Virus genome (UHGV): UHGV-0067666 | Length of the DNA: 24,833 nt | Direction: 5' to 3' (one strand) | Origin: a virus | Part shown: positions 1-24,833 of the stretch, in pieces | Position numbering within the stretch: the first letter of the stretch is position 1 | Layout of the letters: each line of letters opens with the position of its first letter | Position numbers and translations under genes: made by a program | The notes under the pieces: generated by a model | What the model was told of the DNA's origin: nothing | What the model saw: only the letters and a program-made list of their open reading frames with translations | Database searches by the model: none

Positions 1-9
1 TTAGCAAGG

Positions 10-29
10 TTGTGTACATTTGTACACAA
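10..29. promoter_or_regulatory. Perfect inverted repeat TTGTGTACA-tt-TGTACACAA upstream of the TetR-family gene; candidate autoregulatory operator
   Basis: 9-bp arms with 2-bp spacer seen directly, ~20 bp upstream of the ATG at 50; TetR regulators commonly bind palindromes in their own promoters. Confidence 0.45.
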
Positions 30-49
30 TTGCAGAGAGAGGAAATGAC

Positions 50-586
50 ATGCGTCGCGCTAACGATCCGCAACGGCGAGAAAAAATTATCCAGGCCACG
101 CTGGAGGCGGTGAAACTTTACGGAATACATGCTGTTACGCACCGCAAAATTGCTACCCTTGCCGGGGTACCGTTGGGATCGATGACCTACTATTTTTCAG
201 GAATTGATGAGTTGTTGCTGGAGGCGTTCAGCAGTTTTACTGAGATTATGTCCCGGCAATATCAGGCATTTTTTAGCGATGTTAGTGATGCTCAAGGCGC
301 ATGCCAGGCTATCACCGATATGATCTACAGCTCACAGGTTGCAACGCCGGATAATATGGAGCTGATGTACCAGCTCTACGCGCTGGCTAGCCGAAAACCG
401 CTATTAAAAACGGTAATGCAAAACTGGATGCAGCGCAGTCAGCAAACGCTCGAACAATGGTTTGAACCCGGAACCGCCCGCGCGCTTGATGCGTTTATTG
501 AGGGGATGACGCTGCATTTTGTCACCGACCGTAAGCCGCTATCGCGCGAGGAGATTTTGAGGATGGTTGAGAGGGTTGCAGGGTAG
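50..586 (+). CDS. rcdA: TetR-family transcriptional regulator (host gene, RcdA/YbjK-like)
   Basis: ORF 20..586 trimmed to ATG at 50 behind GAGAGAGG RBS; N-terminal HTH region typical of TetR proteins; sequence recalled as E. coli YbjK/RcdA, symbol from memory only. Confidence 0.8.
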
Positions 587-603
587 TAGATAAATTTTAG
601 ATA

Positions 604-631
604 ACAAAAAACCCATTTATGTAAATGGGTT
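604..631 (-). terminator. Rho-independent terminator on minus strand (hairpin AACCCATTTA/TAAATGGGTT followed by T-run on minus strand)
   Basis: Perfect 10-bp inverted repeat at 610..631 with A6 at 604..609 on plus strand (U-run on minus); downstream of the minus-strand 89-aa gene and integrase. Confidence 0.5.
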
Positions 632-637
632 AATGAA

Positions 638-669
638 AACAATAAGTTAGATTAAAAACAATAAGTTAG
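638..669. repeat. Direct repeat AACAATAAGTTAG x2 (638..650 and 657..669) in the host-prophage junction; candidate integrase arm or att-associated site
   Basis: Two identical 13-mers 19 bp apart seen directly, between host gene end and prophage genes. Confidence 0.4.
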
Positions 670-736
670 GTTGGTGGTCAGTGGTGGTTATTACGGGGTA
701 ATGCCAACCGCTGCCGCCACTTTGTCGCCACTTGTT

Positions 737-1006
737 TTACCTTAGACGCCAGGGGCCTCTATCTTCAATCTGTTCGACTAACCCCTCCTCTTCTAGTTCA
801 CGCAATAGTGCAACAACCCAATATTGTTGGTTCGAACTTGTTGCTTTCCGTTTTTCTCCCCAATCGAGGCCGCTTAGACGAAATACCTCAGCTTGCTTAA
901 CGCCGTTGCCGTTTTTTTGGGCATCTGGGTGAGTTTTAAGTACGGATAAAGCCAATTCTTTGGCTCTGTTGCGCAATTCCGCTCCCTGATGCTGAAACTT
1001 ATTCAT
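737..1006 (-). CDS. Hypothetical 89-aa protein downstream of integrase (possible winged-helix protein)
   Basis: ORF with GGAG RBS 9 nt upstream of ATG; co-directional with int; no family recognised with confidence. Confidence 0.55.
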   Translation of the reverse strand: MNKFQHQGAELRNRAKELALSVLKTHPDAQKNGNGVKQAEVFRLSGLDWGEKRKATSSNQQYWVVALLRELEEEGLVEQIEDRGPWRLR

Positions 1007-1064
1007 TGATAGTGCTCCATGTGAAAAAAAAGAATATTAGCTCAACAGGGCAAAATACGCATTT

Positions 1065-2096
1065 TCAAAAACTTGCTATTGATGTTGGTAGTGTTGCCAG
1101 CGGATTAAACCGTAATGCAGTTTCCAGGTGATCCGGTGCCAGATGTGCGTAACGCATAGTCATTTTTATATCGTGGTGTCCGAGAATTTTTTGTAAGGCC
1201 AGAATGTTTCCACCCGACATCATGAAGTGCGCCGCAAACGTATGGCGCAGAACGTGTGTCAGTTGACCGCGAGGGAGCACGATAGACGTTTTTTCCATCA
1301 CGGATAAAAATTGAAAATAGCAGTCTGTAAAGAAATTGAACCCATCAAGCGCCATGATCTCTTCGTAAAGCTCTTTACTGATAGGGATGCTTCTGTTTTT
1401 CTTCCCCTTCGTTCTTACAAAGGTAATTCGGTATTTGGTCACCTGTGAGCGGGTAAGATTTACGGCTTCACGCCAACGTGCGCCTGTGCTTAAGCATATC
1501 TTAACTACCAGTGCCAGAATTGGGTCCTGACGTTTGCAATCAGCCAGCAATTCAACAATCTGCTCATGGGTAAGCCATGCCATCTCTTTTTCTGCGATGG
1601 TGAATTTTCGCATGTTCTCCAGTGGGTTCGGATACGACCATTCGCCCAGACGGGATAGTTCGCTAAAAACACTACTTAGATAGCTTTGCTCCAGGTTAAT
1701 GGTGACCGGGCTTGCTCCTTTCTTCCATTTCTCGCTGAAGTAGATCTCGCCTGTCAGGCGTTTATCTCGATAGTGGGCAAACATTTTAGAGGTGAGATCG
1801 GTTGCAAGAGGATTGCCCAGAGCGTCAACCATCAACAGCAATTTGTCATAGACATGCTGCCCAGCTGTCAGAGATTTACCATGTAGTTTGAACCATAGTT
1901 CAACCACGTCTTTCAGTGTTCGACGATCCACTGATTCACCCAGCCAGGGCTTTGCTTCGGTTTCTTCCATCGTGTGGCGCTCAAAAGCCAGAGCTTCGCC
2001 TTTGGTGGCGAATTGTTTACGCACACGACGCCCACTACGTCCGGCGGGGTAACATTCGCAAAGCCATTTTCCTGTGGTGAGTTTTCGTACTGCCAT
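1065..2096 (-). CDS. int: Tyrosine site-specific integrase, P2/186 Int family
   Basis: ORF 1065..2174 trimmed to internal ATG (MAVRKLTTGKW...), matching the conserved P2-type Int N-terminus; C-terminal catalytic region with R...HxxR...Y pattern (LRHTFAAH, MRYAHL). Confidence 0.9.
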   Translation of the reverse strand: MAVRKLTTGKWLCECYPAGRSGRRVRKQFATKGEALAFERHTMEETEAKPWLGESVDRRTLKDVVELWFKLHGKSLTAGQHVYDKLLLMVDALGNPLATDLTSKMFAHYRDKRLTGEIYFSEKWKKGASPVTINLEQSYLSSVFSELSRLGEWSYPNPLENMRKFTIAEKEMAWLTHEQIVELLADCKRQDPILALVVKICLSTGARWREAVNLTRSQVTKYRITFVRTKGKKNRSIPISKELYEEIMALDGFNFFTDCYFQFLSVMEKTSIVLPRGQLTHVLRHTFAAHFMMSGGNILALQKILGHHDIKMTMRYAHLAPDHLETALRFNPLATLPTSIASF

Positions 2097-2282
2097 AAAA
2101 AATGCCCTCCAATAGAGAGCATTTTTACTGTATGTATAACCAGTGTCAATGTATGAAATCTTGCGACCATACATCTCACTGAAGCCATAATGAAGTTGGC
2201 TATTTTTTGCTATGTGAGTATGTAACTTTTGCGGTTAGCCTGCGGCTCATTGTTATATTAGGCGCAGATATAAAAGCAAAGT

Positions 2283-2474
2283 TTATCGTGATTTTTTAGT
2301 ACAGATTTTTTTGGATTTACTAATAGTTCCATCATTGCAAACAAATTTTCCATCGGAGGTACAGTGAGATACACCACCCTTTTTCCCAGAACAAGGATAA
2401 TTTTTAGCATAGGTAGTTAGTGGGCTTAATAACAAAGAGCATGATAAAACCACAAAAAATACTTTACCAAGCAT
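2283..2474 (-). CDS. Small secreted cationic cysteine-containing peptide (signal peptide plus ~40-aa Lys-rich mature region with 4 Cys)
   Basis: GGAGG RBS 8 nt upstream of ATG; N-terminal hydrophobic signal with AxA-like site (TYA-KN); AT-rich codon usage; lies between cI and int. Confidence 0.6.
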
Positions 2475-2489
2475 AGTTTCCTCCCGGTA

Positions 2490-3059
2490 TTATCTAACAT
2501 ATTTAACTGTTAAACTTATAATTTTTCCAATTATTTCAACATCTTCTATCTTGCAGTCGAAGGCTCTGTTTCCACCTTCAACGAAGATTCTTCCACCGGG
2601 TAAACGAGTAATGTCGCGGATTGTTATCTCGCCATCAATACTTATTACCCATTTACCATCACGTATATCATCAAATTCTTTATCACAAATAAATTCAGAA
2701 TTGTTATCTGTGATGACAAAAGGTTTTTTAAACGTAGAGGGTAGAAATCCCTTATCAAAAATATAAAAACCGTCTTCACGCAAGGCACCATCAGATAATA
2801 CATATTTAGCAACTTCCATAGTATTTGTATTACCTGAAGTTTGCTTTGAACCATGTCCAGTTGTGAGCCAATTAAGCGAGGTGCCCGTTTCAAGGGCGCA
2901 CTGGATTACCCATTCTGCTGGGAATGAGTCACGCATGTAGCGTGTGGCGAGTGTACTTTTAGAGATTCCTAAATGATCGCACAACGCCTGTCGAGTTTTG
3001 AATCCATAAGCTTCTACCATGCGCTCTATAGCGCCTCGTCCGCCTTTCTCCAAATTCAT
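2490..3059 (-). CDS. cI: Prophage repressor, phage 186 CI-like (N-terminal HTH, C-terminal oligomerisation domain)
   Basis: ATG at 3059 behind GGAG RBS; ~190 aa, HTH segment TRQALCDHLGISKSTLATRY; position between int and a divergent apl-like gene as in 186. Confidence 0.75.
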   Translation of the reverse strand: MNLEKGGRGAIERMVEAYGFKTRQALCDHLGISKSTLATRYMRDSFPAEWVIQCALETGTSLNWLTTGHGSKQTSGNTNTMEVAKYVLSDGALREDGFYIFDKGFLPSTFKKPFVITDNNSEFICDKEFDDIRDGKWVISIDGEITIRDITRLPGGRIFVEGGNRAFDCKIEDVEIIGKIISLTVKYVR

Positions 3060-3083
3060 GGTCACTCCAAGTGAACTTTTATC

Positions 3084-3112
3084 TTGACGATTTCACTGTG
3101 CGATCGTATGTT
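3084..3112 (+). promoter_or_regulatory. Putative rightward early promoter (TTGACG -17 bp- TATGTT) in the cI/apl divergent region
   Basis: Sigma70-like hexamers with 17-bp spacer seen directly; lies between the divergent repressor and excisionase-like genes. Confidence 0.35.
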
Positions 3113-3184
3113 TATGATGTTCACAAAATACAAACGATCCGTATTCGTCCTGATTAATCATCATTAAACGAGGAATGTTGCATC

Positions 3185-3406
3185 ATGAGACCTAACATTT
3201 CAATCACTCTTACCACGCCTCATGTGACTATTGAACGCTATAGCGAGCTGACAGGGCTGTCCATCGATACCATCAATGACATGTTGGCTGACGGACGCCT
3301 TATCCGTCACCGTCTGCGCAAAGATAAAAAACGCGAAAAAGTGATGATCAACATAGCAGCCATGACCGTTGATGCGCTTTCAGAATGCAATCTAAACCTT
3401 AATTAG
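3185..3406 (+). CDS. apl: Small HTH DNA-binding protein, Apl/Cox-like excisionase/repressor of lysogenic promoter
   Basis: 73-aa ORF divergent from cI, first gene of the rightward operon; HTH-like segment [18 protein letters not shown]; symbol assigned by position. Confidence 0.55.
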
Positions 3407-3438
3407 TTCGATTCTGAAATACATCAGAGGCATTGACC

Positions 3439-3948
3439 ATGTTTGATTACCAAGTTTCCAAACATCCACATTTTGATGAAGCCTGTCGTGCATTCGCACT
3501 GCGCCACAACCTGGTGCAACTGGCAGAACGTGCAGGCATGAATGTGCAGATTCTGCGGAACAAGCTGAACCCAGCTCAACCTCATTTATTAACCGCACCA
3601 GACATCTGGCTGCTTACCGATCTGACTGAGGACTCAACACTGGTAGATGGTTTTCTGGCACAGATTCATTGTCTGCCATGTGTTCCGATTAATGAGGTGG
3701 CAAAAGAGAAACTGCCGCATTACGTCATGAGTGCAACTGCAGAGATAGGACGTGTCGCGGCAGGTGCGGTTTCTGGCGATGTAAAAACCAGTGCAGGCCG
3801 TCGTGATGCGATCAGCAGCATTAACTCTGTAACACGACTGATGGCGCTGGCTGCTGTTTCATTGCAGGCCCGTTTACAGGCTAATCCTGCGATGGCGAGT
3901 GCAGTTGATACCGTGACTGGCCTCGGTGCTTCATTCGGTTTGCTGTGA
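3439..3948 (+). CDS. cII: CII-like lysogeny establishment activator (186 CII-like)
   Basis: ATG at 3439 behind AGAGG RBS; 169 aa; HTH near N-terminus; position directly after apl as in 186. Confidence 0.65.
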
Positions 3949-3955
3949 GGTGCTT

Positions 3956-4156
3956 ATGCTGACGAAAGAACCATCATTTGCATCGCTGCTGGTAAAACAA
4001 AGTCCGGCAATGCACTACGGTCACGGCTGGATCATGGGGGAGGATGGTAAACGCTGGCATCCGTGCCGTTCACAAGATGAATTGCTGGCAGAACTATCTA
4101 CGAAAAAACGGGGGAACAAATGGCTATTGAAGGCGCTGCGGCGACTGTTCCATTAA
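3956..4156 (+). CDS. Small early protein (Fil-position ORF)
   Basis: ATG at 3956 preceded by GAGG; ORF 3926..4156 in the track; function unknown. Confidence 0.4.
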   Translation: MLTKEPSFASLLVKQSPAMHYGHGWIMGEDGKRWHPCRSQDELLAELSTKKRGNKWLLKALRRLFH

Positions 4157-4461
4157 GCCCCGGTGAACGCCTGAGTGGACTTAATCACATAGCGGAATTA
4201 AGGGCAAAAGTTTTTGGCCTGAATATTGAGTCAGAGCTTGAGCGGTTTATTAAAGATATGCGTGATCCACGGGATATCAATAATGAACAAAATAAACGGG
4301 CACTGGCTGCTATATTCTTTATGGCAAAAATTCCGGCTGAACGTCATAGCATCAGCATTAATGAGCTGACCACTGACGAAAAGCGGGAGCTGATTAAAGC
4401 AATGAATCATTTTCGTGCAGTGGTGAGCTTATTTCCCAGACGGCTAACCATGCCGAATTAA
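4120..4461 (+). CDS. Hypothetical early protein, 113 aa
   Basis: ORF with ATG start, overlaps the 3' end of the previous ORF in another frame; no recognisable motif. Confidence 0.4.
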   Translation: MAIEGAAATVPLSPGERLSGLNHIAELRAKVFGLNIESELERFIKDMRDPRDINNEQNKRALAAIFFMAKIPAERHSISINELTTDEKRELIKAMNHFRAVVSLFPRRLTMPN

Positions 4462-4528
4462 CCAACTAATGAAATTAATGGCGTAAACCCGCCGGGCATC
4501 CCTTTATCTAAATTCAGGAGAATTGATT

Positions 4529-4762
4529 ATGCGTAATATTGAAACCCTCACGACTAAAACCGGACCGGATGACGCAGGGCTTAATATTTTACTGACAGAG
4601 GCTCGTCTGGAAGAACGCCGGGCAAGGGCTGAAGCAATGGCAGCTCGCCTTGATCGCCTGGCGTGTCATATCACATCCCGCCAGCTAAACCACGTCGAAG
4701 CGGCAGAACTGCTGCGTGTGACCGCTGAAGCAATCCAGAACGAAGCGCAGGAGATCCACTAA
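4529..4762 (+). CDS. Hypothetical early protein, 77 aa
   Basis: ATG at 4529 with AGGAG RBS 8 nt upstream; stop overlaps start of next gene (TAATG). Confidence 0.5.
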   Translation: MRNIETLTTKTGPDDAGLNILLTEARLEERRARAEAMAARLDRLACHITSRQLNHVEAAELLRVTAEAIQNEAQEIH

Positions 4763-4989
4763 TGGCTGATGCAATGGATCTCGTACAGCAGCGCGTTGAA
4801 GAAGAACGCCAGCGCCATATCCGTGCTGCCCGTGCCAAAACACCGGGCGTGTCTCGCGTGCTTTGTATTGAATGTGAAGCGCCAATTCCGCCAGCACGCC
4901 GCCGCGCCATTCTAGGAGTGCAGCTTTGCATTACCTGCCAGGAAATCGCAGAGCTGAAAGGTAAACATTACAACGGAGGTGCTGTATGA
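4762..4989 (+). CDS. TraR/DksA-family C4 zinc-finger protein
   Basis: CIECEAP...(17 aa)...CITCQ pattern (CxxC-x17-CxxC) in a 75-aa protein; translationally coupled to flanking genes. Confidence 0.7.
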   Translation: MADAMDLVQQRVEEERQRHIRAARAKTPGVSRVLCIECEAPIPPARRRAILGVQLCITCQEIAELKGKHYNGGAV

Positions 4990-5843
4990 GCACCATCCTG
5001 AAATGGGCGGGAAATAAAACCGCCATTATGTCCGAACTGAAAAAATACCTTCCTGCTGGCCCGCGACTGGTTGAACCTTTCGCGGGTTCTTGTGCTGTGA
5101 TGATGGCGACGGATTACCCCAGCTATCTGGTTGCGGATATTAATCCTGATTTAATCAACCTCTATAAAAAGATTGCCGCTGATTGCGAAGCGTTTATATC
5201 TCGTGCCAGAGTTTTATTTGAGGAAGCAAACAGTGAGCTGGCTTATTACAACATAAGACAGGAGTTTAATTACTCAACTGAAATTACTGATTTCATGAAG
5301 GCGATATATTTCCTGTATCTCAATCGTCACGGTTACCGTGGTTTATGTCGCTATAACAAGAGCGGGCATTTCAACATTCCCTACGGTAATTATAAAAATC
5401 CGTATTTCCCTGAAAAAGAAATTCGCGCATTTGCAGAGAAAGCCCCGCGGGCAACGTTTATCTGCGCGAGCTTTGATGAAACGCTGGCGATGTTGAAGGC
5501 GCGGGATGTGGTGTATTGCGATCCGCCTTATGACGGTACGTTTTCCGGCTATCACACTGATGGTTTCACTGAAGATGACCAGTATCACCTGGCATCCGTT
5601 CTTGAACATCGAGCATCTGAAGGACATCCGGTCATTGTTTCTAACAGTGACACATCCCTGATCCGTTCGCTGTATCGCAATTTCACTCACCACTACATCA
5701 AGGCAAAACGCAGCATCGGCGTGTCGGCTGGCGAGAGTAAATCTGCAACAGAAATCATTGCTGTTTCCGGGGCGCGCTGCTGGGTGGGATTTGATCCTTC
5801 GCGTGGCGTGGATAGTTCTGCTGTGTACGAGGTGCGTGTATGA
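4986..5843 (+). CDS. dam: DNA adenine methyltransferase, Dam-like (orphan N6-adenine MTase)
   Basis: N-terminal KWAGNK and EPFAGS motifs (AdoMet binding), catalytic DPPY motif; ATGA overlaps with both neighbours. Confidence 0.9.
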
Positions 5844-8260
5844 GTCATGCCGATATGAGCGACTCTAGCGGCTTTAACGAGGCCGCTGCAGCATTTTCAT
5901 GGAACGGCCCGAAAAAGGCCATTAACCCTTATCTGGACCCGGCGGAAGTTGCGCCGGTTTCTGCGCTTTCAAACCTGATCACTCTGTACGCTACCGATAA
6001 CGAGCAGGAACAACTGCGCCGCGAGGCACTGAGTGATCAGGTCTGGGAGCGTTATTTCTTTAATGAATCCCGTGATCCTGTCCAGCGCGAAATGGAGCAG
6101 GATAAGCTCATTAGCCGGGCAAAGTTGGCGCATGAGCAGCAGCGTTTTAACCCGGACATGGTCATTCTGGCAGACGTCAGCGCCCAGCCCTCCCATATCA
6201 GCAAGCCGCTGATGCAACGTATTGAATACTTCAGCAGCCTGGGCAGGCCAAAGGCTTATTCCCGCTATTTACGTGAGACGATTAAGCCATGTCTGGAACG
6301 ACTGGAGCATGTACGCGACAGCCAGCTATCTGCATCTTTTCGTTTTATGGCAAGCCATGTAGGGCTGGACGGCCTGCTGATTCTGCCTGAAATGAGTCAG
6401 GATCAGGTGAAACGCCTGTCTACCCTTGTCGCTGCGCATATGAGCATGTGCCTTGACGCAGCTTGTGGTGATTTGTATGCCACCGATGACGTTAAGCCAG
6501 AAGAAATCCGCAAGACATGGGAAAAGGTGGCAGCGGAAACCCTGCGTCTGGATGTCATCCCGCCTGCGTTTGAGCAACTCCGTCGGAAAAGAAACCGCCG
6601 TAAACCCGTGCCCTATGAACTCATTCCGGGTTCGCTGGCGCGTATGTTGTGCGCCGACTGGTGGTACCGGAAATTATGGAAAATGCGTTGCGAATGGCGG
6701 GAAGAGCAGTTGCGTGCTGTCTGCCTGGTCAGCAAAAAAGCATCTCCCTATGTCAGCTATGAAGCCGTGATGCATAAACGTGAGCAGCGCCGCAAGTCAC
6801 TGGAGTTTTTCCGTTCTCATGAACTGGTGAACGAAGAGGGCGACACGCTGGATATGGAAGACGTGGTAAACGCCAGCAGCAGCAACCCGGCGCACCGCCG
6901 CAATGAGATGATGGCCTGTGTTAAAGGTCTGGAGCTTATCGCGGAAATGCGCGGTGACTGCGCCGTTTTCTACACCATTACCTGTCCGTCACGTTTCCAT
7001 TCTACGCTCAATAACGGCAGACCAAACCCAACCTGGACAAATGCGACGGTAAGACAAAGCAGCGATTATCTGGTCGGCATGTTTGCTGCATTTCGTAAGG
7101 CGATGCACAAAGCCGGGTTGCGCTGGTATGGCGTGCGGGTGGCTGAGCCGCATCATGACGGTACAGTTCACTGGCACCTGTTGTGTTTCATGCGCAAAAA
7201 AGACCGCCGCGCCATTACTGCATTGTTGCGTAAGTTTGCCATCCGTGAAGACCGCGAGGAACTGGGTAATAACACTGGTCCACGCTTTAAATCTGAGCTG
7301 ATAAACCCGCGCAAAGGTACGCCAACAAGCTACATCGCGAAATACATCAGTAAGAACATTGACGGGCGTGGTCTGGCTGGCGAGATCAGCAAGGAAACGG
7401 GTAAATCCCTGCGTGATAACGCTGAATACGTTAATGCCTGGGCGTCTCTGCATCGTGTTCAGCAATTCCGCTTCTTTGGCATTCCGGGGCGTCAGGCTTA
7501 CCGTGAACTGCGATTGCTGGCTGGTCAGGCGGCAAGGCAGCAGGGTGACAAAAAAGTAGGTGCGCCGGTACTGGATAACCCGCGCCTTGATGCAATCCTG
7601 GCTGCTGCTGATGCTGGTTGTTTTGCCACCTACATCATGAAGCAGGGCGGCGTACTGGTTCCCCGCAAATATCACCTCATCAGAACTGCTTATGAAATCA
7701 ACGAAGAGCCGACCGCCTATGGCGATCACGGTATTCGTATTTATGGCATCTGGTCACCCATTGCAGAGGGCAAGATCTGCACTCATGCGGTGAAGTGGAA
7801 AATGGTTCGTAAGGCCGTTGACGTTCAGGAGGCGGCAGCCGACCAGGGCGCTTGCGCCCCTTGGACTCGGACTCGTGGCAATAACTGTCCCCTTGCTGAA
7901 AATTTGAACCAACAAGGGAAAGACAAATCAGCTGATGGGGATACCAGAACGGATATCACCCGCATGGATGACAAGGAGTTGCACGATTACCTGCACAGTA
8001 TGAGCAAAAAAGAGCGCCGGGAACTGGCAGCAAGATTACGCCTGGTTAAACCGAAACGGCGTAAAGACTACAAACAGCGAATTACAGAGTATCAGCGTCA
8101 GCAGCTCGTCTATGAACTGAAGTCCAGAGGATTTGATGGCAGCGAGAAAGAGGTCGATTTGCTCCTTCGCGGTGGCAGTATTCCGTCAGGAGCAGGCCTG
8201 CGTATCTTCTATCGGAACCAGCGTTTGCAGGAAGATGATAAGTGGCGGAACCTGTATTAA
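5840..8260 (+). CDS. A: Replication initiation protein A (rolling-circle nicking endonuclease, P2 gpA family)
   Basis: 806 aa; HWHLL metal-binding motif and YIAKYISKN tyrosine motif typical of P2 A-type initiators; position after early operon. Confidence 0.9.
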
Positions 8261-8352
8261 TCACGCGGGTTAACAATCCGTGCTCTTAATAATACCAGGC
8301 ATATCAGGCTGATGAACGTAAAAAAACGTTTTACATCAGTAAGATTATTATA

Positions 8353-8372
8353 TACTGTAAATATAAACAGTG
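8353..8372. promoter_or_regulatory. LexA (SOS) box TACTGTAAATATAAACAGTG
   Basis: CTG-N10-CAG with AT-rich centre, 17/20 match to consensus TACTGTATATATATACAGTA; overlaps a TATACT -10-like hexamer; sits ~40 bp upstream of the small ORF at 8414. Confidence 0.6.
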
Positions 8373-8413
8373 ATTATATATACAGTATTTCTTGTGGTGT
8401 CATAGGAGGAAAG

Positions 8414-8602
8414 ATGCAGGACTATTTTTTGGAGTCTTTGAAGCTCCAGCGCATTGATTTTTTTCTTAAGCTTGTAGCGGCTAGTGAGTGTAGTGATGAA
8501 GAGAAGGGGCTGGCTTTGCAGTGGGTTTCTGAACTAACAGATGAACTCATGGCAAAAATCAGAACCCACGAATACAACCGCTCAATGGATGTCATCAGTT
8601 GA
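8414..8602 (+). CDS. Small LexA-controlled protein (62 aa), candidate antirepressor (Tum-position gene)
   Basis: ATG at 8414 with AGGAGGA RBS; the longer TTG-initiated ORF 8312..8602 would include the promoter and LexA box. Confidence 0.5.
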   Translation: MQDYFLESLKLQRIDFFLKLVAASECSDEEKGLALQWVSELTDELMAKIRTHEYNRSMDVIS

Positions 8603-8612
8603 GGTGACTTTT

Positions 8613-8846
8613 ATGCGCATTGAAATAATGATCGATAAAGAGCAGAAGATTAGCCAGTCTACCCTGGACGCCCTTGAATCCGAGCTTTACCGTAATCTGC
8701 GCCCCCTGTATCCCAAAACGGTAATTCGTATCCGCAAAGGTAGCTCTAACGGTGTGGAACTGACCGGACTGCAACTGGACGAAGAAAGGAAGCAAGTGAT
8801 GAAAATTATGCAGAAGGTGTGGGAAGACGACAGCTGGCTGCATTAA
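8613..8846 (+). CDS. dinI: DinI-family protein (DNA-damage-inducible protein I homologue)
   Basis: 77 aa beginning MRIEIMIDKEQ with conserved DALESEL and C-terminal acidic W-containing tail, closely paralleling E. coli DinI (MRIEVTIAK...DALAGEL...WESADDWF); GAGG RBS. Confidence 0.8.
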   Translation: MRIEIMIDKEQKISQSTLDALESELYRNLRPLYPKTVIRIRKGSSNGVELTGLQLDEERKQVMKIMQKVWEDDSWLH

Positions 8847-8918
8847 GAAACGTTGCTGGCGTCTGAACTTGCTTCTGGCGTCAGCAAGGTTGAACAACGA
8901 GCTGTGCGAGGCGTTAGT

Positions 8919-8933
8919 TGATATAGTATCAAT
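8919..8933. promoter_or_regulatory. Perfect palindrome TTGATA-tag-TATCAA upstream of HNH gene; candidate operator or promoter element
   Basis: Seen directly, ~35 bp upstream of the ATG at 8969. Confidence 0.3.
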
Positions 8934-8968
8934 ATATAAAAGGTTTCTCGAAGTTTTAAGGTAAGGTT

Positions 8969-9688
8969 ATGACAACTATTAACAAGCATGGGTTATCTAG
9001 AACAATTCCTGAACCTGTAAAACTGGAGGTAAGGCAGCGCTGTGGCTTTGGTTGCGTTGTTTGTGCTTCTCCCATTGTTGAGTATGAGCATGTAATTCCC
9101 ACATACGCTGATGCAAAGGAGCACTCTCCAAATGCAATAGCACTACTTTGTCCTACGTGCCATGCGAAAGTAACGAAACGTCTTTACTCTAAAGAGAAAA
9201 TAATTAAAGCAATGGAATCTCCTGCAGCCTTACAAAAAGGGAATGTGGCCGATATATTGGACTTTTCTGATAGGCATCCAACAATAATATTTGGTGGTGC
9301 GACGTTTGAATCCTGTACTGTACCAATAATGTTTCAAAATGAGCCATTGTTAACCATTGAAAAAGAAAATAATGCTTTTCTTATTTCGGGTAAATTTTAC
9401 GATAGTCAAGGTATTGTTAATCTTGAATTAATTAAGAATGAGTGGGTTTGTAGTGCAAGGCATTGGGATGTTCAGGTTGTTGGTCCTAGAATAACTATTA
9501 TAGAAAAAAGGAAAGGTCCTCGTTTAATTATTAAAGTTGATGCGCCTGAAAGATTGATTGTGGAAAGATTAGATATGTTGGTTAAGGGGACTCGGATTGT
9601 AGGAGACGAACACAAGCTAAGAGTAGGTCCACATCAATTTCACAATTGTGGAGTTTCAAATTGCAATATTGGTTTCTGCTTTGGCTAA
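8969..9688 (+). CDS. HNH-endonuclease domain protein with uncharacterised C-terminal domain (~150 aa)
   Basis: N-terminal CGFGCVVC...EYEHVIP...NAIALLCPTCHAK, a CxxC...EH...N...CxxCH HNH signature; AT-rich codon usage unlike the neighbouring backbone. Confidence 0.7.
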   Translation: MTTINKHGLSRTIPEPVKLEVRQRCGFGCVVCASPIVEYEHVIPTYADAKEHSPNAIALLCPTCHAKVTKRLYSKEKIIKAMESPAALQKGNVADILDFSDRHPTIIFGGATFESCTVPIMFQNEPLLTIEKENNAFLISGKFYDSQGIVNLELIKNEWVCSARHWDVQVVGPRITIIEKRKGPRLIIKVDAPERLIVERLDMLVKGTRIVGDEHKLRVGPHQFHNCGVSNCNIGFCFG

Positions 9689-9801
9689 CTGGAGGTTGGA
9701 AAAAGACCATTTCCTGTAAGCTGAGTATTTCGTACATTTTTGCCAACGCATGTCTATGCCGCATGAAATCGCATGATCGTTTGAGGATCGTTTTTGCTGA
9801 T

Positions 9802-9829
9802 GCCCGCCAGAGCTGGCGGGCTTTTGCTT
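9802..9829 (+). terminator. Rho-independent terminator (GCCCGCCAG / CTGGCGGGC stem followed by TTTTGCTT)
   Basis: 9-bp GC-rich inverted repeat plus T-run seen directly, downstream of the HNH gene. Confidence 0.6.
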
Positions 9830-9870
9830 ATGTCATGCAGGTGCATGAAAACCACTACACAAAGCGGGCA

Positions 9871-9889
9871 GGCGTGGCGGGGATACGAG
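9871..9889. other. Candidate cos site (cohesive-end sequence) GGCGTGGCGGGGATACGAG
   Basis: From memory, P2/186 cohesive ends are 19-nt G-rich sequences beginning GGCG(A/T)GGCGGGGA; first 13 nt match that recollection; orientation relative to the portal gene matches P2. Confidence 0.35.
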
Positions 9890-9991
9890 CGCGCGCTAAC
9901 TCATAAATCCTAGATTATTAGTGGATTTATCTCATTGAAATGTGCACTATTCCCAGCATTGAGTTGTACCAGATGTCTTTATGGAGGGACT

Positions 9992-11758
9992 GTGGCTTTT
10001 GTAACTGATATTCGGCTTGAAGATAATGCTATTGCTGCACCTGCGACAGCACAGGTTATGGCTCAGAGGCTAGGATCTGTATTACGTAAGAGATATGAAG
10101 AATTCATCCATAAAAGAGAGTGTGCACCAGGCCAAGCAGACTATGATGTAAAAATGGCTAGCAGGGCTTTAGCTGCATTCACTATGTATCAGTTAGGATG
10201 TGTGGATGATAAGTATGCAGGGGAGTCTGTATGTGATAGTAGTGAAGATGGTGGTATAGATGGAATAGCAATCAACCATAACGAAAAAATCGTTGTTGTT
10301 GTTCAATCAAAATTTCACCAATCGGGAAACGGCACTTGGACAAGAGCCGATTTTATGTGTTTTAAGGATGCTTGTGAGAAGCTACAAAGTGAAAGATACG
10401 AATTATTTGATTCCATATTGCAAAATAAAAGCGGGGAAATAAGTGCGGCTTTAAGTAGTTTTGAATACAAGTTCATCTTTGCGATGGCGCATACAGGTAA
10501 AAAAGGTGCTGCAGAGGAAATATTAAATGATATGCGGGAATGGCAATATCAATTAAACGCTGCAGCTTTTACACCTGAGGATGAGCCTAAAGAGAACTGG
10601 GGATTTCAGGTTCATTTAATATCCTCTGAAGATATGATGCATTGGTTACAGAATGGCTCTCGAAATCAAATTGATCTTAACAGGGTTGAAATTGAGCGTT
10701 TTGGATTTTTGAATGAACCATATCAAGCTTTTTACGGGGCTATTAGTGGTGATCAAGTTGCAGAATGGTGGGAAGAGCATGGTGCTCGATTATTTACAAA
10801 AAACATAAGGAATATGCTTGGTAAAACAGAAGTGAATGAGGAAATAAAAAAGACAGCTATAGATAATCCTGATATGTTTTGGTTTTATAATAATGGGATT
10901 ACTGTACTGGTTAAGGAAGTTGTTCCTCATAGACGAAACGCAGCTCCTAATATAGAGAGAGGGATTTTTGATTTTCGTGATGTAAGTGTCATTAATGGTG
11001 CACAAACAGTCAGTAGTATTGGCGCATGTAAAGATGCGCTTGGTGAAAACATATATAGACTCAAAGTGCCAGCTAGATTCATTGTTATAGATGATGATAC
11101 TGATAATTTAACTGCAAATGCAATTACAAAAGCTAACAATTTCCAAAATAGAGTATTGGGAAGAGATTTTGCATCGCAGCAGGCAGATCAACATAGATTG
11201 GCAAGGGAGTTAGTGCTTGAAGGATATCAATATCAGTTACTAAGAACAGATGAAGATCATTCACAGACAAATACGAAAGTCATTGACTTGGATGAGGCGC
11301 TCAATGCACTCGCATGTTTAAGTAAAAATAATACGGTTGTATCGACACTAAAATCAAATCGCGGTAGGTTTTTTGAAAATTTTGAAGGCTCTCTATATAA
11401 AACTATTTTCAATCCAAGATTAAGTGGTTTAAAACTTATCAATACTGTTCTACATTTTAGAGTTATAGATAAGTTGATCGGTAAAACATTACTATCAGTA
11501 GATAAAACGACCCATAGTCGCAAGCATTTAATTATTACGCATGGTAATAGATACTATGCGTCTGTACTATTGAGCAACGTTTCTGGGATACATAATAGCT
11601 CAGAAATTCTTGTTCCAGATGAAAAAAATCTTTCCGAAGAATTAAGTGCATTAATTCAACGTGCTGAAGAGTACATTGAAGATAATTACCCGAATGCCTA
11701 TCCGGCAAGATTTTTTGCAAATCCAACGAAAATACAAGAGTTATACGATAATGTTTAA
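9992..11758 (+). CDS. AIPR-like (abortive infection phage resistance family) protein with N-terminal PD-(D/E)xK-like nuclease motif
   Basis: ORF 9935..11758 (TTG); likely start GTG 9992 behind GGAGGG, or ATG 10058; motif DGGIDGIAINHNEKIVVVVQSKF resembles a D...(E/Q)xK nuclease core; later NGITVL and INGAQT motifs recalled as AIPR-typical; AT-rich. Confidence 0.65.
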   Translation: MAFVTDIRLEDNAIAAPATAQVMAQRLGSVLRKRYEEFIHKRECAPGQADYDVKMASRALAAFTMYQLGCVDDKYAGESVCDSSEDGGIDGIAINHNEKIVVVVQSKFHQSGNGTWTRADFMCFKDACEKLQSERYELFDSILQNKSGEISAALSSFEYKFIFAMAHTGKKGAAEEILNDMREWQYQLNAAAFTPEDEPKENWGFQVHLISSEDMMHWLQNGSRNQIDLNRVEIERFGFLNEPYQAFYGAISGDQVAEWWEEHGARLFTKNIRNMLGKTEVNEEIKKTAIDNPDMFWFYNNGITVLVKEVVPHRRNAAPNIERGIFDFRDVSVINGAQTVSSIGACKDALGENIYRLKVPARFIVIDDDTDNLTANAITKANNFQNRVLGRDFASQQADQHRLARELVLEGYQYQLLRTDEDHSQTNTKVIDLDEALNALACLSKNNTVVSTLKSNRGRFFENFEGSLYKTIFNPRLSGLKLINTVLHFRVIDKLIGKTLLSVDKTTHSRKHLIITHGNRYYASVLLSNVSGIHNSSEILVPDEKNLSEELSALIQRAEEYIEDNYPNAYPARFFANPTKIQELYDNV

Positions 11759-11761
11759 ACT

Positions 11762-11788
11762 AAAGGGAGGTTGCCTCCCTTTTTTTTA
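11762..11788 (+). terminator. Rho-independent terminator (AAAGGGAGG-ttg-CCTCCC + T8)
   Basis: 6-bp GC stem, 3-nt loop, run of 8 T, immediately after the stop of the AIPR-like gene and abutting the 3' end of the convergent portal gene. Confidence 0.75.
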
Positions 11789-11789
11789 A

Positions 11790-12818
11790 TTAGAAATGGT
11801 ATTCTTGGAATTCAATAACACCTTCTTCTATGAAATTGTTTATTTCTTGTAATCTTTTTTGCAATGGCAATAATTCATTACGTACAAATACTTTACTCGC
11901 CTTCTCTACATCTCCAAAGCCCCCAACATTATTAGGCATTATCCCCATCATTTGCGGCGGCACACGGTGTGCCGCCATCATGTCGTCCCGACTCACGTTC
12001 TTGATATTCAGAAACTCATCCTTCGCCGCGACTTCTGACAACGGGATAATCTGAAGCCCGTCCTTTTTGCCGTTAGGAGAGTACATAAACAGGTTGCGGA
12101 AGTTGCCTGGCCCTTTGGCGCTTTTCATTGCGTTGCGGAGGTTGTTCACATCTTCTTGGTTCTGCGCGGCATCGGTCATGTACATGATGAAACCTGCATG
12201 GCTGCCGTTGATGTAATACTTACGGCGGAACAGTGTGGCGGACTCGTTGAGCAGGGCTGACGGGATGGCAGAAAGATAACCTGGCAGGCCGTAGATCTCC
12301 TGGTTGATGTCCGGTTCCATCAGATGAAAAATGCTGCCTTTCGTGAACTGATACGGCTGGGCTGTCATACCGTATTGCACAAACCAGTAGGTATCCAGGT
12401 CTAATCCGCGTCGGGTGTATTTTGCCAAAGCTGGCTCAAGGGCGATAACTTCACCAAAGCGGTTCGTGCGTTTCTCCAGGTAGGCGTTACCAAATACCAG
12501 ATAGTCCTGCACAAAACGCGAAAAAGCCTGCTGGCTAAGCAGCGGATGAGGGATATAGGTACTGGTCAGAATGTTGCACTTTACTGCAATCGGGGAACTG
12601 TGATGCACGGCGGCGCGGAAGGTGCGCGCCAGTCCATTAAAGCTGACGGGCGGCTCATACCAGCGATCCATCTGTACGCATTCCACATAGTCCAGCAGTT
12701 CGCGGCGGTCCAGCACGGGGATGGGATCACCAAAGCTGAAAGCCTCAGCCGTTGGGCCGTTGCTTGGTTTTGTGTCGTGATCAACTGTTACCTGCTTGGT
12801 GTTTTTACGTTTGCTCAT
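11790..12818 (-). CDS. Q: Portal protein (P2 gpQ family)
   Basis: 342 aa, size and position as P2 Q, immediately downstream of terminase-region genes on minus strand; start ATG overlaps stop of upstream ORF (ATGA). Confidence 0.8.
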   Translation of the reverse strand: MSKRKNTKQVTVDHDTKPSNGPTAEAFSFGDPIPVLDRRELLDYVECVQMDRWYEPPVSFNGLARTFRAAVHHSSPIAVKCNILTSTYIPHPLLSQQAFSRFVQDYLVFGNAYLEKRTNRFGEVIALEPALAKYTRRGLDLDTYWFVQYGMTAQPYQFTKGSIFHLMEPDINQEIYGLPGYLSAIPSALLNESATLFRRKYYINGSHAGFIMYMTDAAQNQEDVNNLRNAMKSAKGPGNFRNLFMYSPNGKKDGLQIIPLSEVAAKDEFLNIKNVSRDDMMAAHRVPPQMMGIMPNNVGGFGDVEKASKVFVRNELLPLQKRLQEINNFIEEGVIEFQEYHF

Positions 12819-13522
12819 TCTGCCAGTTCCTTGCTAGCGAGAGGCCATTCGCACATAAACAGCATTTTCCAGTCCTCTTCTGATAATTCTTTTTTCATAT
12901 CGTTCAGCCAGTTATCAGTAAACAACATTGCTCCAGATGCTGCTGCGTCATCTGCGGTGAACACCATGCTGGTTACGCTGTTGTTTCTGCATAGCTTTTT
13001 ATATTCCTGCCGTGCCTCTGGGTTAGGGCTGGGAGTGGTGTAGTAGGTGGCGTGGTAGTGTGCGTGCATAGAAATCCCTTTAGCGATGGCAATCATATTT
13101 CTCGGTGATTCACTCCAGGCATACTCTGACACGTAAACATTTCCACTGAGTGCGGAGGTGAGACTGCTGAGGTCGGTAAAATAAATTACTGCACCATTCG
13201 GAAGCTCCAGATGACTTTTGCCTGATTTTATTTTTCCAGTGTGCGTATAAGCTGCGGCCTGGCTTAAGAATGCTGATACACAGGCTTTGATTGCCTGCGC
13301 AGATGCTGTGCTGCAGCAGAGGAAAATCTGGTTACGCCCGGTATGCAGTGCATCGTTCAGGGCTTCATAGGAAAAAAAGAAATCCGCGCCTGCCTGGCGC
13401 ATTTTTGTGAGTACACGGTTTCTACTCTTTGGGCCAGTGTTCCACTCATACTGGTAAGCAAAGAAAAAGCTATCCACCGGAAGTCCCGCGATAGTCATGA
13501 GGTTAGTTGGGATTGGGGGCAT
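12815..13522 (-). CDS. Terminase large-subunit ATPase-domain paralogue (235 aa), extra gene between P and Q
   Basis: Aligns to the central region of the adjacent 588-aa terminase (e.g. FFFSYEALNDALHTGRNQIFLCCSTAS vs FYFAREALIDALLTGRNQIFLSASKAQ; GNVYVSEYAW vs GNLYLDEYFW; YYTTPS vs YFSTPS); GGAG RBS; start overlaps P stop (TGATG) and stop overlaps Q start (ATGA). Confidence 0.7.
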   Translation of the reverse strand: MPPIPTNLMTIAGLPVDSFFFAYQYEWNTGPKSRNRVLTKMRQAGADFFFSYEALNDALHTGRNQIFLCCSTASAQAIKACVSAFLSQAAAYTHTGKIKSGKSHLELPNGAVIYFTDLSSLTSALSGNVYVSEYAWSESPRNMIAIAKGISMHAHYHATYYTTPSPNPEARQEYKKLCRNNSVTSMVFTADDAAASGAMLFTDNWLNDMKKELSEEDWKMLFMCEWPLASKELAE

Positions 13523-15288
13523 CAAAAAATCTCCACAATATTGCTGGTATTGGCGGATTCGCCCTGCAGCGGTTCGTTAAACAGTGCGTGCATCGTTGCC
13601 CAGGCCAGATCGGCGTGGCTGGCTTCTTCGCTGCGGCTGGCTTCATAGGTTGGGCGGTTGCCGCTCGCGGTGGTGGCGCGACGGATTGCCATGAATGACT
13701 GCGCTATGTCGGTGTGTCCGGCGTCAAACTCCAGACGGCGGTGGCTGATAATGTCGTAGGCCTTGAGTACCAGGGCGTTTTTAACATTGGGGTTATAGAC
13801 AAACTCCCGGACGGCTGGAAAAAACGCTTTCACGTTCTCGTAAACCCCGTGGCCGACACCTGTCGAGTCGATGCCGATGTAGGTCACGTTGTACTGCTCG
13901 GTCAGTTTTTTGATGGCGTCAGCCTGGGCGCGGAAGTCCATCCCACGCCACTGGTGACGCTCAAGAATGCGGAACTTACCACCAGGCACGGCTGGCGGTG
14001 CCACCACTACGCATCCGGCGCTGTCGCCGTTTTGCGTACCTTTTGCCGGGTCATAACCGATCCACACTTCGCGCCAGCCAAACGGGCGCAGAGCCAGTGC
14101 ATGAAAGTCGGTCCAGACTTCCCAGCTGTCCACCATGCACGCCTGCAGCTCGCTGAGCGGGAACACGGACGCGAGATCGTCCACAAACTCGCACATCAGC
14201 AGGTTCTGGTATTCGTCCGGGCTGTACTCCATGCGCAACTGGTCAAGGTCGAACAGGTTACAGCCGCCGCGCACCGCATCTTCCACGGTGACTATCTGGC
14301 GGTATTGCCCGTCTGCGCACAGCAGGCCGGGGGCCAGATTGCTGTGGGACAGGTCGATGTCCACCTTGTCGGCCTTGTTGCGCCCACGGTTGAACAGCGC
14401 ACCGGACCAGAACGGATAAGCACTGTGTGTCAGGCTGGATGGCGTGGAAAAATAGGTTTGTCGCCATTTTTTGTGAATAGCCATACCGGAAGCCACTTTG
14501 CGCAGCTCCTGGAATTTCGGTATCCAGAAATATTCATCCAGATACAGGTTGCCGTGATAACTCTGGGCCGTGCGGGCATTGGTGCCGAGGAAGTAAAGCG
14601 TGGCTCCGTTAGGAAGCACCATCGGATCGCCTTTCAGCTCCACCTCGACTTCTTTGGCGAAGTCTATGATGTACTGCTTAAAGACGTGAGCCTGTGCCTT
14701 ACTGGCAGAAAGGAAAATCTGGTTACGTCCGGTAAGCAGGGCGTCAATCAGGGCTTCACGGGCAAAGTAAAAGGTCGCGCCGATCTGGCGTGACTTCAGC
14801 AGGTTGCGGATGCGGTTGGTTTTTCCGGCTTCCCACCAGTGGCGCTGGTAGTTGAACATGGAGGAATGGAAAATTTCTTCCAGCTTCTCAATCTGTTCAT
14901 CGGTGAAAACATTCTTTTCCGGCTGACGGCGCGGGCCTTTGTTGCGGTTGGCGACGTTAGGGTTTAAGTCGGCTTCGTTACCGCCATTGTTAAACTTGCC
15001 GATCCGCGCGTGGCGCTCCGACTGGCGCGCCAGCAGGTCAATTTCTTTGAAATCTTTCCCTTCTTTGTGCTCCTTCATAATGAGCTGGCAGTAGCGTGCG
15101 GCGGTGGTGAGCTGCATCTGATCCAGCGGCCCATAGTCACCCCACTTGTCGCGTTTTTTCCAGCTGTGAACGGTTGCAACTTTCTCGCCCAGCATTTCAG
15201 CAATGCGGGCTACGCGGTATCCCTGAAAGTACAGCAGCATGGCCTGCCGACGGGGATCGAGATCTGCGGGTGTCAGTGTGGTGTTCAT
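13522..15288 (-). CDS. P: Terminase large subunit (ATPase/nuclease, P2 gpP family)
   Basis: 588 aa, size as P2 P; ATPase-like core with hhhhDE motif LYLDEY; divergent from the scaffold operon as in P2. Confidence 0.9.
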   Translation of the reverse strand: MNTTLTPADLDPRRQAMLLYFQGYRVARIAEMLGEKVATVHSWKKRDKWGDYGPLDQMQLTTAARYCQLIMKEHKEGKDFKEIDLLARQSERHARIGKFNNGGNEADLNPNVANRNKGPRRQPEKNVFTDEQIEKLEEIFHSSMFNYQRHWWEAGKTNRIRNLLKSRQIGATFYFAREALIDALLTGRNQIFLSASKAQAHVFKQYIIDFAKEVEVELKGDPMVLPNGATLYFLGTNARTAQSYHGNLYLDEYFWIPKFQELRKVASGMAIHKKWRQTYFSTPSSLTHSAYPFWSGALFNRGRNKADKVDIDLSHSNLAPGLLCADGQYRQIVTVEDAVRGGCNLFDLDQLRMEYSPDEYQNLLMCEFVDDLASVFPLSELQACMVDSWEVWTDFHALALRPFGWREVWIGYDPAKGTQNGDSAGCVVVAPPAVPGGKFRILERHQWRGMDFRAQADAIKKLTEQYNVTYIGIDSTGVGHGVYENVKAFFPAVREFVYNPNVKNALVLKAYDIISHRRLEFDAGHTDIAQSFMAIRRATTASGNRPTYEASRSEEASHADLAWATMHALFNEPLQGESANTSNIVEIF

Positions 15289-15334
15289 GGCACAAACCTA
15301 CAGCCTTGAATGAAGGCTTTCCCCGCCTGCGGTT

Positions 15335-15352
15335 TGTGTGGTTGTCGGTACA
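15335..15352. promoter_or_regulatory. TGT-N12-ACA element (Ogr/B-type late activator binding site) in the P/O divergent intergenic region
   Basis: TGTgtggttgtcggtACA seen directly ~80-95 bp upstream of the O start; P2-family late promoters carry this dyad upstream of -35. Confidence 0.5.
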
Positions 15353-15430
15353 AATACCGCGCATTGTTTCACTGCCCCCATCACCGCAACCATAAGGCTC
15401 CAGTAAGTTTTTTCTAACGGAGCACGGCTC

Positions 15431-16264
15431 ATGACAGTGAAAGCAAAGCGTTTTCGCATCGGGGTGGAAGGTGCCACCACCGACGGACGCGAAATCCAGC
15501 GTGAATGGCTGGAACAGATGGCAGCCAGCTACAACCCGGCGGTGTATACCGCGCTGATTAACCTTGAGCACATCAAGTCTTATCTGCCGGACAGCACCTT
15601 TAACCGCTACGGCAAGGTGACGGCGCTGTTTGCTGAAGAAATCACGGAAGGTCCGCTGGCAGGCAAGATGGCGCTGTATGCCGACGTTGAGCCAACGGAG
15701 TCCCTGGTGGAACTGGTGAAAAAAGGCCAGAAATTATTCACCTCTATGGAAGTCAGCCCGAAGTTCGCTGATACGGGCAAAGCCTACCTGGTCGGCCTGG
15801 CTGCCACTGATGACCCTGCCAGTCTGGGCACTGAAATGCTGACATTCAGCGCCAGTGCAGCCCATAACCCGCTGGCAAACCGCAAGCAGAATCCTGCCAA
15901 TCTCTTTACCGCTGCAGAGGAAACGGTGATCGAACTGGAAGAAATCCAGGATGACAAACCGTCCCTGTTTGCCCGTGTCACGGCGCTGTTCACCAAAAAA
16001 GAGCAGTCCGATGACGCCCGGTTCTCTGATGTGCATAAGGCCGTGGAGCTGGTCGCCACTGAGCAGCAGAACCTGAGCGCACGCACCGAAAAATCCCTGT
16101 CTGAGCAGGAAGAACGTCTGTCTGAGCTGGAGACTGCCCTGCAGGCACAGCAGACCGCCTTTAACGAACTGGTGAATAAGCTGAGTCATGAAGACAGCCG
16201 CCAGGACTACCGCCAGCGTGCAACAGGCGGTAACGCCCCCGCTGACACTCTGACCAATTGCTGA
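15431..16264 (+). CDS. O: Capsid scaffolding protein (P2 gpO family)
   Basis: 277 aa; conserved FRIGVEG...INLEH...TSME...AYLVGLAATDDPASLGTE segments as recalled from P2 gpO; GGAG RBS. Confidence 0.85.
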   Translation: MTVKAKRFRIGVEGATTDGREIQREWLEQMAASYNPAVYTALINLEHIKSYLPDSTFNRYGKVTALFAEEITEGPLAGKMALYADVEPTESLVELVKKGQKLFTSMEVSPKFADTGKAYLVGLAATDDPASLGTEMLTFSASAAHNPLANRKQNPANLFTAAEETVIELEEIQDDKPSLFARVTALFTKKEQSDDARFSDVHKAVELVATEQQNLSARTEKSLSEQEERLSELETALQAQQTAFNELVNKLSHEDSRQDYRQRATGGNAPADTLTNC

Positions 16265-16280
16265 TGGAGCACAAAACCTG

Positions 16281-17339
16281 ATGAAGAAGAATACCCGCTT
16301 TGCTTTTAACGCTTACCTGCAGCAGCTGGCGCGTCTGAACGGTGTGGCAGTTGAAGAACTGTCCAGCAAGTTCACCGTGGAGCCGTCTGTGCAGCAGACG
16401 CTGGAAGACCAGATCCAGCAATCCGCCGCTTTCCTGACGCTGATTAACGTCACGCCAGTGACCGAGCAGTCTGGTCAGCTGCTGGGGCTGGGTGTTGGCA
16501 GCACCATTGCCGGAACCACTGATACCACCGCAAAAGAGCGTGAGCCTGTCGATCCGACGCTGATGGTCGATGTGGAATACAAATGCGAGCAGACCAACTT
16601 TGACACGGTGCTGACCTACGCGAAGCTGGACCTGTGGGCGAAGTTTCAGGATTTCCAGGTGCGTATTCGTGACGCGATCGTGAAACGTCAGGCACTGGAC
16701 CGCATCATGATCGGCTTTAACGGCGTGAAGCGTGCGAAAACCTCAAACCGTAGCGAAAACCCGCTGCTGCAGGATGTGAATAAAGGCTGGCTGCAGAAAA
16801 TCCGTGAAGATGCACCGGATCACGTCATGGGCAGCACCACCACGGGCGGTGAAACCACACCGGGTGCGGTGAAAGTCGGGAAAGGTGGCGAATATGCCAA
16901 CCTGGACGCCGTGGTGATGGATGCCGTCAATGAGCTTATCGACGTGGTCTACCAGGACGATGACGATCTGGTGGTGATTTGCGGTCGTGAACTGTTGTCT
17001 GACAAGTATTTCCCACTGGTCAACAAAGAGCAGGAAAACAGTGAAAAACTGGCTGCCGATATGATCATCAGTCAGAAACGCATGGGTGGCCTGCAGGCGG
17101 TGCGTGCGCCGTTCTTCCCGCCGAATGCGCTGCTGATCACCCGTCTGGATAACCTGTCCATCTACTGGCAGGAAGATACCCGCCGCCGTTCAGTTATCGA
17201 CAACCCGAAACGTGACCGGATTGAAAATTTTGAATCCGTTAACGAAGCCTATGTGGTTGAGGACTACCGCTGCGCCGCACTGGTGGAAAACATCCAGATT
17301 GGCGATTTCAGCGCCGCTGCAGCAGAAACCGGAGCGTAA
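16281..17339 (+). CDS. N: Major capsid protein (P2 gpN family)
   Basis: 352 aa; strong resemblance to recalled P2 gpN (TRFAFNAYL...FTVEPSV...GFNGVKRA...VGKGG.YA.LDA). Confidence 0.9.
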   Translation: MKKNTRFAFNAYLQQLARLNGVAVEELSSKFTVEPSVQQTLEDQIQQSAAFLTLINVTPVTEQSGQLLGLGVGSTIAGTTDTTAKEREPVDPTLMVDVEYKCEQTNFDTVLTYAKLDLWAKFQDFQVRIRDAIVKRQALDRIMIGFNGVKRAKTSNRSENPLLQDVNKGWLQKIREDAPDHVMGSTTTGGETTPGAVKVGKGGEYANLDAVVMDAVNELIDVVYQDDDDLVVICGRELLSDKYFPLVNKEQENSEKLAADMIISQKRMGGLQAVRAPFFPPNALLITRLDNLSIYWQEDTRRRSVIDNPKRDRIENFESVNEAYVVEDYRCAALVENIQIGDFSAAAAETGA

Positions 17340-17342
17340 TCC

Positions 17343-17993
17343 ATGAGCCTGAGTCCCGCACGGCAGCATCGCCTGCGCGTTCAGGCTGAACAGGCCGCCC
17401 GCGAGGGCGGCAGTGTTCGCCACGCATCGGGCTATGACCTGATGCTGCTGCAACTGGCGGAAGACCGCTGCCGTCTCAAGGGCGTTCAGTCCACGGTCAA
17501 AAAAGCGGAAATCAAGGTGGAGCTGCTGCCGAAGTACGCCGCCTGGGCAGAGGGTGTCCTGGCTGCCGGAGGCGCTCAACAGGATGACGTGCTGATGTAC
17601 GTGATGCTGTGGCGCATTGATGCCGGAGATTATGCCGGAGCGCTGGAGATCGGGCGTCATGCCCTGCGTCATGGCTGGGTGATGCCGCTGGGTAACCGCA
17701 ACGTGCAGACCGTGCTGGCAGAGGAAATGGCAGACGCCGCGCAGAGCGCAATGCTTGCCGCCACCGGCTTTGATGCCGATCTGTTGCTGCAGACGCTGGA
17801 GCTGACAGACGGTCTGGATATGCCGGACCAGTCACGGGCGCGTCTGCATAAAGCGATTGGCGCTGTCCTGAGTGAAAGCAATCCGGCGTCCGCCCTTAAT
17901 CATCTCAACCATGCGTTACAGCTCGATCCCCGCTGTGGCGTGAAAAAAGACAAACAGCAGCTGGAGCGCAGACTGCGCAATGACAGCCGCTGA
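17343..17993 (+). CDS. M: Terminase small (endonuclease) subunit, P2 gpM family
   Basis: 216 aa directly after capsid gene, position as P2 M. Confidence 0.75.
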   Translation: MSLSPARQHRLRVQAEQAAREGGSVRHASGYDLMLLQLAEDRCRLKGVQSTVKKAEIKVELLPKYAAWAEGVLAAGGAQQDDVLMYVMLWRIDAGDYAGALEIGRHALRHGWVMPLGNRNVQTVLAEEMADAAQSAMLAATGFDADLLLQTLELTDGLDMPDQSRARLHKAIGAVLSESNPASALNHLNHALQLDPRCGVKKDKQQLERRLRNDSR

Positions 17994-18088
17994 CAGAACG
18001 TGCCCCCGCGCACGGGCGGCACGGGGTGGCGAAAGGCACAGCCTCATCAAAACCCCGTCCACCGCCCTCTATTTCAGGAGAAAGCAGC

Positions 18089-18553
18089 ATGAAGTTTGTT
18101 GCGCCAGAACAGGCACCGGAACAGGCGGAAATCATCAGAAATACGCCGTTCTGGCCTGATGTGGACCTGTCGGAGTTTCGCAGTGTCATGCGCACTGACG
18201 GCACGGTGACGCAGCCGCGTTTAAAGCAGGTTGCCCTGTCGGCAATTTCGGAGGTCAACGCAGAGCTGTATGAGTTTCGCAGACGCCAGCAGATGCTGGG
18301 GTATGCCTCGCTGGCAGAGGTTCCGGCGGAACAGCTGGACGGGAAAAGTGAGCGCATTCAGCACTATTTCAACGCGGTTTACTGCTGGGCACGCGCCATG
18401 CTCAACGAACGATACCAGGACTATGACGCCACGGCATCCGGTGTGAAGCGAGGCGAAGAACTGGCGGAAGCCAGCGGTGATTTGTGGCGTGACGCCCGCT
18501 GGGCCATCAGCCGGGTGCAGGATGCGCCGCACTGCACAGTGGAGCTTATCTGA
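18089..18553 (+). CDS. L: Head completion/stabilisation protein (P2 gpL family)
   Basis: ATG at 18089 with AGGAG RBS (track ORF begins at GTG 18026); segment IRNTPFWPDVD...NAELYEFRR resembles recalled P2 gpL. Confidence 0.75.
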   Translation: MKFVAPEQAPEQAEIIRNTPFWPDVDLSEFRSVMRTDGTVTQPRLKQVALSAISEVNAELYEFRRRQQMLGYASLAEVPAEQLDGKSERIQHYFNAVYCWARAMLNERYQDYDATASGVKRGEELAEASGDLWRDARWAISRVQDAPHCTVELI

Positions 18554-18756
18554 TGAAAGTGCGTGCGTATCAGTATGACACGGTGGACGCGCTTTGCTGG
18601 CGTCATTACGGGCGCACGCAGGGTGTCACGGAGCAGGTACTGAAGGCAAATCCGGGGCTTGCCGAATACGGCCCCTTTTTACCTCACGGGCTGCAGGTGG
18701 AGCTGCCGGACATACCGACCACCACCACCGTGCAGACCGTCCAGCTATGGGACTGA
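18553..18756 (+). CDS. X: Tail protein X (P2 gpX family)
   Basis: 67 aa, same size and position as P2 X. Confidence 0.75.
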   Translation: MKVRAYQYDTVDALCWRHYGRTQGVTEQVLKANPGLAEYGPFLPHGLQVELPDIPTTTTVQTVQLWD

Positions 18757-18759
18757 ATT

Positions 18760-18975
18760 ATGACGCTTGAGCGAATCAGCGCCTTTATCACGTATTGCAT
18801 CGCCGTCGTGCTGGCCTGGCTGGGCGATTTGTCCATCAAGGATGCCTCAACGCTGGGCGGCCTGATGATTGGTGTGCTGATGCTGGCTATCAACTGGTAC
18901 TACAAACACAAAGCCTACCAGCTTCTGCGCGACGGGCAGATCTCGCGGGAGGACTATGAATCCATCAATCGTTAA
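18760..18975 (+). CDS. Holin, small two-TMD type (pinholin-like)
   Basis: 71 aa with two hydrophobic segments and charged C-terminus, immediately upstream of the endolysin. Confidence 0.65.
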   Translation: MTLERISAFITYCIAVVLAWLGDLSIKDASTLGGLMIGVLMLAINWYYKHKAYQLLRDGQISREDYESINR

Positions 18976-19468
18976 ACGCTGCCTTGTCGGGGCCGTGCTG
19001 GCTATTGCTGCCACGCTGCCGGGTTTTCAGCAGCTTCACACCTCCGTGGAGGGGCTGAAACTGATTGCCGATTACGAAGGCTGTCGTCTGCAGCCGTATC
19101 AGTGCAGCGCGGGTGTCTGGACCGACGGCATTGGTAATACATCGGGCGTCATTCCCGGCAAAACAATCACGGAACGACAGGCAGCAGAAGGGCTGATCTC
19201 CAACGTGCTGCGTGTGGAGCGGGCACTGGAAAGGTGTGTGAAGCAACAGCCACCACAGAAGGTGTATGACGCTACGGTGTCGTTTGCCTTCAACGTGGGG
19301 ACGGGCAATGCCTGTAGTTCCACGCTGGTGAAATTGCTCAATCAGCGGCGCTGGGCGGATGCGTGCCGACAGTTGCCGCGCTGGGTTTATGTAAAAGGTG
19401 TGTTTAATCAGGGGCTGGATAACCGCCGTGCGCGGGAGATGGCCTGGTGTTTACAGGGAGCAAACTGA
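18956..19468 (+). CDS. Endolysin, lysozyme-like with N-terminal signal-anchor-release (SAR)-type hydrophobic segment
   Basis: N-terminal KRCLVGAVLAIAATLPGF hydrophobic stretch followed by LKLIADYEGCRLQPYQCSAGVWTDGIGNT, the E...D/C...T catalytic region of T4-lysozyme-like enzymes. Confidence 0.8.
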   Translation: MNPSIVKRCLVGAVLAIAATLPGFQQLHTSVEGLKLIADYEGCRLQPYQCSAGVWTDGIGNTSGVIPGKTITERQAAEGLISNVLRVERALERCVKQQPPQKVYDATVSFAFNVGTGNACSSTLVKLLNQRRWADACRQLPRWVYVKGVFNQGLDNRRAREMAWCLQGAN

Positions 19469-19469
19469 A

Positions 19470-19847
19470 ATGAAAAAGAAATTAATCAGCGGGCTGTTTC
19501 TGATGTTATGGATGGCGCTGTTAATCGCAGCAATGGTGTATCCGCAGGGGATCTTTCCGGTACTGGCAGCGTCCGGCGTTTGGGTAGCCTGTTTGCTGAC
19601 ATGGGCGGTAATTCCGGTAGCACTGGCTGCGTTAATTCAGAATGGCCCGCTCTGGCAGGAGTTAAGGGCATCTTTGCTGAAGACAATTACCCGAAAAGAA
19701 AACGTATTTATCTGTTGGGTGATGCGATTGCTGATTGTTGTAAGTCTCGCATGGACGGGGTGGGCTATTACCCTGGTCTTTTATCTACTGACCGTTATTG
19801 CCTTCTGGATCACCCGTAATCAGATGGCGCAACAGGTAGCAGCATGA
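19470..19847 (+). CDS. lysA: LysA-like membrane protein (lysis timing)
   Basis: ATG at 19470 just after endolysin stop; multiple hydrophobic transmembrane segments; position as P2 lysA. Confidence 0.55.
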   Translation: MKKKLISGLFLMLWMALLIAAMVYPQGIFPVLAASGVWVACLLTWAVIPVALAALIQNGPLWQELRASLLKTITRKENVFICWVMRLLIVVSLAWTGWAITLVFYLLTVIAFWITRNQMAQQVAA

Positions 19848-20272
19848 ACCGGTTGCTGCTGGTTGTGCTGGCGTTATTACTGGCGGCGCTGGGCTGGCAG
19901 ACGTGGCGGCTGGCTGATGCCAGCCAGACCATCAGCACGCAGGCAAACGAGCTGCAGAGCAAAAGCCAGGCACTGGCAAAGAGCAACAGCCAGCTTATCA
20001 GCCTGTCCATTCTGACTGAAACCAATAACCGGGAGCAGGCGCGGCTCTATGCCGAAGCAGAACAGACCAGCGCACAGCTGAGACAACGACAACGCCGGAT
20101 CGAGGAACTGAAACGTGAGAACGAGGATTTACGCCACTGGGCTGATACTCCTTTGCCTGCTGACATTATCCGGCTGCGGGAACGTCCGGCACTCACCGGA
20201 GGTGCAGCTTACCGTCAGTGGTTGTCCGCGAGTGACGCCGTGTCGGCTGGAGCAGGCAGCACCGCGCACTAA
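19844..20272 (+). CDS. lysB: LysB, Rz-like inner-membrane spanin
   Basis: N-terminal TMD (LLLVVLALLLAAL) then coiled-coil-like charged region; position as P2 lysB. Confidence 0.7.
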   Translation: MNRLLLVVLALLLAALGWQTWRLADASQTISTQANELQSKSQALAKSNSQLISLSILTETNNREQARLYAEAEQTSAQLRQRQRRIEELKRENEDLRHWADTPLPADIIRLRERPALTGGAAYRQWLSASDAVSAGAGSTAH

Positions 20273-20405
20273 CGGTGATCTGAATGCGTTGCTGGATGAA
20301 ACGGAGGCCGCCTGGGCGGTCTGTGCAGACAAAGTGGACATGATTATTGCGTGTCAGGAGCGAAACAGTGAACAAACCACAATCCCTGCGCCACGCCCTC
20401 AATAA
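20115..20405 (+). CDS. lysC: LysC, Rz1-like outer-membrane lipoprotein spanin (overlapping lysB in another frame)
   Basis: GTG-initiated ORF with lipobox LTLSGC and Pro-rich mature region, embedded in the 3' part of lysB. Confidence 0.55.
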   Translation: MRTRIYATGLILLCLLTLSGCGNVRHSPEVQLTVSGCPRVTPCRLEQAAPRTNGDLNALLDETEAAWAVCADKVDMIIACQERNSEQTTIPAPRPQ

Positions 20406-20799
20406 AGCGGTGCCTTATGTCCGCAATAACCCGGACAAACTGCATCTGTTTGTGGATAACGGTTCGCTGGTTGCCACGGGGGCCAGCTCCATGTCATGGG
20501 AGTACCATTATACCCTCAACGTGGTGATTGAGGATTTCAGCGGCGACCAGAATCTGCTGATGGCCCCGGTTTTGCTGTGGCTGAGGGATAACCAGCCCGA
20601 TGCCATCAATAACCCGGCGTTACGGGAAAAGCTATTCACCTTTGAGGTGGATATTCTGCGCAACGATGTCTGTGATATCAGCCTGAACCTGCAACTGACG
20701 GAACGTGTGCTGGTCAGCACTGACGGCAGTGTGTCGAGCGTTGAAGCTATAGCGGAACCTGATGCACCTGAAGAAATGTGGACGGTGAAACGTGGCTGA
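20368..20799 (+). CDS. R: Tail completion protein R (P2 gpR family)
   Basis: GTG at 20368 behind AGGAG RBS; size and position as P2 R. Confidence 0.7.
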   Translation: MNKPQSLRHALNKAVPYVRNNPDKLHLFVDNGSLVATGASSMSWEYHYTLNVVIEDFSGDQNLLMAPVLLWLRDNQPDAINNPALREKLFTFEVDILRNDVCDISLNLQLTERVLVSTDGSVSSVEAIAEPDAPEEMWTVKRG

Positions 20800-21238
20800 A
20801 CTGCAGAAGGTGGACGACTGGCTGAGTGCCTTGCTGGCGAATCTGGAACCAGCCTCGAGAAGCCGCATGATGCGCCAGCTGGCGCAGGAACTTCGCCGGA
20901 CACAGCAGCAGAATATCAGGATGCAGCGCAACCCTGACGGCAGCAGCTATGAACCGCGACGGGTAACAGCACGCAGTAAAAAAGGCCGTATCAAACGTCA
21001 GATGTTTGCAAAGCTGCGCACCACAAAATACCTGAAAACTGCCGCCAGCACCGACTCTGCCAGCGTGCAGTTTGAAGGCAAGGTGCAGCGCATTGCCCGC
21101 GTTCACCATTACGGCCTGCGAGATCGCGTCAGTCGTAAGGGACCGGAGGTGCGTTACGCAGAGCGTCGCCTTCTGGGTGTAAATGATGATGTTGAGGCAA
21201 TGACCCGCGACATGATTCTGCAATGGCTGGCGGGGTGA
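20792..21238 (+). CDS. S: Tail completion protein S (P2 gpS family)
   Basis: 148 aa; GTG start overlapping R stop; size and position as P2 S. Confidence 0.75.
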   Translation: MAELQKVDDWLSALLANLEPASRSRMMRQLAQELRRTQQQNIRMQRNPDGSSYEPRRVTARSKKGRIKRQMFAKLRTTKYLKTAASTDSASVQFEGKVQRIARVHHYGLRDRVSRKGPEVRYAERRLLGVNDDVEAMTRDMILQWLAG

Positions 21239-21242
21239 TCTT

Positions 21243-21260
21243 TGTATCAGCACTGATACA
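21243..21260. promoter_or_regulatory. TGT-N12-ACA late activator site upstream of the V operon
   Basis: TGTatcagcactgatACA seen directly ~50 bp upstream of V start; internally palindromic. Confidence 0.5.
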
Positions 21261-21306
21261 AGTTGCAGCACTGCCGCCTTTCTTCCCCTGATGGCAACCT
21301 TTCCCT

Positions 21307-21885
21307 ATGAACGCACAATTAACCGAAATCATGCGCCTTATCACCAACCTGATCCGCACAGGGGTAGTCACCGAAGTGGACAGGGAAAACTGGCTTTGCC
21401 GGGTGAAAACGGGCGAGCTTGAAACCAACTGGATCAGCTGGCTGACGCTGCGTGCCGGGAATGCCCGTACATGGTGGCGACCATCGGAAGGTGAGCAGGT
21501 GGTGCTGCTGAGTCTGGGCGGCAATCTGGAAACCGCCTTTGCGCTGCCCGCTGTCTATTCGAATCAGTTCGCACCACCGTCGACGTCGGCGGATGCCTGC
21601 GTGACAGAACATCCTGACGGTGGCTGGTTTGAATACGAACCCGCCACCGGGCGCTGGTATGTCAGGGGCATCAAATCAATGGTCATTGAGGCTGCTGACA
21701 ACATCACCATGAAAACCAGTGAGTTTGTACTGGAGGCTGACCGCACGCGCATTAACAGCGAAGTGGTGATCAATGGTGGCGTTACCCAGGGCGGCGGAGC
21801 GATGAGTTCTAACGGGATCGTGGTTGATGCGCATCAGCATACTGGCGTCCTGAAAGGCGGCGATACAACCGGAGGCCCGGTATGA
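21307..21885 (+). CDS. V: Baseplate spike/assembly protein V (P2 gpV family)
   Basis: 192 aa; resemblance to recalled P2 gpV (LIRTG...WLTLRAG..RTWW.PS.GEQV...SSNG). Confidence 0.8.
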   Translation: MNAQLTEIMRLITNLIRTGVVTEVDRENWLCRVKTGELETNWISWLTLRAGNARTWWRPSEGEQVVLLSLGGNLETAFALPAVYSNQFAPPSTSADACVTEHPDGGWFEYEPATGRWYVRGIKSMVIEAADNITMKTSEFVLEADRTRINSEVVINGGVTQGGGAMSSNGIVVDAHQHTGVLKGGDTTGGPV

Positions 21886-22241
21886 CGCTTTATAGCGGGA
21901 TGAACAATACCAGCGGCAAAGTCATTACTGATATTGATCATCTGCGCCAGTCGGTGCGGGACATTCTGCTGACACCGCAGGGTAGCCGTATTGCCCGCCG
22001 GGAATATGGTTCCCTGCTGTCTGCACTGATAGATCAGCCACAAAATCCGGCATTACGCCTGCAGGTCATGTCGGCTGTGTATGTTGCACTGAGTCGCTGG
22101 GAGCCACGGCTGACGCTGGATTCCATCACTATTAACAGCAATTTTGACGGTTCAATGGTGGTGGAGCTGACCGGACGGCGGAATAACGGTGTGCCTGTGT
22201 CCCTTTCAGTATCAACAGGAGCAGAGAATGGCAGTGATTGA
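21882..22241 (+). CDS. W: Baseplate wedge protein W (gp25-like)
   Basis: 119 aa, overlapping stop/start with V and J; size and position as P2 W. Confidence 0.8.
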   Translation: MTLYSGMNNTSGKVITDIDHLRQSVRDILLTPQGSRIARREYGSLLSALIDQPQNPALRLQVMSAVYVALSRWEPRLTLDSITINSNFDGSMVVELTGRRNNGVPVSLSVSTGAENGSD

Positions 22242-23136
22242 CCTTTCGCAGTTGCCTGCACCGCAGATTGTGGATGTGCCGGACTTTGAGACGCTGCTTG
22301 CCGAACGCAAGGCAGAATTTGTGGCGCTTCATCCGAAAGATGAGCAGGAAGCAGTGATCCGCACGCTGGAACTGGAATCTGAACCCGTCACCAAATTGTT
22401 GCAGGAGAACGCTTACCGTGAGTTGCTTCTGCGCCAGCGCATTAATGAAGCCGCGCAGGCGGTAATGGTGGCTTACGCGATGGGCGGCGATCTTGACCAG
22501 ATCGCTGCCAACTACAACGTGAAACGCCTGACGGTGACGCCTGCTGATAATGACGCTGTGCCGCCCGTGGCAGCAGTGATGGAAAGCGATGAAGCGTTAC
22601 GCCTGCGTGTGCCTGCAGCCTTTGAGGGGCTTTCAGTTGCGGGGCCAACTGCAGCTTATGAATTTCATGCCCGAAGCGCCGACGGTCGGGTGGCGGATGC
22701 CAGTGCAACCAGCCCGGCACCTGCAGAGGTGGTGCTGACTGTCCTGAGCCGCGAAGGCGATGGAACTGCAGAAAAAGACCTGCTGGACGTGGTGGAAAAA
22801 GCCCTGAACAGTGAGAACGTCCGCCCGGTGGCTGACCGTCTTACGGTTCGCAGTGCAGAAATCATCCCGTATCGCGTGGAAGCCACCATTTTTCTCTATC
22901 CGGGACCGGAAGCAGAGCCGGTAATGGCAGCGGCAAAAACCAGTCTGCAGAAGTACATTGCCAGCCAGACGAGGCTTGGTCGGGATATTCGCCGTAGCGC
23001 CATCTTTGCTGCTCTGCATGTTGAGGGTGTTCAACGTGTGGAACTGGCTTCTCCGCTGGCGGATGTGGTCCTGAACAAAACACAGGCGGCATCATGTACG
23101 CAGTGGAGCGTAACCAACGGAGGAACGGATGAATAG
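22228..23136 (+). CDS. J: Baseplate protein J (P2 gpJ family)
   Basis: ATG at 22228 (track ORF begins at upstream GTG 22189); ~303 aa as P2 J. Confidence 0.8.
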   Translation: MAVIDLSQLPAPQIVDVPDFETLLAERKAEFVALHPKDEQEAVIRTLELESEPVTKLLQENAYRELLLRQRINEAAQAVMVAYAMGGDLDQIAANYNVKRLTVTPADNDAVPPVAAVMESDEALRLRVPAAFEGLSVAGPTAAYEFHARSADGRVADASATSPAPAEVVLTVLSREGDGTAEKDLLDVVEKALNSENVRPVADRLTVRSAEIIPYRVEATIFLYPGPEAEPVMAAAKTSLQKYIASQTRLGRDIRRSAIFAALHVEGVQRVELASPLADVVLNKTQAASCTQWSVTNGGTDE

Positions 23137-23734
23137 TCTGCTGCCACTGGGTTCAACTTCACTGGAGCGCCGACTTGCGCAAACCTGTAGCGGGATTTCT
23201 GATTTGCAGGTGCCGCTGCGTGACTTGTGGAATCCGGCTACCTGTCCGGTCAGCTTCCTGCCTTATCTCGCCTGGGCGTTCTCTGTGGATCGCTGGGACG
23301 AGGGCTGGACAGAAAGCGTCAAACGCCAGGTAGTGAAGGATGCTTTTTATATTCATCAGCATAAAGGAACCACCAGTGCCGTGCGGCGGGTGGTGGAACC
23401 GTTCGGATTCCTGATCCGCATTATTGAGTGGTGGCAGACCGGAGAAACACCGGGCACGTTTCGCCTGGATATCGGCGTGCAGGACCAGGGCATCACTGAA
23501 GATACCTATCTGGAACTTGAGCGACTGATAAGCGATGCCAAACCATGTAGCCGCCACATGATCGGCATGTCCATCAATCTGCAGACCAGCGGCCCGCATT
23601 GGGTGGGAGCCGCCAGCTATCTTGGCGAAGAAATCACGATCTATCCGTATATCAACGAAACGATTATTTCCGGTGGCACCGCGCATGAAGGCGGGGCGGT
23701 CCATGTTATTGACACAATGAGAGTGAATCCATGA
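23129..23734 (+). CDS. I: Baseplate protein I (P2 gpI family)
   Basis: 201 aa; stop overlaps start of tail fibre gene (ATGA). Confidence 0.75.
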   Translation: MNSLLPLGSTSLERRLAQTCSGISDLQVPLRDLWNPATCPVSFLPYLAWAFSVDRWDEGWTESVKRQVVKDAFYIHQHKGTTSAVRRVVEPFGFLIRIIEWWQTGETPGTFRLDIGVQDQGITEDTYLELERLISDAKPCSRHMIGMSINLQTSGPHWVGAASYLGEEITIYPYINETIISGGTAHEGGAVHVIDTMRVNP

Positions 23735-24833
23735 GCACAAAATTTTATACCCTGCTGACGGATATTGGCGCGGCGAAACTTGCCAGCGCCGCCGCGCTCG
23801 GTGTGCCGCTAAAAATTACCCATATGGCGGTGGGCGATGGCGGTGGAGTATTGCCAACGCCGGACGCAAAGCAGACGGCACTGGTAAATGAGAAACGCCG
23901 GGCTGCGCTGAATATGCTTTATATCGACCCGCAGAACAGCAGCCAGATTATTGCCGAACAGGTGATCCCTGAAAACGAGGGCGGTTGGTGGATACGTGAA
24001 GTGGGCTTGTTTGATGAGTCCGGGGCATTGATTGCCGTGGGCAACTGCCCGGAAAGCTATAAGCCGCAACTGGCTGAAGGTAGCGGGCGCACTCAGACCG
24101 TGCGCATGGTGCTGATTACCAGCAGTACGGACAATATCACCCTGAAAATCGACCCTGCTGTAGTGCTGGCAACCCGCAAGTATGTGGATGACAAGGCACT
24201 GGAGCTGAAGGTGTACGCGGATGATCAGATGGCAAAACATCTTGCCGCACCGGACCCGCATTCACAGTACGCGCCAAAAGCCAGCCCGACATTTACCGGA
24301 ACCCCCAAAGCGCCAACGCCAGCGGCGGGGAATAATACCACGCAGGTTGCGACCACTGCGTTTGTACAGGCGGCACTGACGGCCCTTATTAATGGTGCGC
24401 CAGCCACGCTGGACACGCTGAAAGAAATAGCCTCAGCCATTAACAATGATCCGAATTTCAGTACCACCATTAACAATGCGCTGGCACTAAAAGCACCGTT
24501 GTCGAGTCCGGCACTCACCGGAACGCCAACAGCCCCCACGGCGGCGCAGTCGGTCAACAATACACAGATTGCCACTACGGCTTTTGTGAAATCGGCGATT
24601 GCAGGAATGGTGGGTTCTGCACCTGCTGCACTGGATACACTGAACGAACTGGCGGCGGCACTGGGGAATGATCCGAACTTTGCCACGACAATGCTTAATG
24701 CGCTGGCAGGTAAACAACCGCTGGACAATACGCTTACCAATTTGAGTGGAAAGGATGTAGCTGGTCTTCTCACATACCTTGGTTTGGGGGAAGCGAAGTA
24801 TGTAATCAGTCGGGGTAGCAATGCTAATGGCGT
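23731..24833 (+). CDS. H: Tail fibre protein H, N-terminal part (3' end truncated by window)
   Basis: Open frame from ATG 23731 to window end, so absent from the ORF track; conserved N-terminal MSTKFYTLLTDIGAAKLA; contains tandem repeats. Confidence 0.8.
   Translation, partial: MSTKFYTLLTDIGAAKLASAAALGVPLKITHMAVGDGGGVLPTPDAKQTALVNEKRRAALNMLYIDPQNSSQIIAEQVIPENEGGWWIREVGLFDESGALIAVGNCPESYKPQLAEGSGRTQTVRMVLITSSTDNITLKIDPAVVLATRKYVDDKALELKVYADDQMAKHLAAPDPHSQYAPKASPTFTGTPKAPTPAAGNNTTQVATTAFVQAALTALINGAPATLDTLKEIASAINNDPNFSTTINNALALKAPLSSPALTGTPTAPTAAQSVNNTQIATTAFVKSAIAGMVGSAPAALDTLNELAAALGNDPNFATTMLNALAGKQPLDNTLTNLSGKDVAGLLTYLGLGEAKYVISRGSNANG
24283..24726 (+). repeat. Tandem ~70-aa protein repeat within tail fibre H (two copies)
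   Basis: Two copies of the pattern P.LTGTP.AP..A...N.TQ(V/I)ATTAFV..A......APA.LDTL.E.A.A..NDPNF.TT..NALA.K.PL read directly from the translation. Confidence 0.7.

Follow-up and report, generated by a model that had tools for sequence, protein, structure and literature searches.

A YdcA-family gene in the lysogenic operon of a 186-like prophage encodes a conserved, predicted periplasmic peptide with a tentative role in envelope protection

P2-like phages carry morons and defence genes at hotspots, such as old, tin and fun(Z) of P2. In the phage 186 record, the cI stop codon abuts the start of int, which is followed by orf69, and pL, the CII-activated pE and the terminator of the lysogenic operon are all annotated. 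The record of the Vibrio phage K139 (Peduoviridae) gives the order pL-cI-orf2-glo-int and describes Glo as a "periplasmic protein; involved in phage exclusion", and glo has also been termed the "K139 family immunity gene" (PMC4870250).

The YdcA protein of E. coli K-12 (b1419) is described as predicted to be periplasmic, with a length of 57 aa and an unknown function (PMC11340327), and its family was termed "poorly characterized" in a 2026 paper (PMC13541209). A literature search found no paper that gives YdcA a function. In E. coli W, deletion of ydcA resulted in sensitivity to 300 mM 3-hydroxypropionate, and ydcA is cited by the authors of that study as YdcI-dependent and induced at pH 5 (PMC7642389). 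Dis2, in the Dot/Icm secretion machine of Legionella pneumophila, is described as located near the outer membrane and consisting of two similar lobes with five disulfides (PMC8486379).

The window analyzed here, which is the whole 24,833-nucleotide stretch of virus genome UHGV-0067666, contains a YdcA-family gene between the cI and int genes of a 186-like prophage. The layout was derived from open reading frames, domain searches and the RefSeq annotation of the identical locus, and consists of the following features:

20-586, plus strand: rcdA, an E. coli gene at the start of the window, before the 186-like (P2-family) prophage
737-1006, minus strand: 89-aa ORF that follows int, where phage 186 has orf69; RefSeq CDS
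1065-2096, minus strand: integrase gene with Int_N and Phage_integrase domains, also in RefSeq; downstream member of the lysogenic operon
2097-2282, minus strand: 186-nt spacer between the YdcA-type gene and int; about 2186-2292 is unmatched by blastn in the sister prophages L006 and L011
2283-2474, minus strand: YdcA-family gene, 63 codons plus stop; supported by the ORF, NF007463, PHROG 6000, a PF27300 cluster and a RefSeq CDS
2286-2405, minus strand: mature domain, 40 aa with 4 invariant Cys and a net charge of +8; evidence of purifying selection; beta-hairpin in the AF2 model
2406-2474, minus strand: predicted signal peptide, codons 1-23, with n, h and c regions and a predicted signal peptidase I cut after Ala23
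2480-2485, minus strand: Shine-Dalgarno sequence GGGAGG, 5 nt 5′ of the ATG, inside the 15-nt spacer between cI and the YdcA-type gene; read from the sequence
2490-3059, minus strand: 186-type CI repressor gene, directly upstream; Phage_CI_repr (2.8e-33), Phage_CI_C (1e-28), RefSeq
3175-3203, minus strand: candidate pL, TTGAAA-17-CAACAT, a weak consensus match placed by position

Since cI abuts int in phage 186, the YdcA-type gene represents an insertion in the pL lysogenic operon. The offsets of the candidate pL from the apl start are exactly those of the annotated phage 186 pL, and an Apl-like gene, cII, fil, a Dam methylase gene and the A replication gene are located on the plus strand beyond cI. 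No minus-strand terminator was found between cI and int, and an Rfam search over window positions 1-6000 gave no match. The 89-aa ORF, for which Pfam, PHROG and NCBIfam searches found no family, is probably the last gene of the operon. The sequence that separates the cI stop codon (TAA, 2490-2492) from the ATG of the YdcA-type gene is TACCGGGAGGAAACT, 15 nt in length, in which GGGAGG is a strong Shine-Dalgarno sequence at optimal spacing. This short distance, the strong ribosome binding site of the gene itself and the lack of a terminator argue strongly for co-transcription with cI, and the operon architecture makes co-expression with cI in the lysogen very probable. The two genes would be co-transcribed from pL, resulting in constant production of the peptide in the lysogen, and during establishment additional transcription would come from a CII-activated pE, by analogy with phage 186.

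The GC content of the YdcA-type gene is 0.33. It is part of a low-GC tract (33-36%, about 2100-2800) that takes in the C-terminal half of cI, so the AT-richness reaches beyond the gene, and a random 63-codon stretch at 33% GC would stay open with a probability of about 0.008 by our own arithmetic. RefSeq calls the identical CDS at 2283-2474 on the minus strand (WP_072005502.1). The initial annotation had described an AT-rich 63-codon gene with a good ribosome binding site inside the cI-int transcription unit, and this description agrees with the 33% GC content, the GGGAGG in the 15-nt spacer after the cI stop, the flanking cI and int genes with no intervening terminator, and the 186-type pL layout. 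Its reading as a lysogenic-conversion gene is also supported, as the gene has the character of a moron or lysogenic-conversion gene.

The same annotation did not recognize a family for the product. A homology search placed it above cutoff in the YdcA family (PF27300/NF007463), to which it almost certainly belongs. The protein scored 113.5 bits against NF007463 (PRK10040.1-2; cutoff of 93), with residues 5-63 aligned to profile positions 1-58 of 58, and matched PHROG 6000 with E = 9e-34. PF27300, listed as "YdcA" in gene tables, is a precomputed label carried by the 94%-identical cluster representative and by almost every homologue, and the window sequence itself, which was seen on about 1000 contigs, belongs to this labelled cluster of 355 members; a scan with a local Pfam copy older than PF27300 gave a noise match only (GULLO2-like_3rd, E = 0.068). 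The window protein has the family architecture, in which a Sec leader precedes a single domain of about 35-40 aa for a total of about 57-63 aa, and it contains the family motifs PCSGxKGG and FVCNDGxIS.SK together with the four invariant Cys residues. The full family alignment (A1) consists of a variable leader and a mature core with 14 invariant positions, namely P27, C28, S29, K32, G33, G34, C38, F44, C46, G49, S52, S54, K55 and C58, which include all 4 Cys; two mature-only alignments (A2 and A4) agree with these positions. Clustered at 50% identity, the family counts 444 clusters in a set of 1.84 billion representatives; at 90% identity it counts 913. A second search with the mature profile returned single-domain proteins only among the best 120 matches listed. 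Because family members are typically about 56-69 aa and single-domain, the suggestion that the gene might turn out to be a pseudogenised fragment of a larger protein did not hold.

The window protein and K-12 YdcA share the Sec leader, the PCSGxKGG[VI]SHC core ending in SKKxC, the 4 invariant Cys and a length of 57-63 aa. They differ in setting, as the K-12 gene is chromosomal and lies beside rydC and hokB whereas the window copy is prophage-borne, AT-rich and located behind cI, and they differ in charge, with +8 for the mature window peptide versus about +5 for K-12 YdcA by our own count. The window protein scored below the cutoff of NF007462, the other 57-aa PRK10040 model (67.5 bits versus 118), which may represent K-12 YdcA, while K-12 YdcA scored below the cutoff of NF007463, the model that fits the phage copy. 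By these cutoffs, the phage and K-12 proteins represent distinct subfamilies. Some names attached to these genes are misleading: the UniRef cluster name "Conjugal transfer protein" is unsupported, as relatives occur in only 12 of 72,556 plasmids, mostly non-mobilisable; the "ydcA" genes of plasmid pS88 and the gonococcal genetic island are different genes; and the Bacillus gene named ydcA appears to be a different gene as well.

Comparison of 35 mature-core codons with those of the two sister 186-like prophages, L006 and L011, gave 18-20 synonymous and 3-5 non-synonymous differences, while the leader has diverged freely. Judged by this synonymous excess, the mature core is under strong purifying selection. 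The CI C-terminal domain, encoded in the same diverged segment (about 72% identical at the nucleotide level), has changed far more, with about 55% identity by our own count, and the N-terminal 60 residues of CI are identical between the window and the sister prophages. Relative to Haemophilus phage HP2, CI is 32% identical and the YdcA core about 75% identical, the latter by our own count. From homology and the pattern of synonymous and non-synonymous change, we regard it as settled that 2283-2474 is a genuine gene.

The leader consists of an n-region (MLGK), a 12-residue hydrophobic core and a c-region (SPLTTYA) that obeys the -3/-1 rule, these positions being T and A. Cleavage is predicted exactly at the point where the family alignment switches from variable to near-invariant positions. 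The mature 40 aa contain 4 Cys, with 9 K and 1 R versus 2 D, for a net charge of +8 and a pI of 9.75, in agreement with the signal peptide, the mature peptide of about 40 aa, the four Cys and the charge of about +8 reported originally. The fifth Cys of the protein, C12, is part of the signal peptide and lacks conservation across the family. The AF2 model of the mature domain is a beta-hairpin with a mean pLDDT of 77-79. These features strongly suggest that the product is exported by Sec, cleaved after Ala23 and held by two disulfides in the periplasm.

The gene recurs in several phage lineages and on bacterial chromosomes, in the following settings:

Sister enterobacterial prophages: order cI-YdcA-KAP NTPase-int, in which the NTPase matches the PADLOC candidate PDC-S20 (1e-171)
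Window locus: about 107 nt (2186-2292), unmatched in the sister prophages L006 and L011 by blastn, stand in the place of the NTPase
Haemophilus phage HP2 and HP2-like H. influenzae prophages: a 60-aa homologue that overlaps the cI stop (ATGA)
A. baumannii siphoprophages: a moron between the tail genes and the tape-measure gene, with variable neighbours
Moraxella catarrhalis phages: a homologue in the late region
Atlantibacter and K-12: chromosomal copies outside prophages

Between the window and a sister prophage, int is 92% identical while the cI-YdcA block is only about 72% identical. The HP2 homologue is located downstream of the annotated pL, and it is followed by a gene for a secreted protein with a tRNA_anti-like OB-fold and then by int. 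It is not annotated in NC_003315, the matching stretch of the phage S2 fragment is likewise unannotated, and so is the homologue in Ab11510-phi. In IMG/VR, 521 viral contigs encode a relative; among the 140 deposited phage records with a 186-type CI, HP2 and S2 were the only ones recovered by a tblastn search for YdcA relatives.

A search of the family profile against the PDB identified one protein, Dis2 (chain AN of 7MUC/7MUD), with E = 1.3e-5. With the mature-only profile Dis2 was still the top match, at E = 0.12 and alongside LDL-receptor class A noise, and this drop indicates that the original value was driven in part by the signal peptide. In a Foldseek search of 350,542 chains with the AF2 model, 7MUD_AN and 7MUC_AN ranked first and second (prob 0.96; 38-39% identity across 38-39 columns), followed by a match with a prob of 0.07. 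The alignment of the mature profile with the Dis2-lobe sequence by hhalign gave a probability of 89% and E = 2e-6. A Dis2 homologue carries a faint PF27300 match, and a search for Dis2 homologues from a 46-aa fragment recovered two truncated proteins, which did not suffice to build a profile. With moderate confidence, the lobes of Dis2 can be described as YdcA-like domains, and this likeness would provide the YdcA family with an experimentally seen location and disulfide state.

Each lobe of Dis2 (Lpg0823) carries the pattern C-[CS]-x-K-x-GG[VI]-x-x-C...G-x-x-VCN[DN]G-x-x-S, a point of apparent likeness to the window protein, as are the signal peptide and the disulfide-rich character of Dis2, which is located just beneath the outer membrane. 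Dis2 is a 124-aa protein with two lobes and five disulfides, whereas the window protein has one lobe and 4 mature Cys; Dis2 belongs stoichiometrically to a type IVB secretion system, whereas the window protein is phage-encoded. No Dot/Icm-type or other T4SS gene is present among the annotated ORFs, which cover the first 12 kb of the window and are P2/186-type genes. The plasmid count given above likewise provides no link to conjugation machines.

Domain fusions were surveyed by counting the Pfam partners in the 59 family representatives with a length of 100 aa or more. These were Endonuclease_NS (3), SNase (1), PLDc_2 (1), PBCV_basic_adap (2), VasL (1) and DUF4124 (1), and several family proteins contained 2-3 tandem YdcA domains. 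By domain assignment, every enzymatic partner found is a secreted nuclease; three unrelated superfamilies are represented, and in each of these fusions the YdcA domain directly follows the signal peptide; precomputed Pfam tables confirm the nuclease-fusion architectures. The SNase fusion is encoded on a P2-like phage contig beside gpD, gpU and tape-measure genes. The nuclease fusions are rare, being clusters of 1-3 metagenomic sequences of which one is apparently frameshifted, and their YdcA domains are near neutral by our own count, which is much less cationic than the window peptide. Fusion to a nuclease fits an anchoring role as well as DNA binding.

The leading guess for the function of the peptide is envelope protection against incoming DNA or phage. 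We propose tentatively, as a possibility that falls somewhat short of being probable, that the gene protects the lysogen against incoming DNA or phage by superinfection exclusion in the broad sense. The YdcA-type peptide would be a polycationic module that binds on the periplasmic side of the envelope, where its target might be either DNA in transit or an entry structure close to the outer membrane, and it would thereby shield the lysogen. Envelope protection is favoured because K139 fills the same operon slot with Glo, the annotated periplasmic exclusion protein, because a candidate defence NTPase lies beside the gene in the sister prophages, because periplasmic DNA is suggested by the nuclease fusions and by the secreted OB-fold protein encoded next to the HP2 homologue, and because Dis2 would place the fold under the outer membrane. 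The periplasmic exclusion factor that had been suggested from the sequence is thus a reasonable reading, given the equivalent operon slot of K139 glo.

The likeness to Glo has limits. The two proteins share the slot between cI and int and, as predicted for the window, the periplasm and the pL operon; however, Glo is a 137-aa protein and is not a Cys-knot-like cationic domain, so the parallel is one of position and compartment only. Homology to K139 Glo was rejected, with an hhalign probability of 0.1. A search of PADLOC-DB 2.0 with the 63-aa protein gave no match. The gene resembles the P2-like morons in being an AT-rich accessory gene at a permissive junction that varies among similar prophages, and it resembles their hotspots in that sister prophages add the PADLOC candidate NTPase at the cI-int slot. 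It differs from these morons in having no promoter or terminator of its own, so that it would ride on the cI transcript, and its product is a small protein predicted to be exported rather than a cytoplasmic enzyme, as well as being absent from PADLOC. Also speaking against exclusion are the rarity of the fusions and the much lower charge of their YdcA domains, the chromosomal copies outside prophages, and the recovery of HP2 and S2 only among the deposited records with a 186-type CI.

A broader version of envelope protection is that the YdcA domain represents a new extracytoplasmic module that binds DNA or a DNA entry site, deployed by prophages alone or fused to nucleases, with Dis2 as a duplicated form co-opted in Legionella. 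We regard this as doubtful. Under such a scheme, foreign DNA from superinfecting phage, transformation or conjugation would be caught in the periplasm by a product of lysogeny operons, and the prophages that deploy it would do so in both naturally transformable and non-transformable Proteobacteria.

That the ORF is spurious, unexpressed or decayed, for example as a fragment of a larger gene, would suit its shortness, its AT-richness and its absence from the HP2 and Acinetobacter phage annotations; given the synonymous excess, a score above a curated family cutoff, the hundreds of clusters at 50% and at 90% identity, and the common size of full-length members, this is extremely unlikely and is effectively refuted already. 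The Cys at position 12, which follows a short hydrophobic stretch (VLS-C), raises the option of lipidation and of a receptor-blocking outer-membrane lipoprotein of the Cor/Llp type. The lipobox reading was rejected because Cys12 is not conserved in alignment A1, where several homologues have no leader Cys at all. In addition, Leu at -2 is non-canonical for a lipobox, the preceding h-region has only 7 residues, an AXA-type site is kept at the boundary between variable and conserved positions, and the conserved lipobox Cys that ends the leader of Cor and Llp is absent, so that a lipoprotein of this type is highly improbable. The initial annotation also considered an antimicrobial-like peptide. 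Secretion of such a bacteriocin-like product to harm competitors would accord with the defensin-like composition (small, net +8, four Cys), but a Sec signal alone would deliver it only to the periplasm of a Gram-negative cell, and no exporter, immunity or processing gene adjoins it, the neighbours being cI and int here and phage or defence genes in the other lineages. The chromosomal paralogue of K-12 is also without an immunity gene, the nearest solved relative, Dis2, is an intracellular structural protein, and the domain is found in enzyme fusions and tandem repeats; together these leave the antimicrobial proposal very unlikely.

The main competitor of envelope protection is that the phage copy acts like chromosomal YdcA in periplasmic tolerance of envelope or acid stress, with no anti-phage or DNA-related role. 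The phage copy and K-12 ydcA belong to one family, and the chromosomal copies outside prophages in K-12 and Atlantibacter, taken together with the 3-hydroxypropionate sensitivity and acid induction of ydcA (PMC7642389), point to a role in host physiology. However, the E. coli phenotype comes from one report that offers no mechanism, the phage and K-12 copies fall into distinct subfamilies by the model cutoffs, and host benefit leaves unexplained why the domain is fused to nucleases, why four phage lineages have captured it repeatedly, and why it is placed in slots used for defence genes; we consider it possible, although on the unlikely side. Alternatively, the peptide could be a Dis2-like adaptor on an outer-membrane machine, such as a secretin, T4SS, pilus or Tol-Pal, which has no part in exclusion and either contributes to the phage cycle, for example in lysis or DNA exit, or simply decorates the machine. 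The resemblance to the lobes of Dis2, a stoichiometric (13-copy) component of the Dot/Icm outer-membrane cap, and the presence of the Moraxella and Acinetobacter copies among late or tail genes are consistent with an adaptor. The lack of an encoded T4SS among the annotated ORFs of the window, the placement in the lysogenic rather than lytic operon in the 186-like and HP2-like phages, and the near absence of relatives from plasmids argue against it, and an adaptor role is quite improbable.

With family membership, the label of "no recognisable family" can be dropped. The gene is conserved, catalogued and functionally uncharacterised, and there is nothing unusual in its kind, as prophages often carry morons. 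In E. coli K-12, YdcA is a periplasmic protein of orphan function, and the repeated placement of the family directly behind repressor genes by phages, its likeness to the lobes of Dis2 and its exclusively nuclease-type enzymatic fusions lead to testable hypotheses, the first for this family. If exclusion or DNA interception were to prove true, the peptide would be a very small, constitutive periplasmic defence or conversion factor. The reference genomes of HP2 and S2, as well as some Acinetobacter phage records, have no annotation for the equivalent ORF. The module that contains the YdcA-type gene (window 2100-3100, with cI) matches 728 of 5426 complete E. coli genomes, or about 13%, and in 592 of them at least 80% of it is covered.

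By sequence comparison, the repressor gene cI (window 2490-3059) is mosaic. The N-terminal 60 residues of the window CI are identical to those of the sister-prophage CI (186-like), and the C-terminal domain has only ~55% identity to its counterpart there. An AT-rich tract with a GC content of 33-36% (window ~2100-2800) spans the C-terminal half of cI and the YdcA gene, and the pattern is as if these two had moved as a single travelling cassette. The region between the YdcA gene and int also differs between the window and the two sister prophages that were compared (L006 and L011). In the sisters this position is occupied by a gene for a KAP NTPase, while the window carries ~107 nt in its place (2186-2292) that are matchless in both. 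Genes that accompany or contain YdcA in the sister prophages and in other phages include the following.

Partner and fusion genes of YdcA in related phages and prophages
L006 and L011, 5198-6529: KAP P-loop NTPase, 443 aa, between the YdcA gene and int (PADLOC candidate PDC-S20, 1e-171)
Haemophilus phage HP2 (L003), 3112-3876, orf1(S), and HP2-like prophages (L014-L018), 5193-5957: exported OB-fold protein, 254 aa, between YdcA and int, carrying both a tRNA_anti-like domain (PF12869, 2.8e-13) and a signal peptide
L108 (JGI 3300050156 contig, 37.6 kb, P2-like phage), 4001-4669: signal peptide-YdcA-SNase (thermonuclease) fusion

In the HP2-like lysogenic operon, the OB-fold product is, as predicted from its signal peptide, a second exported protein besides YdcA. 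The fusion gene of L108 is a candidate for a phage-borne periplasmic nuclease; its neighbours are the genes for gpD, gpU and the tape measure, together with a divergently oriented HTH_36 regulator. Five metagenomic and Herbaspirillum members of the YdcA family (P0056, P0057, P0059, P0061 and P0101; 101-137 aa) carry an extra basic Cys motif, C.C......C.GPRGG.YC, for which 2 representatives score in Pfam as having a PBCV-specific basic adaptor domain, and further members consist of 2-3 YdcA domains in a tandem array.

Other genes of the window
737-1006, minus strand: 89-aa ORF that follows int, where phage 186 has orf69
8969-9688, plus strand: HNH-domain protein, 239 aa
9935-11758, plus strand: AIPR-domain protein, 607 aa (PADLOC AbiU, 7e-25)

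The AIPR-domain and HNH-domain proteins are probably abortive-infection or defence cargo. Their genes lie between replication gene A and the ORFs past ~11.8 kb, and this would be the classical old/tin cargo slot if those ORFs are the P2 portal/terminase genes. The 89-aa ORF had no significant match in Pfam, PHROG, NCBIfam or PADLOC. Just past rcdA, a direct repeat was observed at 640-680 (aacaataagttag ... aacaataagttag), which may be an Int arm-type or att-related sequence; the left prophage junction (attL) is presumed to lie near it.

In Acinetobacter phage Ab11510-phi (L005), an unannotated 61-aa ORF of the YdcA family was observed at 3420-3605. In the A. baumannii prophages (L019-L022), the YdcA gene and a DUF4236 gene share a variable moron island that is flanked by tail-tube/assembly genes and the tape-measure gene. 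Among the neighbours of YdcA in this island are genes for a DUF4258/HTH pair, for a Ser/Thr kinase and for a TonB_C-like protein.

Follow-up and report, generated by a model that had tools for sequence, protein, structure and literature searches.

Genes and features between A and Q

The window analyzed here is a 24,833-nt stretch of viral DNA (UHGV-0067666) with a P2/186-like gene order outside the interval between replication gene A and portal gene Q (8261–11789). Within this interval, gene A is followed by a conserved block (LexA promoter, orf62 and a DinI-like gene), then slot 1, a G+C-rich cos island, slot 2 and the conserved gene Q. Anchors and slots were defined by blastn against nine relatives, and the features of the region are as follows.

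5840–8260, plus strand: replication endonuclease gene A, left anchor (Pfam Phage_GPA, 2.1e-127; 95–98% nucleotide identity to relatives)
8261–8917, plus strand: backbone segment with AT-rich LexA-controlled promoter, orf62, DinI/TumB-like gene and downstream hairpin; not cargo (by homology)
8355–8370, plus strand: LexA (SOS) box CTGTAAATATAAACAG, CTGT-N8-ACAG (the window has no other; chance expectation 0.35)
8414–8602, plus strand: orf62, small conserved protein (phrog_698, 3.6e-38; annotated in every relative)
8613–8846, plus strand: DinI-like (TumB-like) gene (Pfam DinI, 1.3e-22; phrog_189, 1.5e-29)
8918–9747, plus strand: slot 1 cassette, 830 bp, G+C 0.373 (replaced by 8–9 bp in L001, L011, L012 and MLG42)
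8969–9688, plus strand: predicted HNH nuclease, 239 aa (Pfam HNH, 2.4e-5; 100% identity to proteins annotated as HNH in NCTC9064 and PSS-11, WP_000207842.1)
9748–9896, no strand: cos island, 149 bp, putative conserved packaging-site region, G+C 0.564 (90–97% identity in Klebsiella, Salmonella, Yersinia and E. coli phages; aligned to the SEN8 and P2 termini)
9802–9821, plus strand: G+C-rich conserved hairpin followed by a T-run, terminator-like, within the cos island (terminator scan; −20.1 kcal/mol, z = −3.7)
9871–9889, plus strand: putative 19-nt cohesive-end sequence GGCGTGGCGGGGATACGAG (equals bases 1–19 of Salmonella phage SEN8, annotated "putative cos site"; 14 of 19 match P2 cosL)
9897 to ~11835, plus strand: slot 2 cassette, G+C 0.363, comprising the AIPR gene, the terminator it shares with the P–Q operon and the final ~45 nt of Q (homology to all relatives halts 7–8 bp right of the cohesive end and restarts at 11834–11857)
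9992–11758, plus strand: AbiU1/AIPR-family protein, 588 aa, GTG start at 9992 (Pfam AIPR, 7.3e-35; PADLOC AbiU, 6.3e-25; phrog_1841, 7e-173)
11762–11782, no strand: hairpin terminator common to AIPR (plus) and the P–Q operon (minus) (−15.5 kcal/mol, z = −3.4)
11790–12818, minus strand: portal gene Q, right anchor (Pfam Phage_portal, 3e-17; blastn boundaries; protein alignment)
12750–13519, minus strand: third variable slot, between P and Q and outside the interval, G+C 0.479 (missing in most relatives)
12815–13522, minus strand: gene X, stand-alone terminase ATPase-domain paralog, 235 aa (Terminase_6N, 3.7e-16; 32% identity to P residues 142–368)
13522–15288, minus strand: terminase large subunit P (ORF list; 97% nucleotide identity to relatives)

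The G+C content of the interval is 0.389, compared with 0.527 elsewhere in the window when the variable slots are taken out of the latter set. An initial annotation had described a compositional mosaic flanked by A (Phage_GPA, 2e-127) and Q, and both this mosaic and the features that it named (LexA box, HNH gene and AIPR gene) are present. Compared with equal-length backbone windows, slot 1 has z = −2.9 and slot 2 has z = −3.2. Codon usage is non-uniform as well, with GC3 of 0.27 for the HNH gene and 0.26 for the AIPR gene versus 0.57–0.70 for A, Q and P. Segmentation by composition alone places the outer boundaries at 8270 (G = 128) and 11954 (G = 78) and leaves short inner islands unseparated. 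A promoter scan found promoter-like sites at chance level (12 seen versus 11.9 expected).

Conserved backbone and the cos island

On the left side, homology extends unbroken over 5801–8917 in six of eight relatives (blastn), and across 11 loci the orf62 proteins are 84–100% identical and the DinI proteins 82–100%. The LexA promoter segment has a G+C content of 0.33; being AT-rich yet conserved, it is not an insertion, so that the earlier reading of the AT-rich blocks as cargo holds for the HNH and AIPR genes but not for this promoter. Together, orf62 and the DinI-like gene (8414–8917, G+C 0.47) form a second block of near-backbone composition. The block resembles the LexA-regulated tum/DinI operon of 186-type phages in having a LexA box in its promoter and in encoding a DinI-like protein. 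The Fels-2 annotation of the DinI-like gene mentions similarity to PSP3 TumB, and its product is presumably an antirepressor, as we assume from 186 Tum.

The G+C-rich island, which the initial annotation placed at 9760–9900 and regarded as conserved backbone, maps to 9748–9896 and is a putative cos packaging site. Its composition differs from that of the cargoes (binomial P = 7e-7), and sliding windows of 149 nt within either cargo never exceed 0.483 G+C. The record terminus of SEN8 falls exactly at window position 9870, and the P2 termini align too. The cohesive end is identical in all ten sequences compared, homology among which ends sharply 7–8 bp to its right, and the ~125 bp flanking it are conserved in 88 phage records. 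A G+C-rich 19-nt end inside a conserved, presumptive terminase recognition region is the arrangement of P2/186-family cos sites, and the island would be conserved because terminase must recognize and cut it. The hairpin at 9802–9821 retains its stem among relatives while its loop varies, and rightward transcripts would stop there before reaching cos.

The two cargo cassettes

Slot 1 is empty (8–9 bp) in four relatives with identical flanks, and among 5,426 complete E. coli genomes, 21 carry the whole cassette (≥98.9% identity). Its product combines a Cys4-zinc HNH domain with a C-terminal all-beta domain that lacks an assigned function and is probably a sensor or regulator. The protein has the motif, catalytic His, Cys4 zinc site and fold of the HNH (beta-beta-alpha-Me) nucleases, and the catalytic and zinc residues are invariant. 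The family has no significant PADLOC match, the best being mREase_IV (E = 0.0095) through the HNH motif only, and a selfish homing nuclease would fit this protein just as well. Its relatives occur singly, as accessory genes, in other prophages.

The HNH protein might alternatively assist terminase in packaging, like the HNH proteins of HK97-type cos phages, or be a self-spreading free-standing homing endonuclease; we regard these roles as distinctly improbable. The gene lies 60 bp from the cos island, its cassette is nearly invariant in 21 otherwise diverged prophages, and the carriers have one left-hand cos-island haplotype, as co-conversion would give. An HNH domain with an extra C-terminal domain is a common homing-endonuclease layout. 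Against a packaging role, however, the HNH gene occurs in only 21 of ~1,269 prophages of this backbone, HNH relatives of 40% identity adjoin the replication genes of lambdoid prophages rather than terminases, and the plaque-forming phage MLG42 lacks the gene (PMC11126057). A protein of the HK97 gp74 type would be expected as a fixed part of the packaging module throughout the phage group, and this identity was rejected on the distribution seen. Against homing, the locus is an experimentally validated defense hotspot (PMC9122126).

In slot 2, the sequence 9897–11789 is found at ≥99.6% identity in 12 of the 5,426 genomes, and the AIPR protein has 100% identity to its annotated counterpart in ARL09/232 (WP_021542068.1). 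The PF10592 match covers the C-terminal AIPR domain (profile positions 1–305 of 308), and the PADLOC AbiU match is near full length (residues 77–563 on profile positions 45–512 of 537). The N-terminal part reads ...DGGIDGIAI...VVVVQSKF..., which by eye is compatible with D...(E/Q)xK, and the protein is predicted to consist of an N-terminal nuclease and the C-terminal AIPR domain. The AbiU1/AIPR proteins are classed as abortive-infection proteins, and AbiU is a predicted nuclease (PMC3506569, PMC13064643, PMC13099982) that has been reported from P2 and P4 elements (PMC13586616); lactococcal AbiU protects only modestly (PMC13064643). MzaE of the MZA system was rejected as an identity for this protein, because the match is partial and scores 58 bits against a cut-off of 1050.

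Independent assortment of the cassettes

The backbone is found in 1,269 of the 5,426 E. coli genomes with flanks 90–99% identical, and only one of these 1,269 covers ≥80% of the interval. The alignment among relatives thus shows conserved anchors and variable cassettes, as the initial annotation had foreseen, and an interval that is not conserved as a whole across the family. Dozens of cargo annotations occur at the locus, including TIR, PIN, DarTG, retrons, DprA-PRTase, GmrSD, KAP NTPase and HEPN. In a census of partners that covered ~100 annotated rows from a total of 1,274 records, the HNH cassette (21 genomes) is combined with at least six kinds of slot 2 cargo, and this AIPR cassette (12 genomes) with four kinds of slot 1 cargo. 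The two cassettes occur together in none of the 5,426 genomes, where ~0.2 would be expected under independence. Together with the empty slot 1, this reassortment bears out the earlier proposal of at least two independent cargo units, one on either side of cos.

It is hardly credible that HNH and AIPR form a two-gene system, with the G+C-rich sequence embedded in a single island. The genes are adjacent, on the same strand and similar in composition, and in one E. coli genome, PSS-11, the partner of this HNH is a diverged allele of AIPR (76% protein identity). However, the partner is non-AIPR in 20 of 21 HNH carriers and non-HNH in all 12 carriers of this AIPR allele, a terminator-like hairpin and cos lie between the genes, and virion DNA would put them at opposite ends. 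The low G+C content could also reflect local function (promoters or H-NS-silenced DNA), with relatives differing by deletions of an ancestral block. The AT-richness of the conserved LexA promoter would fit this, and H-NS is reported to target AT-rich immunity loci. Nevertheless, low G+C spans 2.5 kb of coding sequence with GC3 of ~0.26, and in other prophages the corresponding positions are occupied by unrelated genes, not deleted. Furthermore, cassettes are 99–100% identical across backbones differing by 3–10%. An origin in local function is already contradicted by this replacement pattern, and we give it almost no weight.

Recombinant origin of the window and cassette exchange

Over 8000–9895, the window has no mismatch to NCTC9064. 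Compared with ARL09/232, the cos island has ~16 differences, all left of ~9843, whereas there are none from ~9843 to ~12000 and only ~6 over 10000–15100. Judged from these differences, the window is a recombinant whose left part is that of NCTC9064 and whose right part is that of ARL09/232, with the crossover within the invariant 54-bp cos core (9843–9896). A second breakpoint, near 8000 inside gene A, resembles an ordinary homologous crossover.

Repeat checks around the cassettes found no target-site duplications, terminal repeats or flanking repeats. Whole cassettes are very probably swapped between related phages through recombination in the flanking anchors, with no transposase or integrase, so that the slots assort independently; in linear virion DNA, slots 1 and 2 would form the two chromosome ends. 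The "insertions" of the initial annotation are foreign in composition (G+C 0.36–0.37) and are better read as cassette replacement through flanking homology.

Exchange could instead be driven by the cohesive ends, as speculated by Rousset et al. (PMC9122126). Terminase-cut or newly injected linear genomes of two different P2-like phages would anneal through their identical 19-nt ends, the right end (slot 1) of one to the left end (slot 2) of the other, and a second, ordinary crossover would resolve the product. The 54 bp to which the crossover maps contain the cohesive end, which is identical in all ten sequences, and the breakpoint near 8000 has the expected ordinary appearance. However, these 54 bp are invariant in all relatives, so that ordinary homologous recombination would resolve there too and no finer breakpoint can be read. 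Furthermore, a single recombinant is an anecdote, and on the right, slot 2 has its boundaries within Q, a long way from cos. We therefore consider cohesive-end exchange possible but doubtful, and favor replacement through the flanking anchors.

Portal gene Q and a third variable slot

Q has a conserved core (11836–12749) between hypervariable ends, ~22 aa at the N-terminus and ~25 aa at the C-terminus. The initial annotation lacked both the slot 2 boundary, which falls within Q ~45 nt from its 3′ end, and the third slot beyond Q (12750–13519). This third slot is occupied in 21 of the 1,160 E. coli genomes that have the junction. Genes P, X and Q are translationally coupled in that order through TGATG and ATGA overlaps, and a Foldseek search with an AF2 model suggests a TerL ATPase fold for the gene X product (TM 0.65–0.72). 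In nearly all 24 aligned family members, Walker A changes from ...GAT to ...GAD and Walker B from LDE to VSE. The placement of these motifs comes from an alignment to P, and we also take them to correspond, by analogy, to those of T4 gp17. With Walker A ending in Asp, Ser in place of Asp in Walker B and no nuclease domain, gene X was rejected as a large terminase subunit.

Gene X, a conserved gene in the P–Q slot, is an unreported item. A tentative and rather unlikely extension is that the cos-proximal region consists of three slots, with the cohesive end as the starting point of exchange between slots 1 and 2 and the third carrying a fast-evolving, coupled terminase-ATPase paralog with rewired Walker motifs, possibly a packaging conflict factor. 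If so, gene X could hinder satellites or rival P2-like phages from borrowing the motor, or divert host sensors that recognize terminase.

Comparison with known systems

It is highly probable that the interval is a cos-proximal accessory-gene hotspot of a Fels-2/186-type P2-family prophage, in which conserved anchors alternate with replaceable cargo slots. The two cargoes, unrelated to each other, are AT-rich and horizontally acquired, and in the lysogen they would most likely act as nucleases against phages. The sequences show the anatomy, boundaries, conservation and reassortment of the region, the recombinant origin of this copy and the family assignments; we infer the protective effect of the cargoes, its triggering and the enzymes of exchange. 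That they confer phage resistance is the most likely role, predicted at family level for the AIPR/AbiU protein and not for HNH.

The closest known systems for the HNH protein are defense HNH effector nucleases (CBASS Cap5 and McrA-type type IV restriction enzymes). The slot 2 protein shares the AIPR domain, the near full-length AbiU profile match and the single-gene organization of the AbiU1/AIPR family (Lactococcus AbiU, Dai 2001; PF10592; PADLOC/DefenseFinder "AbiU"), although the resemblance is at family level only and the abortive-infection role is predicted. As in the SOS operons of 186 tum and PSP3 tumB, the early region ends on its right, immediately ahead of cos, with a DinI-like gene preceded by a LexA box; here, however, the operon is divided into orf62 and a 77-aa DinI-like protein. 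Gene X shares the predicted ATPase fold of the large terminases (P2 gpP, T4 gp17 and P74-26 TerL) and is related to its own P, but it consists of the ATPase domain alone, without the N-terminal DNA-binding part.

In P2-like phages, the gpA–gpQ locus next to cos has been validated as a hotspot of anti-phage genes (Rousset 2022, PMC9122126), and the accessions of both cargoes are present in Table S5A of that study. The hotspot described here is real but ordinary and already known. It lies between A and Q, its slots abut the cos island and its content is hypervariable with conserved flanks. The tin/old ("TO") hotspot (Odegrip 2006; PMC9122126; PMC13586616; bioRxiv 10.1101/2024.10.15.618418) has the same position between A and Q by cos, hypervariability among close relatives and kinds of cargo. 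The initial annotation correctly equated the interval with that of tin and old in P2, but both of these genes lie on the A side of cos; the Q side of P2 is just 167 bp, and the AIPR slot therefore has no P2 counterpart. Furthermore, whereas A–Q is one locus in those studies, here the 149-bp cos island separates two independently assorting slots, and the orf62/DinI operon belongs to the fixed backbone.

Prophage Setting and Composition of the A–Q Interval

By gene content and order, the window carries the left portion of a Fels-2/186-type prophage of the P2 family. Its closest matches among phage records belong to Felsduovirus and related Peduoviridae of Klebsiella, Salmonella, Escherichia and Yersinia.

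Main features of the window, in gene order (window positions)
First: host TetR-family gene
1065–2174, minus strand: integrase
After the integrase: 186-type CI repressor, next CII, next Dam methylase
5840–8260: replication gene A, left of the interval
8355–8370: LexA box, the single one
8969–9688: HNH gene
11790–12818, minus strand: portal gene Q, right of the interval
12815–13522, minus strand: gene X, 235 aa, between P and Q
13522–15288, minus strand: terminase gene P, with capsid and tail genes beyond

The initial annotation described 8261–11789 as a mosaic of AT-rich and G+C-rich blocks. The mosaic is real and composition is not uniform: G+C is 0.389 in the interval against 0.527 in the backbone, and a short island at 9748–9896 reaches 0.564, whereas every 149-nt window in either cargo is at or below 0.483 (island against cargo composition, binomial P = 7e-7). 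GC3 is 0.27 in the HNH gene and 0.26 in the AIPR gene, compared with 0.57–0.70 in A, Q and P. Segmentation on composition alone placed the outer edges of the interval at 8270 and 11954 and did not recover the short islands inside it. The LexA box, HNH gene and AIPR gene that had been named are all there (8355–8370; 8969–9688; GTG at 9992). Elsewhere, the immunity region around the CI repressor gene (2490–3065, minus strand) has a second AT-rich patch at 2401–2800 (G+C 0.34). The region also shows the greatest divergence from the related prophage of E. coli NCTC9064 (53 mismatches in 250 bp at 3250–3499); these two properties suggest that it is another mosaic module.

Two Cargo Slots Flank cos

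The G+C-rich island, proposed earlier to be conserved phage backbone, indeed has 90–97% identity in 88 phage records. The alignment with Salmonella phage SEN8 reaches that record's last base at window position 9870, and SEN8 bases 1–19, annotated as "putative cos site" (GGCGTGGCGGGGATACGAG), are identical to window 9871–9889, where 14 of 19 bases match P2 cosL. On this sequence evidence, we assign the island as cos. The island also contains a strong G+C hairpin and, after it, a T-run (9802–9821), some 50 nt to the left of the cohesive end. The hairpin keeps its stem among relatives and varies in its loop; it could be a terminator of rightward transcription before cos, a packaging recognition element, or both.

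Base-level boundaries were obtained by blastn against nine relatives, with ten sequences aligned at cos. On the left, gene A, the LexA promoter, orf62, the DinI-like gene and a hairpin lie in one stretch of homology that ends at 8917; homology restarts at 9748. Slot 1, between these points, is 830 bp here, and four relatives have 8–9 bp instead. At the left edge of slot 2, all ten aligned sequences part at the same point, 7–8 bp beyond the cohesive end; at its right edge, homology is back only at 11834–11857, within Q and some 45 nt from its 3′ end. The LexA block had been counted among the AT-rich blocks of the variable region. It is AT-rich, but the contiguous homology from gene A to 8917 places it in the conserved backbone rather than among variable cargo, and identity across eleven loci is 84–100% for orf62 and 82–100% for the DinI-like protein.

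The conserved hairpin directly 3′ of the DinI-like gene (8853–8887) has no U-tract, so transcription from the SOS-inducible LexA promoter may run on into the plus-strand HNH cargo of slot 1. A promoter scan of 8200–12000 gave 12 sites against 11.9 expected, and we claim no cargo promoter. At the termini of the portal protein Q (11790–11860; 12750–12818), hypervariable stretches of ~25 residues (C-terminal) and ~22 residues (N-terminal) enclose a nearly invariant core. Neighbouring cassettes each appear to bring their own version of the portal tail, and recombination boundaries therefore fall inside Q, an essential gene. Direct and inverted repeats were sought at the cassette borders; there were short chance matches only, with no target duplications and no att- or IS-like ends. 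On this result, we reject transposition or integrase insertion of the cassettes.

The Two Cassettes Assort Independently

We surveyed 5,426 complete E. coli genomes, taking partner cargoes from sampled annotated rows. The backbone is present in 1,269 genomes, just one of which covers at least 80% of the interval.

The two cassettes in the survey
HNH cassette (slot 1), 8918–9747: 21 genomes, identity at least 98.9%; slot 2 partners of at least six kinds (PIN, TIR, DUF4145, several hypotheticals, diverged AIPR)
AIPR cassette (slot 2), 9897–11789: 12 genomes, identity at least 99.6%; slot 1 partners of four kinds (DUF2971; ComF plus a hypothetical; DarT-macro; AAA-ATPase plus HNH)

Cargoes in the sampled rows include TIR, PIN, DarT-macro, retrons, DprA-PRTase, GmrSD, KAP NTPases, HEPN, DUF4145, DUF2971, ComF and others. 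The HNH and AIPR cassettes occur together in 0 of the 5,426 genomes, with ~0.2 expected if they are independent. Together, the varied partners of each cassette and the empty slot 1 in relatives bear out the earlier proposal of two independent cargo units, one on each side of cos.

The Window Copy Is a Recombinant within the cos Core

Compared with NCTC9064, the window has no mismatches from ~8000 to 9895 and differs by 3–4% further left; the slot 2 cargo of NCTC9064 differs from that of the window. Compared with the related prophage of E. coli ARL09/232, the cos island has ~16 differences, all left of ~9843; there are none from ~9843 to ~12000 and ~6 over 10000–15100, and here it is the slot 1 cargo that differs. 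This pattern identifies the window copy as a recombinant: the NCTC9064 match on the left and the ARL09/232 match on the right place the crossover in 9843–9896. This 54-bp core, which includes the cohesive end, does not vary in any relative. Cohesive ends were suggested, as a speculation, to seed cargo exchange (Rousset et al., 2022; PMC9122126). The crossover fits such seeding and ordinary homologous recombination in the sole perfectly conserved stretch equally well. A natural recombinant of this kind bears on how hotspots swap cargo so fast.

Cargo Proteins of Slots 1 and 2

The HNH protein, with 100% identity to WP_000207842.1, belongs to a family of ~240 residues that is spread across Proteobacteria and widespread in prophages. 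Its structure model, of high confidence (pLDDT 93.6), has an N-terminal zinc-finger HNH domain resembling those of Cap5, McrA and IscB, and a C-terminal all-beta domain with no PDB match. PDB sequence searches with the HNH and AIPR proteins gave no significant match, and PADLOC and NCBIfam gave no family for the HNH protein or orf62. We read the HNH protein as a nuclease effector fused to a putative sensor domain. Homologues of ~40% identity are solitary genes in other prophages. A defence gene is most likely, and a homing endonuclease is possible; a packaging protein is unlikely, since the gene is missing from nearly all relatives, among them Yersinia phage MLG42, which forms plaques. The family is a clean, compact candidate for defence assays.

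The AIPR gene starts at GTG 9992, in agreement with the RefSeq annotation of the identical protein (WP_021542068.1, 100% identity). It matches Pfam AIPR (7e-35) and PADLOC AbiU (6e-25), the latter model almost end to end; with 58 bits where the cut-off is 1050, it was rejected as MzaE. The AbiU1/AIPR family is one of abortive infection; AbiU is a predicted nuclease, and the lactococcal AbiU slows phage transcription (PMC3506569, PMC13064643, PMC13099982). The slot 2 protein of Fels-2, STM2723.1 (5905–7602 of the Fels-2 sequence; annotated hypothetical), is a distant relative (22.6% identity over 319 aa, E = 5e-9).

A Terminase-Like Gene between P and Q

Homology to most relatives is also broken at 12750–13519. 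Gene X, which lies here, overlaps the P stop with its start (TGATG) and the Q start with its stop (ATGA), and is translationally coupled to both. X shares 32% identity with the P ATPase domain of the same phage, and its predicted fold resembles TerL ATPase domains; compared with terminases, the N-terminal and nuclease parts are missing. We assign X, from its sequence and predicted fold, as a stand-alone paralog of the terminase ATPase domain. The family (225–241 aa) occurs in Escherichia, Citrobacter, Salmonella, Klebsiella, Leclercia, Pantoea, Yersinia and Buttiauxella, and the order is P-X-Q in all the distant members that were examined (from Yersinia, Pantoea and Buttiauxella). In nearly all of 24 aligned members, Walker A ends in GAD instead of GAT and Walker B reads VSE instead of LDE, both at positions aligned with metal-binding residues of canonical terminases. 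Purifying selection acts on X (dN/dS 0.23 against MLG42), whose dN is ~5 times that of P. It is present in 21 of the 1,160 E. coli genomes having a P–Q junction of this type and in the isolated phage MLG42, whose paper makes no mention of it, and is not linked to the AIPR cassette. A PDB sequence search with the X family gave no significant match, and PADLOC and NCBIfam gave no family for X. Our guess is that X is a packaging accessory or a conflict factor. It is the only element here for which no description was found; literature searches for a terminase paralog between P and Q gave nothing relevant.

In the MLG42 record (PP599993.1, "circular"), ~114 bp of the portal gene seem to be shared by the two ends, probably as a short terminal redundancy that assembly left in the record, and the portal gene is not listed in the stretches retrieved. 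In the related record of Escherichia phage 500465-1 (NC_049342.1, 1–8500), gene A is interrupted by IS21/IS100 insertions, the portal is split and the X gene is truncated; for these reasons it resembles a prophage in decay more than a viable phage.

Comparison with the Known Hotspot

The gpA–gpQ locus is among the best-studied phage hotspots: it adjoins cos, 1,650 arrangements were found in 18,150 loci, several systems were validated, and WP_021542068.1 and WP_000207842.1 are both in Table S5A (Rousset et al., 2022; PMC9122126). Later work reported very fast cargo swapping, AbiU in P2 and P4 elements (PMC13586616), and automatic rediscovery of the hotspot. Our results mainly confirm textbook biology, in which P2-family prophages hold a replaceable anti-phage arsenal next to cos, here a gene of the AbiU/AIPR family and one for an uncharacterised HNH nuclease. 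The modest gain is mainly anatomical: base-level boundaries of two slots that assort independently, the recombinant in the cos core, the HNH family as a candidate for defence assays, and gene X next to the interval. Published work treats A–Q as one locus, whereas we distinguish two slots around cos, which is a refinement of a known hotspot, not a discovery. In P2, the A side of cos carries both tin and old, and the cos-to-Q gap is just 167 bp; the proposed equivalence to the P2 tin/old interval thus holds for the A–Q interval as a whole, but strictly for slot 1 only and not for slot 2.

Follow-up and report, generated by a model that had tools for sequence, protein, structure and literature searches.

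A split tumA–tumB operon as the probable SOS switch of a 186/Fels-2-type Escherichia coli prophage

Tum of phage 186 is described as a fusion of an antirepressor with a DinI-like sequence (Lemire et al. 2011, PMC3121763) and, as the work of Shearwin et al. (1998) is reported in that paper, it binds the CI repressor reversibly and blocks its binding to the operator. In Fels-2 and PSP3, tum is split by a stop codon (PMC3121763); the primary source for the split in Fels-2 is Bunny, Liu and Roth (2002), as cited in PMC3121763 and PMC12626290. The antirepressor of PSP3 is encoded by the upstream of its two genes, and the other gene is a DinI homologue (PMC3121763); both are named in the phage record, as tumA ("similar to 5' end 186 tum; UV induction of prophage") and as tumB. 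Genetic data are available for two further members of this group. According to Bunny et al. (2002), as quoted in PMC12626290, every lexA-null survivor of Salmonella LT2 had been cured of Fels-2. The gene called "tum" in the Phollow study (PMC12055606) has the locus tag ECHS_RS04495 and is the 62-aa gene of DuoHS, a prophage of E. coli HS. With either an in-frame deletion of this gene or a lexA(Ind-) allele, mitomycin C produced neither lysis nor virions, and the host SOS reporter of the deletion strain was still responsive (PMC12055606).

The window, i.e., the whole stretch of 24,833 nucleotides analysed here (UHGV virus genome UHGV-0067666), consists of a 186/Fels-2-type (Peduoviridae) prophage plus its left host flank. 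Very probably, it carries a split tumA–tumB SOS operon of this type of E. coli prophage, working in the manner outlined further below. The original prediction had named a LexA-controlled antirepressor as the inducer; this mechanism is right but not new, as genetic tests of the system exist for a near-identical prophage. The copy in the window presumably behaves in the same way.

As for its surroundings, the window also encodes an integrase, a Cox/Apl-like protein, CII (CP76) and a Dam methylase, and the SOS module is directly preceded by replication gene A (5840-8260, assigned from its annotated counterparts in HS and Fels-2). This position just past gene A, in a phage with CI, Apl and CII, corresponds to the order found in 186, PSP3, Fels-2 and DuoHS. 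The copy of the module is 100% identical to stretches in two E. coli chromosomes, and the module occurs in ∼21% of the complete genomes of E. coli (1125/5426). Its features, together with the gene of the presumed target, are as follows.

8330..8335, + strand: -35 hexamer TTTACA, with 5/6 matches to TTGACA; the equivalent of 186 p95
8353..8358, + strand: putative -10 hexamer TACTGT, part of the distal LexA box and 17 bp past TTTACA
8353..8372, + strand: predicted distal LexA box TACTGTAAATATAAACAGTG, 17/20 matches to the E. coli consensus TACTGTATATATATACAGTA
8368..8387, + strand: predicted proximal LexA box CAGTGATTATATATACAGTA, 16/20 consensus matches, right half perfect
8404..8409, + strand: Shine-Dalgarno sequence AGGAGG of tumA; AGGAGG or GGAGG is kept before the ATG in related loci
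8414..8602, + strand: tumA, 62 aa; ATG at 8414, stop at 8600-8602
8601..8607, + strand: GAGGTGA, a Shine-Dalgarno-like element for tumB that overlaps the stop codon of tumA
8613..8846, + strand: tumB, 77 aa, DinI family; ATG at 8613, stop at 8844-8846
8853..8887, + strand: GC-rich hairpin with an 11-bp stem, from RNA folding, without a U-tract; closes the module
2490..3065, - strand (2490..3059 from the chosen ATG): cI, 186-type immunity repressor, presumed target of TumA

How is this operon controlled? A near-consensus LexA box lying over a -10-like hexamer had been predicted, and it is indeed there: TACTGTAAATATAAACAGTG agrees with the consensus at 17/20 positions and TACTGT forms its start. 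The core CTGTAAATATAAACAG at 8355-8370 is the sole CTGT-N8-ACAG in the 24.8-kb window, where 0.35 would be expected by chance. When operators are scored as mismatch counts to the 20-mer LexA consensus, the window holds one match with at most 3 mismatches, and none appeared in 100 dinucleotide-preserving shuffles. The second, proximal box at 8368-8387 had been overlooked; it overlaps the distal box by 5 nt, which corresponds to a 15-nt offset. With regard to the promoter, TACTGT is assigned as the -10 by analogy and conservation, the geometry of the two hexamers being the same as in the annotated 186 p95, where TACTGT within the LexA box likewise serves as the -10. A generic sigma-70/terminator scan left this promoter uncalled, because TACTGT matches TATAAT at 3/6 positions only, and its sole flag was a small hairpin at the tumA/tumB junction.

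The same elements recur in a set of 33 loci collected from different Enterobacterales species with flanks of up to 8 kb, from genera that include Escherichia, Citrobacter, Enterobacter, Klebsiella, Raoultella, Kluyvera, Serratia, Pantoea, Erwinia and Tatumella. A LexA box at the distal position, with 1-5 mismatches, is present in 34/34 related loci, and a TTTACA-like hexamer lies 16-18 bp (usually 17) upstream of it in 33/34. The second box occurs at the same 15-nt offset, with 3-6 mismatches, in 24 of the 34, including the window, Fels-2 and DuoHS; only a single LexA box is found in 186, PSP3 and the Pantoea/Erwinia/Tatumella loci. This pattern supports the prediction that the operon is LexA-repressed at this operator.

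The 62-aa ORF with a strong ribosome-binding site is likewise confirmed, at 8414-8602 with AGGAGG at 8404-8409. Its coding coordinates are shifted by one base from those first given, and the ORF list offers a longer version, of 96 aa from 8312, which spans its own promoter and operator. The product, hereafter ORF62, falls in phrog_698 (E=3.6e-38), a family labelled "unknown function" in PHROGs, and it has no Pfam family. It is 61/62 identical both to Fels-2 STM2728 and to ECHS_RS04495 of DuoHS. In its AlphaFold2 model (mean pLDDT 89), two helices, 2-23 and 28-61, form a hairpin; Foldseek returned only generic helical hairpins for this model, none at E≤0.001, and a PDB sequence search with the profile gave nothing significant. 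PADLOC has no TumA model, and a literature search for TumA/TumB yielded unrelated papers only. In nearly all sequence records, the gene is labelled "hypothetical protein", or even "levan regulatory protein".

What, then, is the relation of ORF62 to Tum? It does occupy the Tum position, just past gene A, as the original prediction had it; the further suggestion that its small size may betray a different antirepressor fails, given the profile homology described here and the published split tum. ORF62 is shorter than the 146-aa Tum because 186 fuses two domains that are separate genes here, and residues 71-145 of 186 Tum align with the DinI homologue of the window at 41% identity, an alignment that does not cover the first 70 residues. 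Pairwise BLASTP gave no alignment of ORF62 with 186 Tum or with PSP3 TumA, and nothing between PSP3 TumA and 186 Tum; after this failure, profile comparisons were used instead. Residues 1-70 of 186 Tum match phrog_698 at 5.9e-6, with residues 6-44 falling on profile positions 6-44. Tum and ORF62 are also bridged by phrog_8554, a family with matches to ORF62 at 2.4e-8 and to the Tum N domain at 3.4e-12. Between ORF62 and phrog_1993, to which PSP3 TumA belongs, the match is at 0.0022. An hhalign comparison of a 14-sequence ORF62 alignment with a 20-sequence Tum-N alignment gave E=4.7e-4 at a probability of 32%, with columns 1-44 placed on 1-44 without gaps. The joint MAFFT alignment is gapless as well, and its common residues are M1, E7, R13, L20, C26, A34, E40, L41 and K48. 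BLASTP does not detect PSP3 TumA and 186 Tum-N as similar either, and yet both belong to phrog_1993; rapid divergence is hence normal for proteins of this kind. The N domains of 186-type Tum are, moreover, often stand-alone proteins of 63-78 aa. At the level of profiles, which are here those of short proteins, ORF62 is thus distantly but recognisably homologous to the N-terminal half of Tum. The small ORF is the TumA of the known split-tum arrangement, not a new kind of antirepressor, and the gene can safely be named TumA.

The clear DinI homologue that had been noticed after the small ORF is borne out by Pfam DinI (PF06183; 6.6e-23, 81.3 bits against a cut-off of 24.2, residues 14-76) and by the E. 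coli DinI structure 1GHH (2.7e-6, residues 1-75 aligned, including ...QKVWEDDSW). Like E. coli DinI, TumB is a full-length protein of the family with a C-terminal acidic W-E-D-D-S-W helix; unlike it, TumB is phage-borne and co-transcribed with an antirepressor. It is 78% identical to PSP3 TumB and 100% identical to Fels-2 STM2726.1. In most related loci, tumB begins 9-12 nt past the tumA stop. In the window, its Shine-Dalgarno-like element is contained in a 6-bp hairpin at 8591-8608, and the two genes may be translationally coupled.

Downstream of tumB, the region 8840-8970 folds with -34.7 kcal/mol (z=-2.05), and its hairpin at 8853-8887 is possibly a partial terminator or RNA end, by analogy with 186 t95a. 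A similar hairpin, TTGCTGGCGT...ACGTCA, stands directly 3' of tumA in loci without tumB; an Rfam search over 8000-10000 matched no RNA family. The resemblance to other phages stops near 8917, and the cargo past the module is variable: here it comprises an HNH-domain protein of 239 aa (8969-9688) and an AIPR/AbiU-like protein (9935-11758). The 239-aa ORF was considered as the counterpart of 186 Orf97 or Fels-2 STM2726 and set aside, having no similarity to either.

The presumed target of TumA is the CI repressor, for which the ATG yielding MNLEKGG... was taken as the start, following the E. coli HS annotation. Pfam assigns Phage_CI_repr (2.8e-33) and Phage_CI_C (1e-28) to it. Among solved structures, that of 186 CI (PDB 2FJR, 8e-31) is nearest in sequence, and the two CI proteins are 31% identical; the CI of DuoHS is 95% identical to that of the window. 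The earlier remark that this CI-like repressor has no autocleavage signature of the LexA type proved correct: Peptidase_S24 stays below the Pfam cut-off (16.6 vs 23.3 bits), and the 189-aa protein has no Ala-Gly or Cys-Gly dipeptide. Judged by these features, the CI of the window lies outside the S24 self-cleaving repressors of the LexA/lambda-CI type.

The chain of events proposed for the window runs as follows. In an undamaged lysogen, LexA would sit on the distal box, over the -10, and on the adjacent proximal box, and the promoter would be shut. Upon DNA damage, RecA-stimulated self-cleavage of LexA would open it. TumA, a 62-residue acidic helical hairpin, would then bind the non-self-cleaving 186-type CI and keep it from binding DNA, and with CI disabled the early lytic promoter would fire and the prophage would be induced. 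TumB, whose gene starts 10 nt past the tumA stop and has a ribosome-binding site to itself, would most likely modulate the activity of the RecA filament, and hence the SOS signal; its role would be accessory, induction being possible without it. That a LexA-controlled antirepressor is the inducer, as first proposed, is upheld by DuoHS, in which the tum deletion and lexA(Ind-) block induction and whose TumA is identical to that of the window at 61/62 residues and whose CI is 95% identical.

The conservation of tumA is considerable. Over 34 distinct coding sequences, the mean dN is 0.075 and the mean dS 1.17 (dN/dS ∼0.06), and tumA and the operator are kept in all complete loci, in at least 30 Enterobacterales species, the LexA box and the -35 hexamer being held at a fixed spacing. 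By this measure, tumA is a real gene under strong purifying selection.

Three other explanations deserve attention. Might ORF62 be a new antirepressor, unrelated to Tum and merely located in its position? The blank BLASTP comparisons with 186 Tum and PSP3 TumA, the lack of a Pfam family and the "unknown function" label of phrog_698 would suit such a view, but the profile matches in register, the bridging phrog_8554, the hhalign value and the gapless merged alignment all oppose it. The promoter, operator, position and downstream DinI-type partner are, moreover, those of Tum/TumA loci, and the fast divergence seen between PSP3 TumA and 186 Tum-N is usual in the family, which makes an unrelated protein very improbable. 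Scarcely more credit, indeed slightly less, can be given to the idea that the DinI-like protein is the real inducer, acting for instance via RecA, with ORF62 as an accessory or leader peptide whose deletion acts by polarity. The tumB ribosome-binding site lies over the tumA stop and within the hairpin at 8591-8608, so coupling is plausible; the deletion in DuoHS could then have lowered tumB, and the two genes are not fully separated by that experiment. In phage 186, too, an internal start gives rise to a DinI-like product on its own. However, truncated DinI-like products of 186 are annotated as modulators only, the antirepressor activity of PSP3 resides in the upstream gene (PMC3121763; annotation), and the strong purifying selection acts on tumA. 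Furthermore, in about one-third of the loci that keep tumA and the LexA operator, tumB is missing, truncated or degraded; TumB therefore appears dispensable.

The same decayed copies of tumB, together with the fused form of 186, could be read in another way, namely, that the two ORFs are a fused tum decaying through a nonsense mutation and that the prophage is non-inducible or defective. This is the least credible of the three and can hardly be maintained: each gene has its own ribosome-binding site, the arrangement is present in 1125/5426 E. coli genomes and in many genera, and a dN/dS of ∼0.06 is not that of a gene in decay. The split form is also carried by the inducible phages Fels-2, PSP3 and DuoHS, and stand-alone Tum N domains of 63-78 aa are frequent. 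A functional split operon, with TumA as the antirepressor and TumB as its accessory, is the reading retained here.

Another intriguing question is how TumA and CI have evolved relative to each other. TumA remains 71-100% identical over loci in which CI identity is only ∼40%. In the 27 loci with both genes, the median identity of pairs is 87% for TumA (range 67-100%) and 41% for CI (56% in the N-terminal and 30% in the C-terminal domain), and the two are not correlated (Spearman rho -0.09). For the 43 pairs in which TumA is at least 95% identical, CI identity ranges from 29 to 99% with a median of 40%. In phage records whose TumA is 98-100% identical, CI has no more than 40-54% identity with the CI of the window; between Fels-2 and DuoHS, both LexA-dependent, TumA agrees at 60/62 residues and CI at ∼38%. 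A Pantoea stewartii prophage even pairs a CI 60% identical to 186 CI with a TumA of the window type. Such an absence of covariation is unexpected for a specific protein–protein inhibitor. Does TumA recognise a surface common to the CI family? Or does recombination regularly produce mismatched pairs? Either would fit these values, and the former is favoured because tumA and the operator are under strong purifying selection in every context. Going one step further, and as a tentative proposal that we consider somewhat doubtful, the Fels-2/DuoHS type of TumA may act with broad specificity, being directed at a surface common to the 186-CI family and not at one cognate partner, and the double operator may set a higher and later threshold than the single box of 186. 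In the available literature, no description was found of either the double colicin-like operator or the decoupling of TumA from CI.

These points matter beyond a single prophage. The module sets the lytic switch after DNA damage, including that caused by antibiotics, in a very common group of prophages of E. coli, Salmonella and Klebsiella. If TumA is indeed of broad specificity, one SOS-induced TumA could induce heteroimmune 186-like prophages in trans; the double operator and the near-invariant TumA bear on the damage threshold and on the co-induction of heteroimmune P2/186-like prophages residing together.

Among the described systems, the p95 operon of 186 (Lamont 1989; Brumby 1996; Shearwin 1998) likewise has its LexA box over the -10, just past gene A. 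Its Tum has an N domain homologous to TumA at the profile level and a DinI-like domain 41% identical to TumB, and its target is an uncleaved CI of the 186 type, as proposed for the window. However, 186 encodes one 146-aa fusion, within which a further start serves the DinI-like part, whereas the window has two genes; 186 has a single LexA box, whereas the window has two that overlap; and Orf97, which follows the 186 module, is not conserved in the window. PSP3 has the split tumA/tumB in common with the window, with a tumA of 60 aa and a TumB 78% identical, but its TumA belongs to the phrog_1993 subfamily and lacks BLASTP similarity, its LexA box is single and its CI is larger and different. 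Fels-2 (STM2728/STM2726.1) and DuoHS (ECHS_RS04495/RS04500) carry essentially the genes of the window (61/62 residues identical for TumA, 100% for TumB) under the same double operator; the cargo downstream of tumB differs from that of the window, and Fels-2 CI is ∼38% identical to the window CI. A more distant parallel is offered by GfoA/GftA of the Gifsy prophages (Lemire et al. 2011, PMC3121763), where a LexA-repressed operon also combines a small antirepressor with a DinI homologue and the repressor is also uncleaved. Gifsy antirepressors can act in trans on the repressors of other prophages. Unlike the window, the Gifsy phages are lambdoid, their repressor and antirepressor families are unrelated and the gene order is reversed, with dinI first.

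For the operator, the closest likeness lies outside phages. A plasmid search with the Fels-2 operator matched more than 1,000 records, and in the two matches on small mobilizable plasmids that were inspected, the 45-49 bp that match immediately precede a colicin gene, which encodes colicin N in one case and a pore-forming colicin in the other. Upon alignment, the colicin and window operators are both made of two overlapping boxes of near-identical sequence. The double box of colicin N (cna), TACTGTATATAAAACCAGTGGTTATATGTACAGTG, is nearly the same as that of the window, TACTGTAAATATAAACAGTGATTATATATACAGTA, with the 5-nt overlap; at the same offset, the boxes of the window have 3 and 4 mismatches, compared with 4-5 and 4-6 in the operators of colicin N and the pore-former. 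The operator of the window also has the 15-nt offset, the degenerate left half of the proximal box and the consensus right half that are typical of colicins. Double SOS boxes like these belong to the colicin N, E1 and K operons (Lu and Chak 1996), and two LexA dimers bind to the colicin double boxes (PMC2994835). Cooperative binding of two dimers is demonstrated for the colicins only; by analogy, two LexA dimers may also occupy the operator of the window. What is placed under this control differs: the colicin boxes drive a plasmid-borne operon for a lethal toxin and lysis, and those of the window the antirepressor of a prophage.

The putative antirepressor TumA (8414-8602 in the window) is nearly invariant, with a median pairwise identity of 87% among loci L005-L039, the tumA loci gathered from Enterobacterales species. 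The immunity repressor CI (2490-3059), its presumed target, is strongly divergent over the same loci, with a median of 41%, and in the window the gene for this repressor lies ∼5.5 kb upstream of tumA. The two identities are uncorrelated across L005-L039 (rho -0.09), and one locus, L028 from Pantoea stewartii, combines a 186-like CI with the TumA type of the window.

Gene callers often lengthen the ORF of this small protein to 96 aa by taking the ATG at 8312 (8312-8602), a start that would place the promoter and the LexA boxes within coding sequence. Most records label the product “hypothetical protein”, and some name it “levan regulatory protein”; the database entries concerned by these annotation points include P0005 and P0018. 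Both this name and the 96-aa extension appear to be annotation artefacts.

As for TumB, the DinI-like partner, its gene is frameshifted, truncated or missing in about one-third of the loci with an intact tumA and LexA operator, and for this reason the protein appears dispensable for the tumA module; the loci concerned are L011, L012, L016, L021, L022, L025, L026, L030-L036, L038 and L039. The junction of the two genes in the window carries the following element:

8591-8608: 6-bp hairpin GTCATC-AGTTGA-GGTGAC, covering both the stop codon of tumA and the Shine-Dalgarno sequence of tumB

This hairpin could couple translation of tumB to that of tumA; in other loci, the sequence of the junction differs from that of the window.

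Downstream, the interval from tumB to the portal gene is filled by variable cargo (8969-11758, plus strand), in the same position as the tin/old defence hotspot of P2. It includes:

within 8969-11758, plus strand: HNH-domain protein, 239 aa (phrog_6544), unrelated to 186 Orf97 or to Fels-2 STM2726
within 8969-11758, plus strand: AIPR-family protein, 607 aa (PADLOC AbiU match, 7e-25)

The next genes are arranged as follows:

11790-12818: portal gene Q
12815-13525, minus strand: 236-aa ORF between Q and P
13522-15288: terminase gene P

The 236-aa ORF overlaps Q and P by 4 nt each, whereas in DuoHS, the prophage of E. coli HS, Q is directly next to P. It is matched by Pfam Terminase_6N (3.7e-16), is 32% identical to residues 142-368 of the neighbouring full-length terminase, and has no nuclease domain. 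It is a divergent, stand-alone paralogue of the terminase ATPase domain. True orthologues occur in only 3 of 50,697 phage records, one being Yersinia phage MLG42 (74%). PADLOC has no model for this ORF; that it acts as a decoy, against satellites or in defence is guesswork.

A further gene lies elsewhere in the window:

20-586, plus strand: TetR-family gene at the left edge of the window

It is probably the counterpart of rcdA, the host gene that flanks DuoHS in E. coli HS, and, if so, would point to an integration site common to both prophages.

Returning to the control of tumA, the proximal LexA box (8368-8387) shares 5 nt with the first. Judged from their sequence, these two overlapping boxes are a colicin-type double operator. 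The second box is kept in 24 of the 34 tumA loci; the observation refers to the window (8368-8387) and to loci L005-L028 and L038-L039. Unlike the window, 186, PSP3 and the Pantoea, Erwinia and Tatumella loci are without it. On Col plasmids, the colicin N and pore-former genes have operators of almost the same sequence as the double operator of the window.

What the first reader, a model, noticed from the sequence alone, without database searches (positions are those of the whole stretch)
8969..9688. HNH-nuclease protein with unknown C-terminal domain in the variable region next to cos
A clear HNH signature (CxxC...EH...N...CxxCH) in the first ~70 residues is followed by ~150 residues with no motif I recognise. 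The gene is AT-rich, has a palindrome (TTGATATAGTATCAA) in its upstream region and its own terminator. It lies in the gene A-to-cos interval where P2 carries tin and old, so it may be a stand-alone defence or exclusion gene. Alternatively, HNH proteins beside cos assist terminase cleavage in some cos phages, although P2-type terminases are not known to need one.
Basis: partly seen in the sequence, partly recalled or inferred. Interest (0 to 1): 0.65.

Follow-up and report, generated by a model that had tools for sequence, protein, structure and literature searches.

The report
Untested HNH nuclease cargo beside cos
This is a real single-gene insertion in the known defence hotspot of a P2/186-like prophage, encoding an HNH nuclease fused to a conserved all-beta domain of unknown fold; it was already catalogued in 2022 as an untested "likely nuclease", and is most plausibly an anti-phage gene, not a DNA-packaging helper.

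Summary

The gene is the only ORF of a clean 830-bp AT-rich insertion (8918-9747) between the DinI-like gene and the cos flank. About 2% of related E. coli prophages carry it. Relatives sit in the same slot in Citrobacter and Cronobacter, in the nin region of lambdoid prophages, and scattered across many bacterial phyla and a few archaeal MAGs. None has a conserved partner gene.

The identical protein is system #159 ("HNH", "Likely a nuclease") in Table S5B of Rousset et al. 2022, and was not among the systems tested there. No defence HMM or paper characterises the family.

Best reading (about 0.5): a stand-alone anti-phage or anti-MGE nuclease whose beta domain gates or directs the HNH. The terminase-helper idea is rejected. 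The palindrome is not conserved and not exceptional. The terminator belongs to the phage backbone.

The parts
8918..9747 (+). HNH cassette: an 830-bp AT-rich single-gene insertion (GC 0.373)
   Evidence: The left flank, up to 8917, is conserved in about 1,070 E. coli genomes. Against the empty-site prophage L106, window 8800-8917 and 9748-9897 align while 8918-9747 replaces 9 bp, CTCTGTGGT.
8918..8932 (+). Palindrome TTGATA-TAG-TATCAA at the left cassette end; it contains an extended -10-like element, TGATATAGT (8919-8927)
   Evidence: Coordinates are. The TGATAT core is kept in Citrobacter (TGATATGAT) and Cronobacter (TGATATATA), but the right arm of the palindrome is not. The hairpin is not stable (z 0.44). 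There are 64 comparable repeats in the window. Promoter function is inferred, not shown; the sigma-70 scan, which requires a -35 match, did not call it.
8958..8966 (+). Shine-Dalgarno-like AAGGTAAGG ahead of the ATG
   Evidence: Read directly from the sequence.
8969..9688 (+). CDS, 239 aa, HNH plus beta-domain protein (WP_000207842.1; phrog_6544)
   Evidence: It matches phrog_6544 over its full length, E 2.5e-111. dN/dS is 0.049 against the Citrobacter orthologue.
8969..9217 (+). N-terminal zinc-finger HNH (beta-beta-alpha-Me) nuclease domain, aa 1-83, basic
9218..9685 (+). C-terminal all-beta domain (aa 84-239, 17 strands), fold without a solved relative; invariant N157, D167, M203; near-invariant E158, W159, W166, G172
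9802..9829 (+). Intrinsic terminator (GCCCGCCAGAGCTGGCGGGC + TTTTGCTT) in the phage backbone; the likely 3' end of the HNH transcript
   Evidence: dG -20.1, z -3.7. It lies inside the cos flank shared with P2-like phages and with the empty-site prophage.
9871..9889 (.). cos-like cohesive-end sequence GGCGTGGCGGGGATACGAG (context)
   Evidence: Strains diverge immediately after it. The resemblance to the P2 cos sequence is from my own knowledge, not a tool result.
8353..8846 (+). Upstream backbone operon (context): perfect LexA box (CTGT-N8-ACAG at 8355-8370), orf62 (8414-8602), DinI-like gene (8613-8846)
   Evidence: the only zero-mismatch LexA box in the window; DinI, 1.3e-22; annotation.
8849..8891 (+). 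Strong backbone hairpin between the DinI-like gene and the cassette, without a U-run (possible partial transcription barrier)
   Evidence: dG -29 for the 77-nt stretch 8844-8920 that holds it, z -2.57. It is conserved in prophages that lack the cassette.

Best explanation
The gene is accessory cargo of the P2-type defence hotspot. It is a self-contained, single-polypeptide DNase that most likely protects the lysogen, and so the prophage, against competing phages or other invading DNA.

Proposed mechanism, with the status of each step:
1. The basic zinc-finger HNH domain cuts DNA. This is inferred from the intact catalytic and zinc ligands.
2. The tightly packed, neutral-to-acidic all-beta C-terminal domain restricts when or on what the nuclease acts. 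The conserved polar/aromatic cluster N157-E158-W159 ... W166-D167 would be the site involved. It could sense a phage-derived ligand, protein or DNA feature and release the nuclease, or it could read a feature that host DNA lacks. This is inferred only.
3. No methylase, immunity gene or partner gene is needed. This is shown by the cassette's content and by the absence of any conserved neighbour.
4. Transcription probably starts at an extended -10 element at the cassette's left end, possibly with read-through from the LexA-controlled orf62-DinI operon, and ends at the backbone terminator before cos. This is inferred from sequence.
For: Location and mobility:
- The gene lies in the gpA-gpQ hotspot that holds old and tin in P2 and many validated defence systems.
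- It is a clean 830-bp single-ORF insertion relative to an empty site, present in 21-23 of about 1,070 E. coli genomes with the same flank.
- The neighbouring cos-to-Q slot varies independently: AIPR here, TIR in strain D7, RES in Citrobacter, RT in Cronobacter.

Family contexts, which are typical of accessory or 'moron' genes:
- The nin region of lambdoid prophages.
- Opposite strand to the surrounding early genes in a Pseudomonas prophage.
- Acinetobacter plasmids next to toxin-antitoxin and AAA_15/21 genes.
- Next to a DUF6602 protein; an E. coli protein given the working name '6602' was validated as defence system DS-18.

The protein itself:
- The active site is intact and both domains are under strong purifying selection.
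- The two-domain model is compact (pTM 0.87).
- Distant members add TPR or SEC-C modules.

Base rates for untested cargo in these hotspots:
- 3 of 8 P2 systems cloned in 2022 were protective.
- 6 of 8 randomly chosen unknown P4 hotspot loci were protective in 2026.
- Rousset et al. list this exact protein as a hotspot system, 'Likely a nuclease'.
Against: - There is no experimental test of this protein or any relative in the literature searched.
- No PADLOC v2 model covers the family.
- Outside enterobacterial prophages the immediate neighbours are heterogeneous and often housekeeping genes. Only 2 of 150 are DNA methylases and 4 of 150 are integrases, so guilt by association is weak for the wider family.
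- A different stand-alone E. coli HNH candidate (WP_252151320.1, 301 aa; relationship to this family unknown) scored non-defensive in the DefensePredictor screen.
- This hotspot also carries non-defence cargo, such as partition systems and the CDT toxin.
- The gene lies on the same strand as, and just downstream of, a LexA-controlled operon. It might therefore be an induction-time function rather than a lysogen-expressed one.
Confidence: 0.5

Rival explanations
1. It is an induction-time (lytic-cycle) nuclease that serves the phage itself. It would be made by read-through from the SOS-controlled orf62-DinI operon. It would degrade host or competitor DNA, or process recombination or replication intermediates, in the manner of P1 Ref or lambda NinG/Rap.
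For: - A perfect LexA box lies upstream of the same-strand orf62-DinI operon.
- There is no canonical terminator between the DinI-like gene and the HNH gene, only a hairpin without a U-run.
- A DinI-like gene is a recurrent neighbour in two unrelated phage backbones: within 130 bp upstream in 8 P2-type loci and 0.26-2.7 kb downstream in 10 other viral loci whose HNH is of the 252-266 aa type found in lambdoid prophages.
- Lambdoid relatives lie downstream of the replication genes O and P in the early-gene region.
Against: - About 98% of prophages with the identical LexA-orf62-DinI operon lack the gene, so it is dispensable for induction and growth.
- There is no Pfam NinG or Ref-specific similarity; the Ref match is weaker than the Cap5 and McrA matches and covers only the HNH core.
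- Only one full-length hit was found among 50,697 deposited phage genomes, and none in a virulent phage.
- In 11 of 76 viral loci the gene lies on the opposite strand to both flanking genes.
- DinI genes are common in these accessory regions anyway.
Confidence: 0.2
2. It is a selfish, free-standing HNH homing-type endonuclease. It would cut the empty intergenic site in related phages and be copied in by recombinational repair, giving no benefit to host or phage.
For: - It is a clean single-gene insertion with a matching empty site (GAGGCGTTAG / CTCTGTGGT / GCATGTCTATG) in otherwise near-identical prophages.
- The 21 E. coli copies are 99-100% identical, which suggests recent spread.
- Scattered single-gene occurrences sit between unrelated, often housekeeping, genes across many phyla.
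- The nearest BFVD hits are phage HNH proteins, two of them annotated as homing endonucleases.
Against: - There is no intron or intein context.
- The C-terminal domain matches no known homing-endonuclease DNA-binding module (no Pfam hit at all).
- That domain is neutral to acidic on average (-2.7), which is unlike a DNA-binding domain.
- Its invariant residues are kept across relatives inserted at completely different sites, whereas homing enzymes diversify their recognition domain with the target.
- The same slot holds many unrelated cargo genes, so cassette exchange through the conserved flanks explains the pattern without homing.
Confidence: 0.12
3. It is a toxin-like addiction or stabilisation gene, or a virulence or fitness factor unrelated to phage defence. 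The nuclease would penalise loss of the element or act on other cellular nucleic acids.
For: - It is carried on prophages and plasmids.
- It is retained in degraded Cronobacter prophages where gene A is truncated or missing.
- The hotspot also carries non-defence cargo.
Against: - No antitoxin or immunity partner is conserved anywhere.
- The 830-bp cassette holds only this ORF.
- A lone stable toxin cannot by itself give post-segregational killing.
Confidence: 0.08
4. It is a terminase-associated HNH that helps cos cleavage, as HK97 gp74 does.
For: It is an HNH gene about 180 bp from the cos-like site.
Against: - It is absent from about 98% of prophages with the same backbone flank.
- It is separated from the portal and terminase genes by cos and a variable gene, and lies on the opposite strand to them.
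- Relatives sit in the nin region, on plasmids and in chromosomes far from any terminase.
- It carries a 156-residue extra domain that the short terminase-associated HNH proteins lack (that comparison is from my own knowledge).
Confidence: 0.02

Closest known systems
P2-hotspot genetic system #159 ('HNH', 'Likely a nuclease'), Table S5B of Rousset et al. 2022 (PMC9122126)
   Same: The protein sequence is identical, the locus is the same (between gpA and gpQ of E. coli P2-like prophages), and it is listed as a single-protein system with 11 occurrences.
   Different: Nothing differs; this is the same entity. The paper only catalogued it. The sequence is absent from the table of systems tested for defence and no mechanism is proposed.
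P2 old and tin (the exclusion genes at this locus in phage P2)
   Same: They occupy the same gpA-to-cos/gpQ hotspot, are accessory genes, and protect the lysogen against other phages.
   Different: The proteins are unrelated. From my own knowledge, Old is an ATPase-TOPRIM nuclease and Tin targets T-even phage ssDNA-binding protein. Neither contains an HNH domain or this beta domain.
EcoKMcrA and other Type IV HNH restriction enzymes (TagI, ScoMcrA, VcaM4I)
   Same: - They are stand-alone zinc-finger HNH nucleases with no methylase partner.
- From my own knowledge, McrA is itself prophage-borne (e14).
- There is a weak PADLOC mREase_IV hit (E 0.0095).
   Different: - The domain order is reversed: HNH is N-terminal here.
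- That domain is not basic.
- Modification dependence is untested.
CBASS Cap5 (HNH-SAVED effector)
   Different: The C-terminal domain is not SAVED. No cyclase or other signalling gene accompanies the gene. The match covers only the HNH region.
HK97 gp74-type terminase-associated HNH proteins
   Same: They have an HNH fold and lie close to cos.
   Different: Gene position, strand, rarity among related prophages, the extra domain and the contexts of relatives all differ (see the membership test).
Phage P1 Ref (RecA-dependent HNH nuclease)
   Different: There is no sequence similarity beyond the HNH core. From my own knowledge, Ref has a disordered N-terminal DNA-binding region rather than a beta domain. 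Any link to RecA is speculation.

Membership tests
HNH (beta-beta-alpha-Me) nuclease superfamily | Match to the family profile above the curated threshold | tested here: met
   PF01844 matches aa 29-71 at 24.8 bits against a cut-off of 21.4. Many relatives fall just below the cut-off.
HNH (beta-beta-alpha-Me) nuclease superfamily | Catalytic His (general base) and a metal-binding H/N on the helix | tested here: met
   E40-H41 is present, with H41 invariant in 115 sequences. Position 65 is H or N across the family.
HNH (beta-beta-alpha-Me) nuclease superfamily | Central Asn of the H-N-H motif | tested here: inconclusive
   N55 is present in this protein, but the column is variable in the family (N/D/S/A/E/K). 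The invariant H52 may take its place.
HNH (beta-beta-alpha-Me) nuclease superfamily | Fold similarity to solved HNH domains, including the CxxC...CxxC zinc site | tested here: met
HNH (beta-beta-alpha-Me) nuclease superfamily | Metal-dependent nuclease activity | not testable with these tools
   This needs purified protein.
P2/P4 hotspot anti-phage systems (Rousset et al. 2022) | Located between gpA and gpQ next to cos in a P2-like prophage | tested here: met
   Gene A is at 5840-8260, the HNH gene at 8969-9688, cos at 9871-9889 and the portal gene at 11790-12818.
P2/P4 hotspot anti-phage systems (Rousset et al. 2022) | Variable cargo: present or absent among otherwise syntenic prophages | tested here: met
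   It is in 21-23 of about 1,070 genomes with the same flank. An empty site exists in L106. Other cargo occupies the slot in L107.
P2/P4 hotspot anti-phage systems (Rousset et al. 2022) | Measured protection against phages | not testable with these tools
   The protein is not among the systems tested in the paper. No later test was found.
Known defence families in PADLOC-DB v2 | Significant match to a defence-protein HMM over most of the protein | tested here: not met
   Only weak matches confined to the HNH domain were found (mREase_IV at 0.0095; Effector at 0.035). There is no family-wide hit in 34 diverse members.
Type IV (modification-dependent) HNH restriction enzymes | HNH nuclease with no cognate methyltransferase | tested here: met
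   The cassette holds a single ORF. Only 2 of 150 nearest neighbours across species are methylases.
Type IV (modification-dependent) HNH restriction enzymes | A recognisable modified-base reader domain (SRA, PUA-like, McrA N-terminal type, SBD) | tested here: not met
Type IV (modification-dependent) HNH restriction enzymes | Cleavage depends on modified DNA | not testable with these tools
   This needs an in vitro or in vivo assay with modified and unmodified phage DNA.
Terminase-associated HNH (HK97 gp74 type) | Encoded within or adjacent to the terminase-portal module and conserved across the phage group | tested here: not met
   It is separated from the portal and terminase genes by cos and a variable gene, and lies on the opposite strand. 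It is present in about 2% of related prophages.
Terminase-associated HNH (HK97 gp74 type) | Relatives in other phages keep the terminase-proximal position | tested here: not met
   Lambdoid relatives lie between the replication genes O/P and the antiterminator Q. Others are on plasmids or chromosomes.
HNH homing endonucleases | Intron or intein context, or free-standing next to a defined cleavage target with an empty allele | tested here: inconclusive
   There is no intron or intein. An empty allele exists, but the slot also holds unrelated cargo. Cleavage of the empty site is untested.
HNH homing endonucleases | A known sequence-reading DNA-binding module (NUMOD, IENR1, HTH, AP2 and the like) | tested here: not met
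   No such Pfam domain is found. The C-terminal domain is conserved across different insertion sites and is not basic.

The most novel reading that the evidence does not exclude
The conserved, acidic all-beta C-terminal domain, which has no solved or annotated relative and carries an invariant N-E-W ... W-D cluster, is a new kind of sensor or gating module. The HNH-plus-beta-domain proteins would then form a previously unrecognised family of single-chain immune nucleases. The family has at least 478 clusters at 50% identity, spanning many bacterial phyla and some archaea, and is carried by P2-like and lambdoid prophages, plasmids and chromosomal islets. A more speculative variant: its recurrent pairing with DinI-like genes and an SOS-controlled operon reflects a nuclease that is coupled to RecA or to DNA damage.
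Probability: 0.3. Interest if true: 0.6.

Novelty: new variant of a known kind. Interest (0 to 1): 0.4.

Why it matters
If the gene does defend against phages, it would add a compact (720-bp), partner-free nuclease system with a new regulatory or recognition fold to the known repertoire. It would turn an already catalogued but ignored entry of the P2 hotspot into a characterised family, one found widely in bacteria and in a few archaeal genomes. The small size, a confident structural model and clear candidate residues (H41; N157, W159, D167) make it cheap to test. If it gives no protection, it would be a useful negative example: a case where sitting in a defence hotspot does not predict defence, and possibly an SOS-linked phage nuclease or a selfish endonuclease instead.

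Tried and rejected
Searches that found nothing useful:
- Foldseek against afdb50 was not available.
- BFVD returned only HNH-core matches, none at E<=0.001.
- A profile search of PDB sequences found only HNH proteins, and the C-terminal sequence alone found nothing.
- Pfam, NCBIfam and PADLOC gave no family for the C-terminal domain or for the whole protein.
- PHROGs gave only 'unknown function'.

Partner-gene search:
- All-against-all clustering of ORFs in 80 species loci found no conserved partner.
- In 80 viral loci the recurrent neighbours were only phage-backbone genes and DinI.
- Nearest-neighbour Pfam and PADLOC scans showed no enrichment of known defence genes outside prophages.

Literature:
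- Searches by accession, PHROG id and keywords found no characterisation.
- The DefensePredictor supplements, as far as held here, do not contain the protein.

Ideas rejected:
- The palindrome as a regulatory operator. It is not conserved, not stable and not rare.
- 'Its own terminator'. The terminator is a backbone element.
- A terminase cofactor.
- NinG/Rap membership. There is no Pfam match.
- ORF 9646-9906, annotated 'hypothetical protein' in some genomes, as a partner gene. It runs through the cos flank, which prophages lacking the cassette also carry.

Full report
**The observation.** The window is part of a P2/186-like prophage. It carries an integrase, a D12-class adenine methylase, replication gene A (5840-8260), a portal gene (11790-12818, minus strand) and a terminase gene (13522-15288, minus strand). 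The ORF at 8969-9688 (+) encodes 239 residues and is annotated 'HNH endonuclease' (WP_000207842.1) in RefSeq. Pfam PF01844 matches aa 29-71 just above its curated cut-off (24.8 against 21.4 bits). In an alignment of 115 relatives, C29, C32, H41, P44, H52 and C61 are invariant, and C64, Y39 and E40 nearly so. The last metal ligand is H or N across the family. The gene is AT-rich: GC 0.379 against 0.531 for gene A.

- no PDB sequence relative;
- no Pfam family even at E<=10.

The 'unknown C-terminal domain' is therefore confirmed, and it is a real folded domain. It has its own invariant residues (N157, D167, M203) and near-invariant ones (E158, W159, W166, G172). dN/dS against the 86%-identical Citrobacter orthologue is 0.05 in both halves. 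The HNH half is basic (family mean +4.6) and the beta half neutral to acidic (-2.7). That charge fits a gating, sensing or protein-binding role better than a classical DNA-reading domain.

A phmmer search with the C-terminal domain alone, against 1.84 billion representative proteins, finds 478 clusters at E<=0.001. In most of the 150 listed the domain starts near residue 85, that is, behind the same HNH. The shorter hits look like truncated gene calls. Some distant members add a SEC-C motif, TPR repeats or a CxxCxxCC domain at the C-terminus. PHROGs holds the family as phrog_6544, 'unknown function'.

**The cassette.**
- The DinI-like gene and 71 bp after it are conserved in about 1,070 of 5,426 complete E. 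coli genomes. Similarity stops at 8917 in all but 23 of them.
- The cos flank from 9748 onward is shared with many P2-like phages.
- Against a prophage with an empty site (E. coli EEC_W5, L106), window 8800-8917 and 9748-9897 align, and 8918-9747 replaces just 9 bp.
- The gene is therefore the sole ORF of a clean 830-bp insertion.
- All 21 E. coli copies are 99-100% identical and chromosomal, and those inspected lie in P2-like prophages.
- The variable gene on the other side of cos changes independently: AIPR/AbiU-like here and in strain PSS-11, a TIR protein in strain D7, a RES-domain protein in Citrobacter, a reverse transcriptase in Cronobacter. The HNH gene is therefore not functionally tied to its downstream neighbour.

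**The regulatory details in the finding.**
- The palindrome is TTGATA-TAG-TATCAA (8918-8932), exactly at the left cassette junction.
- Repeats of that size occur 64 times in the window. The hairpin is no more stable than shuffled sequence. Its right arm is lost in the Citrobacter orthologue.
- What is kept in Citrobacter and Cronobacter is a TGATAT core. In the window it reads as an extended -10 element (TGATATAGT). This is a plausible but unproven promoter.
- The terminator hairpin at 9802-9821 is convincing (dG -20, z -3.7). It lies in the backbone cos flank and is present in phages without the gene.
- Upstream, the backbone operon orf62-DinI carries the only perfect LexA box in the window (8355-8370). 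From my own knowledge, this resembles the SOS-controlled p95/tum region of phage 186.
- Between the DinI-like gene and the cassette there is a strong hairpin but no U-run. SOS-driven read-through into the HNH gene therefore cannot be excluded.

**Where relatives live.**
- Close relatives (61-86% identity) occupy the same gpA-cos slot in Citrobacter and Cronobacter P2-like prophages, including degraded ones.
- Relatives at about 40% identity sit in the nin region of lambdoid prophages of E. coli, Enterobacter and Klebsiella, just after replication gene P or between P and the antiterminator Q.
- Other relatives are found on the opposite strand within the early region of a Pseudomonas prophage, on small Acinetobacter plasmids, in an integron-like array of small same-strand genes in Rhizobacter, and at the lysis end of a prophage next to a DUF6602 protein.
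- IMG/VR holds 119 viral contigs with a relative. Clustering and Pfam annotation of their neighbours show the lambdoid O/P ... Q/lysozyme context and the P2 context as the main ones.
- One genome per species across GTDB gives 253 loci. These span Proteobacteria, Cyanobacteria, Bacteroidota, Chloroflexi, Acidobacteria, Nitrospirota, Planctomycetes, Verrucomicrobia, Saccharibacteria and a few archaeal MAGs.
- No neighbouring gene family recurs with it in those loci. The 150 nearest neighbours are heterogeneous, with only 2 DNA methylases and 4 integrases and many housekeeping genes.
- The protein therefore works alone. The defence-island signal is strong in enterobacterial prophages and weak elsewhere.

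**What is already known.** Rousset et al. 2022 (PMC9122126) defined the gpA-gpQ interval of P2-like phages as a hotspot of anti-phage systems, noted that P2 itself carries old and tin there, and curated 169 'genetic systems' from 18,150 loci. The sequence does not occur in their table of systems tested for defence. I found no later paper that names or tests it. It is absent from PADLOC v2 and from the held supplements of the DefensePredictor study. In that study a different stand-alone 301-aa E. coli HNH candidate was not protective.

Base rates for untested hotspot cargo are fairly high. In 2022, 3 of 8 P2 systems were protective. In a 2026 study (PMC13586616), 6 of 8 randomly chosen unknown P4 hotspot loci were protective. 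The hotspot also holds partition systems and toxins.

**Interpretation.** The best-supported reading is a stand-alone, partner-free DNase carried as exchangeable cargo, most likely acting against competing phages or other invading DNA. The beta domain would control or direct the HNH. I put this at about 0.5. The sub-mechanism, sensor-gated or recognising a feature absent from host DNA, is open. A Type IV-like mechanism is possible but gets no support from the fold or charge of the second domain.

The main rival (0.2) is an induction-time nuclease serving the phage. It is suggested by the LexA-controlled operon upstream and by the recurrent DinI neighbourhood: 8 P2-type loci with DinI within 130 bp upstream, and 10 other viral loci with it 0.26-2.7 kb downstream. 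A selfish homing-type endonuclease (0.12) fits the clean insertion and empty site. It does not fit the conserved, non-basic second domain or the many unrelated insertion contexts. An addiction-toxin role (0.08) lacks any partner gene.

**Verdict.** It is a new variant of a known kind, hotspot-borne single-protein nuclease cargo, made distinctive by an uncharacterised and widely distributed beta domain. It is a cheap and reasonable experimental target rather than a surprise.

Noticed in passing
window 12815-13525 (-): An extra 236-aa ORF (TTG start) is wedged between the portal and terminase genes. It has a diverged Terminase_6N ATPase-like domain (Pfam E 3.7e-16). Other P2-like prophages have the portal gene directly abutting the terminase gene. 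The insertion is present in only 21 of 5,426 complete E. coli genomes, where it is annotated 'terminase large subunit domain-containing protein'.
   Followed up: partly
window 9935-11758 (+): An AIPR/AbiU-like gene (Pfam AIPR 7e-35; PADLOC AbiU 7e-25) lies between cos and the portal gene, with low GC (0.367). This is a second variable slot on the other side of cos. It holds a TIR protein in strain D7, a RES protein in Citrobacter and a reverse transcriptase in Cronobacter, independently of the HNH cassette.
   Followed up: partly
window 8353-8372, upstream of orf62 (8414-8602) and the DinI-like gene (8613-8846): A perfect LexA box (TACTGTAAATATAAACAGTG), the only zero-mismatch CTGT-N8-ACAG in the window, lies in a promoter-like region. 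This suggests an SOS-controlled operon like p95/tum of phage 186 (that comparison is from my own knowledge). It is on the same strand as the HNH gene, with no canonical terminator in between.
   Followed up: partly
L108-L187 (IMG/VR loci), e.g. L165, L156, L175: A DinI-like gene is a recurrent close neighbour of HNH-beta genes in two unrelated phage backbones. It lies within 130 bp upstream in 8 P2-type loci and 0.26-2.7 kb downstream in 10 other viral loci, 19 of 76 loci in all. This may only reflect shared accessory regions and remains unexplained.
   Followed up: partly
L016 (Rhizobacter sp. AJA081-3, CP059067.1) 2000-15000: The homologue sits in a long run of small, unrelated, same-strand genes separated by regular gaps (GFA, DUF6386, ABM, GNAT, NADAR and others). 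This looks like a chromosomal integron cassette array. attC sites were not searched for.
   Followed up: no
L017/L018 7226-7969: The gene immediately upstream of a homologue encodes a DUF6602 protein. An E. coli protein given the working name '6602' is reported as the validated defence system DS-18 in the DefensePredictor study.
   Followed up: no
L024, L025 (Cronobacter prophage remnants): The HNH gene is retained intact in prophages whose replication gene A is truncated or missing and which carry an IS element nearby. This hints at retention for the host's benefit.
   Followed up: no
window 9646-9906 (+): An 86-aa ORF with a TTG start overlaps the HNH stop codon and runs through the backbone terminator and the cos site. 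It is annotated 'hypothetical protein' in some RefSeq genomes (for example L003 6693-6962). It is probably spurious, because most of it lies in the cos flank, which prophages without the cassette also carry.
   Followed up: no

Follow-up and report, generated by a model that had tools for sequence, protein, structure and literature searches.

The window, by which we mean the whole stretch of 24,833 nucleotides analysed from the virus genome UHGV-0067666, carries a short GC-rich island between the replication gene A and DinI-like genes on one side and an oppositely oriented portal gene on the other (Table 1). Gene order in the window is that of P2 and 186 after joining of their ends, and the same order was found in 117 loci with the same cos among the matches listed. 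The portal protein is 84% identical to gpQ of SEN8 and 62% identical to its counterparts in P2 and 186. The gpP homologue, the terminase large subunit, combines a gpP-type N-terminal domain, an ATPase and an RNaseH-like nuclease domain, and is 99.7% identical to the SEN8 protein and 64% identical to those of P2 and 186. The corresponding values for the small subunit, the gpM homologue, are 94.9% and 48%; both subunits are full length in the window.

An extra ORF of 236 aa (12815-13525, – strand) with a match to Terminase_6N, an ATPase domain, lies between the portal and terminase large-subunit genes. Its product is 37% identical to the gpP homologue of the window and 34% identical to the product of an ORF at the same place in 186. 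The ORF is absent in SEN8, Fels-2 and P2, and a homologue with at least 70% identity was seen in ~6 same-cos loci among the matches listed. The backbone also contains a Dam-type adenine methylase gene (4986-5843) and the DinI/Tum-like gene at 8541-8846. Notes in the Fels-2 and SopEPhi records compare the Dam and DinI genes of these phages to retron Ec67, and the backbone of the window resembles that type.

Table 1. Features of the window around the predicted cohesive end, in order of position
Feature	Position	Strand	Basis
Replication gene A	5840-8260	+	
DinI-like gene	8541-8846	+	
Right-end cargo: HNH-domain gene, just before the cos block	8969..9688	+	Pfam HNH, E = 2.4e-5
Conserved cos block, 151 bp	9746..9896	+	Conservation across 162 loci and limits of BLAST matches
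GCATG direct repeats (three), candidate terminase recognition (cosB-like) elements	9748, 9761, 9771 (9748..9775)	+	
Predicted intrinsic terminator hairpin and T-run	9802..9826 (stem-loop 9802-9821)	+	Terminator scan, folding
Equivalent of the 55-bp P2/P4/186 core: TGCATGAAAACC...AAAGCGGGCA, 19-mer, CGCGCGC	9842..9896	+	Gapless alignment
Half-site GCGGGCA, 5' of predicted top-strand nick 9870/9871	9864..9870	+	
Predicted 19-nt 5' cohesive end, GGCGTGGCGGGGATACGAG	9871-9889	+	Left end of virion DNA, by homology
Mirror half-site CGCGCGC, predicted bottom-strand nick 9889/9890; last conserved cos bases	9890..9896	+	
Left-end cargo: AIPR-family / AbiU-like gene	9992..11758	+	Pfam AIPR, E = 7e-35; PADLOC AbiU, E = 7e-25
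Bidirectional hairpin terminator between AIPR-like gene and portal gene	11762..11790	.	Terminator scan
Portal gene (gpQ homologue)	11790..12818	-	Pfam Phage_portal
Terminase large subunit (gpP homologue)	13522..15288	-	Pfam Terminase_5, Terminase_6N, Terminase_6C
Scaffold gene	15431-16264	+	
Capsid gene	16281-17339	+	
Terminase small subunit (gpM homologue)	17343..17993	+	

A P2-type cohesive end is predicted in the GC-rich island

The initial annotation had described 9802-9900 as a GC-rich island with a terminator and a cos-like, G-rich 19-mer, and this description held up. GC content is 61.6% in 9802-9900 and reaches 82% in 9864-9896, with 37% in the upstream flank (9400-9745) and 40% in the downstream flank (9897-10300). 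The 19-mer GGCGTGGCGGGGATACGAG was found on the + strand at exactly the position proposed. It is present as a single copy in the 24.8-kb window when up to three mismatches are allowed, with 0 expected (100 shuffles).

Comparison with annotated phage ends placed the 19-mer among the cohesive ends of the P2 family. The P2 record gives cosL at 1-19 as GGCGAGGCGGGGAAAGCAC, and the 186 record gives cos at 1-19 as GGCGTGGCGGGGAAAGCAT, with the top-strand cut annotated at its 5' end and the bottom-strand cut at its 3' end. The first 13 nt of the 19-mer are all identical to the 186 end, as had been noted in the initial annotation; over the full length, 15 of the 19 positions agree with 186, and 14 of 19 agree with P2 and likewise with P4. 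The mismatches to P2 and 186 are concentrated in the last 6 positions. The putative cos annotated in SEN8 is identical to the 19-mer (19/19), and the SEN8 genome announcement gives its cos site, on the basis of annotation, as ggcgtggcggggatacgag, the same as in the window. The last base of the SEN8 record is the equivalent of 9870 and its first bases are the 19-mer. Similarly, the record of Erwinia phage EtG terminates at the aligned position 9870 and opens with a 186-type 19-mer annotated as identical to the cohesive end of a bacteriophage. The 19-mer followed by CGCGCGC is also present in Fels-2, SopEPhi, vB_EcoM-813R9, Cartapus (whose record labels its cos 'putative') and vB_YpM_MLG42, and in these five phages unrelated sequence begins directly after CGCGCGC. 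The published literature that we found on the 19-mer consists of annotation-level statements, with no experimental mapping of virion ends.

The similarity extends beyond the 19-mer, since both of its flanks also align to the cos regions of P2 and 186, and to that of P4 as well. Orientation agrees too: with the 19-mer on the + strand the portal gene lies downstream on the – strand, as it does in P2 and 186 and as had been asserted for P2. Virion ends at 11700-11800, near the portal gene, had been named as an outcome that would speak against this location. No cos-like sequence was found there; 11680-11860 is AT-rich and holds only a hairpin, and a search of 11700-11800 for a second candidate returned neither a match to the 19-mer (up to three mismatches) nor a match to its 13-mer core (up to two mismatches). 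In the rest of the window, too, the less stringent 13-mer scan turned up no cos-like sequence.

The conserved block extends to 7 bp beyond the predicted overhang

A sensitive BLAST search with 9690-9940 against 50,697 phage records yielded matches in about 100 P2-like phages. The matches, in phages and in E. coli genomes, open at ~9747/9748 and close at 9895-9909. Across 162 loci with the exact 19-mer, among the matches listed, column conservation was ~0.75-1.0 in 9746-9896 and 0.3-0.5 outside, which is the noise level; at 9897 it was down to ~0.5 among these matches. Of the block delimited in this way, 125 bp lie to the right-end side of the predicted top-strand nick; the overhang takes up the next 19 nt, and a further 7 bp follow it. 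All 19 overhang positions are conserved in the clade to the same extent as the flanks.

The 125-nt right-arm part contains four copies of GCATG on the + strand and one on the – strand, compared to 0.27 expected from the window-wide frequency, an ~18-fold enrichment. These repeats align with the TGCAT repeats in the cos regions of 186, P2 and P4, and their positions are kept. We consider them candidate sites for terminase binding. Toward the overhang, the equivalent of a 55-bp core common to P2, P4 and 186 (Ziermann and Calendar 1990, as reported in papers that cite it) is identical to the core of P2 at 41 of 55 positions, of 186 at 43 of 55 and of P4 at 44 of 55. When the window was aligned together with SEN8, 186, P2 and the satellite P4, the elements common to them proved to be the three upstream (T)GCAT(G) repeats, the TCATGCAGGTGCATGAAAACC element, the motif AAAACC...AAGCGGGC, AAAGCGGGCA just before the overhang and GCGCGC just after it. 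In all five, homology stops 7 nt past the overhang.

The sequence contexts of the two predicted nicks form a partial dyad, GCGGGCA^ on the top strand and GCGCGCG^ on the bottom strand, and the pattern GCGSGCR^ also occurs in P2, 186 and P4. CGCGCGC is exact in 119 of 147 same-cos loci among the matches listed. The presence of a mirror half-site for the second nick would account for the conservation of exactly 7 bases beyond the overhang.

Predicted terminator hairpins lie upstream of cos and before the portal gene

The terminator that had been noticed in the island is an 8-pair hairpin with seven G-C pairs at 9802-9821, followed by TTTTGCTT. Its predicted folding energy is -20.1 kcal/mol (z = -4.1 relative to shuffled sequences), and its stem, which is mostly invariant, is kept paired in 88-108 of the 109 distinct sequences compared. 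The hairpin aligns with one located just upstream of the 186 cos, at the annotated terminator t95b. It is present in the window, SEN8, 186 and P4 and absent in P2, where the gene beside cos is old, transcribed away from cos. Because P2 does without it, the hairpin is probably not a packaging signal. We read it as a terminator that would end rightward transcription of the DinI and HNH genes and so insulate cos. A terminator at this place should also block read-through into the AIPR-like gene. A sigma-70 promoter scan of 9897-9991, between cos and the start of the AIPR-like gene, found nothing.

The second hairpin, at the other end of the AIPR-like gene, has folding energies of -15.3 kcal/mol on one strand and -14.5 kcal/mol on the other, and its position is that of the annotated terminators tQ of P2 and tW of 186. 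Homology of other same-cos loci to the window begins only at ~11836-11857, inside the 3' end of the portal gene (11790-11857), whose final 15-22 codons are AT-rich and cargo-like. The recombination junction of the left slot seems to lie within the portal C-terminus and not at the terminator.

Different cargo genes adjoin the two sides of the predicted cos

If cos is at 9871-9889, the AIPR-like gene had been expected to sit at the extreme left end of the virion DNA. It does begin ~120 nt from the predicted left end, and with the left end at 9871 it would be the first gene of the virion chromosome. Its longest ORF starts from TTG at 9935; the GTG at 9992, which follows GGAGGGA, is the RefSeq start of E. 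coli homologues with 99% identity (1767 bp, labelled 'AIPR family protein') and is the likely start of the gene. We regard the AIPR-like gene as putative defence-type cargo, by family assignment (Pfam AIPR, PADLOC AbiU). Cargo at this end is usual: in 103 of 117 same-cos loci (~88%) among the matches listed, cos and the portal gene are separated by 500 bp of cargo or more.

On the right-end side, the HNH gene was found in only 2 same-cos loci among the matches listed. In HK97-like phages, HNH proteins assist cos cleavage, and we considered this role for the HNH gene of the window. It was rejected in view of the occurrence of the gene in just these two of the listed same-cos loci and of the nuclease domain that gpP itself has; as variable cargo, the HNH gene probably has no part in packaging.

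The two cargo genes also occur apart from one another. At least 12 of 5,426 complete E. coli genomes carry the cos block, the AIPR gene and the portal gene at 98-99% identity with other right-hand cargo, for example DarT/macro-domain genes, and other E. coli genomes carry the HNH gene and the cos block at up to 100% identity with different left-hand cargo. The pairing of HNH with AIPR was found in none of the 5,426 complete E. coli genomes, and of 1260 matching records, none spans 80% or more of 8900-11900.

The 19-mer occurs in many loci whose flanks assort almost freely

Searches for the exact 19-mer gave 54 species-representative genomes and at least 120 IMG/VR viral contigs; more than 140 P2-like loci carry it besides Fels-2, SopEPhi and Cartapus. 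The genomes belong mostly to Enterobacterales, with Chitinimonas and Pasteurella in addition. The portal gene lies downstream of cos on the – strand in 117 loci among the matches listed, at a distance of 157-3535 bp (median 1568). The ~1.9 kb in the window is typical of this range, and the short cos-portal spacing of P2 and 186 is seen in only 14 of these 117 listed loci. Homologues of psu, sid, delta and alpha, as in P4-like satellites, were not found in the same-cos loci among the matches listed, which gave integrase-like matches only.

Four occurrences of the 19-mer, in unrelated metagenome-assembled genomes assigned to Hydrogenedentota, Christensenella, Anaerolineae and Geobacter, are without any cos flank. 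By our own arithmetic, ~4 chance matches to a 19-mer are expected in 596 Gb when both strands are counted, the same number as that of the flankless matches.

In the betaproteobacterial Chitinimonas sp. BJB300 (loci L017, L018, L022, L023 and L047) and C. taiwanensis (L026, L050 and L061), the 19-mer is present on several contigs each. Two Chitinimonas contigs were read, and they have cos-like flanks, gcaggtgcatgaaa...gaagtgcgca, followed by the 19-mer and then by cgcgcgc; the 19-mer is followed by CGCGCGC in L018, L026, L047 and L050 also. These contigs point to more than one P2-like element or satellite sharing this cohesive end in a distant host.

Outside the block, sequences diverge sharply. 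When the 300 bp beyond each block edge were clustered, the matches listed gave 89 unrelated downstream clusters (138 loci) and 54 unrelated upstream clusters (143 loci). Conservation of the block between flanks as diverse as these points to selection on the cos block itself. The combination of flanks is close to free assortment: 53 upstream and 88 downstream clusters occur in 123 combinations among 133 of the listed loci, and the largest upstream cluster (23 loci) is paired with 18 different downstream cargoes among these matches.

Identity of the block and alternative readings

Taken together, homology, position, orientation, the pattern of conservation and a matching terminase identify 9746-9896, very probably, as the cos packaging site of a Fels-2/SEN8-type P2-like prophage. 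The median gpP identity among the same-cos loci is 96.6% for the matches listed. Since the window and SEN8 have near-identical terminases as well as an identical cos, cos type and terminase go together, as one would expect of a functional site. From the sequence we infer protein binding, the exact nick positions and the packaging competence of the cos in the window.

We weighed whether the cos is a relic, no longer used, in a defective prophage that is unable to be induced or assembled. The window spans only ~25 kb of the element, and some E. coli relatives with the same AIPR module are degraded; in strain E423 there are a truncated portal gene, an IS fragment and deleted head genes. No such decay is seen in the window, where gene A and the genes for the portal, both terminase subunits, the scaffold and the capsid are all full-length, with 84-99.7% identity to isolated SEN8, and where the block follows the clade consensus without any disruptive change. 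A relic cos is unlikely on this evidence.

A second reading accepts the cos region as genuine and places the nicks off the P2/186 positions, with a shorter or shifted overhang, for example one made of the end of the 19-mer and GCGCGC. We hold this to be very unlikely. In the window as in P2, 186 and P4, the partial dyad GCGSGCR^ coincides exactly with the P2/186 nick positions, the whole 19-mer and its flanks are evenly conserved in the clade among the matches listed, and the SEN8 and EtG records open at the 19-nt boundary. In addition, the ends of P2 and 186 were chemically determined, according to the annotations of their records and references cited in the literature. Shifted nicks would fit the observation that the last 6 positions of the 19-mer are those that differ most between the window and P2/186. 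They would also fit Serratia phage vB_SspM_BZS1, for which a 12-nt 5' overhang, GCATTGCGCGCC, was obtained from PhageTerm and end sequencing (PMC7556043), so that the nicks in relatives may sometimes fall elsewhere than in P2. GCATTGCGCGCC consists of the last 4 nt of the 186-type 19-mer and the following TGCGCGCC, and straddles the left edge of the 186-type cos; either vB_SspM_BZS1 is cut at other sites, or its ends were called with an offset.

That the block mainly encodes a small protein or a small RNA, or serves in regulation, is scarcely credible: an ORF of 86 aa (9646-9906) does overlap it, and the records of MLG42 and several Klebsiella phages annotate hypothetical proteins there, but the upstream part of this ORF (9646-9745) is not conserved elsewhere among the matches listed, the block aligns to the cos of P2, 186 and P4, of which the satellite P4 has only the cos region in common with P2, and the sole strong structure is the terminator hairpin, an Rfam search of 9500-10100 having returned no family at E <= 1.

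Proposed packaging mechanism

For the cos packaging site at 9746-9896, the following sequence of events is proposed by homology to P2 and 186. The terminase, with gpM as the small and gpP as the large subunit, would recognise the circular genome through the GCATG repeats of the right arm and the TGCATGAAAACC...AAAGCGGGCA part of the core. The nuclease of the terminase would then introduce two staggered nicks at the partially symmetric site, after GCGGGCA on the top strand and after GCGCGCG on the bottom strand, with the top-strand cut predicted between 9870 and 9871 and the bottom-strand cut between 9889 and 9890. The product would be linear virion DNA whose 5' ends overhang by 19 nt, with 5'-GGCGTGGCGGGGATACGAG at the left.

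The site would include only 7 bp past the overhang, and the stretch from 9897 to the portal gene would be exchangeable cargo. P4 is packaged by the P2 terminase. As P4 is unlike P2 beyond +7, no specific sequence further to the left should be needed, and cargo can adjoin cos so closely for this reason.

Cargo exchange and practical implications

In loci with this type of cos, the 151-bp cos block divides the hotspot into two cargo slots that assort nearly independently. The near-identical 19-mer, flanks and terminase in more than 140 mosaic phages raise the possibility that cos itself is the exchange point, the left and right arms of different co-resident P2-like genomes being re-paired when their identical cohesive ends anneal and are ligated, or through recombination in the block. 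We consider this rather unlikely and put it forward tentatively; if true, exchange at cos would explain the near-free assortment of both cargo slots. The free assortment and the sharp boundaries at -125 and +7 fit joining of cos ends and homologous recombination in the block and the portal gene alike.

For annotation, a cos at 9871-9889 sets the virion ends, with the AIPR/AbiU-like gene first on the left arm and the HNH gene last on the right. The cargo slots of the known hotspot are delimited to the base, at 9745/9746 and 9896/9897, and the sharp boundary at +7, which P2 and P4 also have, is of practical use for building cosmids or exchanging cargo in Fels-2-type phages. The current understanding of packaging in the P2 family is unchanged.

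Comparison with known systems

The closest relatives of the window at cos are the phages of the SEN8/Fels-2 group (Felsduovirus / Elveevirus: Fels-2, SopEPhi, RE-2010 and Cartapus), in which the 19-mer and CGCGCGC are identical to those of the window and the upstream 125 bp are ~90% identical. Their cos, too, has the accessory genes of the DinI side on one flank and, past intervening cargo, the portal gene on the other. The cargo itself differs, that of the window being the HNH gene on the right-end side and the AIPR/AbiU-like gene on the left-end side, and unlike SEN8 and Fels-2 the window has the extra Terminase_6N-like ORF between portal and terminase.

Phage 186 (Eganvirus) has 15/19 overhang and 43/55 core positions in common with the window, and it resembles the window also in the upstream hairpin, the TGCAT repeats, the orientation of cos to the portal gene and the extra ORF between portal and terminase. 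It differs in the last 6 nt of the overhang (AAAGCAT vs ATACGAG) and in the interval from cos to portal, which in 186 is only ~145 bp of non-coding sequence with tW and no cargo. P2 and P4 are like the window at 14/19 overhang and 41-44/55 core positions, in the end of homology at +7 and in the same partial dyad at the nicks. In contrast to the window, P2 is without the hairpin upstream of cos, carries cargo (old, tin) only on the right-end side and has ~140 bp from cos to tQ.

Variable accessory and defence genes near cos, between gene A and the portal gene Q, are a feature that the window has in common with P2-like phages at large, the cos-proximal region between gpA and gpQ being a defence hotspot of these phages (Rousset et al. 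2022, PMC9122126). In 186-related prophages, retrons occupy the interval from cos to the terminator that follows the portal gene, foreign DNA having taken the place of that stretch (Dodd and Egan 1996, cited for this hotspot in PMC5694545). The cos site and the cargo position of the window are correct as first proposed and are already described in the literature; they are not new. The division of this hotspot by cos into two separately assorting slots is what the present comparison adds.

Follow-up and report, generated by a model that had tools for sequence, protein, structure and literature searches.

An AIPR/AbiU-family gene between cos and the portal gene of a P2/186-like prophage: a candidate single-protein anti-phage system

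Introduction

AbiU of Lactococcus lactis (AbiUi or AbiU-1; PADLOC, DefenseFinder) is a plasmid-borne, single-protein system. It has been described as FokI-like (PMC13064643), and AbiU-1 has been placed in the PD-(D/E)xK superfamily (PMC13099982; bioRxiv 2024.10.26.620412). According to Dai et al. 2001, as summarised in PMC13064643, lactococcal AbiU delays phage transcription; plating efficiency is lowered only 10- to 100-fold (PMC13064643). AIPR/AbiU proteins are widespread and are counted by defence-finding software, and AbiU has been reported in P2 and P4 hotspots alike (2026 survey, PMC13586616). The P2 hotspot in question is the cos-proximal gpA-gpQ interval, for which Rousset et al. 2022 (PMC9122126) counted 1,650 gene arrangements across 18,150 loci.

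In P2 itself, cosL occupies positions 1-19, tQ 160-181 and the Q stop codon 187, with no gene between them; old and tin are localized beyond cos, towards gpA. The window, i.e., the whole stretch of viral DNA analysed here (24,833 nucleotides, UHGV-0067666), had previously been read from its letters and open reading frames only. That sequence-only reading proposed an AIPR-like nuclease gene between a cos-like sequence and the portal gene. Here this gene, its borders and its slot are compared with the described systems.

Results and discussion

Organisation of the prophage

The window is a P2/186-like prophage, with the following genes around the slot:

1065-2174: integrase
2490-3065, minus strand: CI-type repressor, of the 186 type (Phage_CI_repr + Phage_CI_C) rather than the P2 C type
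4986-5843, plus strand: Dam-type, D12-class adenine methyltransferase, just upstream of gpA and overlapping it
5840-8260: gpA
8541-8846: DinI
8969-9688, plus strand: AT-rich cargo gene with an HNH motif, 239 aa, on the gpA side of cos (Pfam HNH, E 2.4e-5; PHROG 6544, E 2.5e-111)
11790-12818, minus strand: portal gene (gpQ homologue), which bounds the slot on the right (Pfam Phage_portal, E 3e-17)
12815-13525, minus strand: paralogue of the terminase ATPase domain, 236 aa (Pfam Terminase_6N, E 3.7e-16; PHROG 3746, E 2.5e-84)
13522-15288: terminase
downstream of the terminase gene: head genes

The HNH gene has 38% GC (GC3 27%) and carries its HNH motif at the N-terminus; PHROG 6544 is of unknown function, and the gene found at this place in relatives is annotated either «endonuclease» or «hypothetical protein».

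The open reading frame and its start

The frame 9935-11758 (plus strand) is uninterrupted and counts 607 aa if read from TTG. Given its own base composition, the chance of 588 stop-free codons is about 1e-21. The features of the gene and its product are:

9983-9987, plus strand: Shine-Dalgarno GGAGG, 4 nt 5' of GTG 9992, read from sequence
9992-11758, plus strand: AIPR/AbiU-family gene, 588 aa plus stop (Pfam AIPR, PADLOC AbiU, PHROG 1841)
10124-10636, plus strand: predicted N-terminal nuclease domain of the PD-(D/E)xK type, Mrr/MspJI-like, spanning about aa 45-215
10235 (D82), D86, 10259 (D90), 10304 (Q105) and 10310 (K107), plus strand: proposed catalytic residues
10793-11680, plus strand: AIPR domain, aa 268-563, proposed sensor or regulator

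The start had been left open between TTG 9935, GTG 9992 and ATG 10058, for a protein of about 590-600 aa. GTG 9992 is the most likely start, giving 588 aa, because (i) it is preceded by GGAGG; (ii) PGAP/RefSeq gives 588 aa for the identical protein, as does a database cluster representative with 100% identity; (iii) it is the first-residue column in 60/60 aligned homologues (52-87% identity); (iv) residues 1-22 are conserved across this alignment, N12 and T19 being invariant. TTG 9935 and ATG 10058 are rejected on these grounds, and the Met of ATG 10058 is not conserved among the homologues. The GTG of the earlier trio is thus retained, while the TTG start and the longer protein are not.

The AT-richness noted earlier is borne out by the composition: the gene has 36.5% GC, vs. 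53% for gpA and 56% for structural genes, and its GC3 is 25%, vs. 57% in gene A, 59% in the portal gene and 70% in the terminase gene.

Assignment to the AIPR/AbiU family

On the basis of sequence profiles, the gene belongs to the AIPR/AbiU family. Pfam AIPR (PF10592) matches aa 268-563 with 121.5 bits (cutoff 25; E 7e-35) over profile positions 1-305 of 308, and the same profile is matched by all 60 homologues. The PADLOC AbiU profile (PDLC02357) is matched at near full length (positions 45-512 of 537; E 7.4e-25), and PHROG 1841, an abortive-infection family, is matched with E 7e-173. WP_021542068.1, an AIPR family protein in RefSeq, is the same protein (100% identity). The family had first been proposed from two motifs; the Pfam and PADLOC searches agree with it, and both motifs are indeed present, NGITVL at 10892-10909 and INGAQT at 10991-11008, as is the PD-(D/E)xK-like motif DGGIDGIAINHNEKIVVVVQSKF at 10247-10315.

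The window protein, with its near-full-length match to the AbiU profile (E 7e-25), and lactococcal AbiU are both single proteins with a predicted PD-(D/E)xK or FokI-like nuclease domain. They differ by host, by phage targets and by location, i.e., plasmid for the lactococcal protein and prophage for that of the window. Delayed phage transcription is a phenotype known for lactococcal AbiU alone, the likeness of the window protein to it being profile-based. Part of the AIPR domain is also present in MzaE of the Mza system (PADLOC E 1.5e-13), but only about 150 residues match and no MzaA-D genes are found nearby; with 58 bits vs. an equivalog cutoff of 1050 (NCBIfam NF041935), this assignment is rejected.

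Phage AIPR proteins are more distant. Those of Salmonella phage RE-2010 (YP_007003507), of Klebsiella Kapieceevirus and of Aggregatibacter phage S1249 all have the AIPR domain, NNG(I/V)T, NG(A/G)QT, D82, D86 and D90, but their identity to the window protein is no more than 21-35%; the expected QSK is aligned with QCY in the Klebsiella protein. Existing annotations name the RE-2010 and Kapieceevirus products AIPR or abortive-infection proteins, and distant AIPR genes (21-27% identity) lie in the same cos-to-portal slot in RE-2010 and in Klebsiella P2-like phages.

The S1249 homologue (L006, 2233-4614; 35% identity), the closest one among phage records, is localized directly downstream of the repressor gene and on the same strand. 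This is a classic position for a moron expressed in lysogeny, unlike the cos slot.

The N-terminal domain as a predicted nuclease

D82, D86, D90, Q105 and K107 are invariant in the 60 homologues. In the D...(D/E/Q)xK pattern, the second acidic position is Q instead of D or E. The MspJI family may likewise use D...QxK. An AlphaFold2 model built from the 60-sequence alignment (mean pLDDT 84) contains, in order, a strand at 91-95 after D90, a strand at 100-107 bearing QxK, a helix at 118-132 and a strand at 160-167. This order of strands fits the PD-(D/E)xK core, and the alpha-beta-beta-beta-alpha-beta fold is found in the modelled protein.

The sequence profile is less generous. Mrr_cat aligns exactly with residues 80-111, but below threshold (13.9 bits vs. 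a cutoff of 21; E 0.06-0.17); it is found at E<5 in only 3 of the 60 homologues, and Mrr_cat_2 in 3 more. A nuclease fold with catalytic-type residues at the N-terminus is thus supported by the predicted structure and sub-threshold by sequence profile. The published fold analyses of AbiU agree with the structural view. The earlier nuclease call stands as regards the modelled fold and the invariant residues; the Mrr_cat match, at 13.9 bits and E 0.06, does not carry it.

MspJI/AspBHI, the FokI cleavage domain and Mrr-type nucleases (AF1548, LlaBIII) are only 9-13% identical to the window protein. Their partner domains are unrelated to it, and their recognition domains are absent from it. An SRA-like domain for binding modified bases, joined to the nuclease in modification-dependent type IV/IIM enzymes of the MspJI family, was not found by Pfam, NCBIfam or fold search.

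The AIPR domain

Two motifs of the AIPR domain are invariant, NNGIT (aa 300-304) and NGAQT (aa 335-339), and NNG(I/V)T and NG(A/G)QT are kept even in the phage proteins of 21-35% identity. Sequence and profile searches of the PDB gave no relative of the protein or of its profile, and a Foldseek search of the PDB with the full model gave nothing significant. As the domain has no convincing structural relative, the sensor role proposed for it is a guess.

One speculation, which we regard as doubtful, is that the AIPR domain could be a divergent ParB/sulfiredoxin-type switch that binds nucleotides or DNA, with AIPR/AbiU proteins being functional analogues of GmrSD/BrxU in reversed order, and, separately, that the 8-nt insertion point seen in P2-like phages and P4 (see below) could stem from a packaging-linked exchange of cassettes. 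In such a scheme the strand-NGAQT-helix motif may stand in for the DGQQR/DGQHR motif of DUF262 and DndB. If the domain were ParB-like, an NTP- or DNA-gated sensor would license an Mrr-type nuclease in AIPR/AbiU.

cos, terminators and borders of the cassette

The elements on both sides of the gene are:

9748-9897: conserved cos region
9802-9821, plus strand: intrinsic terminator upstream of cos (-20.1 kcal/mol, z -3.5)
9871-9889: 19-mer GGCGTGGCGGGGATACGAG, 186-like cohesive-end sequence, by homology to annotated P2 cosL/cosR
9898-9991, plus strand: AT-rich part of the cassette upstream of the gene (36% GC)
11762-11782: hairpin terminator that separates the AIPR gene from the convergent portal gene (9-bp stem, 8 U, -14.6 kcal/mol)

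The 19-mer has 5 mismatches to the annotated P2 cos and 4 to the cos of 186. Together with both of its flanks, it aligns with the annotated cosR/cosL junction of P2 (NC_001895) and with the equivalent stretch in three other P2-like loci. The cos assignment thus rests on more than resemblance, since the site is homologous to the annotated one of P2, and what had been called cos-like can be named accordingly.

Both terminators of the sequence-only reading were recovered, with the energies listed above. The one at 9802-9821 closes the transcription unit of DinI and the cargo that precedes cos. The hairpin at 11762-11782 is 8 nt from the portal stop codon (11790) and corresponds in position to tQ of P2. 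The «GC-rich island» holds locally (62% GC over 9796-9897) but not for the whole intergenic stretch 9689-9934 (48%).

The conserved cos region is present in about 1,270 of 5,426 complete E. coli genomes, 9748-9897 being common to about 1,260 E. coli records. Its conservation ends 8 nt past the 19-mer, after CGCGCGCT; from there on the window, E. coli E423, the Klebsiella phage and RE-2010 diverge completely. This sets the left border of the cassette at 9898. A P4 hotspot clone (Rousset supplement) has a similar layout, with ...GGCGAGGCGGGGAAAGCACTGCGCGTT followed by variable sequence. Taken with the four loci, this suggests that the cos-adjacent junction is a very sharp recombination boundary, common to phage and satellite.

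No convincing sigma-70 promoter was found in the 94 nt before the gene, a scan of 9880-9995 giving nothing at 9/12 or at 7/12 matches.

The slot and its cargo

The gene does lie between cos and the portal gene, at a place where P2 has none, as the sequence-only reading held. It differs in this from P2 old and tin, which are on the gpA side, whereas the AIPR gene is on the portal side, empty in P2 and filled in most of the E. coli relatives sampled. In a survey of 60 evenly spaced records, the cos and portal matches could be joined in 25, one of which has the AIPR arrangement; in most other sampled records the two matches are more than 1.8 kb apart. Other cargo occupies the gap in 22 of the remaining 24 joined rows, all from E. 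coli P2-like prophages, and only 2 have an empty, P2-like gap (H93 and H95, spans of 833 and 837 nt). The cargo found in relatives, defence-type genes among it, includes PIN, P-loop NTPase, TIR, DUF4145, DprA, S1 peptidase, RES, GTP pyrophosphokinase, TIGR02391 and DUF262.

The slot is thus unusual relative to P2 itself, not relative to the E. coli P2-like lineage, and the description «unusual slot» has to be withdrawn, the more so as the published hotspot lists the exact protein: Table S5A of PMC9122126 names WP_021542068 twelve times among the P2 hotspot contents, e.g., as «KAP_NTPase + AIPR + DinI». The window shares with that hotspot cargo the interval beside cos as well as the identical protein; gpA (5840-8260), cos (9871-9889) and the portal gene (11790-12818) are in the corresponding order, and the content varies among relatives. 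That the gene is cargo, as had been suspected, agrees with its foreign composition and with its presence in only 12-18 of the approximately 1,270 E. coli genomes that have the same cos region.

A self-contained cassette

The AIPR gene, a single ORF, has a ribosome-binding site and a terminator to itself, and is a self-contained, horizontally acquired cassette. Before cos, the identical protein has different neighbours: HNH in the window, DarT plus a macro-domain protein (DarTG) in E423, DUF2971 in CH4794; KAP_NTPase and AAA_21 are further partners in the published table (PMC9122126). A two-gene system with the HNH gene is rejected, since the HNH gene is set apart from the AIPR gene by cos and a terminator, and the identical AIPR protein is accompanied elsewhere by DarTG, DUF2971, KAP_NTPase or AAA_21.

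In Pectobacterium, Vibrio and Pseudomonas, the homologues (52-77% identity) share no neighbour, being localized in unrelated islands or alone among housekeeping genes. By tblastn, relatives occur on plasmids too, with no lactococcal match among the plasmid matches listed.

The E423 prophage (L001, NZ_CM173464.1) is degraded: its portal gene is truncated, an IS5 fragment is present and tail genes are fused after the portal remnant. Its AIPR gene and its DarT/macro-domain pair are intact.

Proposed function

For this locus we favour, with a probability of about 0.7, an anti-phage system made of one prophage-encoded AIPR/AbiU protein with a predicted nuclease, abortive or growth-arresting in its outcome. 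Activity against phages, substrate, trigger, regulation by the AIPR domain and the preference for an abortive over a direct outcome are inferred. The lysogen would express the AIPR protein, whose C-terminal AIPR domain would hold the N-terminal Mrr/MspJI-type nuclease (D90...Q105xK107) inactive, or would direct it. Upon infection by a competing phage, the nuclease would cut nucleic acid, most probably DNA. This cutting would block both replication of the phage and expression of its genes, in the manner reported for lactococcal AbiU with its delay of phage transcription, and the infection would end in abortion or growth arrest. In the literature, neither an experimental test of the window protein nor an activity report for an E. 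coli AIPR/AbiU member was found.

The same nuclease might instead act as a direct, restriction-like enzyme that senses a feature of the incoming phage DNA (e.g., a base modification, as MspJI/AspBHI do) and cuts it without harm to the host. We hold this version to be unlikely. Still less probable, and by a good deal, is that the gene provides no working defence in its host, being a selfish or addictive passenger, an inactive remnant or a gene for the prophage's own cycle, e.g., for competition with P4-type satellites or related P2-like phages only. The absence of a clear promoter upstream of the gene is in its favour, and so is the degraded state of several carrier prophages such as E423 (truncated portal gene, IS remnants). 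A P4-hotspot AIPR gene (pFR77) was also cloned and is not among the seven P4-hotspot systems reported active against eight phages (PMC9122126). On the other hand, the window and E. coli E423 (WP_021542068.1) both have the 588-aa frame intact, with 100% identity. The protein is also conserved over its full length down to 52% identity (Vibrio, Pseudomonas, cyanobacteria), about 150 columns being invariant, a pattern that points to an active protein under purifying selection.

A place between cos and the portal gene would also suit a core gene, conserved among P2/186-like phages, that serves packaging or the virion, and this position is all that speaks for such a role. The idea is refuted: the gene is absent from P2 and from nearly all E. 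coli P2-like prophages with this cos region, unrelated genes fill the same slot in relatives, its composition is foreign and its homologues exist outside phages.

The abortive or growth-arresting AIPR/AbiU reading is preferred. Both the gene and its cargo slot have been catalogued before, which makes the locus an ordinary case of something known. It is one more defence-type moron of a temperate phage in the published cos-proximal hotspot, and adds little that is new; the remaining interest lies in how AIPR/AbiU proteins in general work. As a compact single-gene cassette with clear borders, it would be a convenient entry point for work on this family.

The neighbouring terminase paralogue

Flanked by the portal gene and the full-length terminase gene, the 236-aa gene at 12815-13525 overlaps each of them by 4 nt. 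Its product is 32% identical to residues 142-368 of the window's terminase, with altered Walker-like positions (RQIGAT to RQAGAD, LDEY to VSEY). It is rare, being found in 21 of about 1,216 E. coli genomes that have this region and, among the phage matches listed, in Escherichia phage 500465-1 only. It is also present in four strains with the same AIPR gene, i.e., CH4794, ARL09/232, 1008S13 and MSB1_9D.

Follow-up and report, generated by a model that had tools for sequence, protein, structure and literature searches.

The prophage in the window, the whole 24,833-nucleotide stretch of the virus genome UHGV-0067666 that was analysed, is 186-like, with CI/CII/Fil genes. An additional gene, encoding a short paralogue of the terminase ATPase domain, lies between its large terminase and portal genes. 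The features of this region are as follows.

13522..15288, minus strand: large terminase subunit TerL (P2 gpP / 186 Orf12 homologue), 588 aa, with a Terminase_5 HTH, a Terminase_6N ATPase and a Terminase_6C nuclease domain
13520..13536, minus strand: translational-coupling junction GGAGATTTTTTGATG, comprising the SD, the TerL stop TGA and the ATG of the paralogue
12815..13522, minus strand: 235-aa TerL-ATPase-domain paralogue, a protein of the 186 gene-W slot and of the 'GAD/SE' allele class
12815..12818, minus strand: ATGA overlap between the stop of the paralogue and the start of the portal gene, like the 186 W/portal junction
11790..12818, minus strand: portal protein (P2 gpQ / 186 Orf2 homologue), 342 aa, whose start overlaps the stop of the paralogue (ATGA)
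11762..11782, flagged on the plus strand: terminator-like hairpin of 9 pairs, with a T-run downstream on the plus strand and an A-run upstream

The initial annotation described the 235-aa ORF as overlapping both the TerL stop and the portal start, and both overlaps are present. The ORF begins with ATG, one codon downstream of an in-frame TTG, and this ATG shares 1 nt with the TerL stop TGA (TGATG). A GGAG lies 9 nt upstream and had been taken as a ribosome-binding site belonging to the ORF. The motif is indeed there, but the signal is the ordinary coupling of TerL to the next gene, whichever that is, and in insert-free prophages it starts the portal: E. coli HS has an empty slot, and its portal gene begins from the same junction sequence, GGAGATTTTTTGATG. 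The 1-nt overlap between the TerL stop and the following start was found in every analysed locus that contains TerL (~85 loci from Escherichia, Citrobacter, Pantoea, Phytobacter, Yersinia, Serratia, Buttiauxella and IMG/VR contigs). At its N-terminus (MSKRK...) the portal is similar to that of 186 and differs from the portals of empty-slot prophages. The hairpin at 11762..11782 lies between the portal 3' end and a convergent AIPR gene, a placement like that of tW in 186 and tQ in P2, and thus probably ends a TerL-paralogue-portal late operon. No sigma70-like promoter was found within or just before the ORF, and the idea that the paralogue has its own promoter for expression in the lysogen was therefore rejected. 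Also rejected was an internal terminator at 13385-13401, where a hairpin with a T-run is a by-product of the codons for R-Q-x-G-A and F-F-F and is not conserved among alleles.

The ORF is a genuine gene under selection, and the paralogue that it encodes is a free-standing copy of the ATP-binding domain of TerL. It aligns with TerL residues 142-368 (32% identity over 238 columns, E=6e-31 by BLASTP), so the similarity to P is significant, and a Pfam search matched it to Terminase_6N (3.7e-16) and gave no match to Terminase_5 or Terminase_6C. Relative to a complete TerL it lacks both the N-terminal TerS/DNA-recognition (HTH) region and the RNaseH-like nuclease domain, in line with its original description as a truncated paralogue of the terminase ATPase. 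Its identity to Peduoviridae TerLs generally, about 31-35%, is no different from that to its neighbour, and its composition differs from that of TerL, being more AT-rich at third codon positions (GC3 of 0.51 vs 0.70); both support the initial argument against a recent in-place duplication. The AF2 model of the paralogue (pLDDT 81, pTM 0.82) agrees with this assignment: its best fold matches in the PDB are the TerL ATPase domains of T4 gp17, P74-26 and D6E (TMq up to 0.72), and the Avs3-bound PhiV-1 terminase (8dgc_E) is also among its matches. The link to solved terminases comes through fold comparison only, as sequence searches of PDB chains with the family profile or with TerL gave no match. 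The TerL ATPase domain, as in P2 gpP or the T4 gp17 N-domain, thus has its fold, Q-motif, deviant P-loop with N-terminal Lys, catalytic Glu and C-motif in common with the paralogue. The differences are that the paralogue has no Terminase_5 or Terminase_6C, has swapped Mg-site residues, is dispensable and evolves fast.

In P2 the terminase gene P and the portal gene Q are adjacent, as initially stated, and relative to P2 this gene is indeed extra. It is not a new gene, however, since phage 186 has its gene W in this slot. There, a 248-aa CDS annotated as 'W protein; similar to Orf12' (AAC34147.1 / NP_052250.1; 1215..1961 of U32222 / NC_001317) lies between the P homologue Orf12 (1961..3730) and the Q homologue Orf2 (196..1218) and belongs to the B-dependent p12 late operon. 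The two genes are alike in slot, in the 1-nt and 4-nt overlaps, in late-operon membership and in encoding only an ATPase core with a Terminase_6N match, and the W-3'/portal-5' junction and portal N-terminus of 186 are similar to those here. The paralogue thus has the position, strand and overlaps of a W-slot gene, and the ATPase-core-only make-up of ~225-260 aa. Its identity to 186 W (32%, E=7e-33) is nonetheless no higher than its identity to TerL, and 186 W has a canonical Walker A (KSRQIGAT), a canonical Walker B (VYLDE) and a lid insertion of ~15-25 aa, in place of the GAD / VSE residues and the absence of an insertion here. In an NJ tree the short proteins, including 186 W and the paralogue, group together, but with weak support (backbone bootstrap <40), so that a single origin of the short proteins is not proven. 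Intermediates exist: P0064, a long form with GAD, was confirmed in the W slot, and P0061 is like it by sequence. The family profile gives the 186-W-like P0067 a slightly better score (3e-50) than the best TerL (3e-43). Judged by sequence and slot, the paralogue is probably a divergent allele of the 186 gene-W family. Gene W of 186 was defined genetically and may be essential in laboratory strains, perhaps for head formation or packaging, although W mutations might also act through polarity on the portal gene. The literature covered (terminase decoys, truncated terminases, P2 hotspots, 186 gene W and Orf12, with the primary 186 gene papers outside this coverage) provided no functional description.

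How widespread is the gene? Most P2-like prophages have no W-slot gene, but phage 186 and its relatives are known to carry one here, which partly refutes the initial view of it as an extra gene. Among ~1270 E. coli genomes with P2-type P/Q, the allele group of the paralogue was found in 21 and the 186-W allele in 8, counts that come from DNA searches, which more divergent alleles would escape. A view of the insertion as rare, based on the 20/1272 E. coli genomes detected by megablast, was therefore rejected for the slot as such, because divergent alleles, 186 W among them, fill the same slot. The TerL protein here (WP_001098431.1) is found identically with an empty slot in E. coli HS, with a 79%-identical allele in another locus (L026) and with the paralogue in the window. 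Strict co-evolution of the paralogue with TerL was rejected on these grounds: TerL can do without the paralogue, and the two do not evolve in step.

Nonetheless, the gene is under purifying selection, as indicated by a dN/dS of 0.17-0.27 (~0.2), compared to ~0.06 for TerL and portal; at the protein level it evolves 3-4 times faster than these neighbours. Our combined findings show that the W-slot gene is a widespread, selected and exchangeable accessory gene of P2-like phages. An alternative is that the ORF has no function, being a relic of an ancient partial duplication or recombination event that is retained just because it carries the translational coupling of TerL to portal. Its dispensability for TerL in other prophages, the relaxed constraint relative to its neighbours and a truncated or frameshifted copy in phage 500465-1 would all fit a relic. 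However, dN/dS is well away from ~1, length is constant across the family (225-253 aa), active-site residues are invariant down to 33% identity, the Walker A and B changes described below are coupled rather than random, and a related gene has been kept at another locus, one that offers it no role in coupling. We strongly disfavour the relic explanation and regard it as very improbable.

The active site of the paralogue is altered in a specific manner. Its motifs are a Q-motif (F21..Q24), a P-loop (K40-M-R42-Q-A-G45-A46-D47), a Walker B (V-Y-V-S132-E133) and a C-motif (T159-Y-Y-T-T-P-S165). In the adjacent TerL the ATPase motifs are canonical (KSRQIGAT / LYLDE). The Asp to Ser change in the acidic pair that was originally pointed out is present (GNLYLDEYFW in TerL, GNVYVSEYAW in the paralogue), but a second change, coupled to it, had been missed: Walker A reads KMRQAGAD instead of KSRQIGAT. 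The two changes go together, with the Walker-B Asp kept in 0/64 of the short proteins that have the Walker-A Asp. All 61 full-length TerLs examined were canonical ([T/S] + DE), and none had the swapped Mg site. In 58 relatives of 225-241 aa, with identities down to 33-38%, F21, Q24, R36, K40, R42, G45, A46, D47, S132, E133, T159 and S165 never vary, and T162 and P164 do so only rarely. In the AF2 model the P-loop ends at D47, and a beta-strand ends at S132-E133. The paralogue does not have the signature of a competent ASCE packaging ATPase (a Walker A Ser/Thr and a Walker B hhhhD-E), yet the Q-motif, the P-loop Lys/Arg, the catalytic Glu and the C-motif are all present; in some short relatives the catalytic Glu is lost. 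An impaired ATPase, as initially suggested, is thus possible but not implied, since the Asp to Ser change does not stand alone but is conserved together with the Walker-A Thr to Asp change. A short TerL-like gene between terminase and portal has been annotated since the phage 186 genome was sequenced; the conserved Walker-A/Walker-B aspartate swap of the largest W-slot allele class, absent from the real terminases examined, adds to this a clear-cut experiment of nature on how P-loop ATPases coordinate Mg.

What might such a protein do? Our preferred reading, held tentatively and with somewhat less than even confidence, is that the paralogue is a nucleotide-binding, hydrolysis-altered TerL mimic that acts on the packaging machinery. 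Translational coupling within the TerL-portal operon would lead to its late expression. With the nucleotide-binding apparatus kept and the Mg-site carboxylate apparently relocated from Walker B to Walker A (Thr to Asp, Asp to Ser), it may bind ATP and hydrolyse it slowly or in an altered manner. Having no TerL parts for binding TerS and DNA (the N-terminal HTH) or for cutting DNA (the nuclease), it could occupy, as a mimic, the interfaces of the ATPase domain with neighbouring TerL subunits of the ring or with the portal, and so might adjust how the packaging motor assembles or works, as an accessory subunit that is not indispensable. That it binds nucleotide, associates with TerL or the portal and influences packaging at all is what we infer from these features. 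Degenerate ATPase paralogues occur in other ring machines, such as the clamp-loader delta/delta' and the F1 alpha subunits. In these, a paralogue with altered catalytic residues retains the fold for binding nucleotide and serves the ring in a regulatory or structural capacity, a concept that would match ours, although the likeness is one of analogy only. If the paralogue does join the motor, it would provide a natural case of a viral packaging ATPase that is heteromeric and includes a regulatory pseudo-subunit.

A sister subfamily of short TerL-ATPase paralogues lies elsewhere, downstream of gpA (P0112, P0085 and relatives; loci L016, L019 and L105-L131). These genes follow the replication gene on the early strand, in some cases with an overlap of the gpA stop. 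They encode proteins of the same size (~218-245 aa), most of them with the same GAD + [S/P]E site as the W-slot GAD group. In genomes that carry them TerL and portal are directly adjacent; the two locations are mutually exclusive. In the NJ tree this subfamily has a bootstrap of 100 and is the nearest neighbour of the W-slot GAD group, with weak support. It is situated in the gpA-portal accessory hotspot of P2-like phages, which is rich in anti-phage genes (PMC9122126). As far as we found, the Mg-site swap allele class, the exchangeable accessory status of the gene and this mutually exclusive gpA-downstream subfamily are undescribed.

An early-strand location is odd for a part of the motor. 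The occurrence of TerL without the paralogue, the patchy presence of the gene, its 3-4 times faster evolution and the losses of the catalytic Glu also speak against a motor subunit. Together with the gpA-side sister, these same properties fit an accessory gene shaped by an arms race.

Such an arms race could involve immune sensing of the terminase. Avs sensors target monomers, and recognition by Avs3 is reported to involve the TerL monomer, its active-site residues and ATP. The paralogue may therefore serve in counter-defence, mimicking the nucleotide-bound TerL ATPase and thereby soaking up Avs1-3-type STAND sensors that it does not trigger, or binding monomeric TerL and so hiding it from them, which we consider possible though rather unlikely. 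Consistent with this are alleles shuffled independently of TerL, conserved nucleotide-binding residues next to catalytic and Mg residues that are rewired or lost, the Avs3-bound terminase among the fold matches, and the early-strand sister genes in the hotspot, whose location leads us to expect expression before TerL. On the other hand, Avs3 also contacts the nuclease domain, which the paralogue does not have, a sensor-binding protein might activate the sensor, and co-translation with TerL at ~1:1 is a weak design for a sponge. The PADLOC defence models and NCBIfam gave no match to the paralogue, and the literature searched describes no such decoy. Pure counter-defence would also not explain the essentiality of 186 W, presuming that W is essential. 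A broader proposal, that P2-like phages keep TerL-ATPase mimics with a relocated Mg carboxylate at two mutually exclusive loci for conflict, for example as sensor decoys or shields, rather than for packaging itself, we judge unlikely. A role in conflict would link bacterial sensing of the terminase to a phage countermeasure, and true decoys would form a new counter-defence class, a pseudo-enzyme copy of the very protein that is sensed. Both this and an accessory motor subunit are readily testable in 186 or P2 genetics.

Terminases are also a target in conflict between phages. The TerI system of Listeria phages is prophage-encoded and blocks packaging by targeting the terminase; neither Avs1-3 nor TerI includes a TerL paralogue or has a detected sequence relationship to the gene here, but in both TerL is a focus of conflict, phage-host or phage-phage. 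The initial annotation speculated that a nuclease-less TerL fragment could poison packaging, in which case it would enter and interfere with the packaging rings of rival P2-like phages, or those of P4-type satellites, which rely on the terminase of a helper. The dominant-negative architecture, with the ATPase core kept and the functional ends removed, the hypervariable alleles and the sister subfamily in a hotspot rich in anti-phage genes would suit such a weapon, for which TerI provides a precedent. Yet the speculation fits poorly and we consider it quite improbable: the W-slot gene appears to be expressed only with its own TerL, no independent promoter having been found, and a late-only product would be unable to protect a lysogen. 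Furthermore, the same TerL protein beside different alleles or none gives no sign of a self-immune TerL, and carriers of a W-slot gene form plaques, as is the case for 186 itself and for MLG42, which has a 74%-identical allele.

The window prophage, which carries CI, CII and Fil genes, is 186-like, and a paralogue of its large terminase subunit (TerL) lies between the TerL and portal genes:

11790-12818, minus strand: portal protein, 342 aa, Phage_portal domain
12815-13522, minus strand: TerL paralogue, 235 aa, ATG start
13522-15288, minus strand: TerL, 588 aa, Terminase_5, Terminase_6N and Terminase_6C domains

The 3.7 kb spanning these three genes match E. coli 1008S13 (NZ_CP147053.1) with 100% identity. 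The gene order and junctions described in the initial annotation are all present in the sequence. The paralogue start overlaps the TerL stop (TGATG), with GGAG 9 nt upstream, and the portal start overlaps the paralogue stop (ATGA); an in-frame TTG lies one codon upstream of the paralogue ATG. The paralogue is co-translated late between TerL and the portal. It is also, as that annotation had it, AT-richer than TerL (GC3 of 0.51 versus 0.70, with 0.59 for the portal). A terminator-like hairpin with a T-run, seen on both strands at 13385-13401 within the ORF, is probably not a signal, as it arises from R-Q-x-G-A and F-F-F codons and is unconserved among alleles.

The paralogue is a real protein, a free-standing TerL ATPase domain without the HTH and nuclease parts. 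Its claimed similarity to the ATPase core of the neighbouring TerL is borne out by BLASTP (32% identity, 238 columns, E=6e-31), with only TerL residues 142-368 covered, and Terminase_6N is its sole Pfam match (3.7e-16). Sequence-only searches of the PDB, with the family profile or with TerL, returned no match. With an alignment of 28 family members as input, AlphaFold2 gave a model (mean pLDDT 81, pTM 0.82) whose best matches among solved structures were all terminase ATPase domains, led by that of T4 gp17 (TMq 0.72) and including the P74-26 and D6E TerL ATPase domains, Sf6 gp2, HK97 TerL and the Avs3-bound PhiV-1 terminase; among predicted viral structures, too, the matches were terminase ATPase domains. 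The model topology fixes the motif assignment: Walker A runs from strand 35-40 through the loop K40-M-R-Q-A-G-A-D47 into helix 46-61, Walker B is strand 128-132 ending in S132-E133, and the C-motif is strand 158-162 followed by T-P-S.

The Walker-B change noticed initially, from GNLYLDEYFW in TerL to GNVYVSEYAW in the paralogue, is present, but a coupled change had been missed: the Walker-A Ser/Thr position is Asp (KMRQAGAD versus KSRQIGAT in TerL). A word-indexed protein search retrieved 58 relatives, nearly all 225-241 aa long and with identities down to 33-38%, from Escherichia, Citrobacter, Salmonella, Klebsiella, Leclercia, Phytobacter, Pantoea, Yersinia and Buttiauxella. The residues that do not vary across the aligned family are F21 and Q24 (Q-motif), R36, K40, R42, G45, A46, D47, S132, E133, T159 and S165. 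We then aligned to an ATPase-core HMM all 202 proteins that an exhaustive HMM search had retrieved from 1.84 billion representatives. Every full-length TerL (61/61) had Thr or Ser at Walker A together with DE at Walker B, whereas 64 short proteins had the Walker-A Asp and none of these kept the Walker-B Asp (SE in 56, PE in 3, AE in 2, and GE, LE and PN in one each). The two aspartates never occurred together among the 202 proteins. In P-loop NTPases the Walker-A hydroxyl ligates Mg directly, and the Walker-B Asp reaches Mg via water and hydrogen-bonds the Walker-A residue. Given this chemistry, the pattern reads as relocation of a carboxylate rather than decay. At the sequence level, the predicted nucleotide-binding residues are conserved and the Mg site is rewired. 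The catalytic Glu is also lost in a few other short relatives (DQ, QD, DH, DN, PN), so not every member of the wider group requires catalysis.

P and Q are indeed adjacent in P2, and the gene is absent between them, yet as an "extra gene" it is no discovery: annotation of a gene in this position, the W slot, dates back to the 186 genome. There, the homologous gene W is a 248-aa CDS (1215..1961) between Orf12 and Orf2, the homologues of P2 P and Q. Like the window ORF, W overlaps its neighbours by 1 nt and 4 nt and matches Terminase_6N, and the two proteins are 32% identical (E=7e-33); unlike it, W has the canonical KSRQIGAT, VYLDE and FTSPS. W sits in the B-activated p12 late operon, with terminator tW at its end, and was labelled "W protein; similar to Orf12" in the original record; the PGAP name for the window paralogue is "terminase large subunit domain-containing protein". 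W presumably owes its definition to conditional-lethal head mutants, whose mutations could also be polar on the coupled portal gene. At the junction between paralogue and portal, and at the portal N-terminus (MSKRK...), the window sequence is similar to that of 186 and unlike that of empty-slot portals. Matches in 186, PSP3, EtG, Midge and two Y. enterocolitica phages lie in the W slot or a matching position, with the context confirmed for 186 and vB_YenM_201.16. Among retrieved proteins, classed by Walker-A ending and Walker-B pair (GAD/SE in the window), W slots of more distant P2-like phages hold P0064 (253 aa, GAD/SE), P0115 (257 aa, GMS/DE) and P0063 (GCD/PN); P0069 (GAT/DE) comes from a 1.5-kb contig, where unannotated flanking ORFs overlap it in the W-slot pattern. 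A neighbour-joining tree with a weak backbone placed all short proteins together, apart from true TerLs, and 186 W with long-form GAD proteins (bootstrap 60); a single origin of the short proteins is likely. Escherichia phage 500465-1 (NC_049342.1, locus L002) has a truncated W-slot gene (176 aa) and a portal divided between two CDSs, reflecting either sequencing frameshifts or a decaying prophage.

The paralogue is dispensable for TerL, exchangeable and fast-evolving. E. coli HS (L136, NC_009800.1 926761-932840) encodes an identical TerL protein (WP_001098431.1) beside an empty W slot, and its GGAG...TGATG junction starts the portal directly. Thus, the slot can be empty, and what had been taken for the paralogue's own RBS is a standard coupling signal. 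The first ~25 residues are the most variable part of the portal and differ between occupied-slot and empty-slot prophages. The TerL stop and paralogue start overlap by exactly 1 nt in all loci analysed with TerL (~85), and paralogue allele divergence is uncoupled from that of TerL.

Identity of proteins at related loci to those of the window
L026: TerL 100%, paralogue 79%, portal 86%
L066-L068: TerL 94-95%, paralogue 56-60%, portal 86-90%
L075-L090: TerL 84-87%, paralogue 36-41%, portal 72-75%

At the DNA level, identity between L026 and the window is 98-100% across TerL and into the paralogue for ~200 nt, and falls to ~72-79% beyond; the breakpoint lies within the stretch coding for the Walker-A helix (window about 13309-13399). 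This stretch is the only part of the paralogue with DNA similarity to TerL genes (75-80% over ~90 nt in ~1100 E. coli genomes), and may be a hot spot at which alleles recombine or undergo gene conversion with each other or with TerL. Of 5,426 complete E. coli genomes, ~1270 have P2-type P/Q; the window allele group was found in at least 21 and the 186-W allele in at least 8, both lower bounds because more divergent alleles escape DNA searches. GAD/SE patterns at the W slot were matched in only 7 of 185,579 species-representative genomes. The paralogue is clearly under purifying selection, with Nei-Gojobori dN/dS of 0.17-0.27 (TerL, 0.05-0.08; portal, 0.05-0.11), and its amino-acid evolution is 3-4 times faster than that of TerL and the portal. 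Plaque-forming carriers of the W-slot gene include 186 and Felsduovirus MLG42, whose GAD/SE-type allele is 74% identical to the window paralogue. The earlier proposal that the protein poisons packaging fits poorly with such viable carriers, with its production together with its own TerL and with a self-immune TerL not being evident, and we consider it improbable.

A sister subfamily (218-245 aa, bootstrap 100; signature KxRQxGAD...GDVYVSEW...WRRTFYSSRS), mostly GAD with S/P-E, occupies a second location. All 27 complete loci examined (two more matches are fragments) have the gene after the replication gene gpA, on the early strand, and in several it overlaps the gpA stop. Positions in the retrieved loci include:

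L016, 5811-6491, minus strand: sister-subfamily gene
L019, 7001-7681, plus strand: sister-subfamily gene
L105-L131, match at about 6001-6690: sister-subfamily genes

TerL and portal were directly adjacent in every sister-subfamily locus with both genes present, and a second short paralogue was absent from all W-slot loci analysed. The two locations thus exclude each other, and this suggests an equivalent function that is delivered at different times. This second locus, together with the coupled motif changes and the selection on the gene, contradicts the view of the paralogue as a functionless relic, which is very unlikely.

We tentatively interpret the paralogue as a TerL mimic that binds nucleotide but is altered in hydrolysis. 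By occupying TerL-ATPase-domain interfaces on neighbouring TerL subunits or the portal, it would tune assembly or activity of the packaging motor, in analogy to the degenerate paralogues of other ATPase rings. Four features weaken this interpretation: the gene is dispensable, its alleles are shuffled, it evolves rapidly, and there is an alternative locus in the early operon. They are exactly as expected of a conflict gene and make a decoy or shield against TerL-sensing immunity, though less probable, a serious rival; Avs1-3 recognise monomeric, nucleotide-bound terminase. In the searchable literature we found no functional description of the W-slot gene and no mention of the Walker-A/Walker-B aspartate swap, the allele independence from TerL or the complementary gpA-downstream subfamily. 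The W-slot gene is an old, unexplained gene, now better defined and directly testable in 186 or P2 genetics.

The region between gpA and the portal (old/tin) is a hotspot known for anti-phage cargo (PMC9122126). In the window it holds:

8969-9688, plus strand: HNH-domain ORF
9935-11758, plus strand: AIPR-family protein, matching the PADLOC AbiU model and, weakly, MzaE

This cargo, very low in GC (GC3 0.26-0.27), probably serves as an anti-phage module; NZ_CP147053 has a gene annotated DUF2971 upstream of AIPR. Elsewhere, in the Proteus faecis hotspot, the short TerL paralogue on the gpA side has a KAP-family P-loop NTPase of 449 aa as its neighbour (L016:4399-5748, plus strand), and a "P-loop NTPase fold protein" adjoins the portal in E. 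coli RUT3575 (L138).
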